This document shows, in pieces, positions 1 through 64,000 of a DNA stretch of 64,000 nt (positions within the stretch are counted from its first letter, which is position 1; each line of letters starts with the position of its first letter). The notes under the pieces are model-generated. The model saw only the letters and a list, made by a program, of their open reading frames with translations. It did not search any database and was not told the origin of the DNA. The position numbers were made by a program, and so were the translations under genes. The stretch is from positions 5,440,001 through 5,504,000 of the forward strand of contig CBDFKD010000002.1 of NCBI GenBank assembly GCA_965248695.1, in the 5' to 3' direction. The stretch is from Acidobacteriota bacterium (GTDB lineage Bacteria > Acidobacteriota > UBA890 > WLXD01).

Positions 1-47
1 CGCAGCGTGGCGGCGCTGGCGATCTCGAAATCGGCGGGGACACTCAT
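1..47 (-). CDS. fhs: 5' end of a probable formate--tetrahydrofolate ligase (runs off the window edge)
   Basis: Reverse strand reads MSVPADFEIASAATL, resembling the Fhs N-terminal S/A-D-x-E-I-A pattern; only 15 codons are visible. Confidence 0.5.
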   Translation of the reverse strand, partial: MSVPADFEIASAATL

Positions 48-258
48 AGGCTCTGGGTCCTGTCGGGTTCGCGTTTCGTAGGTCGGTGAGCGGGAGCCGG
101 TCTATTCTAGGGAAGCCGCCAGCGTGGCGCACACCACCGCGTCGGGACCGAGCCAAGCTGGTGGCCCGGAGCTCCGCTGCCCGGATTGTCTGGGGCGATC
201 GTCAGACTGCTAAACTGCCTCGCAAACGAGGATCCTGACCCGCTCTTCGGTTGGCTCC

Positions 259-885
259 ATGGCGATCCACTACGTCCAGATCGAGCCCCGGCACGCGGCC
301 GCCTGCGCCGCGATCGAACGCCGCGCCTTCCCTGGCCTCAGCGGCTACGATCTGCTCACCGAGGAGGACATTCGCTTCTATTGCGACGTCTTTCCAGATG
401 GGGGCTTCGTCGCCCTCGATGGGGGAGAACCGGTAGGCATGGGGCTCGGGATCTTTCTCGATGTCGATCTCGACGACGCGGCCCACTCACTCGAGGACCT
501 CGCCGGCGAGCACCAGTGCGCCAACCATGACCCGGATGGCGACTGGTACTACGGAATCGACATCAGCGTGCTGCCCGAAGCTCGTGGGCGCGGCATCGGT
601 AGCGAGCTCTACCGACTCCGCAAGAACGTCGTTCGGAAAACCAACCGGCGCGGGATCGTGGCCGGCGGCGTCATTCCGGGCTACGCTGATCACATCGACT
701 CGATGAGCGCCGATGAGTACATCCGGCGAGTCTCGGCCGGCGAGCTACACGATCCGACCCTGTCCTTTCAGATCGCCCGCGGCTTCCGGGCTCAGGCGGC
801 AATCCCCGACTACATGGGGGACGCGACGGTCGGCAACTGGGCCGTACTGATCGTGTGGGACAACCCTGATTATCGCTCGCTTTGA
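259..885 (+). CDS. GNAT family N-acetyltransferase
   Basis: Acetyl-CoA motif ISVLPEARGRGIGSELY, plus GGVIPGY and DPTLSFQ segments typical of the nitrilase-associated GNAT group. Confidence 0.85.
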   Translation: MAIHYVQIEPRHAAACAAIERRAFPGLSGYDLLTEEDIRFYCDVFPDGGFVALDGGEPVGMGLGIFLDVDLDDAAHSLEDLAGEHQCANHDPDGDWYYGIDISVLPEARGRGIGSELYRLRKNVVRKTNRRGIVAGGVIPGYADHIDSMSADEYIRRVSAGELHDPTLSFQIARGFRAQAAIPDYMGDATVGNWAVLIVWDNPDYRSL

Positions 886-891
886 GCTACA

Positions 892-2547
892 TTAGCGACG
901 TGGGGAACCATCTACGGAGAGGTAGCCCTGGCGTCGCAGCACGATTCCAGCCCGCTCGTCGGTCGGCTCGCCATCCCGCAGCGCCAGCCGTCCGTTGACC
1001 GCGACATGCACTAGCCCCTCCGAGTACTGGTGAGGTTCAGTGTAGGTGGCGCGGTCGGTGATCCGCTCGAGATCGAAAACCACGAGGTCGCTGAACGCGC
1101 CGGCCCGGATGACGCCGCGGTCGGCAATTCGAAAGACGGCCGCCGGCAGGCTGGTCATGCTACGGATCGCCGCCGGCAGCGTCACGAATCCCTCATCGAT
1201 CGCATACTTCCTGATCTTGCGCGGATACGTGCCATAGGAGCGGGGATGCGGCCTGCCCACGCCGAACGGCGGCAACCCGCCATCGGAAGAGGTCATCGTC
1301 CATGGTTGCACCATCAGGCGGCGCAGGTCATCGGTGTGCATGTTGAACGAGATCACCGAGCCCGGTAGGCCGCCGCTGATGATCTCGATCGCCACGTCGA
1401 CCGGGTGCTCGCCCTGCTGATCGGCCAGCGACTGCAGCGTACGCCCTTCCATGTCCGGGCCACCGCCGGTGAACTGGATCCGATCTGCGCCGCCGCGGCG
1501 CGCCAGGTTGTCGATCATCGCCTCTCGGATCCGCGCCCGGGTATCTCGATCGGCGAATCGCCGCTCCTGCTCTTCGCTGCCACCGGCCTGCGACCAGCGC
1601 GGCAGGAGCGCTGCGGACAACCCCGTGCTCGAGGCCTCATAGGGGTACTGGTCGGCGTACATCTCCACACCCTCGGCTCGCGCCGCCTCGATTCGCTCGA
1701 CCATGATCTCCGATTCGCCCCAGGCGTTGGGACCGAGCGCCTTGATGTGGGTCACGACACCCGGGATGGCCGCCTCGCGCGCCACCCGGATGACCTCGTC
1801 CACCGCAGCGACGACGCCGATTGTGTAGTCGGCCTCATCGCGAATATGCGCCGCGTAGACGCCGCCTGAGGCGGCGACGACCTGCGCCAACTCGATCACC
1901 TCTTCGAGCTCCGCGTAGCTGCCAGGCGTGTAGAACAAACCGCTGGAGAGGCCGAACGCTCCCGCCTCCATGGCGGCGCTGACGATCGATCTCATGCGAC
2001 CCAGCTCCACCGCCGTGGGCGCCCGATCGGCCATCCCGAGCACCTCCCCGCGCACGCTCCCGTGTCCAATCATCTGGGCGACGTTGACTCCTGAGCCGTG
2101 AGCCATCAGGGCGTCGCGCTGCGCCTCGACGTCGACATCGCCACCGCCATCCGGATTGATCACCACCGTGGTCAGACCCTGGTACAGGAGCGTCGCAGCG
2201 CCGCTGCGCTCTTCGCTAGCCAGACCGGCGGCGGCATGTGAATGGGCGTCGATGAAGCCCGGTGCCACGTAGAGACCGGTGGCGTCGATCTCGATAGCGG
2301 CGGTAGCGGCGGACAGGTCGCCGACGGCGACAATGCGCTCACCGCGAACGCCGATATCCACCCGCCTCCAGGGATTGCCGCTGCCATCGAACACGCGACC
2401 ACCACGAATCAACAGACCCAGCGAGTCTCTGCTCTGGGGCAACTCGAGCGGCGCCCCGCCGACAACCGCGGCATCGCCGACTGCGAGCAGCAGACAACCC
2501 AGTATCGAGAGACCGATCTGTCGCCGGCGTGCGGCTCGAGCGGCCAC
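892..2547 (-). CDS. N-acyl-D-amino-acid deacylase family amidohydrolase, with signal peptide
   Basis: APGFIDAHSH, GLSSGLFYTPG, HIRDE, HPRSYGTYPR and GAFSDLVVFD motifs; hydrophobic N-terminus. Confidence 0.88.
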   Translation of the reverse strand: MAARAARRRQIGLSILGCLLLAVGDAAVVGGAPLELPQSRDSLGLLIRGGRVFDGSGNPWRRVDIGVRGERIVAVGDLSAATAAIEIDATGLYVAPGFIDAHSHAAAGLASEERSGAATLLYQGLTTVVINPDGGGDVDVEAQRDALMAHGSGVNVAQMIGHGSVRGEVLGMADRAPTAVELGRMRSIVSAAMEAGAFGLSSGLFYTPGSYAELEEVIELAQVVAASGGVYAAHIRDEADYTIGVVAAVDEVIRVAREAAIPGVVTHIKALGPNAWGESEIMVERIEAARAEGVEMYADQYPYEASSTGLSAALLPRWSQAGGSEEQERRFADRDTRARIREAMIDNLARRGGADRIQFTGGGPDMEGRTLQSLADQQGEHPVDVAIEIISGGLPGSVISFNMHTDDLRRLMVQPWTMTSSDGGLPPFGVGRPHPRSYGTYPRKIRKYAIDEGFVTLPAAIRSMTSLPAAVFRIADRGVIRAGAFSDLVVFDLERITDRATYTEPHQYSEGLVHVAVNGRLALRDGEPTDERAGIVLRRQGYLSVDGSPRR

Positions 2548-2548
2548 G

Positions 2549-4165
2549 CTACTGCGGCAGCCCTTCGCCGGGCAGGGGCGGCGTGTGCACCGGATCGCGG
2601 CGCGCGCTGGTCAATTGCTCGAAGGCGTAGCCCAGCGCCAGCAGCTTGGCCTCGGTGAAGGCCGTGCCCATGAACGACAGGTTCACCGGCAAGCGGTTGC
2701 TGGTGAACCCCGCCGGCACGCTGAGGTCCGGGAACCCCGTGAGGTTGGCGATGTTGGTCACCGACCTGCCGCCGCCGCCGCTGCTGCCTTCCACCAGGCC
2801 CGGCCGCGTCGGCCGCGTCGGGTAGACGATGGCGTCGAGCTCGGCTTCGGCGAACGCGCCTTCGACCATGGTGCGCACCATGGCCAGGCCGTGATCTTTG
2901 ACGGCGAGATACTCGCTGTCGGTCACCTCGCCGCTCTCCTCTTCCCGCTGCATGAGCGCCCAACGCGTCGGGTTCGGCTGCGCCCCGTATTCCGTTCGCG
3001 ATGTGATCTTCTGCGAGCGCTCGATGAGCTCCGCGAGCGACTTCGGGTATTCCTCTCCCAACGTGCTCAGGTACTCGGCGATTTGCACCCTGAACTCACG
3101 CCAGCGGATCGTCGTGTACATATCGCCGCGGGCTGCCAACAGCCAGGCGGGGAACGTCACATCGACGACCTCCGCACCGGCATCGCGGAGCGCCTGCAGC
3201 GACGCCTCGACAACCCAGTCGACCTCCTGATCCTGGCCCAAGAAGTCGCGCGCGATACCCACCCTGGCTCCTTCCAACGCCTGCGGATCGAGCGCCGCCG
3301 TGTAGTCCCCGGTGACCTTGCCGACGCTCTTGAGCGTCGAGTCGTCATCGGGATCGACGCCAGTCATGACGCTGAGCATGGCGGCGACGTCATGGACGTG
3401 CCTGCCCATCGGACCCGCGGTGTCAAACGACAGCCCGAGCGGCACGATCCCATCGCGACTGAGGAGACCGTGGGTGGTCTTGAGCCCGACGATTCCGTTC
3501 GCGGCGGAGGGGCCGCGAACCGAGCCGCCGGTGTCGGTGCCGATGCCGACCTGCCCGAATCCCGCCGCGATGGAAACGCCGGTGCCCCCAGAGGAACCCG
3601 ACGGGGTGCGCGTCAGGCTGTGCGGGTTGAGGGTGTAGCCACCGATCGAGCTCATCGGCACGCCCGAGGCGAACTCGCTCATGTTCACCTTCGCCAGGAT
3701 GATCGCGCCAGCGGCCCGCAGCTTCTGCACGATGAAGGCATCGTCCGGTGGAATCGACCCGGCTAGCAGCACCGACCCAGCGGTGGTCGGCATGTCATGG
3801 GTATCGACGTTGTCTTTCAGCACCACAGGAATCCCGTGCATTGGCGAGCGCGGGCCGGTCTCGCGGCGCTCACGATCGAGCGCTCGTGCCGTCTCGAGCG
3901 CGTCCCGATTCGGCCATAGGATGGCGTTGAGCTCCGGGCCACCGGTGTCGTAGGCCTCGATTCTCGCCAGGTACTGCTGCACCAGCGCCTCCGCGGTGAG
4001 CGTACCGGCGTCGAAAGCGGCGTTGATGTCGGCGACGGAAGCCGCCGAGAGGCTGAGCGTCTGCGCCGTTGCTGTCGCGGGCACGTTGAGCCCGATCGAA
4101 AGGGCCGCCAGCGTCGCGATCGACAGCGCCGAGCGGCCGCGGGCGGAAATGTAGCGTGGTCGCAT
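2549..4165 (-). CDS. Amidase-signature family protein, secreted
   Basis: LKDN, SGSSGG and GTDTGGSVRGP give an intact Lys-Ser-Ser triad; signal peptide ending ATA-Q. Confidence 0.9.
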   Translation of the reverse strand: MRPRYISARGRSALSIATLAALSIGLNVPATATAQTLSLSAASVADINAAFDAGTLTAEALVQQYLARIEAYDTGGPELNAILWPNRDALETARALDRERRETGPRSPMHGIPVVLKDNVDTHDMPTTAGSVLLAGSIPPDDAFIVQKLRAAGAIILAKVNMSEFASGVPMSSIGGYTLNPHSLTRTPSGSSGGTGVSIAAGFGQVGIGTDTGGSVRGPSAANGIVGLKTTHGLLSRDGIVPLGLSFDTAGPMGRHVHDVAAMLSVMTGVDPDDDSTLKSVGKVTGDYTAALDPQALEGARVGIARDFLGQDQEVDWVVEASLQALRDAGAEVVDVTFPAWLLAARGDMYTTIRWREFRVQIAEYLSTLGEEYPKSLAELIERSQKITSRTEYGAQPNPTRWALMQREEESGEVTDSEYLAVKDHGLAMVRTMVEGAFAEAELDAIVYPTRPTRPGLVEGSSGGGGRSVTNIANLTGFPDLSVPAGFTSNRLPVNLSFMGTAFTEAKLLALGYAFEQLTSARRDPVHTPPLPGEGLPQ

Positions 4166-4201
4166 TAGGGTTCTCCCGTGGAGTGCGTGGCGAGACCGGT
4201 T

Positions 4202-4634
4202 TTACAGCGAATCCGGCGTGGTTGCCAGACTGCGCACTTCCACCTGTGGCTCCAGATCCGTCCTGCACAGCGCATGCAGAAAGCAGGTCTGTTCGCTCAT
4301 ATCCAGCGCGGTGCGCGCAAACTCGTCGTCGTTTGGGCTTTCCAAGTAGACGCGCGTCTCTACGGCATCGGCGGTTGCATCGCCGCCGACCTCACAGTTG
4401 GCCGATGCCGACGACATGTAGGTGTCCTGGACGACGCGGCAGTCGCCGAGCGTACGCCTGGCGATCTCGGCATAGCGCCCAAACTGAGTCATGAAGCAGA
4501 ACGCGACGCCGGCGGAGAGATAGCTGGCAGCGTCCGGCGCCCGGCCAGCGCTCCCGCCCAGGCCGCCAGCCCCCGGCGGCGCGTCGGACAGAAACCGGAA
4601 GCTCGACCCGATAGGAGCCAGCAGCGTCTGGTCG
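4202..4634 (-). pseudogene. OsmC-like protein, 5' part removed at the IS boundary
   Basis: The frame is open from the IS edge (DQTLLAPIGSSFRFLSD...APDAASYLSAGVAFCFMTQFGRYA...SEQTCFLHALC) and has the two OsmC-type Cys; no start codon before the IS. Confidence 0.65.
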
Positions 4635-4700
4635 TGACCTGACCCCCGAAAACGGATCCGGATGTAATCTCACGATCTGGGTCAAGAACGGGAGGTCAGA

Positions 4701-4979
4701 ATGCCGAGTAAGAGGCACAGCGCCGAGCAGATCGTACGCAAGCTCCGGGAGGCTGAGGTGGAGCTGGCTCGAGGGGCGACGGTCAAGGATGCCTGCCGCA
4801 AGCTAGCAATCACCGAGCACACCTACTACCGGTGGCGGCGAGAGTACGGCGGACTGAAGCTCAACCAGGCCAGAAAGCTCAAGCAACTGGAGAAGGAGAA
4901 TGCCCGGCTCAAGAGGCTGGTGGCGGAAAAGGAACTCGACCTGTCGATCCTGAAGGAAGTGGCGGAGGGAAACTTCTGA
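4701..4979 (+). CDS. IS3 transposase OrfA (HTH)
   Basis: MPSKRHSAEQIVRKLREAE...TYYRWRREYGGL...LEKENARLKRLVA. Confidence 0.95.
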   Translation: MPSKRHSAEQIVRKLREAEVELARGATVKDACRKLAITEHTYYRWRREYGGLKLNQARKLKQLEKENARLKRLVAEKELDLSILKEVAEGNF

Positions 4980-5860
4980 GCCCAGCTCGGCGGCGAGAGG
5001 CGGTGGCACATGTACGGGGGCGGCTGGGCGTCTCGGAGAGGCGGGCGTGTCGGGTACTGAAACAACCACGCACGACACACCGGTACGTGCCAAGAGAGCC
5101 GCAACAGGAGCAGATTTTGACGGAGCGGATCGTGGATTTAGCCCGACAGTACGGGCGCTACGGATATCGGAGGGTGACAGCGTTGCTGCGCATGGAGGGC
5201 TGGTCCGTGAACCACAAACGAGTGCAGCGTATCTGGCGGCGCGAAGGGCTGAAAGTACCGAGAAAACAGCCCAAACGAGCACGGCTGTGGCTGAGCGATG
5301 GCTCCTGCATCCGGCTGCGCCCACAGCACCGGGATCATGTCTGGGCGTATGACTTCCTGCACCACCGGACGCACGACGGTCGGGCTATGAGGCTGCTGAC
5401 GATCGTCGATGAGTACACACGAGAAAGCCTGGCGATCCATGTAGCACGGAAGCTCAACTCTGAGGACGTGCTGGAGCAGCTCGGGAGGTTGTTCGTACAC
5501 CGGGGCATACCTGAGCACATCCGGTCGGATAACGGACCAGAGTTCACCGCCGAGGCGGTTCGCGACTGGCTGGGCCGGTTGGGCGTGGGGACGCTGTTCA
5601 TCGAGCCGGGCTCGCCGTGGGAGAACGGTTACGTGGAGAGCTTCAACGGCAAGCTACGCGACGAGCTGCTGGATGGAGAGATCTTCTACACGCTCAAGGA
5701 GGCAAAGGTTCTGATCGAGAGATGGCGTCAGCACTACAACCGCATGCGACCGCACAGCTCGCTGAGCTATCGGCCGCCCGCACCCGAAGCGACGTTGTTG
5801 AAGCCGGCTGCGCTCCGCTTCGCCGGCCTCAACAACCTCTTGTCAGCACCGAGTTACTGA
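4967..5860 (+). CDS. IS3 transposase OrfB (DDE core), expressed via a -1 frameshift
   Basis: VWAYDF, IRSDNGPEF and SPWENGYVESFNG motifs; slippery heptamer GGGAAAC at 4967-4973 in the orfA/orfB overlap. Confidence 0.93.
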   Translation, partial: GKLLSPARRREAVAHVRGRLGVSERRACRVLKQPRTTHRYVPREPQQEQILTERIVDLARQYGRYGYRRVTALLRMEGWSVNHKRVQRIWRREGLKVPRKQPKRARLWLSDGSCIRLRPQHRDHVWAYDFLHHRTHDGRAMRLLTIVDEYTRESLAIHVARKLNSEDVLEQLGRLFVHRGIPEHIRSDNGPEFTAEAVRDWLGRLGVGTLFIEPGSPWENGYVESFNGKLRDELLDGEIFYTLKEAKVLIERWRQHYNRMRPHSSLSYRPPAPEATLLKPAALRFAGLNNLLSAPSY

Positions 5861-5886
5861 GATAAGACATGGTACTAACCGCGGGG

Positions 5887-6360
5887 TCAGGTCAGCTTCG
5901 CCAGGCCGAAGTCCAACACCTTGGCGTGGCCTTGTCTGGTGACGAAGATGTTCTCCGGTTTCAGGTCACGGTGGATGATCCCGGCAGCGTGAGCCGCAGC
6001 GAGTGCCTCGGCGATCTCGGTTGCCAATCCGAGCGCCTTCTTGAGCGGCAGCGCACCCTTCTGTAGCGGTTCCCGCAGCGTGTCTCCTTCCAGGTACTCC
6101 TGCACCATGAAGTGGGTGCCATCCTCGACGCCCACGTCATGTACGGCTGCGATGTGCGGATGGTTCAGAGCGGCAGCAGCACGGGCCTCCTGCTCGAAGC
6201 GGGCGAGGCGCTCGGGGTCAGAGGCAAACTCGGCGGGCAACACCTTGATAGCCACCTTGCGGCCCAGGCGTGTGTCCTGCGCCAGGTACACCTCTCCCAT
6301 ACCGCCAGCACCGAGCTGCTCGGTGATCTCGTAGGGGCCTAGTTTGGTGCCGGGTTCCAT
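5887..6360 (-). pseudogene. Hanks-type Ser/Thr protein kinase, truncated by the IS right after the DFG motif
   Basis: [24 protein letters not shown] and DFGLAK are present; the frame then runs into the IS end and stops, so subdomains VIII-XI are absent. Confidence 0.9.
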
Positions 6361-6622
6361 GACGCTACCAGAGGGGGGAAAGTGAGCGCCTGAAGCCTAT
6401 CGTCGGAGTGGACGAGGGTCCAAGGGAGCCGGGCCCTTACTAGCGCTGAATGGCCATACGGGAGCCTGTCGGCCGACCTATATATGCGGAGGCGCTTCCG
6501 CCACCCAGACGCTCGTTCGCAGCCTAGTTCGCCCCGGACAGGGACAAAAAGGGGACAATCGGGCCGATTCGGTCGAATCGCGCCGATCCACTGATCCCCC
6601 CAAGTCCTTGAATTTAAACAAG

Positions 6623-6705
6623 TGCCGGGGCTGGGACTCGAACCCAGACGGCCTAGGGCCAGCGGATTTTAAGTCCGCCGCGTCTGCCAATTTCGCCACC
6701 CCGGC
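6623..6705 (-). tRNA. tRNA-Leu (anticodon TAA); CCA not encoded
   Basis: GCCGGGGTGGCGAAATTGGCAGACGCGGCGGACTTAAAATCCGC...GGGTTCGAGTCCCAGCCCCGGCA, with a long variable arm. Confidence 0.95.
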
Positions 6706-6854
6706 ATGATCTATTAATCGTCCAATATCAGTACTAGATTCCTGATGGTGCTGATGTCGGACACGATGTACGTGAGTGGTCAAGAGCGCGCCTGTACTTC
6801 ACCGATCTGTTACAGGTTCTGCGCGTAAGTCAGCAAATCGAGAAACAGCACACG

Positions 6855-7766
6855 ATGACGAAACTCCTGCGCGAGCCGCTGTTGCATTTCCTGCTGTTGG
6901 GAGCGGCGATGTTCGGTGCTTACCAGTTGGTCTCCGATGCCCGATTCTCCGGCAACCAGCCTCTGGAAGAAATCGTCATCACGGAGGGCCACATCGATGC
7001 GCTGATTCTGGAATTCGAGAGCGTCTGGCAACGCCCGCCCACCGAACAGGAACTGGATGGCCTGGTACAGGCCCACATTCGTGAAGAGGTCATGTACCGC
7101 GAGGCGCTGGCTATGAGCCTCGATCGTGACGACACCATCATCCGGCGGCGTTTGCAACAGAAGCTGGCGTTTCTAACCGAAGATATCGCCAGCCTGGAGG
7201 AGCCCACCGAGGCCGAACTGGAGGCGTTTCTGGCAACAAATCAGGAACGCTTCCGTGAGCAGACTCGCTTCAGTTTCGAGCAGGTCTATTTCAATGTCAG
7301 CGAGCGTGGCCCCTCGGCTGGGGCAGACGCAGAATTGCTGTTAGCTGAACTGAGAACGCCTAGTGCTACGGGGCCTGGTGAAGACTCCGATTCCAGTGTC
7401 GATACGGCGCTACTGGGCGATCAATTATTGCTGTCGCAGTTCAACGAGGCCTATGAGCGCGAGGTACTGCGTGCCATGGGAAGCCAGTTTCTAGAGGGAC
7501 TTCAATCCTTGCCAGTTGGCAGCTGGCAGGGACCCATTGAATCCGGCTTTGGCCTACACCTGGTCAAGCTCAGTGAACGGATTGAAGGCATCGTTCCTCC
7601 GCTTGGGGATATTCGCGACCTCGTGTCACGGGATTGGATCTCCGCGAAACGCGAACAGACCAACGAAGCTTCCTATGCCGCCTTGCGTGAGCGCTATGTT
7701 GTGACGCTTGCCGAACCGACTGCATCCGACTCGAGCACTGTCGCCGCACGGTCCCGCGAGAATTAG
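6855..7766 (+). CDS. PpiC/parvulin-type peptidyl-prolyl isomerase domain protein
   Basis: LLREPLLHFLLLG N-terminus, REEVMYREALAMSLDRDDTIIRRRL, and WQGPIESGFGLHLV. Confidence 0.85.
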   Translation: MTKLLREPLLHFLLLGAAMFGAYQLVSDARFSGNQPLEEIVITEGHIDALILEFESVWQRPPTEQELDGLVQAHIREEVMYREALAMSLDRDDTIIRRRLQQKLAFLTEDIASLEEPTEAELEAFLATNQERFREQTRFSFEQVYFNVSERGPSAGADAELLLAELRTPSATGPGEDSDSSVDTALLGDQLLLSQFNEAYEREVLRAMGSQFLEGLQSLPVGSWQGPIESGFGLHLVKLSERIEGIVPPLGDIRDLVSRDWISAKREQTNEASYAALRERYVVTLAEPTASDSSTVAARSREN

Positions 7767-7779
7767 GCAGTGGCTGACG

Positions 7780-8820
7780 ATGAATAGATCCCTGCTCGTC
7801 GCCTTGCTCATGCTGCTGTCCGTTGGAACGGTGCAGGCAGACGAGTACCGCCCGGCATTTCTGGAGCTGCGGCAGTCCAGTGACGAAGTCTTCGAGGTGT
7901 TGTGGAAGGTGCCGGCCGTGGGTGATCGACCTCTAGGCCTCCATGTGAGATTCCCGGCCGATGTCGACACGGTCAGTACCGTACGCGCTTCTATGATCGG
8001 CAGCGCCTACATCGAGCGCTATTCGATCAGTAGGAGTGGTGGCCTGGCCGGCTCAGAAATTGCGATCGAAGGCTTATCTGCGGCATCTACCGAGGTGCTG
8101 GTGCGCATCGAACGGCTGGACGGCACCACCATCGTTGCCCGACTGCTCGCTGCCAATCCTTCCTTCGTAGTGGGCGAATCTCTATCGCGCTTGGAGGTGG
8201 CACGGACCTACACGGTGTTCGGGATCGAACACATCTTGGGTGGGATGGATCATTTGCTGTTTATCGCCTGCCTGGTGCTGATCGCAGGCACCGGGCACCG
8301 CATCCTGATCACCATCACCGGCTTTACTCTTGCTCATTCCATTACCCTGACGCTGGCCGCCCTGGGCTTGGTGCGGTTGCCGATACCTCCAATCGAGGCG
8401 GTCATCGCACTCTCTATCGTGTTCCTGGCGCGAGAGATCGCGCTGCAGCGGCGCGACACGCTGACCTGGCGTTATCCCATCGCGGTGTCGGCATCGTTCG
8501 GTTTGTTACATGGTTTCGGTTTTGCCACAGCGTTGAGTGAGGTCGGGCTTCCGCAGACGGAAGTTCCAGCCGCGCTGCTGGCGTTCAATGTCGGCGTCGA
8601 AATTGGTCAGATTCTGTTTGTCGGGGTGATCATCGCGACTGTCTGGGTCATCACGTCGATACTAGGAACGTTGGGCTTTATTGGCACGGCCAACTCGAGA
8701 CAGGTTGCGGAACTCGAGCCGCTCGACTGGCTGCGACGAATTGAAAAGCCGCTGGCTTATACCGTCGGTGGCATCACGAGTATCTGGACCGTGGAACGCA
8801 TCATGGTTTTCTGGAGCTAA
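7780..8820 (+). CDS. HupE/UreJ family membrane protein with N-terminal periplasmic domain
   Basis: GIEHILGGMDHLLF, TGFTLAHSITL, FGLLHGFGFA and AFNVGVEIGQ; ATG at 7780 is followed by a signal peptide. Confidence 0.88.
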   Translation: MNRSLLVALLMLLSVGTVQADEYRPAFLELRQSSDEVFEVLWKVPAVGDRPLGLHVRFPADVDTVSTVRASMIGSAYIERYSISRSGGLAGSEIAIEGLSAASTEVLVRIERLDGTTIVARLLAANPSFVVGESLSRLEVARTYTVFGIEHILGGMDHLLFIACLVLIAGTGHRILITITGFTLAHSITLTLAALGLVRLPIPPIEAVIALSIVFLAREIALQRRDTLTWRYPIAVSASFGLLHGFGFATALSEVGLPQTEVPAALLAFNVGVEIGQILFVGVIIATVWVITSILGTLGFIGTANSRQVAELEPLDWLRRIEKPLAYTVGGITSIWTVERIMVFWS

Positions 8821-8878
8821 CGTACAACGAATGAAACACGAAGATTCGAACTCCATCAATCGGATTCAGGCGGACGAT

Positions 8879-10270
8879 ATGACCTCTCGACACTTCCTGA
8901 CGCATCGTGCTCTGCTCACGATTTGTTCGACACTGCTGCTGCTCTCCGTTGAGAGCGCGCTTGGACAATGGTCCATACCGGGAGAGCTGCAGGCGCAAGC
9001 GAGTGTGCTGAACGAAGAACAGATCGAGTTCATTACGTCGGGCGAGATACTCAAATACATTCCGGAGCGGCAACTCGAACACGAGCTCGCCACGCGTGAT
9101 GCGGACAGCCTGCGATCTCTGATGGACGACCTGATGTCGCTCGCCGACAAGATGGGGTATGACCCGGAGCGAGACATGGGCGCGGCACCGCTCAACCTCA
9201 CTACAAAGGGTTTCGCAGGGGCCGTTCCTACGCCGGCTTTGTTGCGCGATTTCGAACGCGAGCCGGGTCCGTTCAGGGTGAACCGTTACCTGTTTCCGAA
9301 AACCGGTGTGCCTACGTTTGGTGGCGCCGCCGTTGCTATCTGGCCGGAAGATCTCGTCGCAGGCAGTGTGGACGTGGCGATCGTCGGCGTGCCGAGCAAT
9401 CTGAGCAGCGGCCGGCGCGACGCCAAGAACGGCCCGAACGAAATGCGTGGCCTGAACACCATTGCCATGCCAGATGTGCAATCCCTGGTGAAGCCGTTCG
9501 AAACGCTCTCCGTGGTCGACTACGGTGATTTTGCTGTCGACCGGCTGAGCACAGAAAGAACCGTCAACCACGTTGCCGCCATGGTTGCCGAAACCGCGGG
9601 CACCGGCGCCATCCCGATGCTGGTCGGCGGTGACACTTCCTTGCTCTACCCTGCGGTCAGTGGCGTCGCCGGGGTCCACGGAAGTGGGAGCTTTGGATTG
9701 CTGCACTTCAGCGCCCATCCGGATGTCGAGCGCAACGGTGACCATACGATCTCCGACCGCCAGGCGCTTTTCCTGCTGTTGGACGAGGGCATCGTGGAGG
9801 GCGGCGGAACCATCCTGGTGGGCCTTCGCGGGCCAACGGTCGATACTGACACCCTGCAGTGGCTGCGTGACAAGCGTGTGCGCTACCACACGATGGCTGA
9901 GTTCCGGCAACGCGGATCCGAGGCAGTCATGCAACGGGTACTGCAGGAAGTCGCCACAGGCCCCGACGCCTATTTCGTCTCAATCGATGTCAGCGTCGTG
10001 AATCCTGCCGAGATGGTTGGGGCTGGGCGTGCAACGCACAATGGCTTGCGTCTCGAGGAAGTGACCCAGGCGGTCCGCCATGTGTGCGCGGCGAAACAGA
10101 TCGTCGGTTTCGAGATTACCGACATGGCCCCGATGCTGGATCTCTCCCGACTATCGGTAATGCATGCGAACGCGGTGCTGAATGCCTGCCTGGTCGGCAT
10201 CGCGGTGCGCAAGGCCGGCCTCGACCCGGACTACGTTCATCCCCTGGCACTCGATCATGGGCAGCGATAG
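8879..10270 (+). CDS. Secreted arginase/agmatinase-fold protein with degenerate metal-binding motifs
   Basis: PTFGG, GPNEMR and VVDYGD are present, but the ligand motifs read GGDTS, HFSAHPD and SIDVS. Signal peptide present; the start could be 8831. Confidence 0.8.
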   Translation: MTSRHFLTHRALLTICSTLLLLSVESALGQWSIPGELQAQASVLNEEQIEFITSGEILKYIPERQLEHELATRDADSLRSLMDDLMSLADKMGYDPERDMGAAPLNLTTKGFAGAVPTPALLRDFEREPGPFRVNRYLFPKTGVPTFGGAAVAIWPEDLVAGSVDVAIVGVPSNLSSGRRDAKNGPNEMRGLNTIAMPDVQSLVKPFETLSVVDYGDFAVDRLSTERTVNHVAAMVAETAGTGAIPMLVGGDTSLLYPAVSGVAGVHGSGSFGLLHFSAHPDVERNGDHTISDRQALFLLLDEGIVEGGGTILVGLRGPTVDTDTLQWLRDKRVRYHTMAEFRQRGSEAVMQRVLQEVATGPDAYFVSIDVSVVNPAEMVGAGRATHNGLRLEEVTQAVRHVCAAKQIVGFEITDMAPMLDLSRLSVMHANAVLNACLVGIAVRKAGLDPDYVHPLALDHGQR

Positions 10271-11872
10271 ATGCGCCGGGCACACACGAATTGGGGCACT
10301 GTCATGACAGTCGGTTCGATCAACGGTCGCGGCGCGCTGTTCTTGCTTGTGGCGGCGGCGGCATCCGTTGCCTGGGCCCAGGATGAAAGGCCTGCTACCC
10401 AGGAGCATGTTGTCGGTGAGCGGGCGTATCCGTTTGACACCGTCGACCCACGGGAGGAGGACAAGCCGCCTATTGAGCTGCCCGACAGCGTGGCGTCGAA
10501 GCTCGAACTGCTGACGCCGGAGCAGATCGAGTTTCTGAAGAGCGGCGATGCGCGTGCCTTTACCGGACCGGCTGAAGAAGCCGTTGAAGCGCTCGAGAAG
10601 CGCACACCGGAGGAAGTAAAGACCTGGGTCGAGGCCATGCAACAGGCAGTAGAAGAAAACCGCTACACCGAAGGACGCGACCTGCCCAACATTCCCTTCA
10701 ATACTGAATCGGCCGACTTCAATGCATGGCGATTGCTGCGTCCCCGCTCCATGGATCCAGAGCGGGAGGCGGGACCGGTGGCGCTCGGTCGCTATCGCGG
10801 CGGGGGCGGTCCACCAACGTTCGGCGGTTTCCCGCTGGCGCTCTCGAAGGACGACCTTGTCGCTGGCGAGGTGGATGTCGCCATCCTCGGGGCGCCCCTG
10901 AACATGGGCGGGGGATGGCGCGACTCGGGTGAGCGCGCCACCGTCGAGCTTCGCCTGCGCGGCCGGGCCATGGGCGGAGAGGACCAGTATGTACAGATCA
11001 GTGCATCTGAGGTACTGACCGTCGTGGACTACGGCGACGTTGCAGTAGACAACAACAGCACCGAGCGGTCCATGCGCCACGTACGCGAGATCGTGCGCGA
11101 GATCGCGGAGACGGGAGCCGTACCCATGATCGTCGGCGGCGACCACTCATTGGAATACCCCAATGTTGCCGCCCTGGCCGACGTTTACGGCAAGGAAAAC
11201 ATATCGGTTATTCACTTCGACTCGCATTACGATGCGTGGTGGGGCGGCGCCCACCTGATCAGTCATGGACTCCCCGTCTACCGCCTGATCAACGAAGGTC
11301 ATGTGCGGGCTGCGGACTACATCCAGGTCGGGCTGCGCTCGGCCGGACCCGACAAGTCGGGGTTCACCTGGATGCGGGAACAGGGCATGCGTTATCACAA
11401 CATGGCCGAGATTGAGCGGCGGGGCTGGGATGCCGTGCTTGACCGGATTGTGTCCGAGGCCAGTGAAGAGGGTCGCAAGCTGCATATCTCTTTCGACATT
11501 GATGTTCTCGATCCCGCATTCGCGGTGGCTACCGGCACGCCGGTTCCGGGAGGACTCACCATGCGCGAGGCGATCACTATCATCCGCCGCCTGTGCGCGG
11601 AGTCCAATGTAGTGGGATTCGACCTGGTCGAATTCCACCCTGGACTGGATCCGACCTACACGACTGCGCTCAACAGTGCGCATATCGTCAAGGCGTGCCT
11701 TACGGGACTCGCGATGAACAAGGAAGGGCTGACCGCGAAGCACTACCTGAGCCCGTTGTCATCCGAGCACGCCATAGACGACTACTATGGCGACCAGCAA
11801 CTGTATCTGGACTCGACGAAGGTAGAAAAAGAGAAGGAAGGAGAGAAAGAGAAGGAACAAAAGAAAGAGTGA
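10271..11872 (+). CDS. Secreted agmatinase/ureohydrolase family protein with intact motifs
   Basis: GGDHS, HFDSHYD, SHG, SFDIDVLDP and GFDLVE; signal peptide ending AWA-Q; KE-rich tail. Confidence 0.88.
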   Translation: MRRAHTNWGTVMTVGSINGRGALFLLVAAAASVAWAQDERPATQEHVVGERAYPFDTVDPREEDKPPIELPDSVASKLELLTPEQIEFLKSGDARAFTGPAEEAVEALEKRTPEEVKTWVEAMQQAVEENRYTEGRDLPNIPFNTESADFNAWRLLRPRSMDPEREAGPVALGRYRGGGGPPTFGGFPLALSKDDLVAGEVDVAILGAPLNMGGGWRDSGERATVELRLRGRAMGGEDQYVQISASEVLTVVDYGDVAVDNNSTERSMRHVREIVREIAETGAVPMIVGGDHSLEYPNVAALADVYGKENISVIHFDSHYDAWWGGAHLISHGLPVYRLINEGHVRAADYIQVGLRSAGPDKSGFTWMREQGMRYHNMAEIERRGWDAVLDRIVSEASEEGRKLHISFDIDVLDPAFAVATGTPVPGGLTMREAITIIRRLCAESNVVGFDLVEFHPGLDPTYTTALNSAHIVKACLTGLAMNKEGLTAKHYLSPLSSEHAIDDYYGDQQLYLDSTKVEKEKEGEKEKEQKKE

Positions 11873-12004
11873 CTACGCACAACCTCGCCTCGCGTCTCAC
11901 GCCTTCTGGCCAGCGCTGTCCAATCGATATGCCGCCGAGGCAGTGAGTGGTCCCTTTGAGCTTCGAGCGCCGCCCCCATCGTGCTATGTTCGATTCCGTC
12001 CCTG

Positions 12005-12232
12005 ATGCCCCGGCGAGACGAACAGGTTGCGTCGCCATTGATTGAACAGATCCGAATCCCCTGCCAGAACTGCGGCTACGAGTATCAGCAACCGGTCACG
12101 CAGTGGCAGGCTACCGTTAGCTTCACGTGTTCCGGGTGCTCCCACGCGAACCGGCTCGATACCCACCAGACACGCGAGCGGATAGCCAGCCTGCGGGAAT
12201 CTCGTGGCGGCCAGGGGCGGGCCCTCCTGTAG
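12005..12232 (+). CDS. Small putative zinc-ribbon protein
   Basis: CQNC...CSGC pair in a 75-aa ORF. Confidence 0.45.
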   Translation: MPRRDEQVASPLIEQIRIPCQNCGYEYQQPVTQWQATVSFTCSGCSHANRLDTHQTRERIASLRESRGGQGRALL

Positions 12233-12351
12233 CTGAAACCGCCCTGGGAAGCCGCATGGCTGAACGCAGGAGCGCCGCCTCAGCGTGATAGCGTTTGTCG
12301 CGCTGGGCAACTCGCCCGGTCCGATGCTGTTCATGGCCGTAGGGGGCCGGC

Positions 12352-13692
12352 TTGGTGGTGCACGGCAAACGCGAGTGGCTGGCACGGCGTATCGCCGATA
12401 TCTGCATCGGGCTGTCGCGGCGCTCGGTCCGCTGCAAGCTCTTGTTCGCCGACGTCGCCAGCCGTGTGTTCCTGTGGGACAAAGCCGAACTTTCCGACGA
12501 GCGTTTGCCCGACGCTGTCGACCCGGGGCGGATGGACGCCTACAACGCCGCCGCGGAGAACTACTTCGAGCGCGTCACGGATCCGGAGTACTTGCTCCAC
12601 AAGCCTTTCTCCGATCGTGTTCATTTCGCGCGGCGGCTATTCGATGTGGGCGTGCTGCTGTACTGGATGCGCATCCGGCCCGGGCACGTCGTCGCGGAGA
12701 TCGGTGCCGGCTCGTGCTGGCTGTCGCACATGCTCAACCGCTTCGGCTGTCGGACGCTGGCAGTGGACGTTTCGACCACGGTGCTCGGACTCGGGCGTAC
12801 CCTCTTCGAACGCGATCCGGCGACCCGATGGGAGTTACAGCCCGAGTTCCTCGAGTACGACGGGCGCCGCTTGCCGATGGACGACAACAGCGTCGACCGG
12901 ATCGTCGTGTACGACGCCTTCCATCACGTACCGAACCCTGGCGAGATTCTCGCCGAGATGCACCGGGTGCTGCGCTTCGGCGGGATCGTCGGCATGCGTG
13001 AGCCGGGACCGGCGCACTCGACTTCGGAGAAGAGCCTGGCGGAGACCCGCGATCACGGTGTCCTGGAGAGCTTTGTCGATCCACGCACGATTGATCGCGT
13101 GGCGCAGGAGGTGGGGTTCAGCCGAGGCACGGTCGTGCCGATCACACTGGACCGTTCGCTCGAAGTGCCGATCCCGGAGTTGGCGGAGTTCATGCGCGGC
13201 AAGTACCTGCGCGCTTATTGGGAGCGCTTGAGCGAGGACCTGCGCGATCACAGCTTCTTGTTGCTGTACAAGGGCGCCGGTACGCCGGACAGCCGCGCTC
13301 CCGAGATCCTCGCCGCCGAGATCGAGCCTACAAAGGAGATCGAGCCGCTGGTTCTGCGGGTCGGTGAGCCGGGTCGCCTTCGCGTGCGAGTAGGCAATAC
13401 GGGCGACACGATATGGCTGGCGGATATTCCGGGACAATCCGGCTGGGTTCGCCTCGGGCTCAGCCTGCATACAGCCGACGCCGAGGCGTCGCTCCTGGAA
13501 CGCGACTGGCATCGCGGCGTGTTACCGCACGACGTGGAGCCCGGGGGCGAGGCGCTGGTCGATCTGGAGTTGCCGCCGCTTGCCGAACCGGGCGAGTACC
13601 GGGTGGTCGTCGATCTGGTTGCCGAGGAGATCGCCTGGTTCGCCGATCTCGGCACCGAGCCCGCGGTCGTGTCGGTCACGACGCGGACCTAG
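12352..13692 (+). CDS. Class I SAM-dependent methyltransferase with C-terminal beta-sandwich domain
   Basis: AEIGAGSCW, LPMDDNSVD and AFHHV motifs; C-terminal VGNTGDTIW...LPHDVEPG...PGEYRVVVDLV. Confidence 0.8.
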   Translation: MVVHGKREWLARRIADICIGLSRRSVRCKLLFADVASRVFLWDKAELSDERLPDAVDPGRMDAYNAAAENYFERVTDPEYLLHKPFSDRVHFARRLFDVGVLLYWMRIRPGHVVAEIGAGSCWLSHMLNRFGCRTLAVDVSTTVLGLGRTLFERDPATRWELQPEFLEYDGRRLPMDDNSVDRIVVYDAFHHVPNPGEILAEMHRVLRFGGIVGMREPGPAHSTSEKSLAETRDHGVLESFVDPRTIDRVAQEVGFSRGTVVPITLDRSLEVPIPELAEFMRGKYLRAYWERLSEDLRDHSFLLLYKGAGTPDSRAPEILAAEIEPTKEIEPLVLRVGEPGRLRVRVGNTGDTIWLADIPGQSGWVRLGLSLHTADAEASLLERDWHRGVLPHDVEPGGEALVDLELPPLAEPGEYRVVVDLVAEEIAWFADLGTEPAVVSVTTRT

Positions 13693-13729
13693 TGGCCTGT
13701 AACAGCCGAGGTCCGCCAGTGCTGAATCC

Positions 13730-15139
13730 CTACTGTATGTAGCCCATGGCGCGTAGCTGGCGTCGCAGCTCCGGGTTCATCTCGACCGGCTCGGCATTCG
13801 CGAGCGCCGCCGTGGAGCGCAAGGCCGCCAGGTTCAGCTCTAGCCCGGCCATGACGTGCGGATAGACGCCGGACACGTCATCAAGCTCCATCGGATCCGC
13901 TGCAAGGTCATACAGCGCCCCGTCGAGCAGCTTCCAGCGCTTCGTCCTAATCGAGCTCGGCAGCGGCCCATCGGTGAAATCGATCTGACTCACCGCAAAA
14001 ACCCCGTCGGAGCGGCGATTCAGCAGTCGATCCAGGAGGCTAGTGCCCTGAAAGGCGGTTTCCGTCTCGATCCCTAGCACGTCGACGACCGTCGGCAAGA
14101 TATCGATGCCTCGAGCGATCTCCTCGACCGTGCCACCGGCATACTGCGAGTGTGGAAACTTCACCAGCAACGGCACCTTGAGCAGCTCATCGTACAGGGT
14201 GTAGGAGTGCCAGCCCATGCGGCCGCGCTCCCCGAACTCCTCGCCATGATCCGACGTGAAGATGATCATCGACTGGTCATAGATCCCACGCGTCTTCAGA
14301 TCGTCGATCAGCGCGCCGAAGGCGTCGTCCATGTGGCGGATCTCGCCATCGTACGCGGCCACGATGTGCTCGCGATCCGCGGCCGACATGCCCGAAGGGT
14401 TCTCAAACGCCGACCTCAGATAGTCGACCCCGATCTCGTCATCGAGCTCCCCGTCATAGTCAGGATCAAACATGCGCAGGTACTCGATGGGCGGCGTGTA
14501 CGGCGTGTGGACCTCGTAGGTGTGCAGCATCAAGAAGAACTGCTCGTTGCCGTATTCCTCCAGAAAGGGCTCGGCGCTGGCGAGGGTGTCGAAGAACCGC
14601 GACTTGTGGGTCATGTCGCCCTCGAAGTTGTTCCACACGTCGAAGCCTTGATCGAGGTTGTACTTGTTGTGCATCTGCGCTCCCGCCGTGTAGGCACCGG
14701 TACGGAAACCGGACTGCCAGAGAATCTCGGCCATGGTCACAGCCTCGTCCGGCAGCGGCAGATCGGCGGAGCGGAAAGCGCGGTGTTGCTCGGGCAGCAA
14801 CGACGTGAGAATCGAAGCGTGCGAAGGCAGGGTGGAGGGCGCGTGGGCGATGGCGTCGTCGAAGCGCACCGCATCTGCCGCGAAGCGGTCGATGTTGGGC
14901 GTCGTGTCGCGCCTATAACCATAGGCTCCGACGTGGTCCTGGCGTAGCGTATCGATCGAGATCAGGATCACGTTGCAGTCGGAGCAAACGTAATCCTCGC
15001 CGCCGAACCCCGGACCACCGTTCAGCCCACGTGCCAGCGGAAAGGTGAGCGCGAGATCTACCGTGTCGGCCGCCTGCCACATGACGAACGCCAGGGCCAG
15101 AAGAGCTGCGGCGTTGGTCTTGAGGCCGAAACGCGACAT
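13730..15139 (-). CDS. Sulfatase/alkaline-phosphatase superfamily protein
   Basis: NVILISIDTLRQDH, STLPSHASILT, TSDHGE, LYDL and the LRAMGY C-terminus. Confidence 0.88.
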   Translation of the reverse strand: MSRFGLKTNAAALLALAFVMWQAADTVDLALTFPLARGLNGGPGFGGEDYVCSDCNVILISIDTLRQDHVGAYGYRRDTTPNIDRFAADAVRFDDAIAHAPSTLPSHASILTSLLPEQHRAFRSADLPLPDEAVTMAEILWQSGFRTGAYTAGAQMHNKYNLDQGFDVWNNFEGDMTHKSRFFDTLASAEPFLEEYGNEQFFLMLHTYEVHTPYTPPIEYLRMFDPDYDGELDDEIGVDYLRSAFENPSGMSAADREHIVAAYDGEIRHMDDAFGALIDDLKTRGIYDQSMIIFTSDHGEEFGERGRMGWHSYTLYDELLKVPLLVKFPHSQYAGGTVEEIARGIDILPTVVDVLGIETETAFQGTSLLDRLLNRRSDGVFAVSQIDFTDGPLPSSIRTKRWKLLDGALYDLAADPMELDDVSGVYPHVMAGLELNLAALRSTAALANAEPVEMNPELRRQLRAMGYIQ

Positions 15140-15536
15140 TGACGGCGAAGGAGGGCTCGGGGCACGGCTACGAGTGGATGGTGGGATGCACGCACGCCCA
15201 TCGACGGATGCCTCGGAGCGGGTCGGCTCATTGTAGGTGATCGACGGCCACCCCGCATGATGGCGGCGAACCGTGCGGGTTCGGTTTGGACACGGCGCTC
15301 CTCCGTGGAATCCGATCAAGGCAGCGCCGCCGAGGCTAGATGACGGCGCGCAAGTTCGCCGTGCCCCGCCGTGCGCTGCTGGTCCTCAACGTCACCTCCT
15401 GACCGCCCAAGTGGCCTGCAGACGGAGAAAAGGCATGCATGGCCCATCGCCACAGCGATAACTTGGCGGTGTACGCGAAGCGCCGGCCGCTGGCGCTCTC
15501 GACCCGTTCGCACACCCCGGGGACGACGAACCAGAG

Positions 15537-16622
15537 ATGCCCGCAGAGCTGGTCAGCATCATTGTTCCGACCTACAACCGTGCCTACTGTCTGCAGGCCG
15601 CGATCGACAGCGTGCGGGCGCAGTCCCACGCTGATTGGGAGCTCATCGTCGTCGACGACGGTTCCATCGACGCTACGCCGGATCTCCTGGAACGCTACGC
15701 GAACGACGAGCGGATCCGCTATATGAAGCGGGCCAACGGCGGTGTCGCGGCGGCGCGCAACACCGGGCTGGCTGAGGCACGCGGAAACTACATTGCCTTC
15801 CTCGACTCGGACGATACCTGGAAGCCGTTCAAGCTCCGCCTGCAGCTCGACGTCATGCACGCGCTTCCCGAGATCGGCATGGTGTGGACCGAGATGGAGG
15901 CCGTCCGCAGCGACGGGCGGCTCGAGAGCCCCGCGTATCTCGCCATCATGTACCACAACTATCGGCGTTTCCCGAAGACCGACTTGTTCAGCACCGCCGT
16001 GCCCCTCGGCAAGCTGCTACCGGCGTCCAACGTCACGGCGCGCGGCGCCTGCGTGTATAGCGGCTCGATTTTCTCGCCGATGCTCGCTGGAAATCTGGTG
16101 CACACATCCACGGTACTGCTCCGGCGCGAGATCGCTGACCAGGTTGGCGGCTTCAACGAGCACCTGCGACCGACGGGTGAAGATTTCGATTACCACCTAC
16201 GGACGTGCCGGACGGCACCCGTCGCGCTGGTGGACGTGGCCACCATGACCTACATGGTCGGTCGAGACGACCAGCTGACGTGCGACAACCTGCAGCACGG
16301 GATGGCCCTCAACTACCTGCGTACGATCGAGCCGGTGATCCAGCAGGACCGCGCTCTTCTGCACTGGTCGGATCGTCAGCTCGGTGAGCTGCGGGCCGCG
16401 GCCTACGAGTGGGCCGGCATGAGCTGTTATTACAACGGTGACTACCGCAGCGCTCGACGGCACTTGAGACAGAGCCTCCGCCAACAATGGAGCTGGCGCG
16501 CCGGTTTGTACGCTGGCCTGACGGCACTACCGAGTGAAGCGCTGCGCCTGGCGCGCGGCGCCGGGCGGGCGGTCCGGGATCGGACCTGGAAGAATCGGGA
16601 CACCGACAAGGTGGCCGCGTAG
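15537..16622 (+). CDS. Glycosyltransferase family 2
   Basis: VSIIVPTYNR, IVVDDGS, AARNTG, AFLDSDD and EDFD. Confidence 0.92.
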   Translation: MPAELVSIIVPTYNRAYCLQAAIDSVRAQSHADWELIVVDDGSIDATPDLLERYANDERIRYMKRANGGVAAARNTGLAEARGNYIAFLDSDDTWKPFKLRLQLDVMHALPEIGMVWTEMEAVRSDGRLESPAYLAIMYHNYRRFPKTDLFSTAVPLGKLLPASNVTARGACVYSGSIFSPMLAGNLVHTSTVLLRREIADQVGGFNEHLRPTGEDFDYHLRTCRTAPVALVDVATMTYMVGRDDQLTCDNLQHGMALNYLRTIEPVIQQDRALLHWSDRQLGELRAAAYEWAGMSCYYNGDYRSARRHLRQSLRQQWSWRAGLYAGLTALPSEALRLARGAGRAVRDRTWKNRDTDKVAA

Positions 16623-16677
16623 CGGTCGAGGGCTCAACAGCCGGCACCGAGCACCGTCGCTCAGGTAGCATGAGGCC

Positions 16678-18873
16678 ATGAGTCGAGCCGTACCATTCCT
16701 ACTACTCGCCGCGGTTGCGGGCATGCCGATAACGCCGGGGCTGACGCTGGCGACGACCCAGCAACCACCGGCAGACCTCGAGGCCTTTCCGGCCATCGAG
16801 CCTGACGCGCTACCCGACCTGTACCGTTCGTGGCTCGAGCGCGATGTGCGTTGGATCATCACGTCGGCGGAACGCGAGGTGTTCCTGCGGTTGAGCACCG
16901 ATGCGCAGCGCGACCGGTTTGTCGACGGGTTCTGGCGCAATCGCGACCCCACCCCGGGCACGCGCGCCAACGAGTATCGCGACGAACATGCGCGACGTCT
17001 CGCATTGGTCACCGAGCAATTCAGCCGCGGCTCCCCCACGCCGGGGTGGCTGGGCGACCGGGGCCGCATTTACATGCGGCTGGGCGAGCCCCGCAGCGTA
17101 GCGAGGTTTCCAAGCTCGCAACTGGCCTACCCGATGGAAATGTGGACCTACGCATCGTCGCCGGAGCTCGGGCTACCGCCGTTCTTCTATGTGCTGTTCT
17201 TTCGTCGCGGAGGCTTTGGTGACTATCGGCTCTACAGCCCGGTGGCGGATCGACCCGAGAGCCTGCTGAACCCATCTGGGCATAACTATGCGCGCGACGT
17301 GATGGTGGCCGAGGGACGCACTTCACGCGGACGCTTCACGCAGTACGGGGATCAGGTGGGGGTATTGGCGGCTCTGGATCTGGTCGACGCCGAGCTGTCG
17401 AACGCCGCGGTTAGCCTGATCCCGGGCAGCGGCATTGGAGTCGACATGTCGCCATTGCGCTCCGAGCTGCTGCTGGCGCAGATCGATGACCTACCTAGCC
17501 GCGTCATGCCGCGTGCCGACTGGGCCTACCGGGTGCTCACCGGCTCGGCCGACTCGGACGTACGCTTCGAGACCTTGCCGCTGGAGACCACGGCGATCGG
17601 GTTGCTGGACCCGTCCGGCATGCCCTTCGTTCACTATGCGCTGCGCACGCCCGGCGCCCGTTTGAACCTCCGCAGCACCGCAGAAGCCAACTACATCACC
17701 TTCGACATCACATCGTCATTGAGCTCCGGTGGACTGGCGATGACCGGCTCGCAAGAGCGTGGCGTCGAGGCCGAGTTGGACACCGGCGAAGCTCGTCGGC
17801 TCGCCCTCGGGCCGCTGAGCTATCTCGACAGGGTCCCGGCAATCCCTGGCAACTACACGCTCGCGCTCATGATCGAGAACAACGTGACGCGCGAGTTCGG
17901 CCGGCACGAGCGGCGTGTGGTGGTGCCCGCGCCGTCGCCGGGAGCGCTGTCCGGGAGTCCCGCCCTTCTGGTGGCGAAGCACGAGGACTTTGGCGCCGAC
18001 TACGATCGTTTCGGCTCCCACTATGCCTTCCAGCTTGGCCGTAACTTCGTGATTCCAGCATTCGACGGCCCGTTCCCCAGTGGCGGCACGCTGTTGATCT
18101 TTCACCAGGTGTACGCCCCCATTGAATACGTCGATGATGTGGCCGCAACGTATACTCTGCGCTCCGCCGGAGGCGAGGTCGCCGCACTCAAATCAACCGA
18201 CGTGCCGATAGCCAGGAAAGACCGGCACGGTGTGCTCAACCAGCTCACGGCGATACCGCTCGACGCGGTTGCTGCGGGGGACTACACGCTCGAGATCGAG
18301 ATCGCCATCGACGGCTGGTACCAGCCTCCGCTCCCGGTTCGCATCGTCGACGCGGACGACTACCGGCCACCGCAGGCGCACGCGTCCGCAACGCCTCCGG
18401 CCACCGACCCCGAGTCTCTGCTGACGCGTGCCCGACAGCTACGGCTACGCGGGGATCCTGAGGGCGCCCTGAGCATGGCGCAGAACGCGCTACAGCGGGA
18501 AACGGGCTCGGCCACCGCGCTGGGCCTCGTGGCCGAGCTGCTGACCGGGCTCAGGCGGCTGCCAGAGCTCCGAGCGTTGCTCGAGCCGCGCCTGGCGCAA
18601 GCGCCCAACGACGCCGCCCTGTTGTTACAACTGGCGGAAGTCGCTGCATTGCTCGCTGAGCACCGGGATGCCGTCCGGTACTACGAACGAGCACGCATCG
18701 GAGGTGCCGACGACACGCCCGAGCTACTGAACGCGCTCGCCGCCGAGTATCTCGCCGAGGGCGACGCTGGTCGTGCACGCGATCTCATCGAACGATCGCT
18801 GGCGCTCCGACCCGATCAACCCCGCATGCACGAGATGCTGGAACGCCTACCGGCCGGCATACCGGACCGCTGA
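16678..18873 (+). CDS. GWxTD-domain protein with C-terminal TPR repeats
   Basis: FWRNRDPTPGT...GWLGDRGRIYMRLGEP; helical repeats at the C-terminus; signal peptide. Confidence 0.85.
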   Translation: MSRAVPFLLLAAVAGMPITPGLTLATTQQPPADLEAFPAIEPDALPDLYRSWLERDVRWIITSAEREVFLRLSTDAQRDRFVDGFWRNRDPTPGTRANEYRDEHARRLALVTEQFSRGSPTPGWLGDRGRIYMRLGEPRSVARFPSSQLAYPMEMWTYASSPELGLPPFFYVLFFRRGGFGDYRLYSPVADRPESLLNPSGHNYARDVMVAEGRTSRGRFTQYGDQVGVLAALDLVDAELSNAAVSLIPGSGIGVDMSPLRSELLLAQIDDLPSRVMPRADWAYRVLTGSADSDVRFETLPLETTAIGLLDPSGMPFVHYALRTPGARLNLRSTAEANYITFDITSSLSSGGLAMTGSQERGVEAELDTGEARRLALGPLSYLDRVPAIPGNYTLALMIENNVTREFGRHERRVVVPAPSPGALSGSPALLVAKHEDFGADYDRFGSHYAFQLGRNFVIPAFDGPFPSGGTLLIFHQVYAPIEYVDDVAATYTLRSAGGEVAALKSTDVPIARKDRHGVLNQLTAIPLDAVAAGDYTLEIEIAIDGWYQPPLPVRIVDADDYRPPQAHASATPPATDPESLLTRARQLRLRGDPEGALSMAQNALQRETGSATALGLVAELLTGLRRLPELRALLEPRLAQAPNDAALLLQLAEVAALLAEHRDAVRYYERARIGGADDTPELLNALAAEYLAEGDAGRARDLIERSLALRPDQPRMHEMLERLPAGIPDR

Positions 18874-19031
18874 ATCTCCCTCTCAGGGGGTCCGGAGCCG
18901 TCGAAAAACAAGGCAGTTGACCCCGTGTAGCGGCCGTTTGGCGCGCCGAGCCGATGCTACACTGCTCCTAGCGTCGCGCTTCTCGAGCGCCGCCACGGCG
19001 CTCACCTCCCTCGCCGACCCGGAAGTTCTCG

Positions 19032-22703
<3,672 letters not shown>

Positions 22704-22713
22704 GCTGATCCCT

Positions 22714-23897
22714 TTGCACCGCGAGCGAGTTGGCCCCGTTCCCGTCCTGATCCGTCGCGCGAACTGCTACGCGCCCGCCCCGCTGGGCGTCCGCGACGTC
22801 TTCTGCGCCGGCGGCAGCATCGTCGAAGTCGCCGACGACATCGACCCACCCGGTGGACTCGACATGCAGGTGATCGATGGCGCCGATCAGATGGTTGTGC
22901 CCGGCCTGATCGACGGTCATGTCCACATCGCCGGCGCCGGTGGCGAAGGCGGACCGGCAACGCGCACCCCGGAGATGCCGCTGTCATGGATGATCGAGGC
23001 GGGGATCACCACGGTCGTTGGCTTGCTGGGCACCGACGGCGTCACGCGTAGCCTCGACAATCTGCTGATGAAAGCGAAGGGACTGCGAGCCGAAGGCGTC
23101 TCGGCGTGGATCTGGACCGGCTCGTACCAGCTGCCGCCGCCGACGCTCACCGGCGATGTGGCGCGCGATATCGCCATCATCGACGAAGTCGTCGGGGTCG
23201 GTGAGATCGCCATCGCCGATCATCGCTCCTCCAACCCCGAGGCCCTGGATCTTGTTCGTCTCGCCAAGGAAGCCCGCCTCGGCGGCATGCTCGGCGGGAA
23301 GTGCGGCCTTGTCCACCTCCACCTTGGCGACGCGGAGGAACGTTCGGCGTCGTTTACGACGCGGTGAGGATTTCCGAGCTCGGCCGTTCGCAGTTCTACC
23401 CTACCCACGTGAATCGCAACGCCCACTGTTTCGAGCACGCTAAGCAGTACGCGCTCGAAGCGCCGGTCGACATCACGGCCTGCGGCTGGACCGAAGCCGA
23501 CAATGCGGAGCTCAAGCCCTCGCGGGCCCTACGCGACCTTCTGGAGGCCGGCGTACCAGTCGACAACATCACCATGAGCTCCGATGCCTGTGGCTCCCTG
23601 CCCGAGTTCGATGCCGACGGAGCCCTCCTGCGCCTGGTGAGCGGCCGACCGCACGAGATCTGGCGACAGATCGTCGATGCGGTACAGGTGGAGGGACTCA
23701 CGCTGTCAGAGGCGCTCGCCACCGCGACCGTCAACCCGGCCACGGTTCTCCAGCTTCCTGGCAAGGGAGTCATCGCGGCGGGCGCCGACGCCGACCTGCT
23801 GATGGTGGACTCGGAGCTGAATATTCAGACGGTGATTGCCGGCGGTGAAGTTCTGATGCGTGACGGCGTGGTCTGTCGCCGCGGCACGTTCGAGTAG
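22714..23897 (+). pseudogene. iadA: Beta-aspartyl peptidase (isoaspartyl dipeptidase), split by a frameshift near 23341
   Basis: PGLIDGHVHIAGAGGEGG and GEIAIADHRSS are in one frame; PTHVNR, SSDACGS and NPA are in the next frame. Confidence 0.85.
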
Positions 23898-23925
23898 TCC
23901 GGCCCGCTGCAGCAGTGGCGCCGGC

Positions 23926-25932
23926 CTATCGTGGCAGGTGGGCCTCGATGCCGCCGCCGACACCGCCGGTAAACAGCTCGAGTCGACCGTCGCCGTCGAT
24001 ATCGACGAACGCCGGGGTGACGAACGCATGTCCACCTGCAGGCAGCGCACCATCGGCCTCGAACACTGGAGACTGCGGCGTCCCGGTGTTGCGAAACAGC
24101 GCTAGCCCCTCGGCCTCGGAGCCCACCACCAGATCCAGGTCGCCGTCGCCGTCGATATCGGTCAAGGTCGGCGCGCTACGACGTCCGACGTCTATGGCAC
24201 CGAACTTGTCATCGACAAGCTCGTAGATCGGAGAGCTTGCCGAGCCGGAGTTGCGGTAGAAGTTCAGCTCCCCGGAAGACTCGCCGATAAACAGATCGAG
24301 ATCGCCGTCGGCGTCGATATCCCCCAGCGCCGGCACCGCATTGCGCCCGCGAGTGAGCTTGGCGATCTCAGGATCGGCCACCACCCAACTCGGGCTACTG
24401 CTGTCGCCCTCGTTGAGCACCAGCTGCAGCTCGTCGTCCCAGGTACCCATGAGGATGTCGAGATCACCATCAGCGTCCAGGTCACCGAAGGCAGGCGCGT
24501 AGTGGTAGGCGCTGGAGAACTCCTCGACCGGGCCGCGCAGCTGTAGACGAGGCCGCGTCGCGCTACCGATGTTCTCGAAAAAGAACACGCGTCCGGCGCG
24601 CGTATCGCCAGGCTCGATCTTGTTGCTGAGGAACAGGTCGAGATCACCGTCGGCATCGATGTCGGCGAAGGCCGGGAAGCTCTCGCTACCGACGTCGACC
24701 TGACTCAGGAAGCGCCGCGTCCGCAGCTCGAGTCGTCGGGCACCGGTACGCTCCAGCTGCAGGAAGTTGTCGACGGTCGTGTTGTTGGGGTTGAAGGCTC
24801 CGCCGAGCACGCCGACCAGGAGATCGACATCACCGTCGCCATCCAGATCACCGAAAGCCGGGGCGTTGTAGCCACTCGTCTTCACCGGGTCGTTGGGTGG
24901 AAACGGTATTGGCTCCGAGCGAAGCGACGGAGCTCGGCATGAACCGCGGTTCTCGATCAGCAGCAGCCCGGGCTCGAAGAAGTCGCCCCAGAACAGATCG
25001 AGGTCACCGTCCCCGTCGAAGTCGACGAACGCCATGGTATTGGCGCCGTGCAATGTCCCTCGATTGCCGGCACCCTGGGTTCCGCTAGGACCGGTGCCGG
25101 GGGTGGGGCCACCGAGTACCTGGCCAATGATCTCGATACCCTGGAACCGATCTTCCAGGTGGCGAAACACGGGGGCGCCCCGTTCGTCCAGTTCGACCAT
25201 CTCGTTGCGAGTTATGGTGCCCTCGACGCGTCCCACCATGAGATCGAGGCGGCCGTCACAGTCGAGGTCGGCCACCTTCGGGATGTTCTGCCGATCGGCG
25301 AACACGGGCTCGCCCTGATCGTCCATGAGACGTTCGGTCAGCAGCACGAAGCGTGGCGTCGCCCGGTCGCCCTGGTTCTGGTACATGCGTACCAGGCTGA
25401 ACCGCTCTTCGCCCAGCAGATCGAGGTCGCCGTCAGCGTCGACGTCGACGAACAGGTACCACTCCCCGATATCGACGTCCTGGTATGCATCGGTGCGCCA
25501 GACGTAGCGCGGCGCGTCCGGTGTCCCGGTCTGTTCGAAGAACATCACATCGCCGGAGTACTCCTGCACGAACAGATCGAGATCGCCGTCATTGTCGATA
25601 TCGGCGAGCTGCGGCCGTGGCAGGTTGAGTCCACCGAGGAACGGATGCGCATACGCGATGCCGTCTGTGTCGAGCACCTCGAAGGCATACACATCCCGCT
25701 CGAGCTCGGGGGCAGGCGCACCGGCCTCCTGGAGTGCTAGCCCGCGGGCGCCGACGAGCAGGCCCGCTGCCCCCAGAACCAGGCTCAATGCACCGAACCC
25801 AGCGCGTCGTCGCGAGACGAGCGGGAGATACCGGCATCGACTCGGCCGGGGCACACACTCAACAACAGGTACGGGATGGGTCACACGATCTCCGTCGAAC
25901 ACCGGGCCGGCGCAGCTGGGGCGCGCGCTCAA
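23926..25932 (-). CDS. FG-GAP/VCBS repeat beta-propeller protein, secreted
   Basis: About ten D-x-D-x-D-G-D-L-D-L repeats; the true start is probably somewhat downstream of 25932. Confidence 0.85.
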   Translation of the reverse strand: MSARPSCAGPVFDGDRVTHPVPVVECVPRPSRCRYLPLVSRRRAGFGALSLVLGAAGLLVGARGLALQEAGAPAPELERDVYAFEVLDTDGIAYAHPFLGGLNLPRPQLADIDNDGDLDLFVQEYSGDVMFFEQTGTPDAPRYVWRTDAYQDVDIGEWYLFVDVDADGDLDLLGEERFSLVRMYQNQGDRATPRFVLLTERLMDDQGEPVFADRQNIPKVADLDCDGRLDLMVGRVEGTITRNEMVELDERGAPVFRHLEDRFQGIEIIGQVLGGPTPGTGPSGTQGAGNRGTLHGANTMAFVDFDGDGDLDLFWGDFFEPGLLLIENRGSCRAPSLRSEPIPFPPNDPVKTSGYNAPAFGDLDGDGDVDLLVGVLGGAFNPNNTTVDNFLQLERTGARRLELRTRRFLSQVDVGSESFPAFADIDADGDLDLFLSNKIEPGDTRAGRVFFFENIGSATRPRLQLRGPVEEFSSAYHYAPAFGDLDADGDLDILMGTWDDELQLVLNEGDSSSPSWVVADPEIAKLTRGRNAVPALGDIDADGDLDLFIGESSGELNFYRNSGSASSPIYELVDDKFGAIDVGRRSAPTLTDIDGDGDLDLVVGSEAEGLALFRNTGTPQSPVFEADGALPAGGHAFVTPAFVDIDGDGRLELFTGGVGGGIEAHLPR

Positions 25933-25969
25933 CTGTAGCGCAAACGGAAACCATGCAGACGCACCCGGA

Positions 25970-26563
25970 TCAGGAGCTCAACGCGGCGCGCAACTCGTGA
26001 GCCGACTGGCGAATCGAGCTGCGAAGATACTGCGACGAGGCCGCAGCCCCGCGCCCGAGCGGTCCTTCGCTGCCGGGCTCGACGCGAACGGATGCCAGCA
26101 CCGGCCCGGCGCCGGAAAGCACCTCCGGCAGCTGTCGCTGATACTCGACGGCGTCGTCGAACGCGTAGGTTCGCTCGAACCCGACAGCGCGGGCGGCAGC
26201 GCCGAAGTCGGTCCGTCCTTGTGCCGCCAGCGCCTGGCTACCGGTGATCTCGTAGGTGCCGTTGTCGACGATCAGCAGCGTCAGATTGACGACCTCCGCA
26301 TCCACAATCGTCGCCAGCGTTCCGAGGCTCATGAGCATGCTGCCGTCGCCATTCAGGCAGATCACCCCCCGTTGTGGCTGCGCCAACGCCAGACCCAGTG
26401 CGAGGTCGGCCGCGTGGCCCATGGCGCTATCGGCCGAGGCGAAGTCGAGATGACTGCGCGAATGGCGCGCCCAGGGCCGCACCACCGACATCGTCGTGAC
26501 CACGATGCGCTCACCGCGTAGCCGAGCCAGCGGAGCCAGGAGCTCGTCTTTGGTGAGCATCAC
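25970..26563 (-). CDS. TPP-dependent decarboxylase C-terminal subunit (ComE / phosphonopyruvate decarboxylase beta-like)
   Basis: AMGHA, then the NGDGSMLM...VDNG TPP-binding motif. Confidence 0.8.
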   Translation of the reverse strand: MMLTKDELLAPLARLRGERIVVTTMSVVRPWARHSRSHLDFASADSAMGHAADLALGLALAQPQRGVICLNGDGSMLMSLGTLATIVDAEVVNLTLLIVDNGTYEITGSQALAAQGRTDFGAAARAVGFERTYAFDDAVEYQRQLPEVLSGAGPVLASVRVEPGSEGPLGRGAAASSQYLRSSIRQSAHELRAALSS

Positions 26564-27126
26564 ACCAACCCGCGAGTCAGGAGGACGGCGGTCGGCTGCG
26601 ACTGCCGGGCAGCGGTTTCGAGAGCTCGCGGCAGCACCGTGTCGGTGTCGGCATCGGATCCGTGGCGCCAGAACGGAACGCCCCAGGCGGTCAGCGTCGG
26701 CTCGGTCAGGAGCGCCACCGAGTCAACGTCGGCACGGGTCAACACCTCGGCCTCGGGACTCTGCGGAGGGGGGTCCAGCCCGGCCGCCAGCATCTTGGCG
26801 TAGCCGCGATAACCAACCAGGCATAACAACGGAACGCCCATGCGCAAGGCCGTACCTCGCAGGCTGTCGCCGCTCTCGAGCAACCCGGTGTTCTGGATGA
26901 TCACCACGGGCTGCTGACCACCGATCCACAGGCCGGTGGCAACGGCGAACGCCTCGCCTTCCCGGGCGACGCGCAATAGCCGAATGGTCGGATGGTCGCG
27001 CACCAGCTCGAAGATCGCGGCGGTGTCGTTGTCGGGTATTCCGACAGCGTGGGTCGCACCCAAGCGCACCAGACGATCGACGAGCCGAGCTCCGCTCGGT
27101 GGTCCGCTAGCGTCGGCGCCGGCCAT
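26560..27126 (-). CDS. TPP-dependent decarboxylase N-terminal subunit (ComD / phosphonopyruvate decarboxylase alpha-like)
   Basis: GIPD, REGEAFAVATG, IQNTG and GYRG; overlaps the downstream subunit by 4 nt. Confidence 0.8.
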   Translation of the reverse strand: MAGADASGPPSGARLVDRLVRLGATHAVGIPDNDTAAIFELVRDHPTIRLLRVAREGEAFAVATGLWIGGQQPVVIIQNTGLLESGDSLRGTALRMGVPLLCLVGYRGYAKMLAAGLDPPPQSPEAEVLTRADVDSVALLTEPTLTAWGVPFWRHGSDADTDTVLPRALETAARQSQPTAVLLTRGLV

Positions 27127-27134
27127 TCGGTTAT

Positions 27135-29552
27135 CTACGGTCGCGGCCGATCGGCGTCGTGCACTTTGAGGATGAAGAGCCCCTCTTTGCCCGAGGTCAC
27201 CGCCACCACGCCGCTGTCGAAAAAGGGGTAGTTGCTCCACGAGCCGATCGCGCCGGAGAGGATGTCCCCCATGCCGTCGTTCTCGCCCCAGGGCACGGTA
27301 TCGAAGAACCCCAGCGGCTGCGGTCGCTCGCGATCGCTGATATCGAGCACATGCAACCCGCTACGGTAGTTCGACTGGTACATCACGTCGCCGACGATAT
27401 AGAGATTGTGGTCGGTGGCCGGATTGTCGGTGGTGTACTCACCCACCAGGATCGGGTCCTCCAGATCCTGCACGTCCCAGATCAGCGTCCGCGTGCCACT
27501 TACCAGGCCGGCGATCTCGTCGCCCTCGTCGTTCATGTAGAAGTAGCGATGTTCCCCGTCCAGCCAGCCCTGATGCGTGTAGGCCAGGTTCGGGTAGGTC
27601 GCCAGCGCGATCACCTGCGGGTTGCGCTTGTCGGTAACATCCCCGATCCCGAAGGCCCGACCGTCCGAGCTAAAGCAGACCTCGCGACCCTGGTAGCGAT
27701 CGTCGGGGCCCTGGTAGGTCACACATTGCACATCGTGCGTGCCGCCGGGGCCACGCGGACTGCTCGCCTGCGGCTCGAAACAGCCGGCGAAGATCGGATT
27801 GCGTGGATCCTCGACGTTGATCATGTGCAGCGCGCCGCCGCAGGTCTCGCCGCCCGAGCTGTTGCCGACGGCGTACGCGAAGGCGCTGTCGGCGTTGATA
27901 TGGAGGTTGTGCGACGAGTTCACACCGTCGTAATGCGCCGCCTCGCTGAAGGCGAGCGGTGTGCCCTCGAACTGCCGCAGCAGCGTGAGGTCGAAAACCT
28001 GGACACCATGCGGCCCAGAGGCGTCGGCCACGATGAAGGCGTGATCGGCGTAGACCTTGATGTCACGCCATAGGCTGGGCGGCGAGGCCGCCGGTTTCGG
28101 CAACTTGCCCACGAAAACGGGAGCGTAGGGGTCGGTGACGTCGACAAACGCAGTACCGTCGCGCATACCGACGATGGCGTAGTCGTGATCGCTCTGTGGA
28201 TCCGTCCAGCCCCAAATATCGTTGGTGGTCACGCCGCGCCCGCCACCGATGTCCTGAATTGGCAGGAAGGCGATGAGGTCGACGTTGTCGCATTCGAAGA
28301 TCCCGGCTCGACCGTCGACACACTCGACGGCGCCGTCGGTGATCGCCGGCATGCCTCGGGCGCCGCTGAGCACTCGTGAACGATCCCAGCCATCCCCGAG
28401 CCGGCTCAAGATGACGGCGCTGCCGGCGCCGTAGTCATCCCCCGGCAACCCCGCCACTACCAGGTCGCCGTTCGCCGCCAACGCAGCACCATAAGCGGAA
28501 CCGAACTTGAGGCCCCTGGCGCCGAGCTTGGCCGCCGCAGCCCACTCGCCCGACCGATCGCGCGTGAAGCGATACACACGCCCTTCCAGCCGCCCGGAGC
28601 CCGCACCGGGAGCACCGACCAGCGCCTCGTCGTCGCCCAGCACCAGGTCGATTCCGAACATCGCGCCGGCGGGGGAATCGAACGGCGCCAGCCCACCGTC
28701 CTGGTTCCAGCTGGCGTCGTTCTCGACGTAGCGGTAGCGGTAGACCGCCCCGGCGAAATCATCGGTACCGACGGCACCGATGAGCGCCTCGTTTCCAGTC
28801 ACGGCCAGACTCGAACCGAACATCGCCCCGGCGGCGCGGCGCGGAGGAGACTCGAGCTTGTCGACACGATCCCACTGGTCACCGTCGCGGCGAAACACGT
28901 AGACGCTCCCCTGCGGCGGGCTCTGCTGGAACTGTCCGCGAAGAAACATGTCCACCCGGCCGCCCGGGGCTCCGACGAAGATCCACTCGCCCGCCTGCGC
29001 CACCGTCGCGCCGAACCCTTCCGGCGCGTTCGAGGCGGCATCGCTCCCATCGCCGGCAATGGTTGCGGTCAGCGCCCATCCGTCGCCGGCCGGCTCGAAG
29101 ATAAACGCGCTGCCTGCGCCGCCGTTGGCCCCCGGCGCGCCGACGAGAACGCGGTCGTGGCCGAGTGCCACGGCGCCGCCGAAACCGGCGACCGCCGCAT
29201 CGGGAGCAATGCGGTCGGACTCCTCCCAGACGCCGGCGCGACGCTCGAACAGATACGCAGCACCCGCGGCGTCCGCCCCGACGAGCAACAGCTCGCCATC
29301 GACGGCGATCGAACGGCCGAAGCCGTCGGTATCGGCGGCGTCCGAGGCGAGCAGCTCTTGCACCTGATCCCAGCCACCGTTGGCCGGGCGATAGACGTAC
29401 ACGATTCCTGGGCCGATGAGGTTCGCGGGCTCGCCGACGAAGACAACAGCGTCGCCGACCGCCGCGGCGGATCCGTATCCGATCTGAGCGTCCGCCGGCA
29501 TGGCGACCAGGGCGATAGCACACAGGGGCAGCGCCACAGAGAGCTTTCTCAT
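27135..29552 (-). CDS. Choice-of-anchor B family protein with N-terminal FG-GAP repeats
   Basis: FG.....VGAP repeats, then NDIWGWTDP, WRDIKVY, YTHQGW, NDEGDE, DHN and WSNYPF. Confidence 0.82.
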   Translation of the reverse strand: MRKLSVALPLCAIALVAMPADAQIGYGSAAAVGDAVVFVGEPANLIGPGIVYVYRPANGGWDQVQELLASDAADTDGFGRSIAVDGELLLVGADAAGAAYLFERRAGVWEESDRIAPDAAVAGFGGAVALGHDRVLVGAPGANGGAGSAFIFEPAGDGWALTATIAGDGSDAASNAPEGFGATVAQAGEWIFVGAPGGRVDMFLRGQFQQSPPQGSVYVFRRDGDQWDRVDKLESPPRRAAGAMFGSSLAVTGNEALIGAVGTDDFAGAVYRYRYVENDASWNQDGGLAPFDSPAGAMFGIDLVLGDDEALVGAPGAGSGRLEGRVYRFTRDRSGEWAAAAKLGARGLKFGSAYGAALAANGDLVVAGLPGDDYGAGSAVILSRLGDGWDRSRVLSGARGMPAITDGAVECVDGRAGIFECDNVDLIAFLPIQDIGGGRGVTTNDIWGWTDPQSDHDYAIVGMRDGTAFVDVTDPYAPVFVGKLPKPAASPPSLWRDIKVYADHAFIVADASGPHGVQVFDLTLLRQFEGTPLAFSEAAHYDGVNSSHNLHINADSAFAYAVGNSSGGETCGGALHMINVEDPRNPIFAGCFEPQASSPRGPGGTHDVQCVTYQGPDDRYQGREVCFSSDGRAFGIGDVTDKRNPQVIALATYPNLAYTHQGWLDGEHRYFYMNDEGDEIAGLVSGTRTLIWDVQDLEDPILVGEYTTDNPATDHNLYIVGDVMYQSNYRSGLHVLDISDRERPQPLGFFDTVPWGENDGMGDILSGAIGSWSNYPFFDSGVVAVTSGKEGLFILKVHDADRPRP

Positions 29553-29638
29553 GGATATTCCTCGGTTACCTGGAGACGAAGGATTCTGCCACACGGCCCG
29601 GCGCATCCCGGCAACGCGTGCCGCTACCCCAGGGCCGG

Positions 29639-30715
29639 TCAGCCCCCGGTGGCTGTGCCCACGCCAGCGGCGTAGGCTGGCACCTCGAGCACCTTGACGA
29701 CGCGGCGCGACTCCGTATCGATGATGTTCAGCGTGCCCGGGGGCTTCTCGCCGTCAGCGAACTCGCCATACTCCCCCGCCGTGTTGCGGCCGGAGACGAA
29801 CAGCCAGCGACCGTCTTCCGAGATGCCGCTGCCGTGGGGCTCGAACAGTCCGCCACCGCTGATCTGACCCGCCAGCTGCCAGCTGGCGGTGTCGATCACC
29901 GCCACCGCGTTGGAGGTGCGTTGCGGGAAATACACCACCGAGCCATCCGGTGAGTAGACCGGGTGCCAGGGCTGACCACCGAGCGGAAAGCGCTTTTGCA
30001 GTCGCGGATTGCGGGCGTCGCTGATGTCGAACACCACTATCTCGCCGGAGATCTGTCCGCCGGTCACCATCGTGTTGCCGTCCGGCGAGATGGCGAACTG
30101 CACGAACGTGTGGATAGCACCCGGAACGTCGAGCAGCTCGAGACCCTCTTCGGCCGGCTCCACTGTCGCCAGGCGATTCTCTGCCAGGCTCGCGGTGTAA
30201 ACCACCTCGCCATTGGGGTTGGCCATCACGGCGTGGGGACGAGCGAAGAAGACGTCGATCTCTTCGATCGCCATGCTGTCGCGCTCGATTACGCCGATGC
30301 GCGTCGGTGGGCTCACAGCCGCCATCGATCGCCCCACGTAGAGTGACCTGCCGGCAGGGCCCATCGACAGCATGCCGGGCGTCTCGAACTCGGCCTGGCC
30401 CACCAGGTTGTTGTCCCGGTCGAACTTCAGCACTCGCCAATCGGCGATCAGCGAGACGTACCAGTGCGACCCGTCGGGTTCGACGGCCACATGGTGTGGC
30501 TTGCAGTTGGCGCTGAACCCGAGCGCCGTGAGGTCGACCGTGGCGACCACCTCTTGGGTCTCGATATCGACTACCGAGACCGCAGCACCGTCCTGACTGG
30601 CGACGTAGACGAGGCTCGAAGGCGTCGCCCAGGCGGTGGAAGACCACGCCAATGCGACGACGATCAGGGTCACGGCGATCAGCGACCCCAGTATCCTGCG
30701 AGCGATCTCCTTCAT
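29639..30715 (-). CDS. YncE/YVTN-type beta-propeller protein, secreted
   Basis: Repeated VSVVD / PH..A..PDG units; signal peptide. Confidence 0.8.
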   Translation of the reverse strand: MKEIARRILGSLIAVTLIVVALAWSSTAWATPSSLVYVASQDGAAVSVVDIETQEVVATVDLTALGFSANCKPHHVAVEPDGSHWYVSLIADWRVLKFDRDNNLVGQAEFETPGMLSMGPAGRSLYVGRSMAAVSPPTRIGVIERDSMAIEEIDVFFARPHAVMANPNGEVVYTASLAENRLATVEPAEEGLELLDVPGAIHTFVQFAISPDGNTMVTGGQISGEIVVFDISDARNPRLQKRFPLGGQPWHPVYSPDGSVVYFPQRTSNAVAVIDTASWQLAGQISGGGLFEPHGSGISEDGRWLFVSGRNTAGEYGEFADGEKPPGTLNIIDTESRRVVKVLEVPAYAAGVGTATGG

Positions 30716-33201
30716 TCCCTTTCCGACTCGCCAGGCGTGGCGGTGGGCGCCGCGTCGTCGCGCAGCTTGGCGACGAAAAAGCCCTCGCTCATCGAGGTGA
30801 TCACCACGATGCCGCTACCGAAGTACGGGTAGTTGCTCCACGATCCCGCCATCCCCTCGCCGTCCTCTCCGTACGGCACGGTATCGATGTAGCCGATCTC
30901 CTTGATCTCCTCGGGCTCAGAGACGTCGAAGACCCGGAGTCCCGAGTCGTAGTTCGACTGGTACATGACGTTACCGACAACGTAGAGATTGTGGTCGATG
31001 GCGGGGTTGTCGGAGACGAACTCCTTGGCAACGATCGGATCCTCGAGGTCCTGCACGTCCCAGACGATCGTCCGCGTCCCTTCCACCAGGCGCATCATCT
31101 CGTCGCCTTCGTCGTTCATGTAGAAGTAGCGGTGATCGTCGGTGAGCCAACCCTGGTGGCTGTAGGAAACGTTGGGATAGCTCGCCATGCCGATCGACTG
31201 CGGGTCGCGCTTGTCGCTGACGTCGGCGATCGACAGCGCCGTCTCGTTGGAGCCGAAACAGATCTCCCGGCCCGTGTAGCGCTCGTCCGGACCGTGGTAG
31301 CTCACACACTGCGCGTCATGCGAGTAACCGGTGCCGCGCTCGCCCGTGCGGATGTCCTGGAAACACCCCGCGAAGACGGGCTGCTTGGGATCCTCGATAT
31401 TCACCATGTGGAGTCCACCACCGCACGTCTCGCCGCCGCCGCTGGCACCAACGATGAAGGCGAAAGCAGTTTCCTCGTTGATGACGATGTTGTGGGCCGA
31501 GTTCATGTCGGTGTAGATCACGTCCTCTTCGAAGATGATCGGATCGCCGTCGAACTCGCGCAGACGCTTCAGATCGAAAACCTGCATGCCGTGCTCACCG
31601 GCGCTGTCGGAGACGATGAAGGCATGGTCGGCATAGACCTTGATATCGCGCCAGATACTCGTGACAGCGCCGTCCGTCCGCGGAAGCTTGCCGACATAGA
31701 CCGGGTTGTAGGGGTCGGTGACATCGACGAACGAGGCCGCTGTGCTGAGCCCAACGATGGCGATGTCGCGATCCGTGTCGGGATCGGTCCATCCCCAGAT
31801 GTCATTCACCACCACACCGCGACCGCCACCGATCTCGTGCGTCGGCAGGAACGCAAGCAAGTCGACGCCGGCACATTCGAAGTGCCCCGCCTGTCCGGCC
31901 TCGCACGGGACTGCGGCGCCGGTGATGCGCTCGAGCCCCGTGACATCGGACGCCACCGTGGTGCGATCCCAACCACCGTAGGTACGGGTCAAGATCATCG
32001 CCTCGCCGGCACCGAAGTCGACCGCAGGCACCCCGGCGACGATGGTGTCGCCACCGACGGCCAACGCTGCCGCGAAGCGCGAGTCCGGACCGAAGCTGCC
32101 GGTACCGATCTTCGAAACATCCGACCAGTTCCCGGATCCATCGTCGGTGTAGTGGAAGATCACACCCGAGTTGTTGCTGGCTCCCGGCGCTGCCACATAG
32201 ATGCCGTCGTCTTCAACGGCGATGGCGGACCCGAATCCGAACGCCGACCCCTCGAACGGAAACATGCTGGCGGCGCGCGTGAGCTCGCCGCTCTCGGCGT
32301 CATAACGGAAACGCCGCACCGCACCGAGTTGGTTGGCACCAACCGCACCCACGAGCAGCTCGGAGCCCCTGATCGCCAGCGATGAGCCGAAGCGATCGTT
32401 CTCCATCGAGAAATCCCCGAGCGCCGTTACCTGCTCCCAGCCGTCGTCGGCGCGGCGGAACACGTAGACCAAGCCGGCGCGCTTGTTCGCCCTGGGGGCA
32501 CCGACGACGGCCCACTCAGCGCTCATCAGCACCGCCGAGCCGAAGCGCTCGGGCGTCGGAGGCTCCGCCTCGTCATCTCCCTCGTTGTCCTCGCCCAGTC
32601 CGGCGTGCGCAGCTGCCAGCCCACCATCCGCCGCCGCATCGTCACCGTCGACGGCGGGCTCGGAGTCCCGGCGCATGCCCGACAGGCGCGCAACCTGGAC
32701 CCACTGGTGGTCCTGCATCTCGAACACGTAGGCCGCTCCCCGGTTGCCATCGGCCGCTGGCGCTCCGACGACCAGGCGCTCCCCATCGCGCGACATGGCG
32801 GCACCGAACCGGTCGCCATCGAGTCCATCCGTGGGGACCAACGTGCCGACCTCGTTCCACGACCGGCCGTCGCGGTGGAACATGTACACGGCGCCGCTCG
32901 CATCGTTGACCGCACCGACCAGCAAGAAGTCACCATCAACATCGATCGCGCTGCCAAAGCCGTCGCCGTCGACGGCGTCGGAGGCGGACAGCGCCGCCGC
33001 CTCGACCCAATCGCCGCCAGCGCGGCGGTACACGTAGACATAGCCCGAGCTGGCTAGACTGGCCGGCTCACCGACGAACACCTCCCCATCGGCGATCGCT
33101 ACCATCCGGCCGAACTGGCCAAAACCAACCTGGGCCTGAGCTGGCGCTGCGAACGCAACGAGGACAGGTACAACGGCGAGACAACGGAGGAGCTTCTTCA
33201 C
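30712..33201 (-). CDS. Second choice-of-anchor B family protein with FG-GAP repeats
   Basis: Same motif series as 27135-29552 (NDIWGWTDP, WRDIKVY, YSHQGW, WSNYPY). Confidence 0.82.
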   Translation of the reverse strand: MKKLLRCLAVVPVLVAFAAPAQAQVGFGQFGRMVAIADGEVFVGEPASLASSGYVYVYRRAGGDWVEAAALSASDAVDGDGFGSAIDVDGDFLLVGAVNDASGAVYMFHRDGRSWNEVGTLVPTDGLDGDRFGAAMSRDGERLVVGAPAADGNRGAAYVFEMQDHQWVQVARLSGMRRDSEPAVDGDDAAADGGLAAAHAGLGEDNEGDDEAEPPTPERFGSAVLMSAEWAVVGAPRANKRAGLVYVFRRADDGWEQVTALGDFSMENDRFGSSLAIRGSELLVGAVGANQLGAVRRFRYDAESGELTRAASMFPFEGSAFGFGSAIAVEDDGIYVAAPGASNNSGVIFHYTDDGSGNWSDVSKIGTGSFGPDSRFAAALAVGGDTIVAGVPAVDFGAGEAMILTRTYGGWDRTTVASDVTGLERITGAAVPCEAGQAGHFECAGVDLLAFLPTHEIGGGRGVVVNDIWGWTDPDTDRDIAIVGLSTAASFVDVTDPYNPVYVGKLPRTDGAVTSIWRDIKVYADHAFIVSDSAGEHGMQVFDLKRLREFDGDPIIFEEDVIYTDMNSAHNIVINEETAFAFIVGASGGGETCGGGLHMVNIEDPKQPVFAGCFQDIRTGERGTGYSHDAQCVSYHGPDERYTGREICFGSNETALSIADVSDKRDPQSIGMASYPNVSYSHQGWLTDDHRYFYMNDEGDEMMRLVEGTRTIVWDVQDLEDPIVAKEFVSDNPAIDHNLYVVGNVMYQSNYDSGLRVFDVSEPEEIKEIGYIDTVPYGEDGEGMAGSWSNYPYFGSGIVVITSMSEGFFVAKLRDDAAPTATPGESERE

Positions 33202-33328
33202 GCTTCACCTCTTGGGAGGCCGTGTGCGACGACGCATGGTGCATGCGGGCACGAGCCTCCGGAGCGGGGAGATGCAAGCAGTTTCGCCAATGGCGTCTCC
33301 GGGATCAAGCTCGGCCCGAGTCGCGAAA

Positions 33329-33991
33329 TCAGCCTTCTCCCGGTCCCGACCATCGAGGCCCGTCCGGGGCCCGGTACGCGTGCATGCGCTCCAGCAAACG
33401 GTCGGGATGGTCGTCGACCAACAGCTGCTCACGCCGAGGGCCGTCGAGGAACCCCTCCTGCACTGCGTAGTCGAGCATTCCCAGGAGCGCGTCGTAGTAG
33501 CCGGCCACGTTCAAGACTCCGACTGGTTTCCTGTGCATCCCCAGCTGCGCCCAGGCGCTGATCTCGAACAGCTCCTCGAACGTTCCGATGCCGCCGGGCA
33601 GCGCGATGAAACCGGAGGCCAGCTCGGACATCAGATGCTTGCGCTCATGCATCGAGTCGACGACGACGAGCTCGCTCAGCGACGTGTGTCCGACCTCGCG
33701 CACCTGCAACCCGTACGGGATGACGCCGGTAACCCGACCGCCGGCAGCCATCACCGAGTCGGCGATACGGCCCATCAGACCGACGCTGCCGCCGCCGTAG
33801 ACCAACCCGATGCCGCGATCGACGAGCGCCCGCCCGAGCGCCGCAGCAGCATCTCCGTAGTCGGCTCGAACGCCGGACCTGGATCCGCAGAAGACGCAGT
33901 AGAAGAGCCCGCCCGCGCCGTCAGGCGTTTGCTTGTATCCGCGCAGCGCGCTTCTCCCAGCGCTCGCGTGCCTTGGCACGCTCCTCCTCAC
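33329..33991 (-). CDS. LOG family nucleotide monophosphate nucleosidase (TIGR00730-like); start uncertain
   Basis: CVFCGS, LVYGGGSVGLMG, MHERK and PGGIGTFEE. Confidence 0.9.
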   Translation of the reverse strand: MRRSVPRHASAGRSALRGYKQTPDGAGGLFYCVFCGSRSGVRADYGDAAAALGRALVDRGIGLVYGGGSVGLMGRIADSVMAAGGRVTGVIPYGLQVREVGHTSLSELVVVDSMHERKHLMSELASGFIALPGGIGTFEELFEISAWAQLGMHRKPVGVLNVAGYYDALLGMLDYAVQEGFLDGPRREQLLVDDHPDRLLERMHAYRAPDGPRWSGPGEG

Positions 33992-34205
33992 GCGACTTCG
34001 GCGAGGCAGTAGTCACGAGGCTGCCCAACAAGCCCATCGAGACCGCCGTTACGTCGTCGACGGCGCGCTCGAATGCTTCCGTGTTTGCCTGCGACGGCGC
34101 CCGCATGCCGCTGATCTTCCGTACGTACTGCAGGGCCGAAGCACGAACCTCGGCTTGGGTCGCCGTGGGCTCGAAGTTGAACAGCGGACGAATATTTCGA
34201 CACAC
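33921..34205 (-). CDS. DUF2277 family protein
   Basis: MCRNIRPLFNFEP...SALQYVRKISG signature; GAGGAG RBS upstream. Confidence 0.85.
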   Translation of the reverse strand: MCRNIRPLFNFEPTATQAEVRASALQYVRKISGMRAPSQANTEAFERAVDDVTAVSMGLLGSLVTTASPKSREEERAKARERWEKRAARIQANA

Positions 34206-34366
34206 GAGCGGATCCTCCTCGATGAATCGGAGCTGGCGAGTTGGCGCCCCATTTTGTCATGCGCGTGCGCCAGATCAGCGCGCCGCCGAGGATACGCCGC
34301 GGCTCCGGATTCAGGAAACCGGATCAGGAATTCGTGAATCCGTACTCGCCGCTGACGATCGAATAC

Positions 34367-34573
34367 AGAAAACCCGGCGATATCGGGCACGCCAGCCGTC
34401 GCCCCAGGCCGCTCCCCTTTACGTCCATGATCGGGACAGGGCTGGCGTCCACGTTATCGCCGGGTCCTCCGGGCTCAGGTAACACCGTGCACGCCAGCCA
34501 CAGCCCCAGGCCGCTCCCCTTTACGTCCATGATCGGGACAGGGCTGGCGTCCACACTGCCACCTGAGCTTCTA
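34367..34573 (-). ncRNA. Candidate structured small RNA made of two tandem long hairpins with an identical 39-nt loop
   Basis: A 66-bp direct repeat (34387-34452 and 34489-34554, period 102). Each copy is enclosed by its own outer stem (GCTCAGGT/ACCTGAGC; ACCCGGCGATA/TATCGCCGGGT). G-U pairs are possible only on the - strand. There is a 3' U-tract and an upstream sigma54 motif. Confidence 0.6.
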
Positions 34574-34583
34574 TCGACAGAGG

Positions 34584-34600
34584 AGCAAATGTCGTGCCAA
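34584..34600 (-). promoter_or_regulatory. Sigma54 (-24/-12) promoter
   Basis: Minus strand TTGGCACGACATTTGCT matches TGGCACG-N4-TTGCW exactly and is intergenic. Confidence 0.75.
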
Positions 34601-34709
34601 TACGGCTGGGCGTTTTGGCCCTACCAGGCTGCGTCGGCGCCGGCGATGGCGCTCGGAGCGGCAAGCGTCGTCCCGATTTCGGGATCGCCTGTGCCAGAAC
34701 CGGACGGCG

Positions 34710-35510
34710 CTACGAAGCGGGCTGTTCCACCGGATCGCTGGTGTACGGATCGTCCTCGACAACCCATCCATCCAGCAGGTTGATGATCCGGTCGCTGTAG
34801 CCAGCGTTCATCTCGGAGTGGGTCACCTGAACGATGGTGGTTCCCTCCTCCTCGTTGAGGCGCTTGAACAGCTCCATAATCTCCTTGCCCTGCGCCGTGT
34901 GGAGGTTGCCGGTCGGCTCGTCCGCCAGCAGCACCTTCGGGTTGCCGATGATCGCTCGAGCCACGCCTACCAGCTGCTGCTGCCCGCCGGACAGCTGGCT
35001 CGGGTAGAGATCCTTCTTGCCGACGATATTGAAGCGATCGAGGGTGTCCGCGACCATGCTCTTGCGCTGCGCCCGCTTGATGTTGCGATACGACAGCGGC
35101 ACGTCGAGATTCTCGTACACGGTCATGCTGTCGATCAGGTGGTAGCTCTGGAAGACGAACCCGATGTACTCACGGTTCAGCCGGTTGCGCTCTTTCGAGC
35201 TCAGATCGTGCACCGGGTAGTCCAGGAAGTAGTACTCGCCTTCCCAGGACCCATCGAGCATGCCGATGATGCTCAACAGAGTCGATTTGCCGGCCCCCGA
35301 GGGCCCCATGATGGTGACGAACTCACCCTGCTTGATGTCGGCGTTGATGCGGCGCAGCACGTACGTGCGCCCGAAGCCCGACTTGTACCACTTTTCGATT
35401 CCGCGCAGTCGGACGATCGGCGAATTGGGATCCCGTTCGATTAGCGGTTCCGTGCCACGGGCTTCTTTGCCCCCTAGAAGGTCACGCGCTTTCCACATAT
35501 CCCTCAACAT
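34710..35510 (-). CDS. ABC transporter ATP-binding protein (LolD/MacB-type), no adjacent permease
   Basis: GPSGAGKST, LSGGQQQ, LADEPTGNL and VTH. Confidence 0.92.
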   Translation of the reverse strand: MLRDMWKARDLLGGKEARGTEPLIERDPNSPIVRLRGIEKWYKSGFGRTYVLRRINADIKQGEFVTIMGPSGAGKSTLLSIIGMLDGSWEGEYYFLDYPVHDLSSKERNRLNREYIGFVFQSYHLIDSMTVYENLDVPLSYRNIKRAQRKSMVADTLDRFNIVGKKDLYPSQLSGGQQQLVGVARAIIGNPKVLLADEPTGNLHTAQGKEIMELFKRLNEEEGTTIVQVTHSEMNAGYSDRIINLLDGWVVEDDPYTSDPVEQPAS

Positions 35511-35512
35511 CG

Positions 35513-35528
35513 TGCAATAGGCTTGCCA
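35513..35528 (-). promoter_or_regulatory. Possible sigma54 promoter for the ABC ATPase
   Basis: Minus strand TGGCAAGCCTATTGCA, with correct GG-N10-GC spacing. Confidence 0.4.
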
Positions 35529-35545
35529 TTCCTGCGAGCGTATCG

Positions 35546-37198
35546 CTAATCGAGGCCCAGAACCTCCAGTCCCTGACGGTAGGTGATATCCACCGGGATC
35601 GACTGCTCGGCCAGCCGATCGAGGGCTGCCTGCAAGCCGGGACCGACGACGCCGGCGGTGGACCAGAATGCCGCGGTGGCATCGTAGTCCCCGTCGCCCT
35701 GTAGCCGAAGTAGCTTTGCCGATAGGCCGACTATCGCTTCCTGGACGCGGGCGGAATCGATCGAGTACGTGCCGTTGGAAACGTCGAACGAGAAGGCCTG
35801 CTGGTCGCGGAAATAGTTGAAGCGTGCCAGATTGGCCCGGCCGTGGGCGCTCGTAGGCCCGAAGCGGACCGAGCGGAAGATCGAGGCAAAGAACGTCACG
35901 TAGTTGTCCATCAGGTCGACGTCATCCAGATCACCGCTCGCATGCAGCTGCGTGAGCATGTGCAGCCCCAGAATGTCGGCCTTGCCCTCCTCCACCCAGG
36001 AGGCGTGCTCCGCCAGCGCCTGGCGAACCGTACCGCTCCCATCGATGGTGTTCTTGATACCGAGCCCATGTGCCACCTCGTGGAACATGGTGTTGGCGAA
36101 GAAGGCGTCGAACGTCACGTGGCCGCGCTGCTCGGGTGCGATGAGCTCGGCGGCAATCGGCGCCAGGATGCCATCGAACTTGGCGCGCATGGCGTTCTTG
36201 ATCTGCAACCGGCGCGTCCCCTTCTGCAGCTGCACCTGCTCGTCGTTGGGCAGGTTCACGGCGATCGATTTCGAGCCGGTGTTGGCCTCGCCGCCGGCGA
36301 ACACCAGATCGTAGGCATTGAGCTCGGCCTCGGTGCCCGGCTCCTCCGCTTTGTAGGCGTCGGGCACTGGCAGGGTGCGCTGCAACGACGGCAGCAACGT
36401 GGCGTAGCGTGCCAGTCGAGCACTCCACTCCTGATCTTTGATGAAGATCAGCGCTTCGTGCGACGCCTTGGCCCCGAGCAGCTGATCTTCGTAGACTTCG
36501 ATCGGGCCGATGACCACCTCGATGGTGTTGTCGGTCATCTCCATCCAGGCAACGTCGCTCGCCTGGTAGTCGTCGTCGAGCAGCGCCGCGGCCCGGAGCT
36601 CGAGGTAGTTGCGCAGCCCCGGGTCCTCAGCGAGCGTCGCCGCCTGGCGCAGCTTGCCGGCCACCTCCGCCGTCTGGGTGGCGAACGCGCGGTGATACGG
36701 GACTGTCGTCAGACTCCCCTCTGCATCCCGTCGCACCAGGGTGTAGAGCGATCGGACCGCCGGATCGTCGGCGGCGTCGATCTCCTCGCGCGTAATGTCG
36801 GCTGGATAGAAGTTGGCACCCGGCGGTTTGGCACCCACGCCTTCGACAAACGGCGCGTTGCCGTCGAGTCGATCCCAGGGGCCGGTGTTGAGCTCGGCGA
36901 AGCGTCGCTCGGCAGGATCCTCTAGTGCTTCTATCAACGACGCGCGATCGCCGTAAGCCTCGATCCAGTAGATCTCGTCGATTGCCCGGGCCGCGTCGAT
37001 CAGCAGGCGCAGAATCTGACGCTGATCGTCGCTCAGCATCGACAGGTCAGGGGCCAGACTGACTTCTGTGTACTTGGCCAGGCCGCGCTCGGCAGCGCTG
37101 GTCGAATTGGTCGCAGGTTGCGCCCGGTCGGAAGCAGGACTGCACGAGATAGCGGTCAAGGTGAGCAGCAGGAGTGCGGTGGCGCTGCGAAGAATCAT
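35546..37198 (-). CDS. Zn-dependent peptidase, dipeptidyl-peptidase III (M49)-like lipoprotein
   Basis: IGPIEVYED, NLPNDE, HEVAHG and EEGKAD; lipobox AISC. Confidence 0.85.
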   Translation of the reverse strand: MILRSATALLLLTLTAISCSPASDRAQPATNSTSAAERGLAKYTEVSLAPDLSMLSDDQRQILRLLIDAARAIDEIYWIEAYGDRASLIEALEDPAERRFAELNTGPWDRLDGNAPFVEGVGAKPPGANFYPADITREEIDAADDPAVRSLYTLVRRDAEGSLTTVPYHRAFATQTAEVAGKLRQAATLAEDPGLRNYLELRAAALLDDDYQASDVAWMEMTDNTIEVVIGPIEVYEDQLLGAKASHEALIFIKDQEWSARLARYATLLPSLQRTLPVPDAYKAEEPGTEAELNAYDLVFAGGEANTGSKSIAVNLPNDEQVQLQKGTRRLQIKNAMRAKFDGILAPIAAELIAPEQRGHVTFDAFFANTMFHEVAHGLGIKNTIDGSGTVRQALAEHASWVEEGKADILGLHMLTQLHASGDLDDVDLMDNYVTFFASIFRSVRFGPTSAHGRANLARFNYFRDQQAFSFDVSNGTYSIDSARVQEAIVGLSAKLLRLQGDGDYDATAAFWSTAGVVGPGLQAALDRLAEQSIPVDITYRQGLEVLGLD

Positions 37199-37211
37199 GG
37201 GCTCCTCGGAG

Positions 37212-38549
37212 TCAGTTGATTGCTATCGGTAGGGGTGCGCCGTCCTCGTACAGCTGACCTCGGGATGCCTCGCAGCGGCCGTAAAGGGCGCCCGGCAGGG
37301 ATGCGACGAGCTCCGTCGGTAAGACGCGATTCCGCAGGTCCGTTTCCGCATCGGTGTCCGTGAGTACGCGTACATAGTTTCCGGTCAGCCCACTCCAGCG
37401 TCTGCCGTCACCGAACGGTTCGCTCGACTCCCAAAGAACCTCGACGTGGCGGCCCAACATCCGATGTCGGAAGCTCCCCTCCAGGTCGGCACCAAGTACG
37501 TGGAGTCGGCGGCTGCGAGCCTGAGCGACCGATGGATTCACCTGCCGCCGCATGTGGGCGGCTGCAGTACCGGCACGCGGCGAGTAGCGGAACACATGCA
37601 AGCGCGAGAACGCCATCGACTCGATGAACCGGATCGACGTTTCGAACTCGGCCTCGGTCTCGCCCGGAAATCCCACGATGACGTCGGTGCTGACCGCAAG
37701 ATCCGGGACCGCTGCGCGGGCCGCATCCACCAGCGTGGTGAACTCGGCCTGGCTGGTTCGCCGCGACATGCGCCGCAGCGTCGCGTCGCAGCCGCTTTGC
37801 AGCGGCAGATGCAGGTGCGGCTGCAGCCGCGGATCGGCCCACAGGTCGAAGAGCTCGGGGCGCATGTCCCATGGCTCCAGCGACGATAGTCGCACCCGTG
37901 GCATATCGGTGCGCTCGAGGATCGCCGCAACGAGATGTTCGAGACCATGCGGATCGCCGAGATCGTGGCCGTAGGAGCCGAGATGTACCCCCGTGAGCAC
38001 GGCCTCCTGGTAGCCGAGATCCGCCAGCTGCCGAATTTGGGCAACCACCGCTTCCTGCGACCGACTACGGCTGGCGCCGCGTGCGACCGTGACGATGCAG
38101 AAAGTGCAGCGGTTGTCACAACCATCCTGAACCTTGACGAAAGCCCGCGTCCGTCCCTGCCCTGCGGCGAAGGGTGTCGACTCCGAGTCGCCGATCGGGT
38201 CGGCGTCGGTCAGCAGCCCGGCGCCGGCGAGCAGATCAGCGAGATGGTCCTTGTCGCGGTTGCTCACCACCATGTCGACACCCAGGCGTTGCACCTCGGC
38301 CCGGGACAGATCGGCGTAGCACCCCGTCACCACGAGGCTTGCTTCGGGATAATCGCGCCGAATCTGGCGCAAGATCTTGCGTGACTTGCGCTCCGCCACC
38401 TGTGTGACGGCGCAAGTGTTGAAGACGAACAGATCGGCCGAATCCCCCGGAGCCACGACGCGGTGGCCACGGCCGGCCAACCCGCGCGCCAGCTCCTCCA
38501 TCTCGCCGATGTTCAACCTGCAGCCGATCGAATCGAGACGCACGCGCAC
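37212..38549 (-). CDS. mtaB: tRNA t6A37 methylthiotransferase
   Basis: GCRLN, NTCAVT, VTGCYA and the radical SAM motif KVQDGCDNRCTFC; LHVFRYSPR. Confidence 0.88.
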   Translation of the reverse strand: MRVRLDSIGCRLNIGEMEELARGLAGRGHRVVAPGDSADLFVFNTCAVTQVAERKSRKILRQIRRDYPEASLVVTGCYADLSRAEVQRLGVDMVVSNRDKDHLADLLAGAGLLTDADPIGDSESTPFAAGQGRTRAFVKVQDGCDNRCTFCIVTVARGASRSRSQEAVVAQIRQLADLGYQEAVLTGVHLGSYGHDLGDPHGLEHLVAAILERTDMPRVRLSSLEPWDMRPELFDLWADPRLQPHLHLPLQSGCDATLRRMSRRTSQAEFTTLVDAARAAVPDLAVSTDVIVGFPGETEAEFETSIRFIESMAFSRLHVFRYSPRAGTAAAHMRRQVNPSVAQARSRRLHVLGADLEGSFRHRMLGRHVEVLWESSEPFGDGRRWSGLTGNYVRVLTDTDAETDLRNRVLPTELVASLPGALYGRCEASRGQLYEDGAPLPIAIN

Positions 38550-38728
38550 GTCAGCTGGCCGCCAGAAAAAAGGCGCTGCGCGCGACGCGCGGTCCACCGA
38601 TACGGATCATTTGCCGAGTCTCCGAGATGCCTGGTGATTCTAGCAAGTGATGACCGTCAGAACCTGTTGTGGACAGGCACACAAGGAGCCACGGGGGGTG
38701 GCATCACGCCCTGTCCGGGGGGAGATTC

Positions 38729-38995
38729 ATGGCACGTTCACTTCGCAACCCGATCCTGTGCATGTGCGCACTGTTCGTCATTGGCGGCACGCTGCTGCCC
38801 GCGACCGCCGAAGCAGGGTGCTTCGGGGAGCTCGATTCCTGCATGAATTGCGCCCGGAAGTACTTGTGGGAGGGCATCAAAGGGCTCAGTGCGAGTCTGA
38901 TCCGCGACGCCAACGTGATGATGTGGGACTGCAATCTCGATGTGTACCACTGCATCATTCTGGGCAAGCACCACCGCTACGGATGCGCCATCTGA
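38729..38995 (+). CDS. Small secreted cysteine-rich peptide (88-aa precursor)
   Basis: GGAG RBS, signal peptide ending AEA, 59-aa mature part with 6 Cys, followed by hairpins. Confidence 0.7.
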   Translation: MARSLRNPILCMCALFVIGGTLLPATAEAGCFGELDSCMNCARKYLWEGIKGLSASLIRDANVMMWDCNLDVYHCIILGKHHRYGCAI

Positions 38996-39059
38996 CCACC
39001 GAAGGCGGTCCGTTTTCGTGCTGGCGGAACTGTCCGGGAGAGCTCGCTCTCCCGGGCAG
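38994..39059 (+). terminator. Two hairpins after the peptide gene (terminator/attenuator-like)
   Basis: GACCACC-GAA-GGCGGTC followed by CGTTTT; then CTGTCCGGGAGAG-CTCG-CTCTCCCGGGCAG. Confidence 0.45.
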
Positions 39060-39086
39060 CCGCCCAGGACCAGGGGGGTGTTGCTC

Positions 39087-40265
39087 ATGGAGAACCTGTG
39101 CTCGCGGAACCTATGTCTCGAGATGCTGCGTCTCGGGAGGCTGCCCGTCGCAATGCCGCGGATCGGAACGGTGCGTATCGGAATGTTGCGCGCCGGACTG
39201 TTGGATGTCGGAGCACGGTGCTTTGGAATCCTGTGTTTGGTATCACTCGCTACTTGCCGCCCTGTCGAGCTGCCGGCGGAGTGGACTCTGGAGGCGGAAG
39301 AGCTCCGCACCCTCGGGCAAGAGCCCGTCGACGCAGCCACGGCGTTCTTCAATCCGGCCGCGGTGGGATTCGACGCTCAGAATCGAATCCATGTTCTCGA
39401 TACCGGTAACCACCGCGTACAAATCTTCTCGCCGGCCGGTGATCTCGTTGCTTCGCGCGGCAGACGCGGCAACGGCCCCGGAGAGCTCAGTGGCCCGGAA
39501 GGAATGTGGGTGTACCCAAGCGGGGAGATACTGATCGCCGATACCGGAAACCGGCGGCTGGCGCGTTTCGGCCCTGCGGGTGAGCCGCTCGATGCCGTCG
39601 CAGTCGACTACCTACCGCTCGAGGTGATGGGAACGGCGGAGCACATCTTCGTGCTGCGTCTACCACCGGCTTCCTTCATGTTCGGTCCCGCGGCGGAGCC
39701 CCTGGTGACCGTACTAGACCGCGACGGCACGCATCTCGACAGCATCGTGCCGCCGCAGCCAAGCGACGTAGGCATTCTCTACTTCCTGCTCAACACTCGG
39801 CGCATCGCACCGGCACCAGGCGGAGGGTTCGCGCTGGCCCATACTCACGTCACCAGCCAGGTGCAGCTGTACGACCGGCTCGGGACGCCAACCGCGACCA
39901 TCGATACGCTGTACAAGGCGGCCAGCTGGGCGCCGCTCGGCCGTCTGCCGCGCCACATCAGCGACCAGAGCCTGGATCGTGTGGCGCGTACCGCCACGGA
40001 TGTCGCTTGGGATGCTTCGCGCGGCCTCTACTGGGTGCTCGCCGGGTACGTCGACCGTACCTCTGAAGGAACTTGGACGACCGGCACCGAGCTCTATCGC
40101 TACGACACGAAGGGCGTCTACCGCGGCTCGGTGATGCTCCCCTATGCGGCGCGTGTCGTCGCGCCCGCTCCCGATCGGACCGTCTGGCTGATCGACGAAG
40201 AGGGCGTCCTGCACCAGCTCCGTCTACGCGATCCGGACCTCGCTCCGCCTCTGGGCGAGCCTTGA
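39087..40265 (+). CDS. NHL-repeat / 6-bladed beta-propeller lipoprotein
   Basis: IHVLDTGNHRVQIF, GRRGNGPGELSGP and IADTGNRR; lipobox LATC; AGGGGGG RBS before ATG 39087. Confidence 0.78.
   Translation: MENLCSRNLCLEMLRLGRLPVAMPRIGTVRIGMLRAGLLDVGARCFGILCLVSLATCRPVELPAEWTLEAEELRTLGQEPVDAATAFFNPAAVGFDAQNRIHVLDTGNHRVQIFSPAGDLVASRGRRGNGPGELSGPEGMWVYPSGEILIADTGNRRLARFGPAGEPLDAVAVDYLPLEVMGTAEHIFVLRLPPASFMFGPAAEPLVTVLDRDGTHLDSIVPPQPSDVGILYFLLNTRRIAPAPGGGFALAHTHVTSQVQLYDRLGTPTATIDTLYKAASWAPLGRLPRHISDQSLDRVARTATDVAWDASRGLYWVLAGYVDRTSEGTWTTGTELYRYDTKGVYRGSVMLPYAARVVAPAPDRTVWLIDEEGVLHQLRLRDPDLAPPLGEP
39093..39242 (+). repeat. Degenerate 15-bp tandem repeat (about 10 units) in the lipoprotein leader
   Basis: Units such as atgctgcgtctcggg, atgccgcggatcgga, acggtgcgtatcgga, atgttgcgcgccgga and ctgttggatgtcgga. 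Confidence 0.6.
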
Positions 40266-40293
40266 CCAGCGTCGAACCCGGCCACGGCTCTCT

Positions 40294-40848
40294 TTACCGC
40301 CGTCTACGAAAACGCCACACGGTCGTACCGTGCTCGTCGCCCTGCGTGAATACGAGCACCTCGCCCGAAGCAAACTCGTAGCGGAAGGTGTAGCGCCGTA
40401 CAGTGGACTGATCGTCGAACGACCACCAGCGTCCCTCGACCTCGAGAACGCGCCCATTGCCGGTCCAGTGGGCCCGCTCACGGACCTCGGCGGCGCCGCG
40501 CTCGAATTCGCTCACCGAACCGGCCCAGCGATACGTCTGGACGTTCTGTTCCCCGTTCTCGGGCCGGAACTCGAACACGATTCGGTCGATCTGCTGGTCT
40601 ATCCGGTAGGAGACCTCGCGATCACGCCACACCTCGACCATCGGATCGCTCGAGGCGGCATCGAACAGCCACTCCCCGGTCATGTCGACCACCGGCACGT
40701 CCGAGATCCACGGCGTCCATTCGAGCGGCGGCCTCTCTGGCGGGTCGGCCTGCTCTTGAGCGACCGCCGATGCTGTTGCCAGCGCGGACAGTGTGAGAGC
40801 CGCCAGGATCGCGATGGCGGCGCGTTGCTGCCCGCGACCGACAGCAGA
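40294..40848 (-). CDS. Hypothetical secreted beta-strand-rich protein; start codon unclear
   Basis: Signal-like AAIAILAALTLSALATASAVA-Q followed by DMTGEWLFDAASSD; the frame extends up through tRNA-Cys. Confidence 0.55.
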   Translation of the reverse strand, partial: SAVGRGQQRAAIAILAALTLSALATASAVAQEQADPPERPPLEWTPWISDVPVVDMTGEWLFDAASSDPMVEVWRDREVSYRIDQQIDRIVFEFRPENGEQNVQTYRWAGSVSEFERGAAEVRERAHWTGNGRVLEVEGRWWSFDDQSTVRRYTFRYEFASGEVLVFTQGDEHGTTVWRFRRRR

Positions 40849-40853
40849 GAAGG

Positions 40854-40925
40854 AGGCGGCGGGCGGGATCGAACCGCCGAATCGCGGTTTTGCAGACCGC
40901 TGCCTTACCACTTGGCTACGCCGCC
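40854..40925 (-). tRNA. tRNA-Cys (GCA)
   Basis: GGCGGCGTAGCCAAGTGGTAAGGCAGCGGTCTGCAAAACCGC...GGTTCGATCCCGCCCGCCGCCT, followed by CCT rather than CCA. Confidence 0.95.
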
Positions 40926-41014
40926 TAATCAAGGGTCGACGCCGGACTCGCCGCGTCGTGCTGCTCGGCGGCCGGACCTGACACCCGCGGGACACCACAC
41001 GCGGGAGAAACTGA

Positions 41015-41090
41015 TGGAGCGGGAAACGGGATTCGAACCCGCGACCTCAACGTTGGCAACGTTGCGCTCTACCAGCTGAGCTATTCCCGC
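41015..41090 (-). tRNA. tRNA-Gly (GCC)
   Basis: GCGGGAATAGCTCAGCTGGTAGAGCGCAACGTTGCCAACGTTG...GGTTCGAATCCCGTTTCCCGCTCCA. Confidence 0.97.
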
Positions 41091-41192
41091 TCCGGAATGC
41101 AAAGGATATCGGCGGGGTGAGACGCAGGCAAGAACCCCACAATTGGCCAAGCACGACTATCGCACCTGCCGGCTTTGCCGCATCGACAAGGC

Positions 41193-41570
41193 TCAGAGTC
41201 TGAAGGCGTCGCGTACCCATTCGGTTCGAAGTCTGCCTCGACCATCGGTCAGCAGGGCCACTACGTCGAAGCGAATCGACCGGTAGCCGTGCCCGTACTG
41301 TCGCAAGAACGCCGCCGCGGCACGCGCCAGACGAAGCTGCTTGCGAGCGTCGACGGCCTCCAATGGGGTGCCGAAACGGTCAGATCGTCTCGCCTTGACC
41401 TCGACGAACACAAGCGCGCCATCAGCGTCGACTGCGACAAGGTCAATCTCACCGCCCGCCCGGCGGTAGCGCCGCTCGATCACCTCCATTCCGGCCTGTT
41501 TCAGGCACTGCTCGGCATGGCGCTCGGCGGCGCGTCCGAACCGGGCGCGCCAGGCGTTGTGCTGTCCCAT
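41193..41570 (-). CDS. yraN: YraN family protein (UPF0102)
   Basis: GEIDLVA, VFVEVKAR and RFDVV. Confidence 0.88.
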   Translation of the reverse strand: MGQHNAWRARFGRAAERHAEQCLKQAGMEVIERRYRRAGGEIDLVAVDADGALVFVEVKARRSDRFGTPLEAVDARKQLRLARAAAAFLRQYGHGYRSIRFDVVALLTDGRGRLRTEWVRDAFRL

Positions 41571-41586
41571 GTGAAACAGGAGACGG

Positions 41587-43062
41587 TCAGCGGCTTGCGC
41601 GGCTCCCGGGCAGGCGCCGCCAGCGCACTCCGTCGGGAGTGTCCTCGATCTCGACACCGCGTGCCCGGAGGCGATCCCGCAAAGCGTCCGAGGCCTCGAA
41701 ATCCCGCCCCAGACGGGCCTCGGCGCGCGCCACGATCATGGCCTCGATCTCCGGCCCGACGCTGGGCCCGGAGGCGCGGATGCTCGTACCCTCGTACTCG
41801 ATGTCGAGCTCGCGGCGTTCCTCGCGCTGCAGGATTCCCCAGAGTGCATCGATGTCGGTGAGCCACTCCACTACTCCCTGGAGCGTCTGCCGGTCCGCCT
41901 CCTGGCGATCTAGCGCAGTGTTCACGTCGCGTACCAGGCTGAACACGTGACCCAGCGCACCGGCGCTGTTGAGGTCGTCATCCAGAGCCAGCCCGAAATT
42001 CTCTCGGGCGCGCTCGAGAGCTGCTCGTAGCAATGCGGTGCGCTCCGGATCGTCATCCGGCAAGCGCGGCGATCGCTCCTCGATCCGCGCCAGCAGCTCG
42101 TGCAGGCGGGCGATCGATGCCGACGCCTGTTCAATGGCCTCGAAGGTGAAATTCAACGGCCGCCGATAATGCACCGACGCGAGCAGGTATCGGATCGCCG
42201 TCGGATCGTGCCCTTCCTCGAGCAACTGCGCCAGGGTGTAGAAGTTCCCCAACGACTTGGACATCTTCGTCCCATCAACCACCAGATGGCTGCAGTGCAT
42301 CCAGTGGCGGACGAACTGCACTCCGGTGGCAGCCTCACTCTGGGCTATCTCGTTTTCGTGATGCGGAAAGATCAGGTCGGCACCCCCCAGATGGACATCG
42401 AAGCTCTCACCCAGGTACTTCATGCTCATCGCCGAGCACTCCAGGTGCCACCCTGGCCGACCGTTCCCGAACGGTGACTCCCACGACGGTTCGCCACCGG
42501 TAGCGGCCTTCCACAGCGTGAAGTCTCGCGGGTCCTCCTTCGCCAACCGATCTGTCTCGACGCGTTCGGTCGACTTCATTGCTTCCGGATCGAGGCGAGC
42601 CAGTTGACCGTAGCGGTCGAACGAGGCCACCCGGAAAAAGACGTTGCCCTCAGCAATGTAGGCATGATCGTTGGCAAGCAACTTCGAGATCAGGTCGATC
42701 ATGTCGTCGACGTGGTCGGTCGCCCGCGGGTAGCACGCAGCCGGTCGTACTCCGAGAGCGGTGAGACCACCAAGGAACTCGTCGACGAACGGGTCGGTGT
42801 ACTCGCGCAACGTGACACCCGCCTGCAGCGCGCCCGCGATCGTTCGGTCGTCTACGTCGGTGATGTTCATCACCAGATTCACCTCGTAGCCGCGCCAAAC
42901 GAGGTACCGGTGCACCAGGTCGACCCAGACGAAGAACCGGTAGTTGCCGATGTGCGGCACGTCGTACACGGTCGGACCACACGAGTAGACGCCGACCCGC
43001 GGCGCTGAAGCGGGCGCGAAGGGTTCCTTACGGCGGGTCGCGGTGTTGTAGAAGCGCGGCAT
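41587..43062 (-). CDS. cysS: Cysteine--tRNA ligase
   Basis: CGPTVY, HIGN, GRPGWHLECS and KMSKSLGN. Confidence 0.97.
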   Translation of the reverse strand: MPRFYNTATRRKEPFAPASAPRVGVYSCGPTVYDVPHIGNYRFFVWVDLVHRYLVWRGYEVNLVMNITDVDDRTIAGALQAGVTLREYTDPFVDEFLGGLTALGVRPAACYPRATDHVDDMIDLISKLLANDHAYIAEGNVFFRVASFDRYGQLARLDPEAMKSTERVETDRLAKEDPRDFTLWKAATGGEPSWESPFGNGRPGWHLECSAMSMKYLGESFDVHLGGADLIFPHHENEIAQSEAATGVQFVRHWMHCSHLVVDGTKMSKSLGNFYTLAQLLEEGHDPTAIRYLLASVHYRRPLNFTFEAIEQASASIARLHELLARIEERSPRLPDDDPERTALLRAALERARENFGLALDDDLNSAGALGHVFSLVRDVNTALDRQEADRQTLQGVVEWLTDIDALWGILQREERRELDIEYEGTSIRASGPSVGPEIEAMIVARAEARLGRDFEASDALRDRLRARGVEIEDTPDGVRWRRLPGSRASR

Positions 43063-43086
43063 TAGTGGCCTGATGCTGGCAAAGCC

Positions 43087-43455
43087 CTAGCAGGCCGTGG
43101 TGGAAGTGTGGCGGGCCTGGTTGCGACGAGTTGGGGCCAGATGCAAGGCGGCCTGACGCACACGATGCCCTAGCAGGCCGTGGTGGAAGTGTGGCGGGCC
43201 TGGTTGCGACGAGTTGGCGCCAGATGCAAGGCGACCTGACGCAGACGATGCACTAGCAGGCCATGGTGGAGGAGGGCCAACGCCGCAGATGGCCCCAAAT
43301 CGCCGCAACCCTTCGGGCGACTGGGGGTTGCGCGCGGATGCTGCTGCGTCGTTTGTCGTCAACGATGGGGTGACCATCGCCTCCTCCTCTCTCCTGGCCT
43401 GCGCCTCGCAAAACCCTGTCGCCAGACCCACCACACTTTCACCACGGCCTGCTAG
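43087..43455. mobile_element. Non-autonomous MITE-like element with CTAG ends and a tandemly duplicated 83-bp left end
   Basis: Left end CTAGCAGGCCGTGGTGGAAGTGTGGCGGG versus right end (reverse complement) CTAGCAGGCCGTGGTGAAAGTGTGGTGGG. The left motif recurs at 43170 and, degenerate, at 43253. Internal hairpins; no transposase. Confidence 0.8.
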
Positions 43456-43763
43456 ACGCGGCACGAGACGGTATGTAGATCGGCGCCATCGGTGTCCATA
43501 CCGATCACCACGTCGATGCCATCAGCGACGACCACCAGGCGCGCTCGAATGGCGTCCCCCGCCGTGTCTCCGATGTCGGAGAGCGCCTGTCGCACGTCAA
43601 CCTCTAGCTGATCGCCATCGCAATCGGCGCCGCCGGCCGCAGTCAGGAACGCCCGGGTGGCACTCACCACCAGGCGGAGCATCTCCGAGGGTGTACCCGT
43701 CAGGGTGACCTCCTCGCCAACAAGCTCTTCGTTCATGATTGCAGCGATCGCCTCGTCGCTCAT
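43452..43763 (-). CDS. Hypothetical acidic protein
   Basis: 103-aa ORF in the same orientation as its neighbours; its TAG stop coincides with the MITE CTAG. Confidence 0.5.
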   Translation of the reverse strand: MSDEAIAAIMNEELVGEEVTLTGTPSEMLRLVVSATRAFLTAAGGADCDGDQLEVDVRQALSDIGDTAGDAIRARLVVVADGIDVVIGMDTDGADLHTVSCRV

Positions 43764-43857
43764 GGCCGTACTGGAAGCTCGCGAAGGGCGCCAGTATAGC
43801 TCAGGCCATCCTCCGGACCGGGTCGGTCTGACCGACCGACCGCCGCATCAGATCCGC

Positions 43858-44793
43858 TCACGGCGCGGGTCGCGTCTCGAAGTAGCGTCGAGTCTCGTGG
43901 ACATCCTGCTGGATCTGCGCCGCCAGAGCCGAACCGTCGGGGAAGGCCCGTTCTTGCCGCAGCATCCGCAACAGAGCCAGTTCGATGTCGCGTCCGTACA
44001 GCGGTTCGTCGAAATCCAGCAGGTGAGCTTCGGCGACGAGCTCCCCGGCCGCCTCGAAGGTGGGCCGAATACCGATGTTGGCGACCGCTTGGTGGACCTC
44101 GCCGTCCATTGTGACCTCGGCGACATAGACGCCCCGACGCGGCGTACAAGCGTGGCCGATTCCCAGGTTCGCGGTCGGCGCCTCCAGCAGTCGGCCTCGC
44201 CCTCTACCGGCGACGACCACTCCGGCCAAAGCGTAGGGTCGCCCGAGCAAGCTGGCGGCCGTCTCGATCTCGCCGCCGCCAATGAGCCGCCGGATGCGCG
44301 TCGACGACACCGGCTCGCCATCGACGAGCACGGGCGGGACGCGCTCGACGTGGAAGCCTGCGTCGGCGGCGCGCTCCTCCAGGTAGGACGCCCTGCCGGC
44401 ACGCTCGCGTCCGAACGAGAATCCCTCGCTGACGTGCAAGGAGCCGACATCGAGCTCGGCGATCAGGAACTCGTCGACGAATCGTCTCCGACCCACAGCG
44501 GCGATCTCGCGATCGAACGGAATCACCACCGCCATATCAATGCCGACGGTCTCGATGGCCGCAATGCGCTGGCCGGTCGTTTGCAGCTGCGGGGGCGGCT
44601 CCGGTGCCAGAACGGCAAGCGTATGGGGATCGAAGGTGCATACCACCGCCGGCACCCCGCGCTGCCGCGCCGCCTCGAGCGTCCGGCGCATGACCTCCTG
44701 ATGCCCCAGGTGGACTCCATCGAAGTTGCCGATGGTGACCGCCGGCCGCGCCAGACCGAGATCCAGCTGCCGGAATCCGCGTACTACTCGCAT
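43858..44793 (-). CDS. ribF: Bifunctional riboflavin kinase / FAD synthetase
   Basis: IGNFDGVHLGHQ, VSSTRIR, PTAN, NIGIRPTF and EAHLLDF. Confidence 0.95.
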   Translation of the reverse strand: MRVVRGFRQLDLGLARPAVTIGNFDGVHLGHQEVMRRTLEAARQRGVPAVVCTFDPHTLAVLAPEPPPQLQTTGQRIAAIETVGIDMAVVIPFDREIAAVGRRRFVDEFLIAELDVGSLHVSEGFSFGRERAGRASYLEERAADAGFHVERVPPVLVDGEPVSSTRIRRLIGGGEIETAASLLGRPYALAGVVVAGRGRGRLLEAPTANLGIGHACTPRRGVYVAEVTMDGEVHQAVANIGIRPTFEAAGELVAEAHLLDFDEPLYGRDIELALLRMLRQERAFPDGSALAAQIQQDVHETRRYFETRPAP

Positions 44794-45590
44794 CGGGCGC
44801 GCTCGGGAAGCACCAGCTGGAGCATGAGCTCGTCGTGGGCGACCGCGACCCCGTGTGGAAGGGCCGCATCGGTCGCCGCGTGCTCCAGGTCATGACTCAG
44901 ATGCGTCAGATAGGCCTGTTTGGGTTGCAACCGCGCTACCTGCTCGAGTGCCTGATCGAGCGTAAAGTGCGATCGGTGCGGCTTGCGGCGTAGCGCATCG
45001 ATAACCAGCACATCGAGTCCTCGAAGCCTCGCAGCGGCCTCGCTGGGGATGTCGTTGCAGTCCGTCGCATAGGCGAAGTCCCCGATGCGGAAGGCGCGTA
45101 CGGCGCCTCCACCGTGCGGCAGCTCGATCACCTCGATCTTCAGCCCCGACAGCTCGAAACGGTCACCGATCTCCACCGGGGTCAAGCGCGGCACCGCGAT
45201 GGCGTCGGGCTCGAAGGCGTAGGCGAACATTCGCCGGACCGAGGCGAGCGTGTCCGGGTCGCCATAGAGCGGGATCGGGCGTCGGTACACGAAATTGAAG
45301 ATCCTCAGCTCATCGAGTCCGAGGACGTGGTCGGCGTGGCCGTGGGTGTAGAACACCGCGTCGACCCGGTCGATCCCTGCCCGCAAGGCTTGCTGACGCA
45401 GGTCCGTCGCGGTATCCACAAGGACCTTGACGTCCTTGCCATCGGGCGCCGTCCACTCCAGCAGCAGGCTGGCCCGTAGCCGTCGGTTGCGAGCGTCCGA
45501 AGATGTGCAAACATCACACTGGCACGTGATGACCGGGATACCCACTGAGGTACCGGTACCGAGGAAGGTCACACGGAGTCCGTCAGACAT
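44784..45590 (-). CDS. MBL-fold metallo-hydrolase (PhnP-like)
   Basis: FLGTGTSVGIP...CQCDVC, THGHADHVLGLD and THLSH. Confidence 0.9.
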   Translation of the reverse strand: MSDGLRVTFLGTGTSVGIPVITCQCDVCTSSDARNRRLRASLLLEWTAPDGKDVKVLVDTATDLRQQALRAGIDRVDAVFYTHGHADHVLGLDELRIFNFVYRRPIPLYGDPDTLASVRRMFAYAFEPDAIAVPRLTPVEIGDRFELSGLKIEVIELPHGGGAVRAFRIGDFAYATDCNDIPSEAAARLRGLDVLVIDALRRKPHRSHFTLDQALEQVARLQPKQAYLTHLSHDLEHAATDAALPHGVAVAHDELMLQLVLPERARCE

Positions 45591-45707
45591 GATCAGGTAG
45601 AAGGTCGCGCGGAGGTTGCCGGTCGAGGACGTCGGCAGAGCGGGGGCTGCGAACGGCGGCCGATACTACCATGGCGGTGGTCGCGAAACTCCGGGCTCGA
45701 GGGGCGG

Positions 45708-45974
45708 ATGGAAGAGTTGCTGTTGTTACTTTACAGCCGTCCCGGGTGCCATCTTTGCGACGCTGCCAAGGACTCGCTAGCCCCCTTCGTAGAGCGCTAC
45801 GGTCTCCGCGTCGAGGAGCGCAACGTCGAGCTGAATCCGGGATGGGAGCGCAAATACGGCACCCAGATACCCGTCGGAGTGCTCGGCGGGCGCAAAGTGT
45901 TCAAGTACCACCTCGATTCCGGCCGCCTCGAGCGCTCCATTCAGGCGCTGCTACAAGTTCCGCCAGAGGCCTGA
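45708..45974 (+). CDS. Glutaredoxin-like protein (DUF836 type)
   Basis: YSRPGCHLCD and IPV. Confidence 0.85.
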   Translation: MEELLLLLYSRPGCHLCDAAKDSLAPFVERYGLRVEERNVELNPGWERKYGTQIPVGVLGGRKVFKYHLDSGRLERSIQALLQVPPEA

Positions 45975-46059
45975 GGCGGGCGGCTCCGGCAGATCAGCGA
46001 AACCGTGGCTGTGCTAACCTCTCTTCGTCTTTCGAGCCGCATTGTACGGAGCAACCCCG

Positions 46060-46509
46060 ATGGGAATTCGGCGCAAACAGGTAGTGATCGCGGCGATCGT
46101 CATGACCCTGGCGCTCGGCTATCTCTTGTTCACCGGCATGCGCGACACTATGGTCTTCTACTACACCGTAAGTGAGGTTACCTCGCAGGGTGGGACGCTC
46201 AGCAACGTGCCACTCCGCGTAGCAGGCAAGGTGGTCGCCGGCACGATCGAGATATCGGCAGCGAATCATCTCGACCGCCGGTTCGTGATTCACGAGGGCG
46301 GCTCCGAGATTCCGGTCGTGTATCACGGCATCACGCCGGACACGCTGGTTGACGGCGCCGACGCGGTGGTGGAAGGCAAGCTGGGTACCGACGGCATATT
46401 CAACGCTACCTTCGTGATGGCGAAATGTCCGTCCAAGTACGAGGCTGAGACCGACCTCTCGAAGTACCGCGAGGCAGGCGTGGCGGCCCGCACCGAGACC
46501 TCTCCCTGA
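46060..46509 (+). CDS. ccmE: Cytochrome c maturation heme chaperone CcmE, CxxxY variant
   Basis: Single N-terminal TM helix, LRVAGKV, VVEG and MAKCPSKY; upstream of ccmF. Confidence 0.88.
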   Translation: MGIRRKQVVIAAIVMTLALGYLLFTGMRDTMVFYYTVSEVTSQGGTLSNVPLRVAGKVVAGTIEISAANHLDRRFVIHEGGSEIPVVYHGITPDTLVDGADAVVEGKLGTDGIFNATFVMAKCPSKYEAETDLSKYREAGVAARTETSP

Positions 46510-46534
46510 TCCTGGACAGCGGAGCGTCCCGCCG

Positions 46535-48496
46535 TTGATCGCTCTAGGCCACAGCGCCCTGATCGCCGCTTTCGCCACTGCTGCTTACACGATCGCCGTG
46601 GCATTGCTTGGCGCCCGACGACGGCAGCCCGCCCTCATCGGCAGCGCCCGAAACGGTGTCTATGTGACCTCGGGATTGGTCTTCGTAGCCGCCGGGTCGC
46701 TACTCTGGCTACTGGCCAACGATCGCTTCGTCGTGCGCTATGTGGCCGAGAACTCCCGCATCGCCCAGCCGCTCATATACAAGATATCGGCGCTCTGGGG
46801 CGGCATGGCCGGATCGTTGCTGTTGTGGACGGTAGTGCTGTGTGCGTACTCGACCCTCGCCGTGTGGACCAATCGTCGCCGTCACCCGGAGCTCATGCCG
46901 TACGTCTACGCCGTGTGCATGACGACCGCCATGTTCTTCATCGCGCTGCAGCTGTTCGCCGCCGATCCGTTCGAGACACTGCCGTTCACGCCGCTCGACG
47001 GCAGGGGGTTGAACCCGCTCCTGCAAAACCCTGCCATGGCCATCCACCCTCCAAATCTTTATATGGGGTTCGTGGGGTTCACGATTCCGTTCGCCTTCGC
47101 GATCGGCGCGCTAGCAAGCGGACGGCTCGACACCTCGTGGCTGCACGCCATTCGGCGCTGGACCATCGTCGCCTGGTTCTTCCTATCGATCGGCATCACG
47201 CTGGGGGCGCAGTGGGCCTATGTGGAGCTCGGCTGGGGAGGGTACTGGGGCTGGGATCCGGTGGAGAACGCATCCCTGATGCCATGGCTGGTGGCCACCG
47301 CGTACCTGCACTCGGTAATGATCGAGGAAAAGAAGCAGATGCTGCGGGTGTGGAACATGTTGATGGTCATCGCGACGTTCGCGTTGTGCATCTTCGGTAC
47401 GTTCCTGACCCGCTCCGGGATCGTCTCTTCAGTACACGCCTTCACCACCTCGAACCTCGGGCCCCTCTTCGCGATCTTCCTGGCGGCCATTCTCGCGGTC
47501 AGCTTGGGCCTCGTCGCCTGGCGACTGCCTGATCTAAGGAGCGCCAACCAGCTCGAATCGGTGCTCTCGCGCGAATCATCGTTCCTGTTCAACAACCTGG
47601 TACTGGTGGTGTCCTGTTTCGCCGTGCTGTGGGGGACCATGTTCCCGGTTATCAGCGAGGCTGTGAACGGCGTCAAGATCACCGTCGGGCCACCGTTCTT
47701 CAATCGCGTCAATGTGCCCATCTTCCTGATGCTCCTGGCACTCACCGGCGTCGGGCCACTGATCGCATGGCGCCGCGCATCGTGGCCCAGCCTGCGGCGG
47801 GCGTTCGTGTGGCCAAGTATTTCTGGCGTGGCGGCGATGATCGTGATGCTGGCGCTGGGGCTCGGAGGCCCTTACACGCTCATCTGCATCGGGCTGTCGG
47901 CGTTTGTCGTCGGCACCGTCGTGCAGGAGTTCTGGCGCGGCACGCGGGCGCGGTCGGCCGCCAACGATGAGACCTGGCACCAGGCCCTGGTCGGACTGAC
48001 CCTGCGTAACAAACGACGCTACGGCGGCTACATCATCCATGTGGGCATCGTCCTGATGGCCATCGGGATCACCGGCTCGAGCGTTTTCCAACGCGAGGTT
48101 GAGGCCACCCTGCGACCGGGCGAGACGGTCGACATCGGCGCCTATCGCCTCCAATACGAAAAGCTCGACCATTTCCAGTCCAGCGGCGTCGAGGTGAGCT
48201 CCGCATCGGTGATTGCTTTTGACGGCGGCACGCCCCGGTTCCGTCTGGTGCCGCAACGGCACTTCCATCCGGCGCAGGAGAATCCGACCACTGAAGTGGC
48301 GATCTGGAGCAGCCTCAGGCACGACCTGTACATCGTGCTCGCTGGCTGGGACGCGCAGCAAACCGCAACGTTCAAGGCCTACTTGAACCCGCTCGTCAAG
48401 TGGATCTGGATCGGCCTCGCAGTGCTCGCGCTGGGCAGCATCCTGGCAATGTTCCCCGACCGCAGCCACAGCCAGGTCGGCATCGCGAACTACTGA
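46535..48496 (+). CDS. ccmF: Cytochrome c heme lyase CcmF
   Basis: GLNPLLQ, IHPP, WGGYWGWDPVEN and SVHAF. Confidence 0.96.
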   Translation: MIALGHSALIAAFATAAYTIAVALLGARRRQPALIGSARNGVYVTSGLVFVAAGSLLWLLANDRFVVRYVAENSRIAQPLIYKISALWGGMAGSLLLWTVVLCAYSTLAVWTNRRRHPELMPYVYAVCMTTAMFFIALQLFAADPFETLPFTPLDGRGLNPLLQNPAMAIHPPNLYMGFVGFTIPFAFAIGALASGRLDTSWLHAIRRWTIVAWFFLSIGITLGAQWAYVELGWGGYWGWDPVENASLMPWLVATAYLHSVMIEEKKQMLRVWNMLMVIATFALCIFGTFLTRSGIVSSVHAFTTSNLGPLFAIFLAAILAVSLGLVAWRLPDLRSANQLESVLSRESSFLFNNLVLVVSCFAVLWGTMFPVISEAVNGVKITVGPPFFNRVNVPIFLMLLALTGVGPLIAWRRASWPSLRRAFVWPSISGVAAMIVMLALGLGGPYTLICIGLSAFVVGTVVQEFWRGTRARSAANDETWHQALVGLTLRNKRRYGGYIIHVGIVLMAIGITGSSVFQREVEATLRPGETVDIGAYRLQYEKLDHFQSSGVEVSSASVIAFDGGTPRFRLVPQRHFHPAQENPTTEVAIWSSLRHDLYIVLAGWDAQQTATFKAYLNPLVKWIWIGLAVLALGSILAMFPDRSHSQVGIANY

Positions 48497-48510
48497 CGGA
48501 AGGTCGCAAC

Positions 48511-49059
48511 ATGCACAGCGGAAACAACCAGGCAGGGAGCGCAACGCTGATCGTCCTGACGGCGCTGGCGGCCGGCGCACTGGGGCTCGCCAGCGCCTGG
48601 TGGATGGCGCAGCCGGACCACCGCATCGACCCGTTCACGCGTCTGGCTGGCGAGATCGGCTGTCAGTGCGGTGATTGCAATCTCAGACCGATCGGAACTT
48701 GCGGGTGTGGCTTCGCCGACGGAATGCTCGCGGAGCTGCGCGAGCTCGTCGATACCGGTCAGTCTGACGAGCAGGTGATGACTACGCTCGTGGCGCGCTA
48801 CAACTCGACGATCCGCATCAAGCCCGACAGCTCGGGCTTTGGTCTGCTCGCCTGGGCCGTACCGATCCTGCTGCTGACGATGGGCGCTGTCGGCGTCGGC
48901 GCGGTGTTGTCGCACTGGGCTCGCAAGGACTTCGACGACGACGACCCGAGCAAGCCGCCCGTGGCCTCGCCTTCGACGCCCGCGACGACCATGCAAGACG
49001 ATAATGACGCGCGCCTACGCGCCATCGTCGAGCGCGAGCTGGACTCGCTCAGCGACTGA
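48511..49059 (+). CDS. ccmH: CcmH-like cytochrome c biogenesis protein
   Basis: CQCGDC...CGC, then LVARY...LAWAVP TM segment; directly after ccmF. Confidence 0.75.
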   Translation: MHSGNNQAGSATLIVLTALAAGALGLASAWWMAQPDHRIDPFTRLAGEIGCQCGDCNLRPIGTCGCGFADGMLAELRELVDTGQSDEQVMTTLVARYNSTIRIKPDSSGFGLLAWAVPILLLTMGAVGVGAVLSHWARKDFDDDDPSKPPVASPSTPATTMQDDNDARLRAIVERELDSLSD

Positions 49060-49571
49060 TGGAGATCGTCATCCCCTTGGCGGTGGTGATCCTGGCCACG
49101 CTGGCCCTCGTGTATCCGCTTGTACGCCCTCCCCTGCTAGCGCTCGAGAACGGTGCCGGGCCGTGGTCGAAGCTGGCTGCCCTGGAGGACCGCAAGCAAG
49201 TAATCTATGGCGCGATTCGCGAGGCTAGCTTCGACTTCCGCACCGACAAGATCGGCGAGGATAACTACCGGCAGGAGGTCAAGCTACTCAAGCAGCAAGC
49301 CATCGAGATCGTGGCCGAGATAGAAGCGTTGCGAACGCAGGCACCGCGCGCCGCCACGTCACTCGAGCAGAGGATTTCGGCAGCTCGCGAGCAGTTGCTG
49401 CAGGATGACCCCCAGGCCATCGATGCCGGCGATGAAAACGAAGCAAACGTGCGCGCGGCGGCCACCGACGACGCCCCCGCTGTCGACCGATTCTGCAGCT
49501 CGTGCGGGCACGGTGCAGACCACGACGATCGTTTCTGCGCCGCCTGCGGTGCCCGACTGCAAGCCACCTGA
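49059..49571 (+). CDS. Membrane-anchored zinc-ribbon protein (CcmI N-terminal-like)
   Basis: TM helix, IREASFDFRTDKIGEDNY, and C-terminal FCSSCG...FCAACG. Confidence 0.7.
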   Translation: MEIVIPLAVVILATLALVYPLVRPPLLALENGAGPWSKLAALEDRKQVIYGAIREASFDFRTDKIGEDNYRQEVKLLKQQAIEIVAEIEALRTQAPRAATSLEQRISAAREQLLQDDPQAIDAGDENEANVRAAATDDAPAVDRFCSSCGHGADHDDRFCAACGARLQAT

Positions 49572-49573
49572 GC

Positions 49574-50749
49574 ATGGACGCGAAGGGGTTTGCGCCGTGG
49601 ATCCTTGCCGCCGGGCTGGCCACCGTGGGGGTCGTCAGCGCGACGCCGTCGCAGAACGACACGACGTCGGTGCGGGCGCGAGCCACGCTTCCCGACGGCA
49701 CCACCGTAGCGCCGCTGATGCAACTCGAAGTACACGATGGCACGGCAGTGGTGTTTTCGGCTCGCGCTGACGCCGACGATACCGGCTTCGTGCACTGGGA
49801 TTCCGTCCCCGCCGCGCCAGGCATGCACGCAACCGTCAGCGCGGTGTACGACGGGGTGAGGTATCAATCCGAGACAGCGGTGGTAAACGCCGGATCGGTT
49901 CTGCAGATCGAGCTACCGGTATTCCCGGTGTCCACCGAGGGAAACCCGCTGCACATCGACACCCTGCACGTGATTGTCCAGGCCGACGATCCCACGGTCT
50001 ACCGCGTGCTGCAGTTCATGACGGTCAGCAATGCGAGCAGCACGGCTTTTGCGGGAGGCCCGTCACTAGGCGACGGACGCCGCGCCGGCCTGGTGATTCC
50101 GCTGCCGGACCAGGCATCCGCCGTCAGCCCGGCCCCGTTCCCGACGCCAGAGGATGCGCTACCGCGCACCGATGCAGGCATCGAGCCGGGTCGCGTCCTG
50201 GACGCACGCCCGGTACCGCCGGCGGGGCGACAGGTCGCCGTCACCTACACGTTGACCGCGGACGCCACGAGTCTTCCGTTCCGTATCGAGCTGCCCTACC
50301 CGGTGCAGACCCTCAGCGTCATGTTGGGCGGCGACGCGGCCGCCGATCTCGAGCTCACGACATCGACGTTGCAGCAGAATGAGCCGCAGGACATCGGTGG
50401 CGAACTCTACGAGCTGTGGACCGCCGAGGCTCTACCGCCCGGAGCCGAATTGTCGTTCGAGCTCGGGGTTCGGGGCGTGCGGTTGCTGCCGACCCACTGG
50501 GCGCTGATCGGACTCGCGTCAGCCCTCGTGGTAGCGATCGTTGCGACGATCCACGGCGGCGGATCGATGCAGCATGTCCGACACCGCCAGTCACGGCTGA
50601 TTGATCGCATCGCCCGCCTCGACGTGCAATACGAGCGCGGCGAGATCGCCGACCTGGAGTACTTCCGGGCTCGCGGGCAGGAGCTCGAGAGTCTGCAGCT
50701 GGTGGCTCTGCAGGCAAAAGCGGCGCGAGCGACGCGCACCGCTTCCTGA
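49574..50749 (+). CDS. Uncharacterised exported/membrane protein in the ccm operon
   Basis: Signal peptide, beta-rich body, C-terminal TM helix and IARLDVQYERGEI tail. Confidence 0.65.
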   Translation: MDAKGFAPWILAAGLATVGVVSATPSQNDTTSVRARATLPDGTTVAPLMQLEVHDGTAVVFSARADADDTGFVHWDSVPAAPGMHATVSAVYDGVRYQSETAVVNAGSVLQIELPVFPVSTEGNPLHIDTLHVIVQADDPTVYRVLQFMTVSNASSTAFAGGPSLGDGRRAGLVIPLPDQASAVSPAPFPTPEDALPRTDAGIEPGRVLDARPVPPAGRQVAVTYTLTADATSLPFRIELPYPVQTLSVMLGGDAAADLELTTSTLQQNEPQDIGGELYELWTAEALPPGAELSFELGVRGVRLLPTHWALIGLASALVVAIVATIHGGGSMQHVRHRQSRLIDRIARLDVQYERGEIADLEYFRARGQELESLQLVALQAKAARATRTAS

Positions 50750-50756
50750 CGCCATC

Positions 50757-51467
50757 GTGCAAGCGACCATCGTCGCCCGTGGGCTCGGCAAACGATTCGG
50801 CGGCCACGTGGGGCTGGCCGATGTCGACCTGGACGTGCCGGCGGGTGAGTTTCTCACCATCTTCGGCCCCAACGGTGCCGGCAAGACCACCTTGATTCGT
50901 TGCCTGGCGACGCTGGCGCGCCCGACCACGGGCACGGTCGAGCTTCTCGGCGTCGCACTGGCCACGGCCGACGCCGGGATCCGATCGCGAATCGGCGTCG
51001 TCTCGCACCAGTCGTTTCTGTACGGGCAGCTCACCGCGCGCGAGAACCTGCTCTTCTACGCCCGTATGTTTGCAGTAGACGACGCTGACGACCGTGTTCG
51101 CGCGGTGGCCGATGTCGTTCAGCTGACGGATCGGCTTGACGATCAGGTGCGGACGTTCTCTCGCGGGCTGGTGCAGCGCTGCGCCATCGCGCGCGCGCTC
51201 GTGCATGAGCCTGAGATGTTGCTGTTTGACGAACCATTCTCGGGACTCGACCCGCTGGCTGCCGCACGGCTGGCGGATATGCTGCGAGCGGCGCACGAGG
51301 CCGGGCGTACCGTTGTCATGACCAGCCACGACCTGCGCCGCGGCATCGAGCTGGCAGATCGCGTGGCTGTGCTGCGGCGTGGTCGGCTGGTGCATATCCA
51401 GCCGGCAGCCACGGCGAGCGACTTCGAGGCCACCTACTACGGTCTCGTTACGGACGCTGACCGGTGA
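50757..51467 (+). CDS. ccmA: Heme exporter ATP-binding subunit
   Basis: GPNGAGKTT, FSRGLVQR and LFDEPFSGLD; start approximate. Confidence 0.88.
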   Translation: MQATIVARGLGKRFGGHVGLADVDLDVPAGEFLTIFGPNGAGKTTLIRCLATLARPTTGTVELLGVALATADAGIRSRIGVVSHQSFLYGQLTARENLLFYARMFAVDDADDRVRAVADVVQLTDRLDDQVRTFSRGLVQRCAIARALVHEPEMLLFDEPFSGLDPLAAARLADMLRAAHEAGRTVVMTSHDLRRGIELADRVAVLRRGRLVHIQPAATASDFEATYYGLVTDADR

Positions 51468-52141
51468 GCGCCGCCCGCCGCATCGCCCTCATCGTCGCCA
51501 AGGACCTGCGTGGCGAGCTGCGCACCAAGGAGGCCCTGACCTCGACGGTGTTCTTCTCACTGCTGGTGTTGTTGGTGTTCAACTTCGCGTTCGATCCCGG
51601 TACCCGTGACCTGAGCGTCGTCGGCGCCGGCATCCTGTGGATCGCCTTTCTGTTCGGGTCCATCCTGGCGATGAACCGCCTGATGCTCGACGAGCGCGAG
51701 GATGCCAGCCTCGAGGGGCTGATGCTCTGCCCGGTTGAGCGCACCAGCCTGTACGTCGCCAAGTGCATCACGTTGTTCGTGTTACTCACAACGACGGAGA
51801 CCGTGACCCTGGGCCTGTTCATAGTGTTCTTCAATGTGCCGGTAGATGGTCACTTCGGCGGGCTTGTCCTCGTCGTCGGACTCGGGACCATCGGGCTGGT
51901 GGCTTTGGGCACCACTCTCGCCACCATGTCGGTTCGGACAAGGACTAGAGAAGTGATGTTACCGCTGCTGCTCATACCTGTCGCCGTCCCGCTCTTGATT
52001 GCCTGCGTCGAGACAACCGGCTCCATTTTGGCCGGTCGAGGTCTCGCAGACGAGCTACACTGGCTGCAGCTGCTGACCGCTTTCGACGCGTTGTTCTTAG
52101 CGCTCGGGTACATGACATTCCCCGCCTTGCTCGAGGAGTGA
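51464..52141 (+). CDS. ccmB: Heme exporter permease
   Basis: KDLRGELR, GILWIA and LLPLLLIP-like segment; about 6 TM helices. Confidence 0.9.
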   Translation: MSAARRIALIVAKDLRGELRTKEALTSTVFFSLLVLLVFNFAFDPGTRDLSVVGAGILWIAFLFGSILAMNRLMLDEREDASLEGLMLCPVERTSLYVAKCITLFVLLTTTETVTLGLFIVFFNVPVDGHFGGLVLVVGLGTIGLVALGTTLATMSVRTRTREVMLPLLLIPVAVPLLIACVETTGSILAGRGLADELHWLQLLTAFDALFLALGYMTFPALLEE

Positions 52142-52875
52142 AACGCGTGACCGCCATCCGAATCGAGACCCCCCCCGCCGGTGGCGCTGACTTTCTCCGC
52201 ACACTCGTAGTGCTCGCGCTTGTAGCATCGCTCGTCGCGCTGTGGGCGGCGTTCATCTATGCGCCCACCGAACGCACGGAGCGTGACGTGCAGCGCATCC
52301 TGTACATGCATGTGCCCGCGGCCATGACCATGTACGTCGCGTACGGTCTCGTGTTTCTCGCCAGCGTCATGTACTTGGCGCGGCGCGACAGCCGCTGGGA
52401 CGAGTTGGCCGCAGCGTCGGCCGAGGTCGGGACAGTGTTCGCCACCACGGTCTTGGTTACCGGCCCCATTTGGGCCAAGAAAGCATGGGGTACGTATTGG
52501 ATCTGGGACGCGCGCCTCACCAGCATGTTGGTGTTGTGGCTGATTTTCTGCGCCTACCTGATGCTGCGCGCGTACGGGGGCGACCGCGAACAGGTGGCAC
52601 GCTACTGTGCCGTCTTGGCCATCATCGGCTTCGCCGACCTTCCGATAATCCACTACTCGGTACAGTGGTGGCGCACACTCCACCCTGAGCCCAAGATCAT
52701 GACGCAAGGCTCCATGGGCGGCGGCTTGGAGCAATCTATGCTGATTGCTTTCGCGCTCGGCACCCTGGCAGCATTTATGCTATTCGCAGTCCTGCTGCGA
52801 CTGCGATTGCGTCTCGAGCGCGCAGGGCGCCGGGTCGACGTAGCCGGGCAGCTACTTCGTTCGGAAATTTTGTGA
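52138..52875 (+). CDS. ccmC: Heme exporter protein C
   Basis: YMHVP, WAKKAWGTYWIWDARLT and WWRTLHP. Confidence 0.93.
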   Translation: MKRVTAIRIETPPAGGADFLRTLVVLALVASLVALWAAFIYAPTERTERDVQRILYMHVPAAMTMYVAYGLVFLASVMYLARRDSRWDELAAASAEVGTVFATTVLVTGPIWAKKAWGTYWIWDARLTSMLVLWLIFCAYLMLRAYGGDREQVARYCAVLAIIGFADLPIIHYSVQWWRTLHPEPKIMTQGSMGGGLEQSMLIAFALGTLAAFMLFAVLLRLRLRLERAGRRVDVAGQLLRSEIL

Positions 52876-52891
52876 CTTGGCGGCAGAGGGA

Positions 52892-53047
52892 ATGACGACA
52901 ACGATGAGCGACCTCGGGTTCTTGTTCGCCGGTTTCGCCGCCGCCTGGGCGGTCGCGTTCGCGTATCTGTGGTCTCTCGCGAAGCGCACGCAGGCTCTGC
53001 AGCAGCAGCTCAGTAGGATCGAGGAACGTATCGACCGGGACGGCTGA
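52892..53047 (+). CDS. ccmD: Heme exporter protein D (51 aa; absent from the ORF track)
   Basis: MTTTMSDLGFLFAGFAAAWAVAFAYLWSLAKRTQALQQQL...: one TM helix plus a coiled tail, directly after ccmC, with a GAGGG RBS. Confidence 0.78.
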   Translation: MTTTMSDLGFLFAGFAAAWAVAFAYLWSLAKRTQALQQQLSRIEERIDRDG

Positions 53048-53075
53048 GGTTCGGCATTCGATCATCAAGACTCGG

Positions 53076-54263
53076 TCAGCTCAGATCGTCAAGAAACGAC
53101 ACGCCGTCCGAAGGTGCATCAACGCGGAAGTTCTCCAAGATCGTGGCACCAAGGTCCGCGAACGCATGCGACCCGAGTGATCCAGACCGTACGTGGTCGC
53201 CGATTGCCAGCAACGGTGCGCATTCGCGAGTGTGATCTGTCCCGGGCCAGGTTGGATCGTTGCCGTGGTCGGCAGTGAGCATCAGCATGCCGTCGACCGG
53301 CAACGATTCCAGCCAGGCCGGAATCGCCCGGTCAAGCTGCTGCAACGCCATCGCGTACCCGGCGACATCGTTGCGGTGACCGAACAGCGAGTCGAAGTCG
53401 AGCAGGTTAGCAAGCACGAACGGCTCGCGCGGTTCCGCCAAACAGCGGCGGATCGCCTCGATTCCACTGGCGTTGTCAGCTGTTTTCTCGAACGCGTCGA
53501 TGCCGCGTCCACCGAAGACGTCGTTGATCTTGCCGATGGCCCGCGTACCGACGCCGGCTTGGCTCAGGTAGTCGAGCGCCGTGCACCGCGGCGGCGGCAG
53601 CGCGTAATCACGACGTTGCGACGACAAGCGGACGAACGCTCCCGGTCCGGCGCCGGTGAACGGACGGGCGATCACTCGCCCGACGCCGTGTTCGCCGGTC
53701 AGCAATCGACGAGCCTGCGCGCAGAGCGCATACAGCTCCTCGACAGGGAGCACGCGTTCATGTGCCGCAAGCTGAAAGACGCTGTCTCCCGACGTATAGA
53801 GAATCGGGTTTCCGGACCGCAAATGCTCGGCACCCAGGTCGTCGAGCACAGCCGTACCCGAGGCCTTGAAGTTGCCCAACACCTCGGTGCCAGTTGCGGC
53901 CCGGAACGCATCGACAACCGCGACGGGAAAGCCTTCCGGATACAGGGGAGGCGGGCGCTCTGCGACCACGCCCATGAGCTCCCAGTGCCCCACCATGGTG
54001 TCCTTGGCGGGGCCCTGCTCGATCAATCGCCCGTGGGCCGCGCGTGCCTCGTTCGGCGATGCCGTCAGAGCCGGTACACCGTTGATCCGATCCAGGCCGA
54101 GGGCCGCCAGGTTCGGCAGGGCGGGCGATTCCGCCTCGATGACGTGCGCCAGCGTATTCGCGCCGAGGTCACCGAACTCAGCGGCGTCGGGCGCTAGCCC
54201 ACAGCCAACGCTGTCGCAGACGACGACGACGAGGGGGTCGAATACCGGCAGGTGGCGGCCCAA
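53076..54263 (-). CDS. deoB: Phosphopentomutase
   Basis: DSVGCG, KDTMVGHWE, RVIARPF, GHRND, TADHGND and DHTRE. Confidence 0.94.
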   Translation of the reverse strand: MGRHLPVFDPLVVVVCDSVGCGLAPDAAEFGDLGANTLAHVIEAESPALPNLAALGLDRINGVPALTASPNEARAAHGRLIEQGPAKDTMVGHWELMGVVAERPPPLYPEGFPVAVVDAFRAATGTEVLGNFKASGTAVLDDLGAEHLRSGNPILYTSGDSVFQLAAHERVLPVEELYALCAQARRLLTGEHGVGRVIARPFTGAGPGAFVRLSSQRRDYALPPPRCTALDYLSQAGVGTRAIGKINDVFGGRGIDAFEKTADNASGIEAIRRCLAEPREPFVLANLLDFDSLFGHRNDVAGYAMALQQLDRAIPAWLESLPVDGMLMLTADHGNDPTWPGTDHTRECAPLLAIGDHVRSGSLGSHAFADLGATILENFRVDAPSDGVSFLDDLS

Positions 54264-54315
54264 TCGACGGCCCGACTAGCGCACCGCACGCCCACTAGAG
54301 TTCGTCCGCACCCTG

Positions 54316-55080
54316 CTAGCGCTCGGCGTCGGGGTCGAGACCGAGAGCGGCCGCGAGCTCGTCGGCGCGCGTCTTGGCCGACTGCGCGTACACCGAACCT
54401 TCGTGGTTGTCGACAATGCGCTGGTACGCCAGCATCGCCGCCTGTGATTCCCCAGCGGCCTCATGTGCTGTCGCCTTGGCGGTGAGCGCCTCCTCGACCG
54501 GGAACCCGGCGGGTGGATTGCGAATCACCTGATCGAACACCGCAACTGCATCCGCGAAACGGTCGTGCTGGGCGAACAGGTCACCCAGCCGGAGAAGCGA
54601 CAACGCACGCAACAACGGGGCGGTCGCCTGGGCGCCGGCGCGCAGGCTGGCTTCGGCATCCTCCAGTCCTCCCGCTTGGGCCAGGCTTGACCCCAAATAG
54701 AACGACGCGATGCGACCCGATGGGTACGTGCCGTACATATCCACTACCGCACGCAGCGCCGGGATCGCGGCCTCGAGCTTCGCCGTTTCCGTCTCGTAGA
54801 CCGGTGCAGCCGGAACGCTGGCAGGCACCGTAGTTGGCGCGCCGGCGAGCTCGGCATTGAACGCCTGCAGGGCGACAGCGAGCATCGCGGCAGCATTCTG
54901 CTCCTGTCGGTTTCGATACGACCGTATCCCGGCAAGCACCGACAGGGCGGCGACGATGAACAGCAGCACGAGGCCAATGCTCTTGCGTCGCTGCATGAAC
55001 CACGAAACAACGGTCGTGGCCCCGCGCTGAAACTCGTCCTGCTGCTTGAGATCCTTACGGACTACGTGATCTGCAGACAT
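54316..55080 (-). CDS. YfgM-like membrane-anchored TPR protein
   Basis: RKDLKQQDEF N-terminus, single TM helix, TPR-like helices. Confidence 0.7.
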   Translation of the reverse strand: MSADHVVRKDLKQQDEFQRGATTVVSWFMQRRKSIGLVLLFIVAALSVLAGIRSYRNRQEQNAAAMLAVALQAFNAELAGAPTTVPASVPAAPVYETETAKLEAAIPALRAVVDMYGTYPSGRIASFYLGSSLAQAGGLEDAEASLRAGAQATAPLLRALSLLRLGDLFAQHDRFADAVAVFDQVIRNPPAGFPVEEALTAKATAHEAAGESQAAMLAYQRIVDNHEGSVYAQSAKTRADELAAALGLDPDAER

Positions 55081-55116
55081 CGCAAAATCTTAGCACGGTG
55101 CCAGGGCCGCGCTTGG

Positions 55117-55587
55117 TCACTCGGACGCCTTGACGAGATCGGGCCCCTCGACCCAGAACGCGCCATCCGGTCCGGTCTCGCGCTTCCAGATGGGCGCCTC
55201 CTGCTTGAGCGTATCGATAACGTACCGCGACGCTTCGAAGGCCTCGGCGCGGTGCACGGCCGACACCGCAATCGCTACCGAAGCGTCGCCGATCTCGAGG
55301 CGCCCGACACGATGGTGAATCGCCAACGCCTCGACCTCCCAACGCTGGCAGGCGCGCTCTGCAATGTCTCTCAACACCGCCTCGGACATTGGCACGTAGG
55401 CCTCGTATTCCAGGAAGCTGACCGCCTTGCCCTCGTGATGATCGCGCACCACACCCTCGAAGGTAACGATGGCACCGGCGACGGCCGAGCTCACACGTCG
55501 CGCCAGCTCGGCGGCGGAGATTGCTTCGCCGGTCACCCGGACCTCTACCGCGCCCTTGGCCTCGCCCGTGTGTCGTTGATCGCTCAA
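55117..55587 (-). CDS. moaE: Molybdopterin synthase catalytic subunit
   Basis: GAIVTFEGVVR, LEYEAY, HRVG and APIWKRE. Confidence 0.94.
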   Translation of the reverse strand: MSDQRHTGEAKGAVEVRVTGEAISAAELARRVSSAVAGAIVTFEGVVRDHHEGKAVSFLEYEAYVPMSEAVLRDIAERACQRWEVEALAIHHRVGRLEIGDASVAIAVSAVHRAEAFEASRYVIDTLKQEAPIWKRETGPDGAFWVEGPDLVKASE

Positions 55588-55596
55588 GGTCGCCGT

Positions 55597-55842
55597 TCAG
55601 CCGCCGCTTACCGGCGGGATCATCGCCACCACATCGCCGTCGCGCAGACGCGTATCCCAGCCGGCGTAGCCCTCGTTGACGGCCACCAGGAGACGTTCGC
55701 GCATCCCCTCGAGCGCCGGCGCCCCGGCAGCCAGCGCTGCAAAGCACTCGGCCACGGTCGCGCCGGCCGACAGCTGCAGGTTGACGCGCTCGCCGCCGCA
55801 GATCTCGCGGGCGCGGGCAAACAGCAGTACTTCTATTTGCAA
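55597..55842 (-). CDS. moaD: Molybdopterin synthase sulfur carrier subunit
   Basis: LFARARE, VAVN and C-terminal PPVSGG. Confidence 0.92.
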   Translation of the reverse strand: MQIEVLLFARAREICGGERVNLQLSAGATVAECFAALAAGAPALEGMRERLLVAVNEGYAGWDTRLRDGDVVAMIPPVSGG

Positions 55843-55855
55843 GACGCGAACGGCC

Positions 55856-56875
55856 TCAGCCGCCGATCGCCGACATCGTCCGTGCCGGCCGGACGAAATC
55901 ATCGCTGTTGATCAGGTGCCCTTCTTCCTTGCGGCGCCACGCACCGGTGATGAGCTCCAGGAGCTGGTCGTCGGATGCGCCGGTACGCATGGGTTGCTTC
56001 AGATCGACCTCTGCGAGCGAGAACAGGCAGGTGCGCAACTTGCCGTCGGCGGTTACGCGAGCGCGGTTGCAGGCGCCGCAGAACGGCCGGGTAACCGGTG
56101 AGATGATCCCGATCTCCCCTACTCCGTCACGAAACCGGAAGCGCTCGGCAGTCTCAGCCGGGTGGTTCGCGTCGACCGGCTCGAGTCCGCCCCACGCGTC
56201 GTCGAACGCCGCGTGGACTTCTCGACCTGGCACCATCATTTCTTTGCTCCACACGTCGCCGGCCTCGAGCGGCATGAACTCGATAAACCGTACGATCACG
56301 TCCAGCTCGCGCGCCAGAGCACCGAAGGCAACGAATTCATCGTCGTTGAAGCCGCGCAACGGAACCACGTTGACTTTCACCGGCCCCAGGTCTGCTTGGC
56401 GCGCGACGTCGATGGCGTCAAGCACCTTGGATAGGCCGGTACGACGGGTAAGCAGGCGGAACCGTTCCGGCCGCAGGGTATCGAGACTGATGTTCACTCG
56501 CTGCAGGCCGGCAGCGACCAGGCCGTCGATCTGCTCGCGCAGAAAGATCCCGTTCGTTGTGAGGGCCAGGTCGTGCACCCCATCGAGTCCATCTAGCGTC
56601 GCCACCAGCCGGTACAGGTCGCGTCGCAGAAGCGGCTCGCCGCCGGTAAGCCGGACCTTGGCCACCCCCAGGCCGCAGAAGAGCCGCACCACGCGCTCCA
56701 TCTCCTCGAACGTCAACAGCTCGTCGCGCGGCTGGAACTGCGGCGCTTCTTCCGGAATGCAATAGGCGCACCGCAGATTGCAGCGGTCGGTCACCGACAG
56801 ACGCAAGTCACCAACAGGGCGTCCGTAGCTATCCGCAATGGGAGGGCTGGCGGGGGCTGGCTCAAGCATGACCAC
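55856..56875 (-). CDS. moaA: GTP 3',8-cyclase
   Basis: TDRCNLRCAYC, FCGACNR...C and C-terminal MSAIGG. Confidence 0.96.
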   Translation of the reverse strand: MVMLEPAPASPPIADSYGRPVGDLRLSVTDRCNLRCAYCIPEEAPQFQPRDELLTFEEMERVVRLFCGLGVAKVRLTGGEPLLRRDLYRLVATLDGLDGVHDLALTTNGIFLREQIDGLVAAGLQRVNISLDTLRPERFRLLTRRTGLSKVLDAIDVARQADLGPVKVNVVPLRGFNDDEFVAFGALARELDVIVRFIEFMPLEAGDVWSKEMMVPGREVHAAFDDAWGGLEPVDANHPAETAERFRFRDGVGEIGIISPVTRPFCGACNRARVTADGKLRTCLFSLAEVDLKQPMRTGASDDQLLELITGAWRRKEEGHLINSDDFVRPARTMSAIGG

Positions 56876-56942
56876 AGGCTAGCCCGGTGTCGCGCGGCGG
56901 GTCAATCGCTCCGTGGTAGCATCCGCGCTCCGGGAAGGCGAG

Positions 56943-57404
56943 ATGAGCAAACTGCAGGGTTACGGCTGGCTGCTGGTGGGGGCCGTTCTGGCCCTGGCGG
57001 TGCCGATTCTGGCGATCGATCAGCTGGCGATCGGCATTCTCTCCGCTATCCTTCCGCTGCCGTGGGGGCGGCTGGGGATCGCAGTGCTGATCTTCTGGAC
57101 CGCGGCGGCGCTCTACTTCCGCAGCCACTGGGCTGCGACACTGGATCTTCTGCAGGCCAAACACCGTCAGCTTTCCGCAGCGAACGAGCGCCTCAGAGAC
57201 ATCGCCGCCGATGCCGAGCGCTCGGCCTACCTGCTGGCCGATAATCTCGAGGAGGTCAAAGCCGGCGATGGCGGCACGCACGCCATGTATCTCGACGGCG
57301 CCCGCGCCCACGCCGCCAAGCTCGCCGACGTCGGCAAACGCTGCCGAGCCGTCGGCGCGCAGCTGGTGGCGACACCGTCTACAGATGCCGACGACCTGCG
57401 GTGA
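56943..57404 (+). CDS. Hypothetical membrane protein
   Basis: Two TM segments plus a coiled region; overlaps the downstream NUDIX gene (GTGA). Confidence 0.55.
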   Translation: MSKLQGYGWLLVGAVLALAVPILAIDQLAIGILSAILPLPWGRLGIAVLIFWTAAALYFRSHWAATLDLLQAKHRQLSAANERLRDIAADAERSAYLLADNLEEVKAGDGGTHAMYLDGARAHAAKLADVGKRCRAVGAQLVATPSTDADDLR

Positions 57405-57790
57405 GCGCAGCGATCGAGGTCGTCGCAGCGGTGGTCAGGAACGGCGATCGCATCCTGCTTTGTCAGCGTCACGACGGCGATCATCTGCCGCTGATGTGGG
57501 AGTTCCCAGGCGGCAAGATCGAGGCGGACGAGACACCGACAGCGGCACTCCTGCGTGAGCTCGAAGAGGAGCTCGGCGTCGTCTCCAGCATCGGCGCGCA
57601 ACTCGCCGAGGAGCGTCATGCCTATCCCGAGAAGCGTGTCCGGTTGCGCTTCTTCGAGGCGACCATCACCGGAACGCCGGAGCCACGCGTACACCGTCAG
57701 CTGCGCTGGGTACCGCTGGCCGATCTGGGCGACTACCCGGTACCGCCACCGAACGCCCGTGTTGTGGCGCTGCTACAGACGGAGCCGTAG
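57401..57790 (+). CDS. MutT/NudG-like NUDIX hydrolase
   Basis: WEFPGGKIEADET...LLRELEEELG Nudix box. Confidence 0.9.
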   Translation: MSAAIEVVAAVVRNGDRILLCQRHDGDHLPLMWEFPGGKIEADETPTAALLRELEEELGVVSSIGAQLAEERHAYPEKRVRLRFFEATITGTPEPRVHRQLRWVPLADLGDYPVPPPNARVVALLQTEP

Positions 57791-58038
57791 CGCCGAGGCT
57801 AACTGCTGAGCGATGTCATCGAACGTCGACGGCTGGCTCAGATCTGACAACTGAACTGCCCCTTCGCAGACTCCGGTGAACTCGTCGTTCACTGAACCTG
57901 TGGAAACCGTTGTTGAAAATCAACCGGCCGTGACCGACGGCGCGTATGACCGCAGGGCCTGCAGCGAATTGCACCATCAGCGGTGCAGCGTGACCGGACC
58001 TCGCCGGAGCCGGCGCGCCGCACTTGTGCCACCGCCTG

Positions 58039-59115
58039 CTAGCGGCCGATCCACACGCGCCATCGATCGACTACGCGCTGACCGCGAACCACGAAACACT
58101 CCGGAAAGCACGCTGCTGTGAGACAGGAGTGGTTCGGCAGGATACGCAGGCGCGTGCCGACCGGCTGGGTACGGGAGAGCTTGCCGTGTTCCTGGCTCAG
58201 CGAAACGACCCGCAAGTCGTCGTGCAACGTGCCGGCGTCGTAGTCATCGTAGATCTCGCCCATGGTCGCTGGCGGCAAGCCCGGGTCCTTGGAGAGGGCC
58301 AGCGCGCCCGCATCGAGAATCGCGTGATCGGGCCCGCTGGAGACGACGCTGCTGACGACGGTGAGCGCGCAGTCGGTCACCGCGCAGGAGCCGAGACGTA
58401 CCTGCATCATGTCGAAGTACGCGTAGTTGCCCGGCCGCGCTTCCGTGACACCGTCCAGATTGCGGACAGCGGTCATTGATGGCGTGGAGCCAACGCTGAG
58501 GGCGGGCACCTCGTGGCCGGCGGCGCGAAGCCGCGTAGCGACCTCGACCAGGCATCGTCGCTCAGCCTCGGCGGCTTCGGCACGGCCTTCCACCGTGTCG
58601 TGATCGTAGGCATCACCGGAATGCGACAAGAGGCCCGCGAGGCGCAGCCGGCCGGAGTCGATAGCGGCCACCAGGATTTCCGCCATGTCGGCAGCCGGAT
58701 CGATACCGGCGCGGCCGTACCCGCAATCGACCTTGATCCAGGTCTTGAATGGATGCTGGGTAGCGGACAAAGCCGCCACCGCCGCCAGCGAGTCCACCAC
58801 GACGCCCAGGTCGACACGCTGCGCCAACGTCAGCGCCTGAGGGATGCGCGACAGGATCATCGGAAACGCCCAGGTGATGTCTTCGAACCCTGCGTCGGCG
58901 AACACCTCGGCCTCGAACAGCGTCGCCGCGGTGATCCCGGTGGCGCCTTCCTCGACCTGAAGCTGCCCGATCTCGACGCACTTGTGCGTCTTGACGTGAG
59001 GCCGCAGCGCCACGCCGAGCTGCTCCGCCCGCGCCGCCATGGCGCTGACGTTGCACTCCAGCTTGTCCAGGTCGACGATCAGCGCCGGAGTCGGGAGGTC
59101 ATCAAGATTCATCAT
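58039..59115 (-). CDS. PLP-dependent D-threonine aldolase / D-serine dehydratase (DSD1-like)
   Basis: TPAL, RPHVKTHK, GSTP, RPGNY, SQEHG and PNHSC. Confidence 0.88.
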   Translation of the reverse strand: MMNLDDLPTPALIVDLDKLECNVSAMAARAEQLGVALRPHVKTHKCVEIGQLQVEEGATGITAATLFEAEVFADAGFEDITWAFPMILSRIPQALTLAQRVDLGVVVDSLAAVAALSATQHPFKTWIKVDCGYGRAGIDPAADMAEILVAAIDSGRLRLAGLLSHSGDAYDHDTVEGRAEAAEAERRCLVEVATRLRAAGHEVPALSVGSTPSMTAVRNLDGVTEARPGNYAYFDMMQVRLGSCAVTDCALTVVSSVVSSGPDHAILDAGALALSKDPGLPPATMGEIYDDYDAGTLHDDLRVVSLSQEHGKLSRTQPVGTRLRILPNHSCLTAACFPECFVVRGQRVVDRWRVWIGR

Positions 59116-59138
59116 CTCGGGCTCCAGTCGTTGATACG

Positions 59139-60254
59139 ATGGCTACGGCCATGTCGAGAAAGATCCTGCACCTGGACCTCGATGCCTTCTACCCCTCCGT
59201 CGAGGTTCTCGACAATCCGGAGCTCGCCGGCAAGCCGGTGATCGTGGGAGGGCTCGGAAGGCGCGGCGTCGTCGCCTCCGCCTCCTACGAAGCACGTGCG
59301 TTCCAAGTCCATTCCGCGCTGCCGATGGCGATCGCCCGCCGTCGGTGCCCGGATGGCATCTACCTGCGTCCGCGATTCGATCGCTATCGCGAGCTATCGA
59401 GATCGGTGTTCGACATTTACCGCGAGTGGACCGATCTGGTCCAGCCGTTGTCGCTCGACGAAGCCTACCTCGACGTGTCGCTGCGGCCGGAGAGTGGGGT
59501 CGACATCGCCACCCGTATCCGTCGTCTGGTGCGCGAGCGCTCCGGGCTCACCGTGTCGGCCGGTGTGGCGGGCAACAAGTTCCTCGCCAAGCTGGCGTCC
59601 GACCACGAAAAGCCTGACGGCCTGACGGCAATCGCCGCCGTCGATGCGGTCGATTTTCTGGCCCCCCTCGACGTCGAGCGCATCTGGGGCATCGGGCCTT
59701 CGACCGCCGCTCGCCTGCGAGAGGCAGGATTGTCGATGATTGGCGATCTGGCGGCCGCCCCGCCGGAACGGCTGCACCAGCTGCTGGGCAAGAGCGGCGC
59801 CCGCATCGCAGAGCTCGCGCTCGGCATCGATACCCGACCCGTAAGCAAACCGGGACAGCCGAAATCGATCTCCGCCGAGACCACGTTCGATCGCGACATC
59901 CGCAGCTGGCGGGAGGCGGCGCCACACGTTCGAGATTTCGCAACGCGACTCTGCGCTTCACTCGAGCGCCGAGATCTATGGGCCCGCACCGTCGTGCTGA
60001 AGGTCCGCTTTCACGATTTTCGCACCGTGACCCGTTCCCATACTCCCGGGCACCCCGTGAGGGAAACAGACGAGCTGCGGAACATCGCCCGCGGCCTGGC
60101 ACGACGCGTCGAGCTGCGCCGCGGAACAGGCATCCGATTGATCGGACTTGGCGTCGCCAACCTCGGGCGCCTCGATCAGCTGGCCGAGCGTGCCGGTGCC
60201 GGGTCTGCAGCCAGCCCCCTGCCGCAGATGCGACTCTTCGAGCCTGTGGAGTGA
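59139..60254 (+). CDS. dinB: DNA polymerase IV
   Basis: HLDLDAFY, SYEAR, SLDEAYLD and KPDG. Confidence 0.95.
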   Translation: MATAMSRKILHLDLDAFYPSVEVLDNPELAGKPVIVGGLGRRGVVASASYEARAFQVHSALPMAIARRRCPDGIYLRPRFDRYRELSRSVFDIYREWTDLVQPLSLDEAYLDVSLRPESGVDIATRIRRLVRERSGLTVSAGVAGNKFLAKLASDHEKPDGLTAIAAVDAVDFLAPLDVERIWGIGPSTAARLREAGLSMIGDLAAAPPERLHQLLGKSGARIAELALGIDTRPVSKPGQPKSISAETTFDRDIRSWREAAPHVRDFATRLCASLERRDLWARTVVLKVRFHDFRTVTRSHTPGHPVRETDELRNIARGLARRVELRRGTGIRLIGLGVANLGRLDQLAERAGAGSAASPLPQMRLFEPVE

Positions 60255-60357
60255 TCCCGCTTGGTTTGGTCTGAGCTGGCGGAATAGACTGTGCCGGCGC
60301 CGGTCCACGCGGGGGCCCGGCGCGGCATCGTACGGCGATTCGTTGGGGGGACGACGC

Positions 60358-61035
60358 ATGGCTTTGGATGTTCTGATCACTGGCGCCAATCGTGGCATCG
60401 GTCTCGAGCTTGCTCGCCAGATGTCGCGCAGGGGCGATCGTGTCATCGCCACGGCGCGCAACCCCGCTGCTGCCGACGAGCTGCGAGATCTCGAGCTGCG
60501 CATCGAGCCGCTCGACGTGACCAGTGCCGATCAGGCCGCGGGGCTCGCTGCAGCGCTCGAGGGTTCGGCGCTCGATGTACTGGTGAACAATGCCGGTATC
60601 GGAGTGCGGGGAGGCAATCTCGGCGGGCTCGATTTCGACAAGCTCATGCGGTTCTTCGATACGAATGCGCTCGGAGCCCTGCGCGTCACAGAAGCCCTGC
60701 TACCACACCTGCGTCGTGGGCAGTCGCGCAAAGTCATCCAGGTCACCAGCCTGATGGGAAGCATCACCGACAACACCAGCGGCGGATCGTACGGTTATCG
60801 AGCCAGCAAGGCTGCGCTCAACATGCTCAATCGAAGCTTGTCGGTTGATCTCGCCGTAGAGGGTTTCACTTGCGCCGTGCTCCATCCGGGGTGGGTGCAA
60901 ACGAACATGGGAGGCCTGGCGGCTCCCACGCGGGTCGAAGACTGCGTTGCCGGGCTCCTTCGCGTCATCGACGACCTGAGCCCCGATGCCACCGGAAGCT
61001 TCTTCGATTTCACCGGACAGGCGCTGCCGTGGTGA
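60358..61035 (+). CDS. SDR oxidoreductase (CsgA/C-factor-like)
   Basis: ITGANRGIG, NNAG, YRASKAALN and HPGWVQTNMGG. Confidence 0.92.
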   Translation: MALDVLITGANRGIGLELARQMSRRGDRVIATARNPAAADELRDLELRIEPLDVTSADQAAGLAAALEGSALDVLVNNAGIGVRGGNLGGLDFDKLMRFFDTNALGALRVTEALLPHLRRGQSRKVIQVTSLMGSITDNTSGGSYGYRASKAALNMLNRSLSVDLAVEGFTCAVLHPGWVQTNMGGLAAPTRVEDCVAGLLRVIDDLSPDATGSFFDFTGQALPW

Positions 61036-61214
61036 CGACCTCCGAGTCGGAGGCCACCAAGGGCGCGAAACACGACAACAGCTTCGACTGGCAGACCCAT
61101 CCCTCGGTAAACAGTCCGCGCCCGTGCCCGTGGTGCAGCTTTCCGGCGCTGCACGAGCAGCACTGCAAGCAGATCTGCCTGGCGTGTGGTTGGTATCGAT
61201 CCTGCGTGGACTGA
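61032..61214 (+). CDS. Small zinc-finger protein (60 aa)
   Basis: CPWC...HCKQICLACGWYRSCVD; GTG start overlaps the SDR stop (GTGA). Confidence 0.65.
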   Translation: MTTSESEATKGAKHDNSFDWQTHPSVNSPRPCPWCSFPALHEQHCKQICLACGWYRSCVD

Positions 61215-61239
61215 GATGCTCGGCCGGGGCTGAAACCCG

Positions 61240-62676
<1,437 letters not shown>

Positions 62677-62943
62677 CACATGCTCCTGCGACCCTGGCTG
62701 AGTAGCCCTCGGACTCGGTGAGAGTGAATCGACGGTTCGCGTCGGAGCCGTGGACACGCTCAGGCTTCGGAAAACCTCATTGTATGGACTTTCCGCTGCA
62801 ACCGCCCGCGACGCGGGCGCCGCCCGCTGCGCGAACCCGAGGACGGCCTCGCGAGCCACACACGAGGAAAAACCGCCTCGATTCGGTTAAGGTACAAGAA
62901 CGATCAGAATCGCACGAACTGGACACTGAGGGGGCAACGGCCG

Positions 62944-63357
62944 ATGAGGGGCACGCCGTCCAAAGTCGCGTTGCTGGTGCCTGCTGGCGTCTGCTTGGCG
63001 ATCGCGGTGGCCATGGCTGTGCAGGTGTCACGTCCGCTACGCGAGGACGCCTACTGGCCACCGCTCGAGGACGCCCCTACCCTGCTCGAAGCCGGCTCGC
63101 AGGCCGAGATCTACGTTGCCGAAGAGCCACTGCTGCAGATCGCAAGCGACGGTGAGCTGCGCCACGGACCGGGGCATATTCCGGTGAATCCGAACGATCT
63201 CCGGATCCGCTTCAACGACTACGAGCGCGTGACGCGCGCCCAGCTGATGTTGCTGGCTGCCGCGCTCGGCGCCGGGCTGGCGCTGCTCATCGCCGGAATG
63301 ATGCTACCCGGTCGCCGGCCAGTGCTGGGGCTAACGCAGTCGGAAACATCACCGTGA
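62944..63357 (+). CDS. Hypothetical membrane protein
   Basis: Two TM helices flanking a short soluble loop; overlaps the next gene. Confidence 0.55.
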   Translation: MRGTPSKVALLVPAGVCLAIAVAMAVQVSRPLREDAYWPPLEDAPTLLEAGSQAEIYVAEEPLLQIASDGELRHGPGHIPVNPNDLRIRFNDYERVTRAQLMLLAAALGAGLALLIAGMMLPGRRPVLGLTQSETSP

Positions 63358-64000
63358 CCGAACGGGCCCGTTTCCGCACCGTCACACTGGTCCTGGTCGG
63401 GGCGCTGATTCTGGGCGTCATCGTAACGGTGAGCGCCATACAGGCGGACCTGACGCGGCGCACGCAGGCGGCGCTGGCGAGCGCCGGTGTCGCGTACTAC
63501 GGATTGGAATTCGACGGCCGCGACGCAGTTCTCGGCGGCTTCGTACCATCGACCGACGAGGCGACGCGAATCGTCGCCATCGTGCGCTCCGTACCCGGCG
63601 TCCGTGCGGTACGCAACGAGCTCATCGTCGAGCGACTAGTGGAGTCGGATCCTGCCCCGCCCGCGGTGGCGCCCGCCGAGCTACGCCTGCAACGGCTAGG
63701 ACCGATGCTGGTGATCTCCGGGCGCGTTGCCGACTCGGACGCGACGAGCATCATCAGCGCGGCGCAGGAGGCCTTTGGCAACACCCACGTCCGCTCCGAC
63801 CTGCGCGTCGACAGCGAGCTCGAGCCCAGCTTTTGGCTCGCCGACCCGGCTATCCTGCTTCGAATCATCAACGCCGCATCGGAAACCGGGCGGCTGAGCG
63901 TGCGCGGCGAGCAGGCGGTTCTCGGCGGACGAATTGTCACCAGCGCCGATCGCCGACGCATCAACGAGTTGGCGGCGACGATTCCAGGTCTGCGCTGGCG
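63354..64000 (+). CDS. BON-domain protein (ArfA/OmpA-like N-terminus), partial
   Basis: TM helix, then IQADL...FDGRDAVLGG...VPGVRAVRNEL; the frame is open to the window end. Confidence 0.7.
   Translation, partial: MTERARFRTVTLVLVGALILGVIVTVSAIQADLTRRTQAALASAGVAYYGLEFDGRDAVLGGFVPSTDEATRIVAIVRSVPGVRAVRNELIVERLVESDPAPPAVAPAELRLQRLGPMLVISGRVADSDATSIISAAQEAFGNTHVRSDLRVDSELEPSFWLADPAILLRIINAASETGRLSVRGEQAVLGGRIVTSADRRRINELAATIPGLRW

What the first reader, a model, noticed from the sequence alone, without database searches (positions are those of the whole stretch)
34367..34600. Candidate sigma54-dependent small RNA with twin hairpins that present an identical 39-nt loop
Seen in the sequence (- strand): a perfect sigma54 motif TGGCACGACATTTGCT predicts a start near 34573, only a few nt before hairpin 1. 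Hairpin 1 is GCUCAGGUGGCAGUGUGGACGCCAGCC [loop] GGCUGGCGUGCACGGUGUUACCUGAGC. A 7-nt linker follows. Hairpin 2 is ACCCGGCGAUAACGUGGACGCCAGCC [loop] GGCUGGCGUGCCCGAUAUCGCCGGGU, then UUUC. Both loops carry the same 39 nt, CUGUCCCGAUCAUGGACGUAAAGGGGAGCGGCCUGGGGC, which includes a GUCC/GGAC mini-hairpin. The outer stems differ completely in sequence between the copies yet both pair, and three G-U pairs work only on this strand. That pattern suggests selection on RNA structure rather than a neutral duplication. Established: sigma54 drives sRNAs such as CrcZ, GlmY and Qrr. Inference: this is a ~205-nt bivalent decoy/sponge or RNase III-processed sRNA, or a tandem-aptamer leader for DUF2277-LOG. I do not recognise it as a known family.
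Basis: partly seen in the sequence, partly recalled or inferred. Interest (0 to 1): 0.85.

Follow-up and report, generated by a model that had tools for sequence, protein, structure and literature searches.

The report
Twin-hairpin sigma-54 small RNA family
The twin hairpins are real and belong to a previously undescribed, strongly conserved structured RNA found only in one uncultured class of Acidobacteriota, most likely a small regulatory RNA switched on by alternative sigma factors.

Summary
Window 34371-34568 (- strand) holds two 96-nt hairpins with an identical apex and different, pairing outer stems. A perfect sigma-54 promoter lies 16 nt upstream and a U-rich tail follows. No Rfam 15 family matches, and it is not a dispersed repeat: the genome holds three units.

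A covariance model finds the hairpin in 21 of 26 genomes of one class (12 of 12 near-complete ones) and in 0 of 138 other sampled genomes of the phylum. On 63 distinct units, 21 of 33 pairs show compensatory changes. The sense strand scores about 70-105 bits, the antisense at most 45.

Units come in two promoter classes. One is sigma-54 (22 first units plus 6 second units of tandems), with a conserved enhancer-like dyad and U-rich tails. The other has an ECF-like AAC-N17-CGTC motif. Module number varies between 1 and 2.

Best reading (0.6): a stand-alone, alternative-sigma-controlled sRNA that acts through its invariant purine-rich apex, working like Pseudomonas NrsZ without being related to it. 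The main rival (0.2) is a cis-acting leader. The DUF2277-LOG leader idea fails. No transcript data exist, and target or partner is unknown.

The parts
34670..34706 (-). Enhancer-like dyad (CGTCCGGTTCTGGCACA, 7 nt, CCGAAATCGGGAC) about 107 nt upstream of the -24 element
   Evidence: A homologous element, TGTCCGGTTTCGCGACA-N7-CCCACAAGCGAACA, lies 99-209 nt upstream of the promoter in 12 of 12 loci of the sister family (7 of 12 with at most 2 mismatches). It lies 103-110 nt upstream in 4 of 5 loci of the own genus. Protein binding is inferred, not shown.
34584..34599 (-). Sigma-54 (-24/-12) promoter TGGCACGACATTTGCT; predicted start near 34573
   Evidence: The motif is conserved before 22 of 22 first units of this class, with the -12 GC 12-20 nt before the hairpin. 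rpoN is present in the genome.
34473..34568 (-). RNA unit 1 (hairpin 1): covarying outer stem, conserved inner stem, invariant apex
   Evidence: Covariance-model match of 98.6 bits; single-unit MFE -63.0 kcal/mol; inverted repeat I2.
34467..34472 (-). Short linker between the two units; no promoter of its own
   Evidence: Linkers differ in sequence and length among relatives.
34371..34466 (-). RNA unit 2 (hairpin 2)
   Evidence: Covariance-model match of 105.5 bits; MFE -59.3 kcal/mol; inverted repeat I1.
34361..34372 (-). U-rich tail (UUUUCUGUAUUC) directly after hairpin 2; probable intrinsic termination point
   Evidence: Second units of tandems carry a mean of 5.2 T in the 12 nt after the match. 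ECF-class units carry 2.2. Termination is inferred.
34710..35510 (-). Upstream neighbour: orphan MacB/LolD-like ABC ATPase gene
   Evidence: Pfam ABC_tran; best NCBIfam rows are DarD/MacB/LolD-like, all below cut-off. The orthologue lies next to the RNA in 27 of 28 sigma-54-class loci.
33921..34205 (-). Downstream neighbour DUF2277 (followed by LOG, 33329-33991); not part of the conserved unit
   Evidence: It follows the RNA in only 7 of 28 loci.

Best explanation
The locus is a stand-alone gene for a roughly 205-nt non-coding RNA. A sigma-54 promoter with an upstream enhancer-like dyad drives it. The transcript starts about 5 nt before hairpin 1 and ends at the U-rich tail after hairpin 2.

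Each 96-nt module is a very stable, covarying stem. The stem works as a scaffold that displays an invariant apex (GGAC-NN-AAA-GGGGAGCGGCC-UGGGG). This genome has a third, single-module paralogue behind an ECF-like promoter. Two different stress or nutrient signals would therefore feed the same effector apex, and the tandem copy doubles its dose.

Inferred mode of action: the apex works in trans. I lean towards loop-mediated pairing with C/U-rich RNA targets that needs no Hfq, as in NrsZ. Capture of a protein or ligand is nearly as likely.

Shown: structure, strand, conservation, promoter and enhancer-like motifs, distribution. Inferred: transcription, ends, trans action, target.
For: - Structure and strand. 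33 consensus pairs, 16 with compensatory changes, on 28 units. On 63 distinct units, 93.0% of cells pair against 84.9% in shuffles (0 of 500 reach it) and 37.8-49.3% when partners are slid. 21 of 33 pairs carry double changes. The sense strand scores about 66-105 bits for most units, the antisense at most 45.
- Own transcription signals. The sigma-54 motif stands before 22 of 22 first units at a fixed distance. It is rare in the genome: 5 sites. An enhancer-like dyad is shared by both families although the flanking genes differ. rpoN and 11 strong enhancer-binding-protein genes are present.
- U-rich tails follow sigma-54-class units.
- A second class carries AAC-N17-CGTC in 29 of 34 units.
- Not tied to one downstream gene. 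Two orphan copies face a convergent gene: L127 and L148.
- In G005 the dyad and sigma-54 promoter persist next to the ABC gene and point at a convergent gene with no coding target.
- Module number changes between 1 and 2 among genera, with identical apices, as reported for NrsZ (PMC4253122, passages read).
- Hfq and CsrA were not found in the 96.4%-complete genome.
Against: - No RNA data exist: no RNA run was listed for this sequence, and all carriers are uncultured MAGs.
- In the two main syntenic contexts the RNA is co-oriented with the next gene. The gap is 66-262 nt to the ABC gene, about 166 nt to DUF2277 and 31-307 nt to the 113-aa gene. Read-through or leader function is therefore possible.
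- ECF-class units mostly lack a U-tract.
- No convincing target was found. The best non-self complementarity is one 16-mer in the variable part of the loop. ADOP permease 5' regions pair no better than random regions or shuffled queries.
- The invariant block of about 45 nt is longer than a usual seed, which fits protein or ligand binding at least as well.
- Invariance of the core in the pattern-derived sequences is partly by ascertainment.
- The A4 alignment was fitted to the model's structure.
Confidence: 0.6

Rival explanations
1. Cis-acting 5' leader or attenuator. The hairpin plus U-tract is a terminator or stabiliser in the 5' untranslated region of the next gene: ABC ATPase-OsmC in one family, DUF2277-LOG or FG-GAP in the other, and the 113-aa gene for the ECF class. 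A protein or ligand that binds the invariant apex would set read-through.
For: - The RNA is co-oriented with and close to the next gene in every main-context locus with enough flank.
- In the sister family, sigma-54 promoter, RNA, U-tract and ABC start lie within 66-262 nt.
- ECF-class units in that family lack U-tracts. One sits 31 nt before the 113-aa gene, so they must be co-transcribed with it.
- The pattern of an invariant core inside covarying stems resembles aptamers.
Against: - The downstream gene differs between lineages for the same RNA and promoter.
- Orphan copies L127 and L148 have a convergent gene downstream.
- The stems are too stable for a switch (-59 to -63 kcal/mol per unit), and no alternative anti-terminator pairing was seen.
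- In the own family a separate sigma-54 promoter sits between the ECF-class RNA and the 113-aa gene.
- In the own genus a conserved dyad between the RNA and DUF2277 suggests separate control.
Confidence: 0.2
2. Protein- or ligand-sequestering RNA (decoy or sponge). The two identical apices of the tandem form titrate a dimeric or abundant binding partner. The single ECF-class copy in front of the 113-aa gene would be the partner's natural cis site. This is a sub-variant of the trans-acting reading, listed because the first reader proposed it.
For: - The contiguous invariant block of about 45 nt includes paired positions.
- The apices are duplicated.
- The 113-aa protein family has the same class-restricted distribution: 13 of 13 class genomes against 0 of 138 others in the sample. 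It lies downstream of the ECF-class RNA in 37 of 43 loci.
Against: - CsrA and Hfq were not found.
- The 113-aa protein has no Pfam family. Its model is all-helical (mean pLDDT 73.1) and has no solved-structure match at E <= 0.001.
- By my own reading of the sequences, its orthologues look basic in one family and acidic in the other.
- G015 keeps the protein without the RNA.
- Paralogues of the protein in this genome have no RNA nearby.
Confidence: 0.25
3. DNA-level element: a palindromic protein-binding site, REP/MITE-like repeat or mere terminator of the upstream ABC gene, duplicated neutrally.
For: It is a long inverted repeat lying after a gene end in this genome. The ECF-class copy lies about 100 nt upstream of a sigma-54 promoter, where enhancers usually sit.
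Against: - Only three units in the genome.
- No match in plasmids or phages.
- 13 G-U pairs in the fold, and a 55-60 bit advantage of the sense strand.
- The conserved apex is asymmetric and not palindromic.
- A promoter sits at a fixed distance in front of the hairpin.
- In the sister family the element lies upstream of the ABC gene, not after it.
Confidence: 0.03
4. A small protein is encoded across the hairpins (ORF 34324-34554, 76 aa, contains MDVKGSGLG twice).
For: An open frame exists in this genome, and the ATG-GAC-GTA-AAG stretch is conserved in many units.
Against: - There is no Shine-Dalgarno sequence before it.
- Sigma-54-class units of the sister family read GUG-GAC-UAA in that frame, and their length differs by one nucleotide. 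Several ECF-class units have UAG after GGG.
- Conservation is at nucleotide level, third positions included.
- Changes in the stems are compensatory rather than synonymous.
Confidence: 0.02

Closest known systems
NrsZ of Pseudomonas (PMC4253122; abstract and passages read)
   Same: - Transcribed from an RpoN (sigma-54) promoter.
- Built of repeated stem-loop modules that display the same loop sequence.
- The number of modules varies among species (1 to 6 there, 1 to 2 here).
- One module suffices for function there.
   Different: - No sequence relation: the NrsZ loop motif ACAGGCAG is absent here.
- NrsZ modules are about 40-60 nt and separated by spacer hairpins. Here the modules are 96 nt with a 26-nt apex and a 6-nt linker.
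- nrsZ lies next to ntrC. No activator gene lies in this window.
- Processing and a target (rhlA) are shown for NrsZ. Nothing of that kind is shown here.
- A paralogue with an ECF-like promoter is not described for NrsZ in what I read.
Pxr of myxobacteria (PMC5568312; passages read)
   Same: A sigma-54-dependent sRNA of about 100 nt with stable stem-loops. It is restricted to one lineage, and tandem paralogues occur in some genera.
   Different: - Each Cystobacter pxr paralogue has its own sigma-54 promoter. Here the second unit follows after 6 nt without one.
- pxr sits beside the activator gene nla19.
- The fold differs (three stem-loops) and so does the phylum.
Sigma-E-dependent sRNAs of enterobacteria (MicA, RybB, MicL), and Qrr, GlmY and CrcZ as sigma-54-dependent sRNAs (recalled, no call)
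   Same: sRNA genes whose only promoter is read by an alternative sigma factor. Paralogous copies share an invariant effector region (Qrr). CrcZ acts as a multi-site decoy.
   Different: All depend on Hfq, Crc or RapZ partners that were not found or not searched here. None shows the same RNA behind both a sigma-54 and an ECF-type promoter, as far as I recall.

Membership tests
Any Rfam 15 family | Match at or above the family's gathering score | tested here: not met
   Whole window at gathering threshold: only 3 tRNAs. The 601 nt around the finding at E <= 10: 4 weak rows, best 17.3 bits against a cut-off of 77. Loci of the two other classes at E <= 1: three miRNA-precursor rows far below cut-off.
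Sigma-54-dependent transcription unit | -24 GG / -12 GC elements with canonical spacing (TGGCAC-N5-TTGC) | tested here: met
   TGGCACGACATTTGCT at 34584-34599. The motif stands before 22 of 22 first units of this class. There are 5 strict sites in the genome.
Sigma-54-dependent transcription unit | rpoN and enhancer-binding proteins encoded; upstream activator site | tested here: met
   rpoN at 208.6 bits. 11 strong Sigma54_activat matches, none in the window. Conserved dyad about 100-200 nt upstream. Binding and the cognate activator are unknown.
Sigma-54-dependent transcription unit | Transcript start mapped and dependent on sigma-54 | not testable with these tools
   No RNA run is listed for the sequence.
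NrsZ | Conserved loop motif ACAGGCAG / homology to nrsZ | tested here: not met
   The motif given in PMC4253122 is not in the units. No Rfam row; I did not check whether NrsZ is in Rfam 15.
NrsZ | RpoN promoter plus repeated stem-loops with identical loops, variable module number | tested here: met
NrsZ | Processing into single modules and pairing with a target 5' UTR | not testable with these tools
   No reads. The target scans were negative or uninformative.
Pxr | Location between activator gene nla19 and an NADH dehydrogenase gene; each paralogue with its own sigma-54 promoter | tested here: not met
   The neighbours are an ABC ATPase and DUF2277. No activator gene lies in the window. A 6-nt linker precedes unit 2.
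REP / MITE | Many dispersed copies per genome, no fixed promoter | tested here: not met
   Three units at two places in 5.89 Mb. Relatives have 1-7 matches per genome counting both strands. Nothing in plasmids or phages.
Riboswitch / cis-regulatory leader | Constant association with one gene family downstream | tested here: inconclusive
   Sigma-54 class: the downstream gene is DUF2277 (7 of 28), FG-GAP (4 of 28) or the ABC ATPase (16 of 28); one locus cannot be judged. ECF class: the 113-aa gene in 37 of 43 loci. Of the other 6, four lie in other contexts, two of which have a convergent downstream gene (L127, L148), and two have too little flank to judge.
Riboswitch / cis-regulatory leader | Alternative (anti-terminator or anti-sequestor) pairing | tested here: not met
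   The single dominant fold has frequency 0.21 and the centroid equals the MFE. The only cross-pairing is between the two duplicated inner stems (I4).
ECF-sigma-type promoter (for the paralogue class, not the window copy) | AAC in the -35 and CGT in the -10 element, about 16-17 nt apart (consensus recalled, no call) | tested here: met
   AAC-N17-CGTC in 29 of 34 units, N16 in 2, no match in 3. 19 Sigma70_r2 matches in the genome. The cognate sigma factor was not identified.

The most novel reading that the evidence does not exclude
The hairpin is a new protein- or ligand-binding RNA domain. It is carried both on a sigma-54-induced sRNA and in the leader of an ECF-controlled operon.

It would form the regulatory arm of the ADOP duplicated-permease / orphan MacB-like ATPase export system, which is massively expanded in these bacteria. 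The RNA gene is welded to the single-copy ATPase gene in 27 of 28 loci. RNA, ATPase orthologue and ADOP genes are missing together in four small genomes of one genus.
Probability: 0.15. Interest if true: 0.8.

Novelty: new variant of a known kind. Interest (0 to 1): 0.6.

Why it matters
Acidobacteriota are among the most abundant soil bacteria, yet I know of no characterised sRNA in them. My searches of the paper library (listings only) found no description of this one.

- It is a class-wide RNA that is easy to recognise and ready for Rfam, with strong covariation.
- It carries two alternative-sigma promoters and an enhancer-like motif. This gives a handle on sigma-54 and ECF regulons in organisms that cannot yet be grown.
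- The same effector module placed behind two different sigma factors is a clean natural example of signal integration by sRNA paralogues. Module number is changing in real time by tandem duplication and collapse.
- The tight linkage to the orphan ATPase of a hugely expanded permease family offers a testable entry into what that family is for.

Tried and rejected
- **Rfam.** Gathering and E-value scans of the window and of three related loci found nothing usable.
- **Expression.** The look-up of sequencing runs listed no RNA holder: four runs of one study, kind unknown, kept as contigs.
- **Trans targets, whole genome.** Exact complementary 11-mers or longer to the 46-nt apex were sought in the whole genome. 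Apart from the three units themselves the best hit is one 16-mer, at C2:1726215. It pairs with the variable part of the loop. I estimate about 0.08 such matches by chance.
- **Trans targets, ADOP genes.** RNAduplex of the apex or loop against the 5' regions of 34 ADOP genes gave -24.2 kcal/mol for the loop. 300 random regions gave -23.8 and shuffled queries -23.7. There is no enrichment.
- **ECF regulon.** The strict ECF-like motif is unique in the genome. A near match at C2:3767359 precedes a 99-aa ORF, not a sigma factor.
- **Enhancer regulon.** Loose searches for the dyad elsewhere in the genome gave only chance-like hits.
- **rpoN co-occurrence.** G016 and G017 lack the RNA but have rpoN, so there is no correlation.
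- **113-aa protein.** No Pfam or NCBIfam family. Atlas look-alikes are unnamed clusters, partly from phages. The AlphaFold model has mean pLDDT 73.1 and no Foldseek match at E <= 0.001.
- **G005.** The region behind its conserved promoter is not structured (z = +1.5) and has no model match.
- **Complex prediction** was not used, because it takes no RNA partner.
- **Rejected readings.** CsrA sponge (no CsrA), SRP/6S/RNase P (no Rfam hit), small ORF, REP/MITE.

Full report
**1. What is there**

On the - strand of the window the sequence reads in this order:
- the stop codon of an ABC ATPase gene (34710);
- a 37-nt dyad-like element (34706-34670);
- a perfect -24/-12 promoter, TGGCACGACATTTGCT (34599-34584);
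- 16 nt of spacer;
- hairpin 1 (34568-34473);
- a 6-nt linker;
- hairpin 2 (34466-34371);
- a U-rich tail (to about 34361);
- about 155 nt further on, the genes DUF2277 and LOG.

The two hairpins share a 69-nt core at 94% identity, 102 nt apart. Their outer stems differ in sequence yet both pair. The transcript strand folds at -129.2 kcal/mol (z = -8.2 against 200 shuffles) and the opposite strand at -101.7. The fold has 13 G-U pairs, which would be mismatches on the other strand. The promoter motif occurs once in the window against 0.03 expected. In its strict form it occurs five times in the 5.89-Mb genome.

**2. It is not a known family and not a dispersed repeat**

Rfam 15 gives only three tRNAs for the window at gathering threshold. 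Around the finding and at two paralogue or orthologue loci it gives only chance-level miRNA rows. BLAST of the 209 nt against the own genome finds one further place, C2:647653-647708. The covariance model finds three sense units in the genome. Plasmid and phage collections have no match.

**3. It is a conserved structured RNA of one class of Acidobacteriota**

- BLAST found relatives in 22 of 41 genomes: both families of the order, and one 32-nt chance-like hit elsewhere.
- From 28 units I built a covariance model.
- The model matches 21 of 26 genomes of the order, including 12 of 12 that are at least 90% complete. The order is also the whole class in this collection.
- It matches 0 of 138 genomes from other families in a 151-genome sample of the phylum, searched with Infernal's stricter filters.
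- An exact 22-base core pattern scanned over one genome per species of all prokaryotes hit 30 stretches. 27 are titled Acidobacteria or Acidobacteriota MAGs and 3 'uncultured bacterium' MAGs.
- A slightly looser pattern hit 54 metagenome stretches, and 35 of them carry model matches.

RNAalifold on the 28 units predicts 33 pairs, 16 with compensatory changes. On 63 distinct units the counts are as follows:
- 93.0% of cells pair, against 84.9 +/- 0.4% in shuffles (0 of 500 reach it) and 37.8-49.3% with slid partners;
- 21 of 33 pairs carry double changes;
- the long outer and inner stem has double changes in 17 of 22 pairs;
- the next helix (GUCCCG/UGGGGC) has them in 4 of 6 pairs;
- the small apical helix has none, and it is broken in 13 sequences.

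Two caveats apply. That alignment was fitted to the model. The core is partly fixed by the search patterns.

Sense matches score 57-105 bits, mostly 66 or more, and antisense matches of the same places score at most 45.

**4. Two promoter classes**

Among the 63 distinct units:
- 22 follow a TGGCAYG-N4-TTGC promoter, with the -12 GC 12-20 nt before the model start;
- 6 are second units of tandems behind such a promoter;
- 29 follow an ECF-like motif by my regular expression;
- 4 more carry near-variants of that motif on inspection;
- 2, both from genome G007, share a different motif, TTTTTCAGCAGCCTGCT, which I cannot assign.

The ECF-like motif is (G)AAACTTT ... GCGTCTAA. AAC and CGTC stand exactly 17 nt apart in 29 of 34 units and 16 nt apart in 2. 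That this is an ECF consensus is recalled, not computed.

In both classes the hairpin begins within a few nucleotides of the predicted start. Sigma-54-class single units and second units have U-rich tails (mean 4.1 and 5.2 T in 12 nt). ECF-class units have 2.2.

Upstream of the sigma-54 promoter the sister family has TGTCCGGTTTCGCGACA-N7-CCCACAAGCGAACA, 99-209 nt before TGGCA. It is found in 12 of 12 loci, 7 of them with at most 2 mismatches. The own genus has CGTCCGGTTCTGGCACA-N7-CC(C/G)..AA.CGGGAC at 103-110 nt, in 4 of 5 loci. In the window this is 34706-34670.

The dyad, the promoter and the RNA thus travel together as a cassette although the flanking genes differ. The genome has rpoN and 11 strong activator genes, none in the window.

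**5. Gene context**

Sigma-54 class (28 loci, some from the same or near-identical organisms):
- in the own family the order is M49 peptidase > ABC ATPase > RNA > DUF2277 > LOG > FG-GAP (7 loci with DUF2277), or RNA > FG-GAP directly (4 loci);
- in the sister family it is rpiA < RNA > ABC ATPase > OsmC (16 loci);
- the orthologous ABC ATPase is the neighbour in 27 of 28 loci, on either side;
- in the 28th (G007) it lies about 1.5 kb upstream.

ECF class (43 loci):
- the order is alpha/beta hydrolase < RNA > 113-aa protein (> AAA_28), seen in 37 loci;
- 2 loci have too little flank to judge;
- 4 copies lie elsewhere.

Of those four, L127 sits between an EamA gene and a convergent aminotransferase gene, and L148 faces a convergent Ldh_2 gene.

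In the own family a sigma-54 promoter (for example CTGGCATGGGGATTGC) lies 35-60 nt after the ECF-class hairpin and before the 113-aa gene.

In G005 the dyad and the sigma-54 promoter persist after the ABC gene, but no hairpin follows. The promoter points at the end of a convergent outer-membrane-type gene.

**6. Evolution of the modules**

Unit 1 and unit 2 of the own genus match unit 1 and unit 2 of genus g3 in their outer stems, so the duplication predates these genera. G003 and G006 have one unit whose 5' half is of unit-1 type and whose 3' half is of unit-2 type. That points to collapse by recombination between the identical apices, although an assembly collapse cannot be excluded. The sister family has single units with a variant loop, GGUGGAC(U/A)AAACUGGGGAGCGGCC.

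**7. How it most likely works**

The evidence fits a stand-alone sRNA gene under alternative-sigma control better than a leader:
- it has its own promoter and enhancer-like cassette;
- U-tracts follow the sigma-54-class units;
- the downstream gene changes between lineages;
- orphan copies have convergent neighbours;
- the stems are far too stable to switch (about -60 kcal/mol per unit).

The stems covary freely while about 45 nt of apex stay fixed across the class. The apex is therefore the business end. The terminal loop always exposes AAA..GGGGAG.

Hfq and CsrA were not found in the genome. That argues against the classical Hfq-seed and CsrA-sponge modes. It leaves loop-loop pairing as in NrsZ, or capture of an unknown partner. 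I could not find a target.

A leader or attenuator role remains possible, above all for the ECF-class copy. In the sister family that copy lacks a terminator and must be co-transcribed with the 113-aa gene.

**8. Comparison with known systems**

The RNA works like NrsZ: an RpoN promoter, repeated stem-loops with identical loops, and a variable module number (PMC4253122). In part it resembles Pxr: sigma-54-dependent, lineage-restricted, with tandem paralogues (PMC5568312). It is a member of neither. The motifs, sizes and neighbours differ, and no Rfam model matches.

Three library searches (listings and two papers' passages read) turned up no description of a sigma-54 or ECF sRNA in Acidobacteria. 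Supplements were not consulted.

**9. A lead on physiology**

The neighbouring ATPase is single-copy; its nearest paralogues are at most 44% identical. The genome holds dozens of ADOP-family duplicated permease genes: 57 matches at E <= 1e-20, fragments included.

| Feature | Genomes of the class with it |
|---|---|
| RNA | 21 of 26 |
| ATPase orthologue | 20 of 26 |
| ADOP genes | 22 of 26 |

All three are missing in the same four small genomes of genus g9 (G015, G016, G017, G025). Their best ATPase hit is 39-40% identical where I looked (G015-G017). G020, of the same genus label, has all three.

This may be a single loss event in reduced, incomplete genomes, so it is weak evidence. It does suggest the RNA belongs to the control of that export system. 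That ADOP stands for 'orphan' permeases without an adjacent ATPase is recalled.

**10. Verdict**

This is a real, new, class-specific structured RNA family with a well-supported sigma-54 promoter. It is most likely a modular trans-acting sRNA. Its function and partner are unknown, and expression is unverified.

Noticed in passing
own genome C2:647629-647724 (+), locus L002 1477-1572: Third, single-module copy of the RNA in this genome. It sits behind an ECF-like motif, GAAACTTT-N13-GCGTCTAA. About 55 nt later comes a sigma-54 promoter (CTGGCATGGGGATTGC), then a 113-aa gene. Upstream are two direct TTGACA repeats.
   Followed up: yes
L002 1689-2027 (+) and paralogues at own genome C2:4161625, C2:632478, C2:696223: The 113-aa all-helical protein has no Pfam or NCBIfam family. 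It occurs in 2-6 copies per genome and was found in 13 of 13 sampled genomes of the class and 0 of 138 others. Atlas look-alikes are unnamed clusters, partly viral.
   Followed up: partly
own genome, e.g. C2:4170887-4173325; window 34710-35510: Dozens of ADOP-family duplicated permease genes per genome. The RNA-adjacent single-copy MacB/LolD-like ATPase, the RNA and the ADOP genes are absent together in four small genomes of one genus.
   Followed up: partly
L173 (G005:C2) about 1685-1810 (-): The enhancer-like dyad and sigma-54 promoter are conserved after the ABC ATPase gene, but no hairpin follows. The promoter faces the 3' end of a convergent 512-aa gene, and the 134 nt in between are not structured.
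   Followed up: partly
L009 and L047 (both G007): Both RNA copies of this genome carry the same upstream motif, GTTTTTCAGCAGCCTGCTA, instead of the sigma-54 or ECF-like motifs. It lacks the GG of a -24 element. rpoN is present in that genome.
   Followed up: no
window 34327-34347 (-): Conserved dyad GAGTACGGATTCACGAATTCC between the RNA and DUF2277, shared by the loci of the own genus. It may be an operator or promoter element for DUF2277-LOG.
   Followed up: no
own genome, at least 12 places, e.g. C2:301154, 445425, 2303747: An identical 35-nt string (GCCCGGTTCATGCACGTGCGGAGATGAAGCGGGAC) recurs on both strands. It is probably part of a multi-copy insertion sequence.
   Followed up: no
L013, L015, L016, L025 and others, 40-75 nt upstream of the ECF-like motif: In the sister family a direct repeat, GCTTAC-N11-GCTTAC, precedes the ECF-like promoter of the RNA. 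It may be a regulator binding site.
   Followed up: no
L007 (G003) and L008 (G006): Single units whose 5' half matches unit 1 and whose 3' half matches unit 2 of the tandem. This looks like collapse of the tandem by recombination, or an assembly collapse.
   Followed up: partly
window 6623-6705, 40854-40925, 41018-41090 (-): Three tRNA genes, the only Rfam matches in the window.
   Followed up: no
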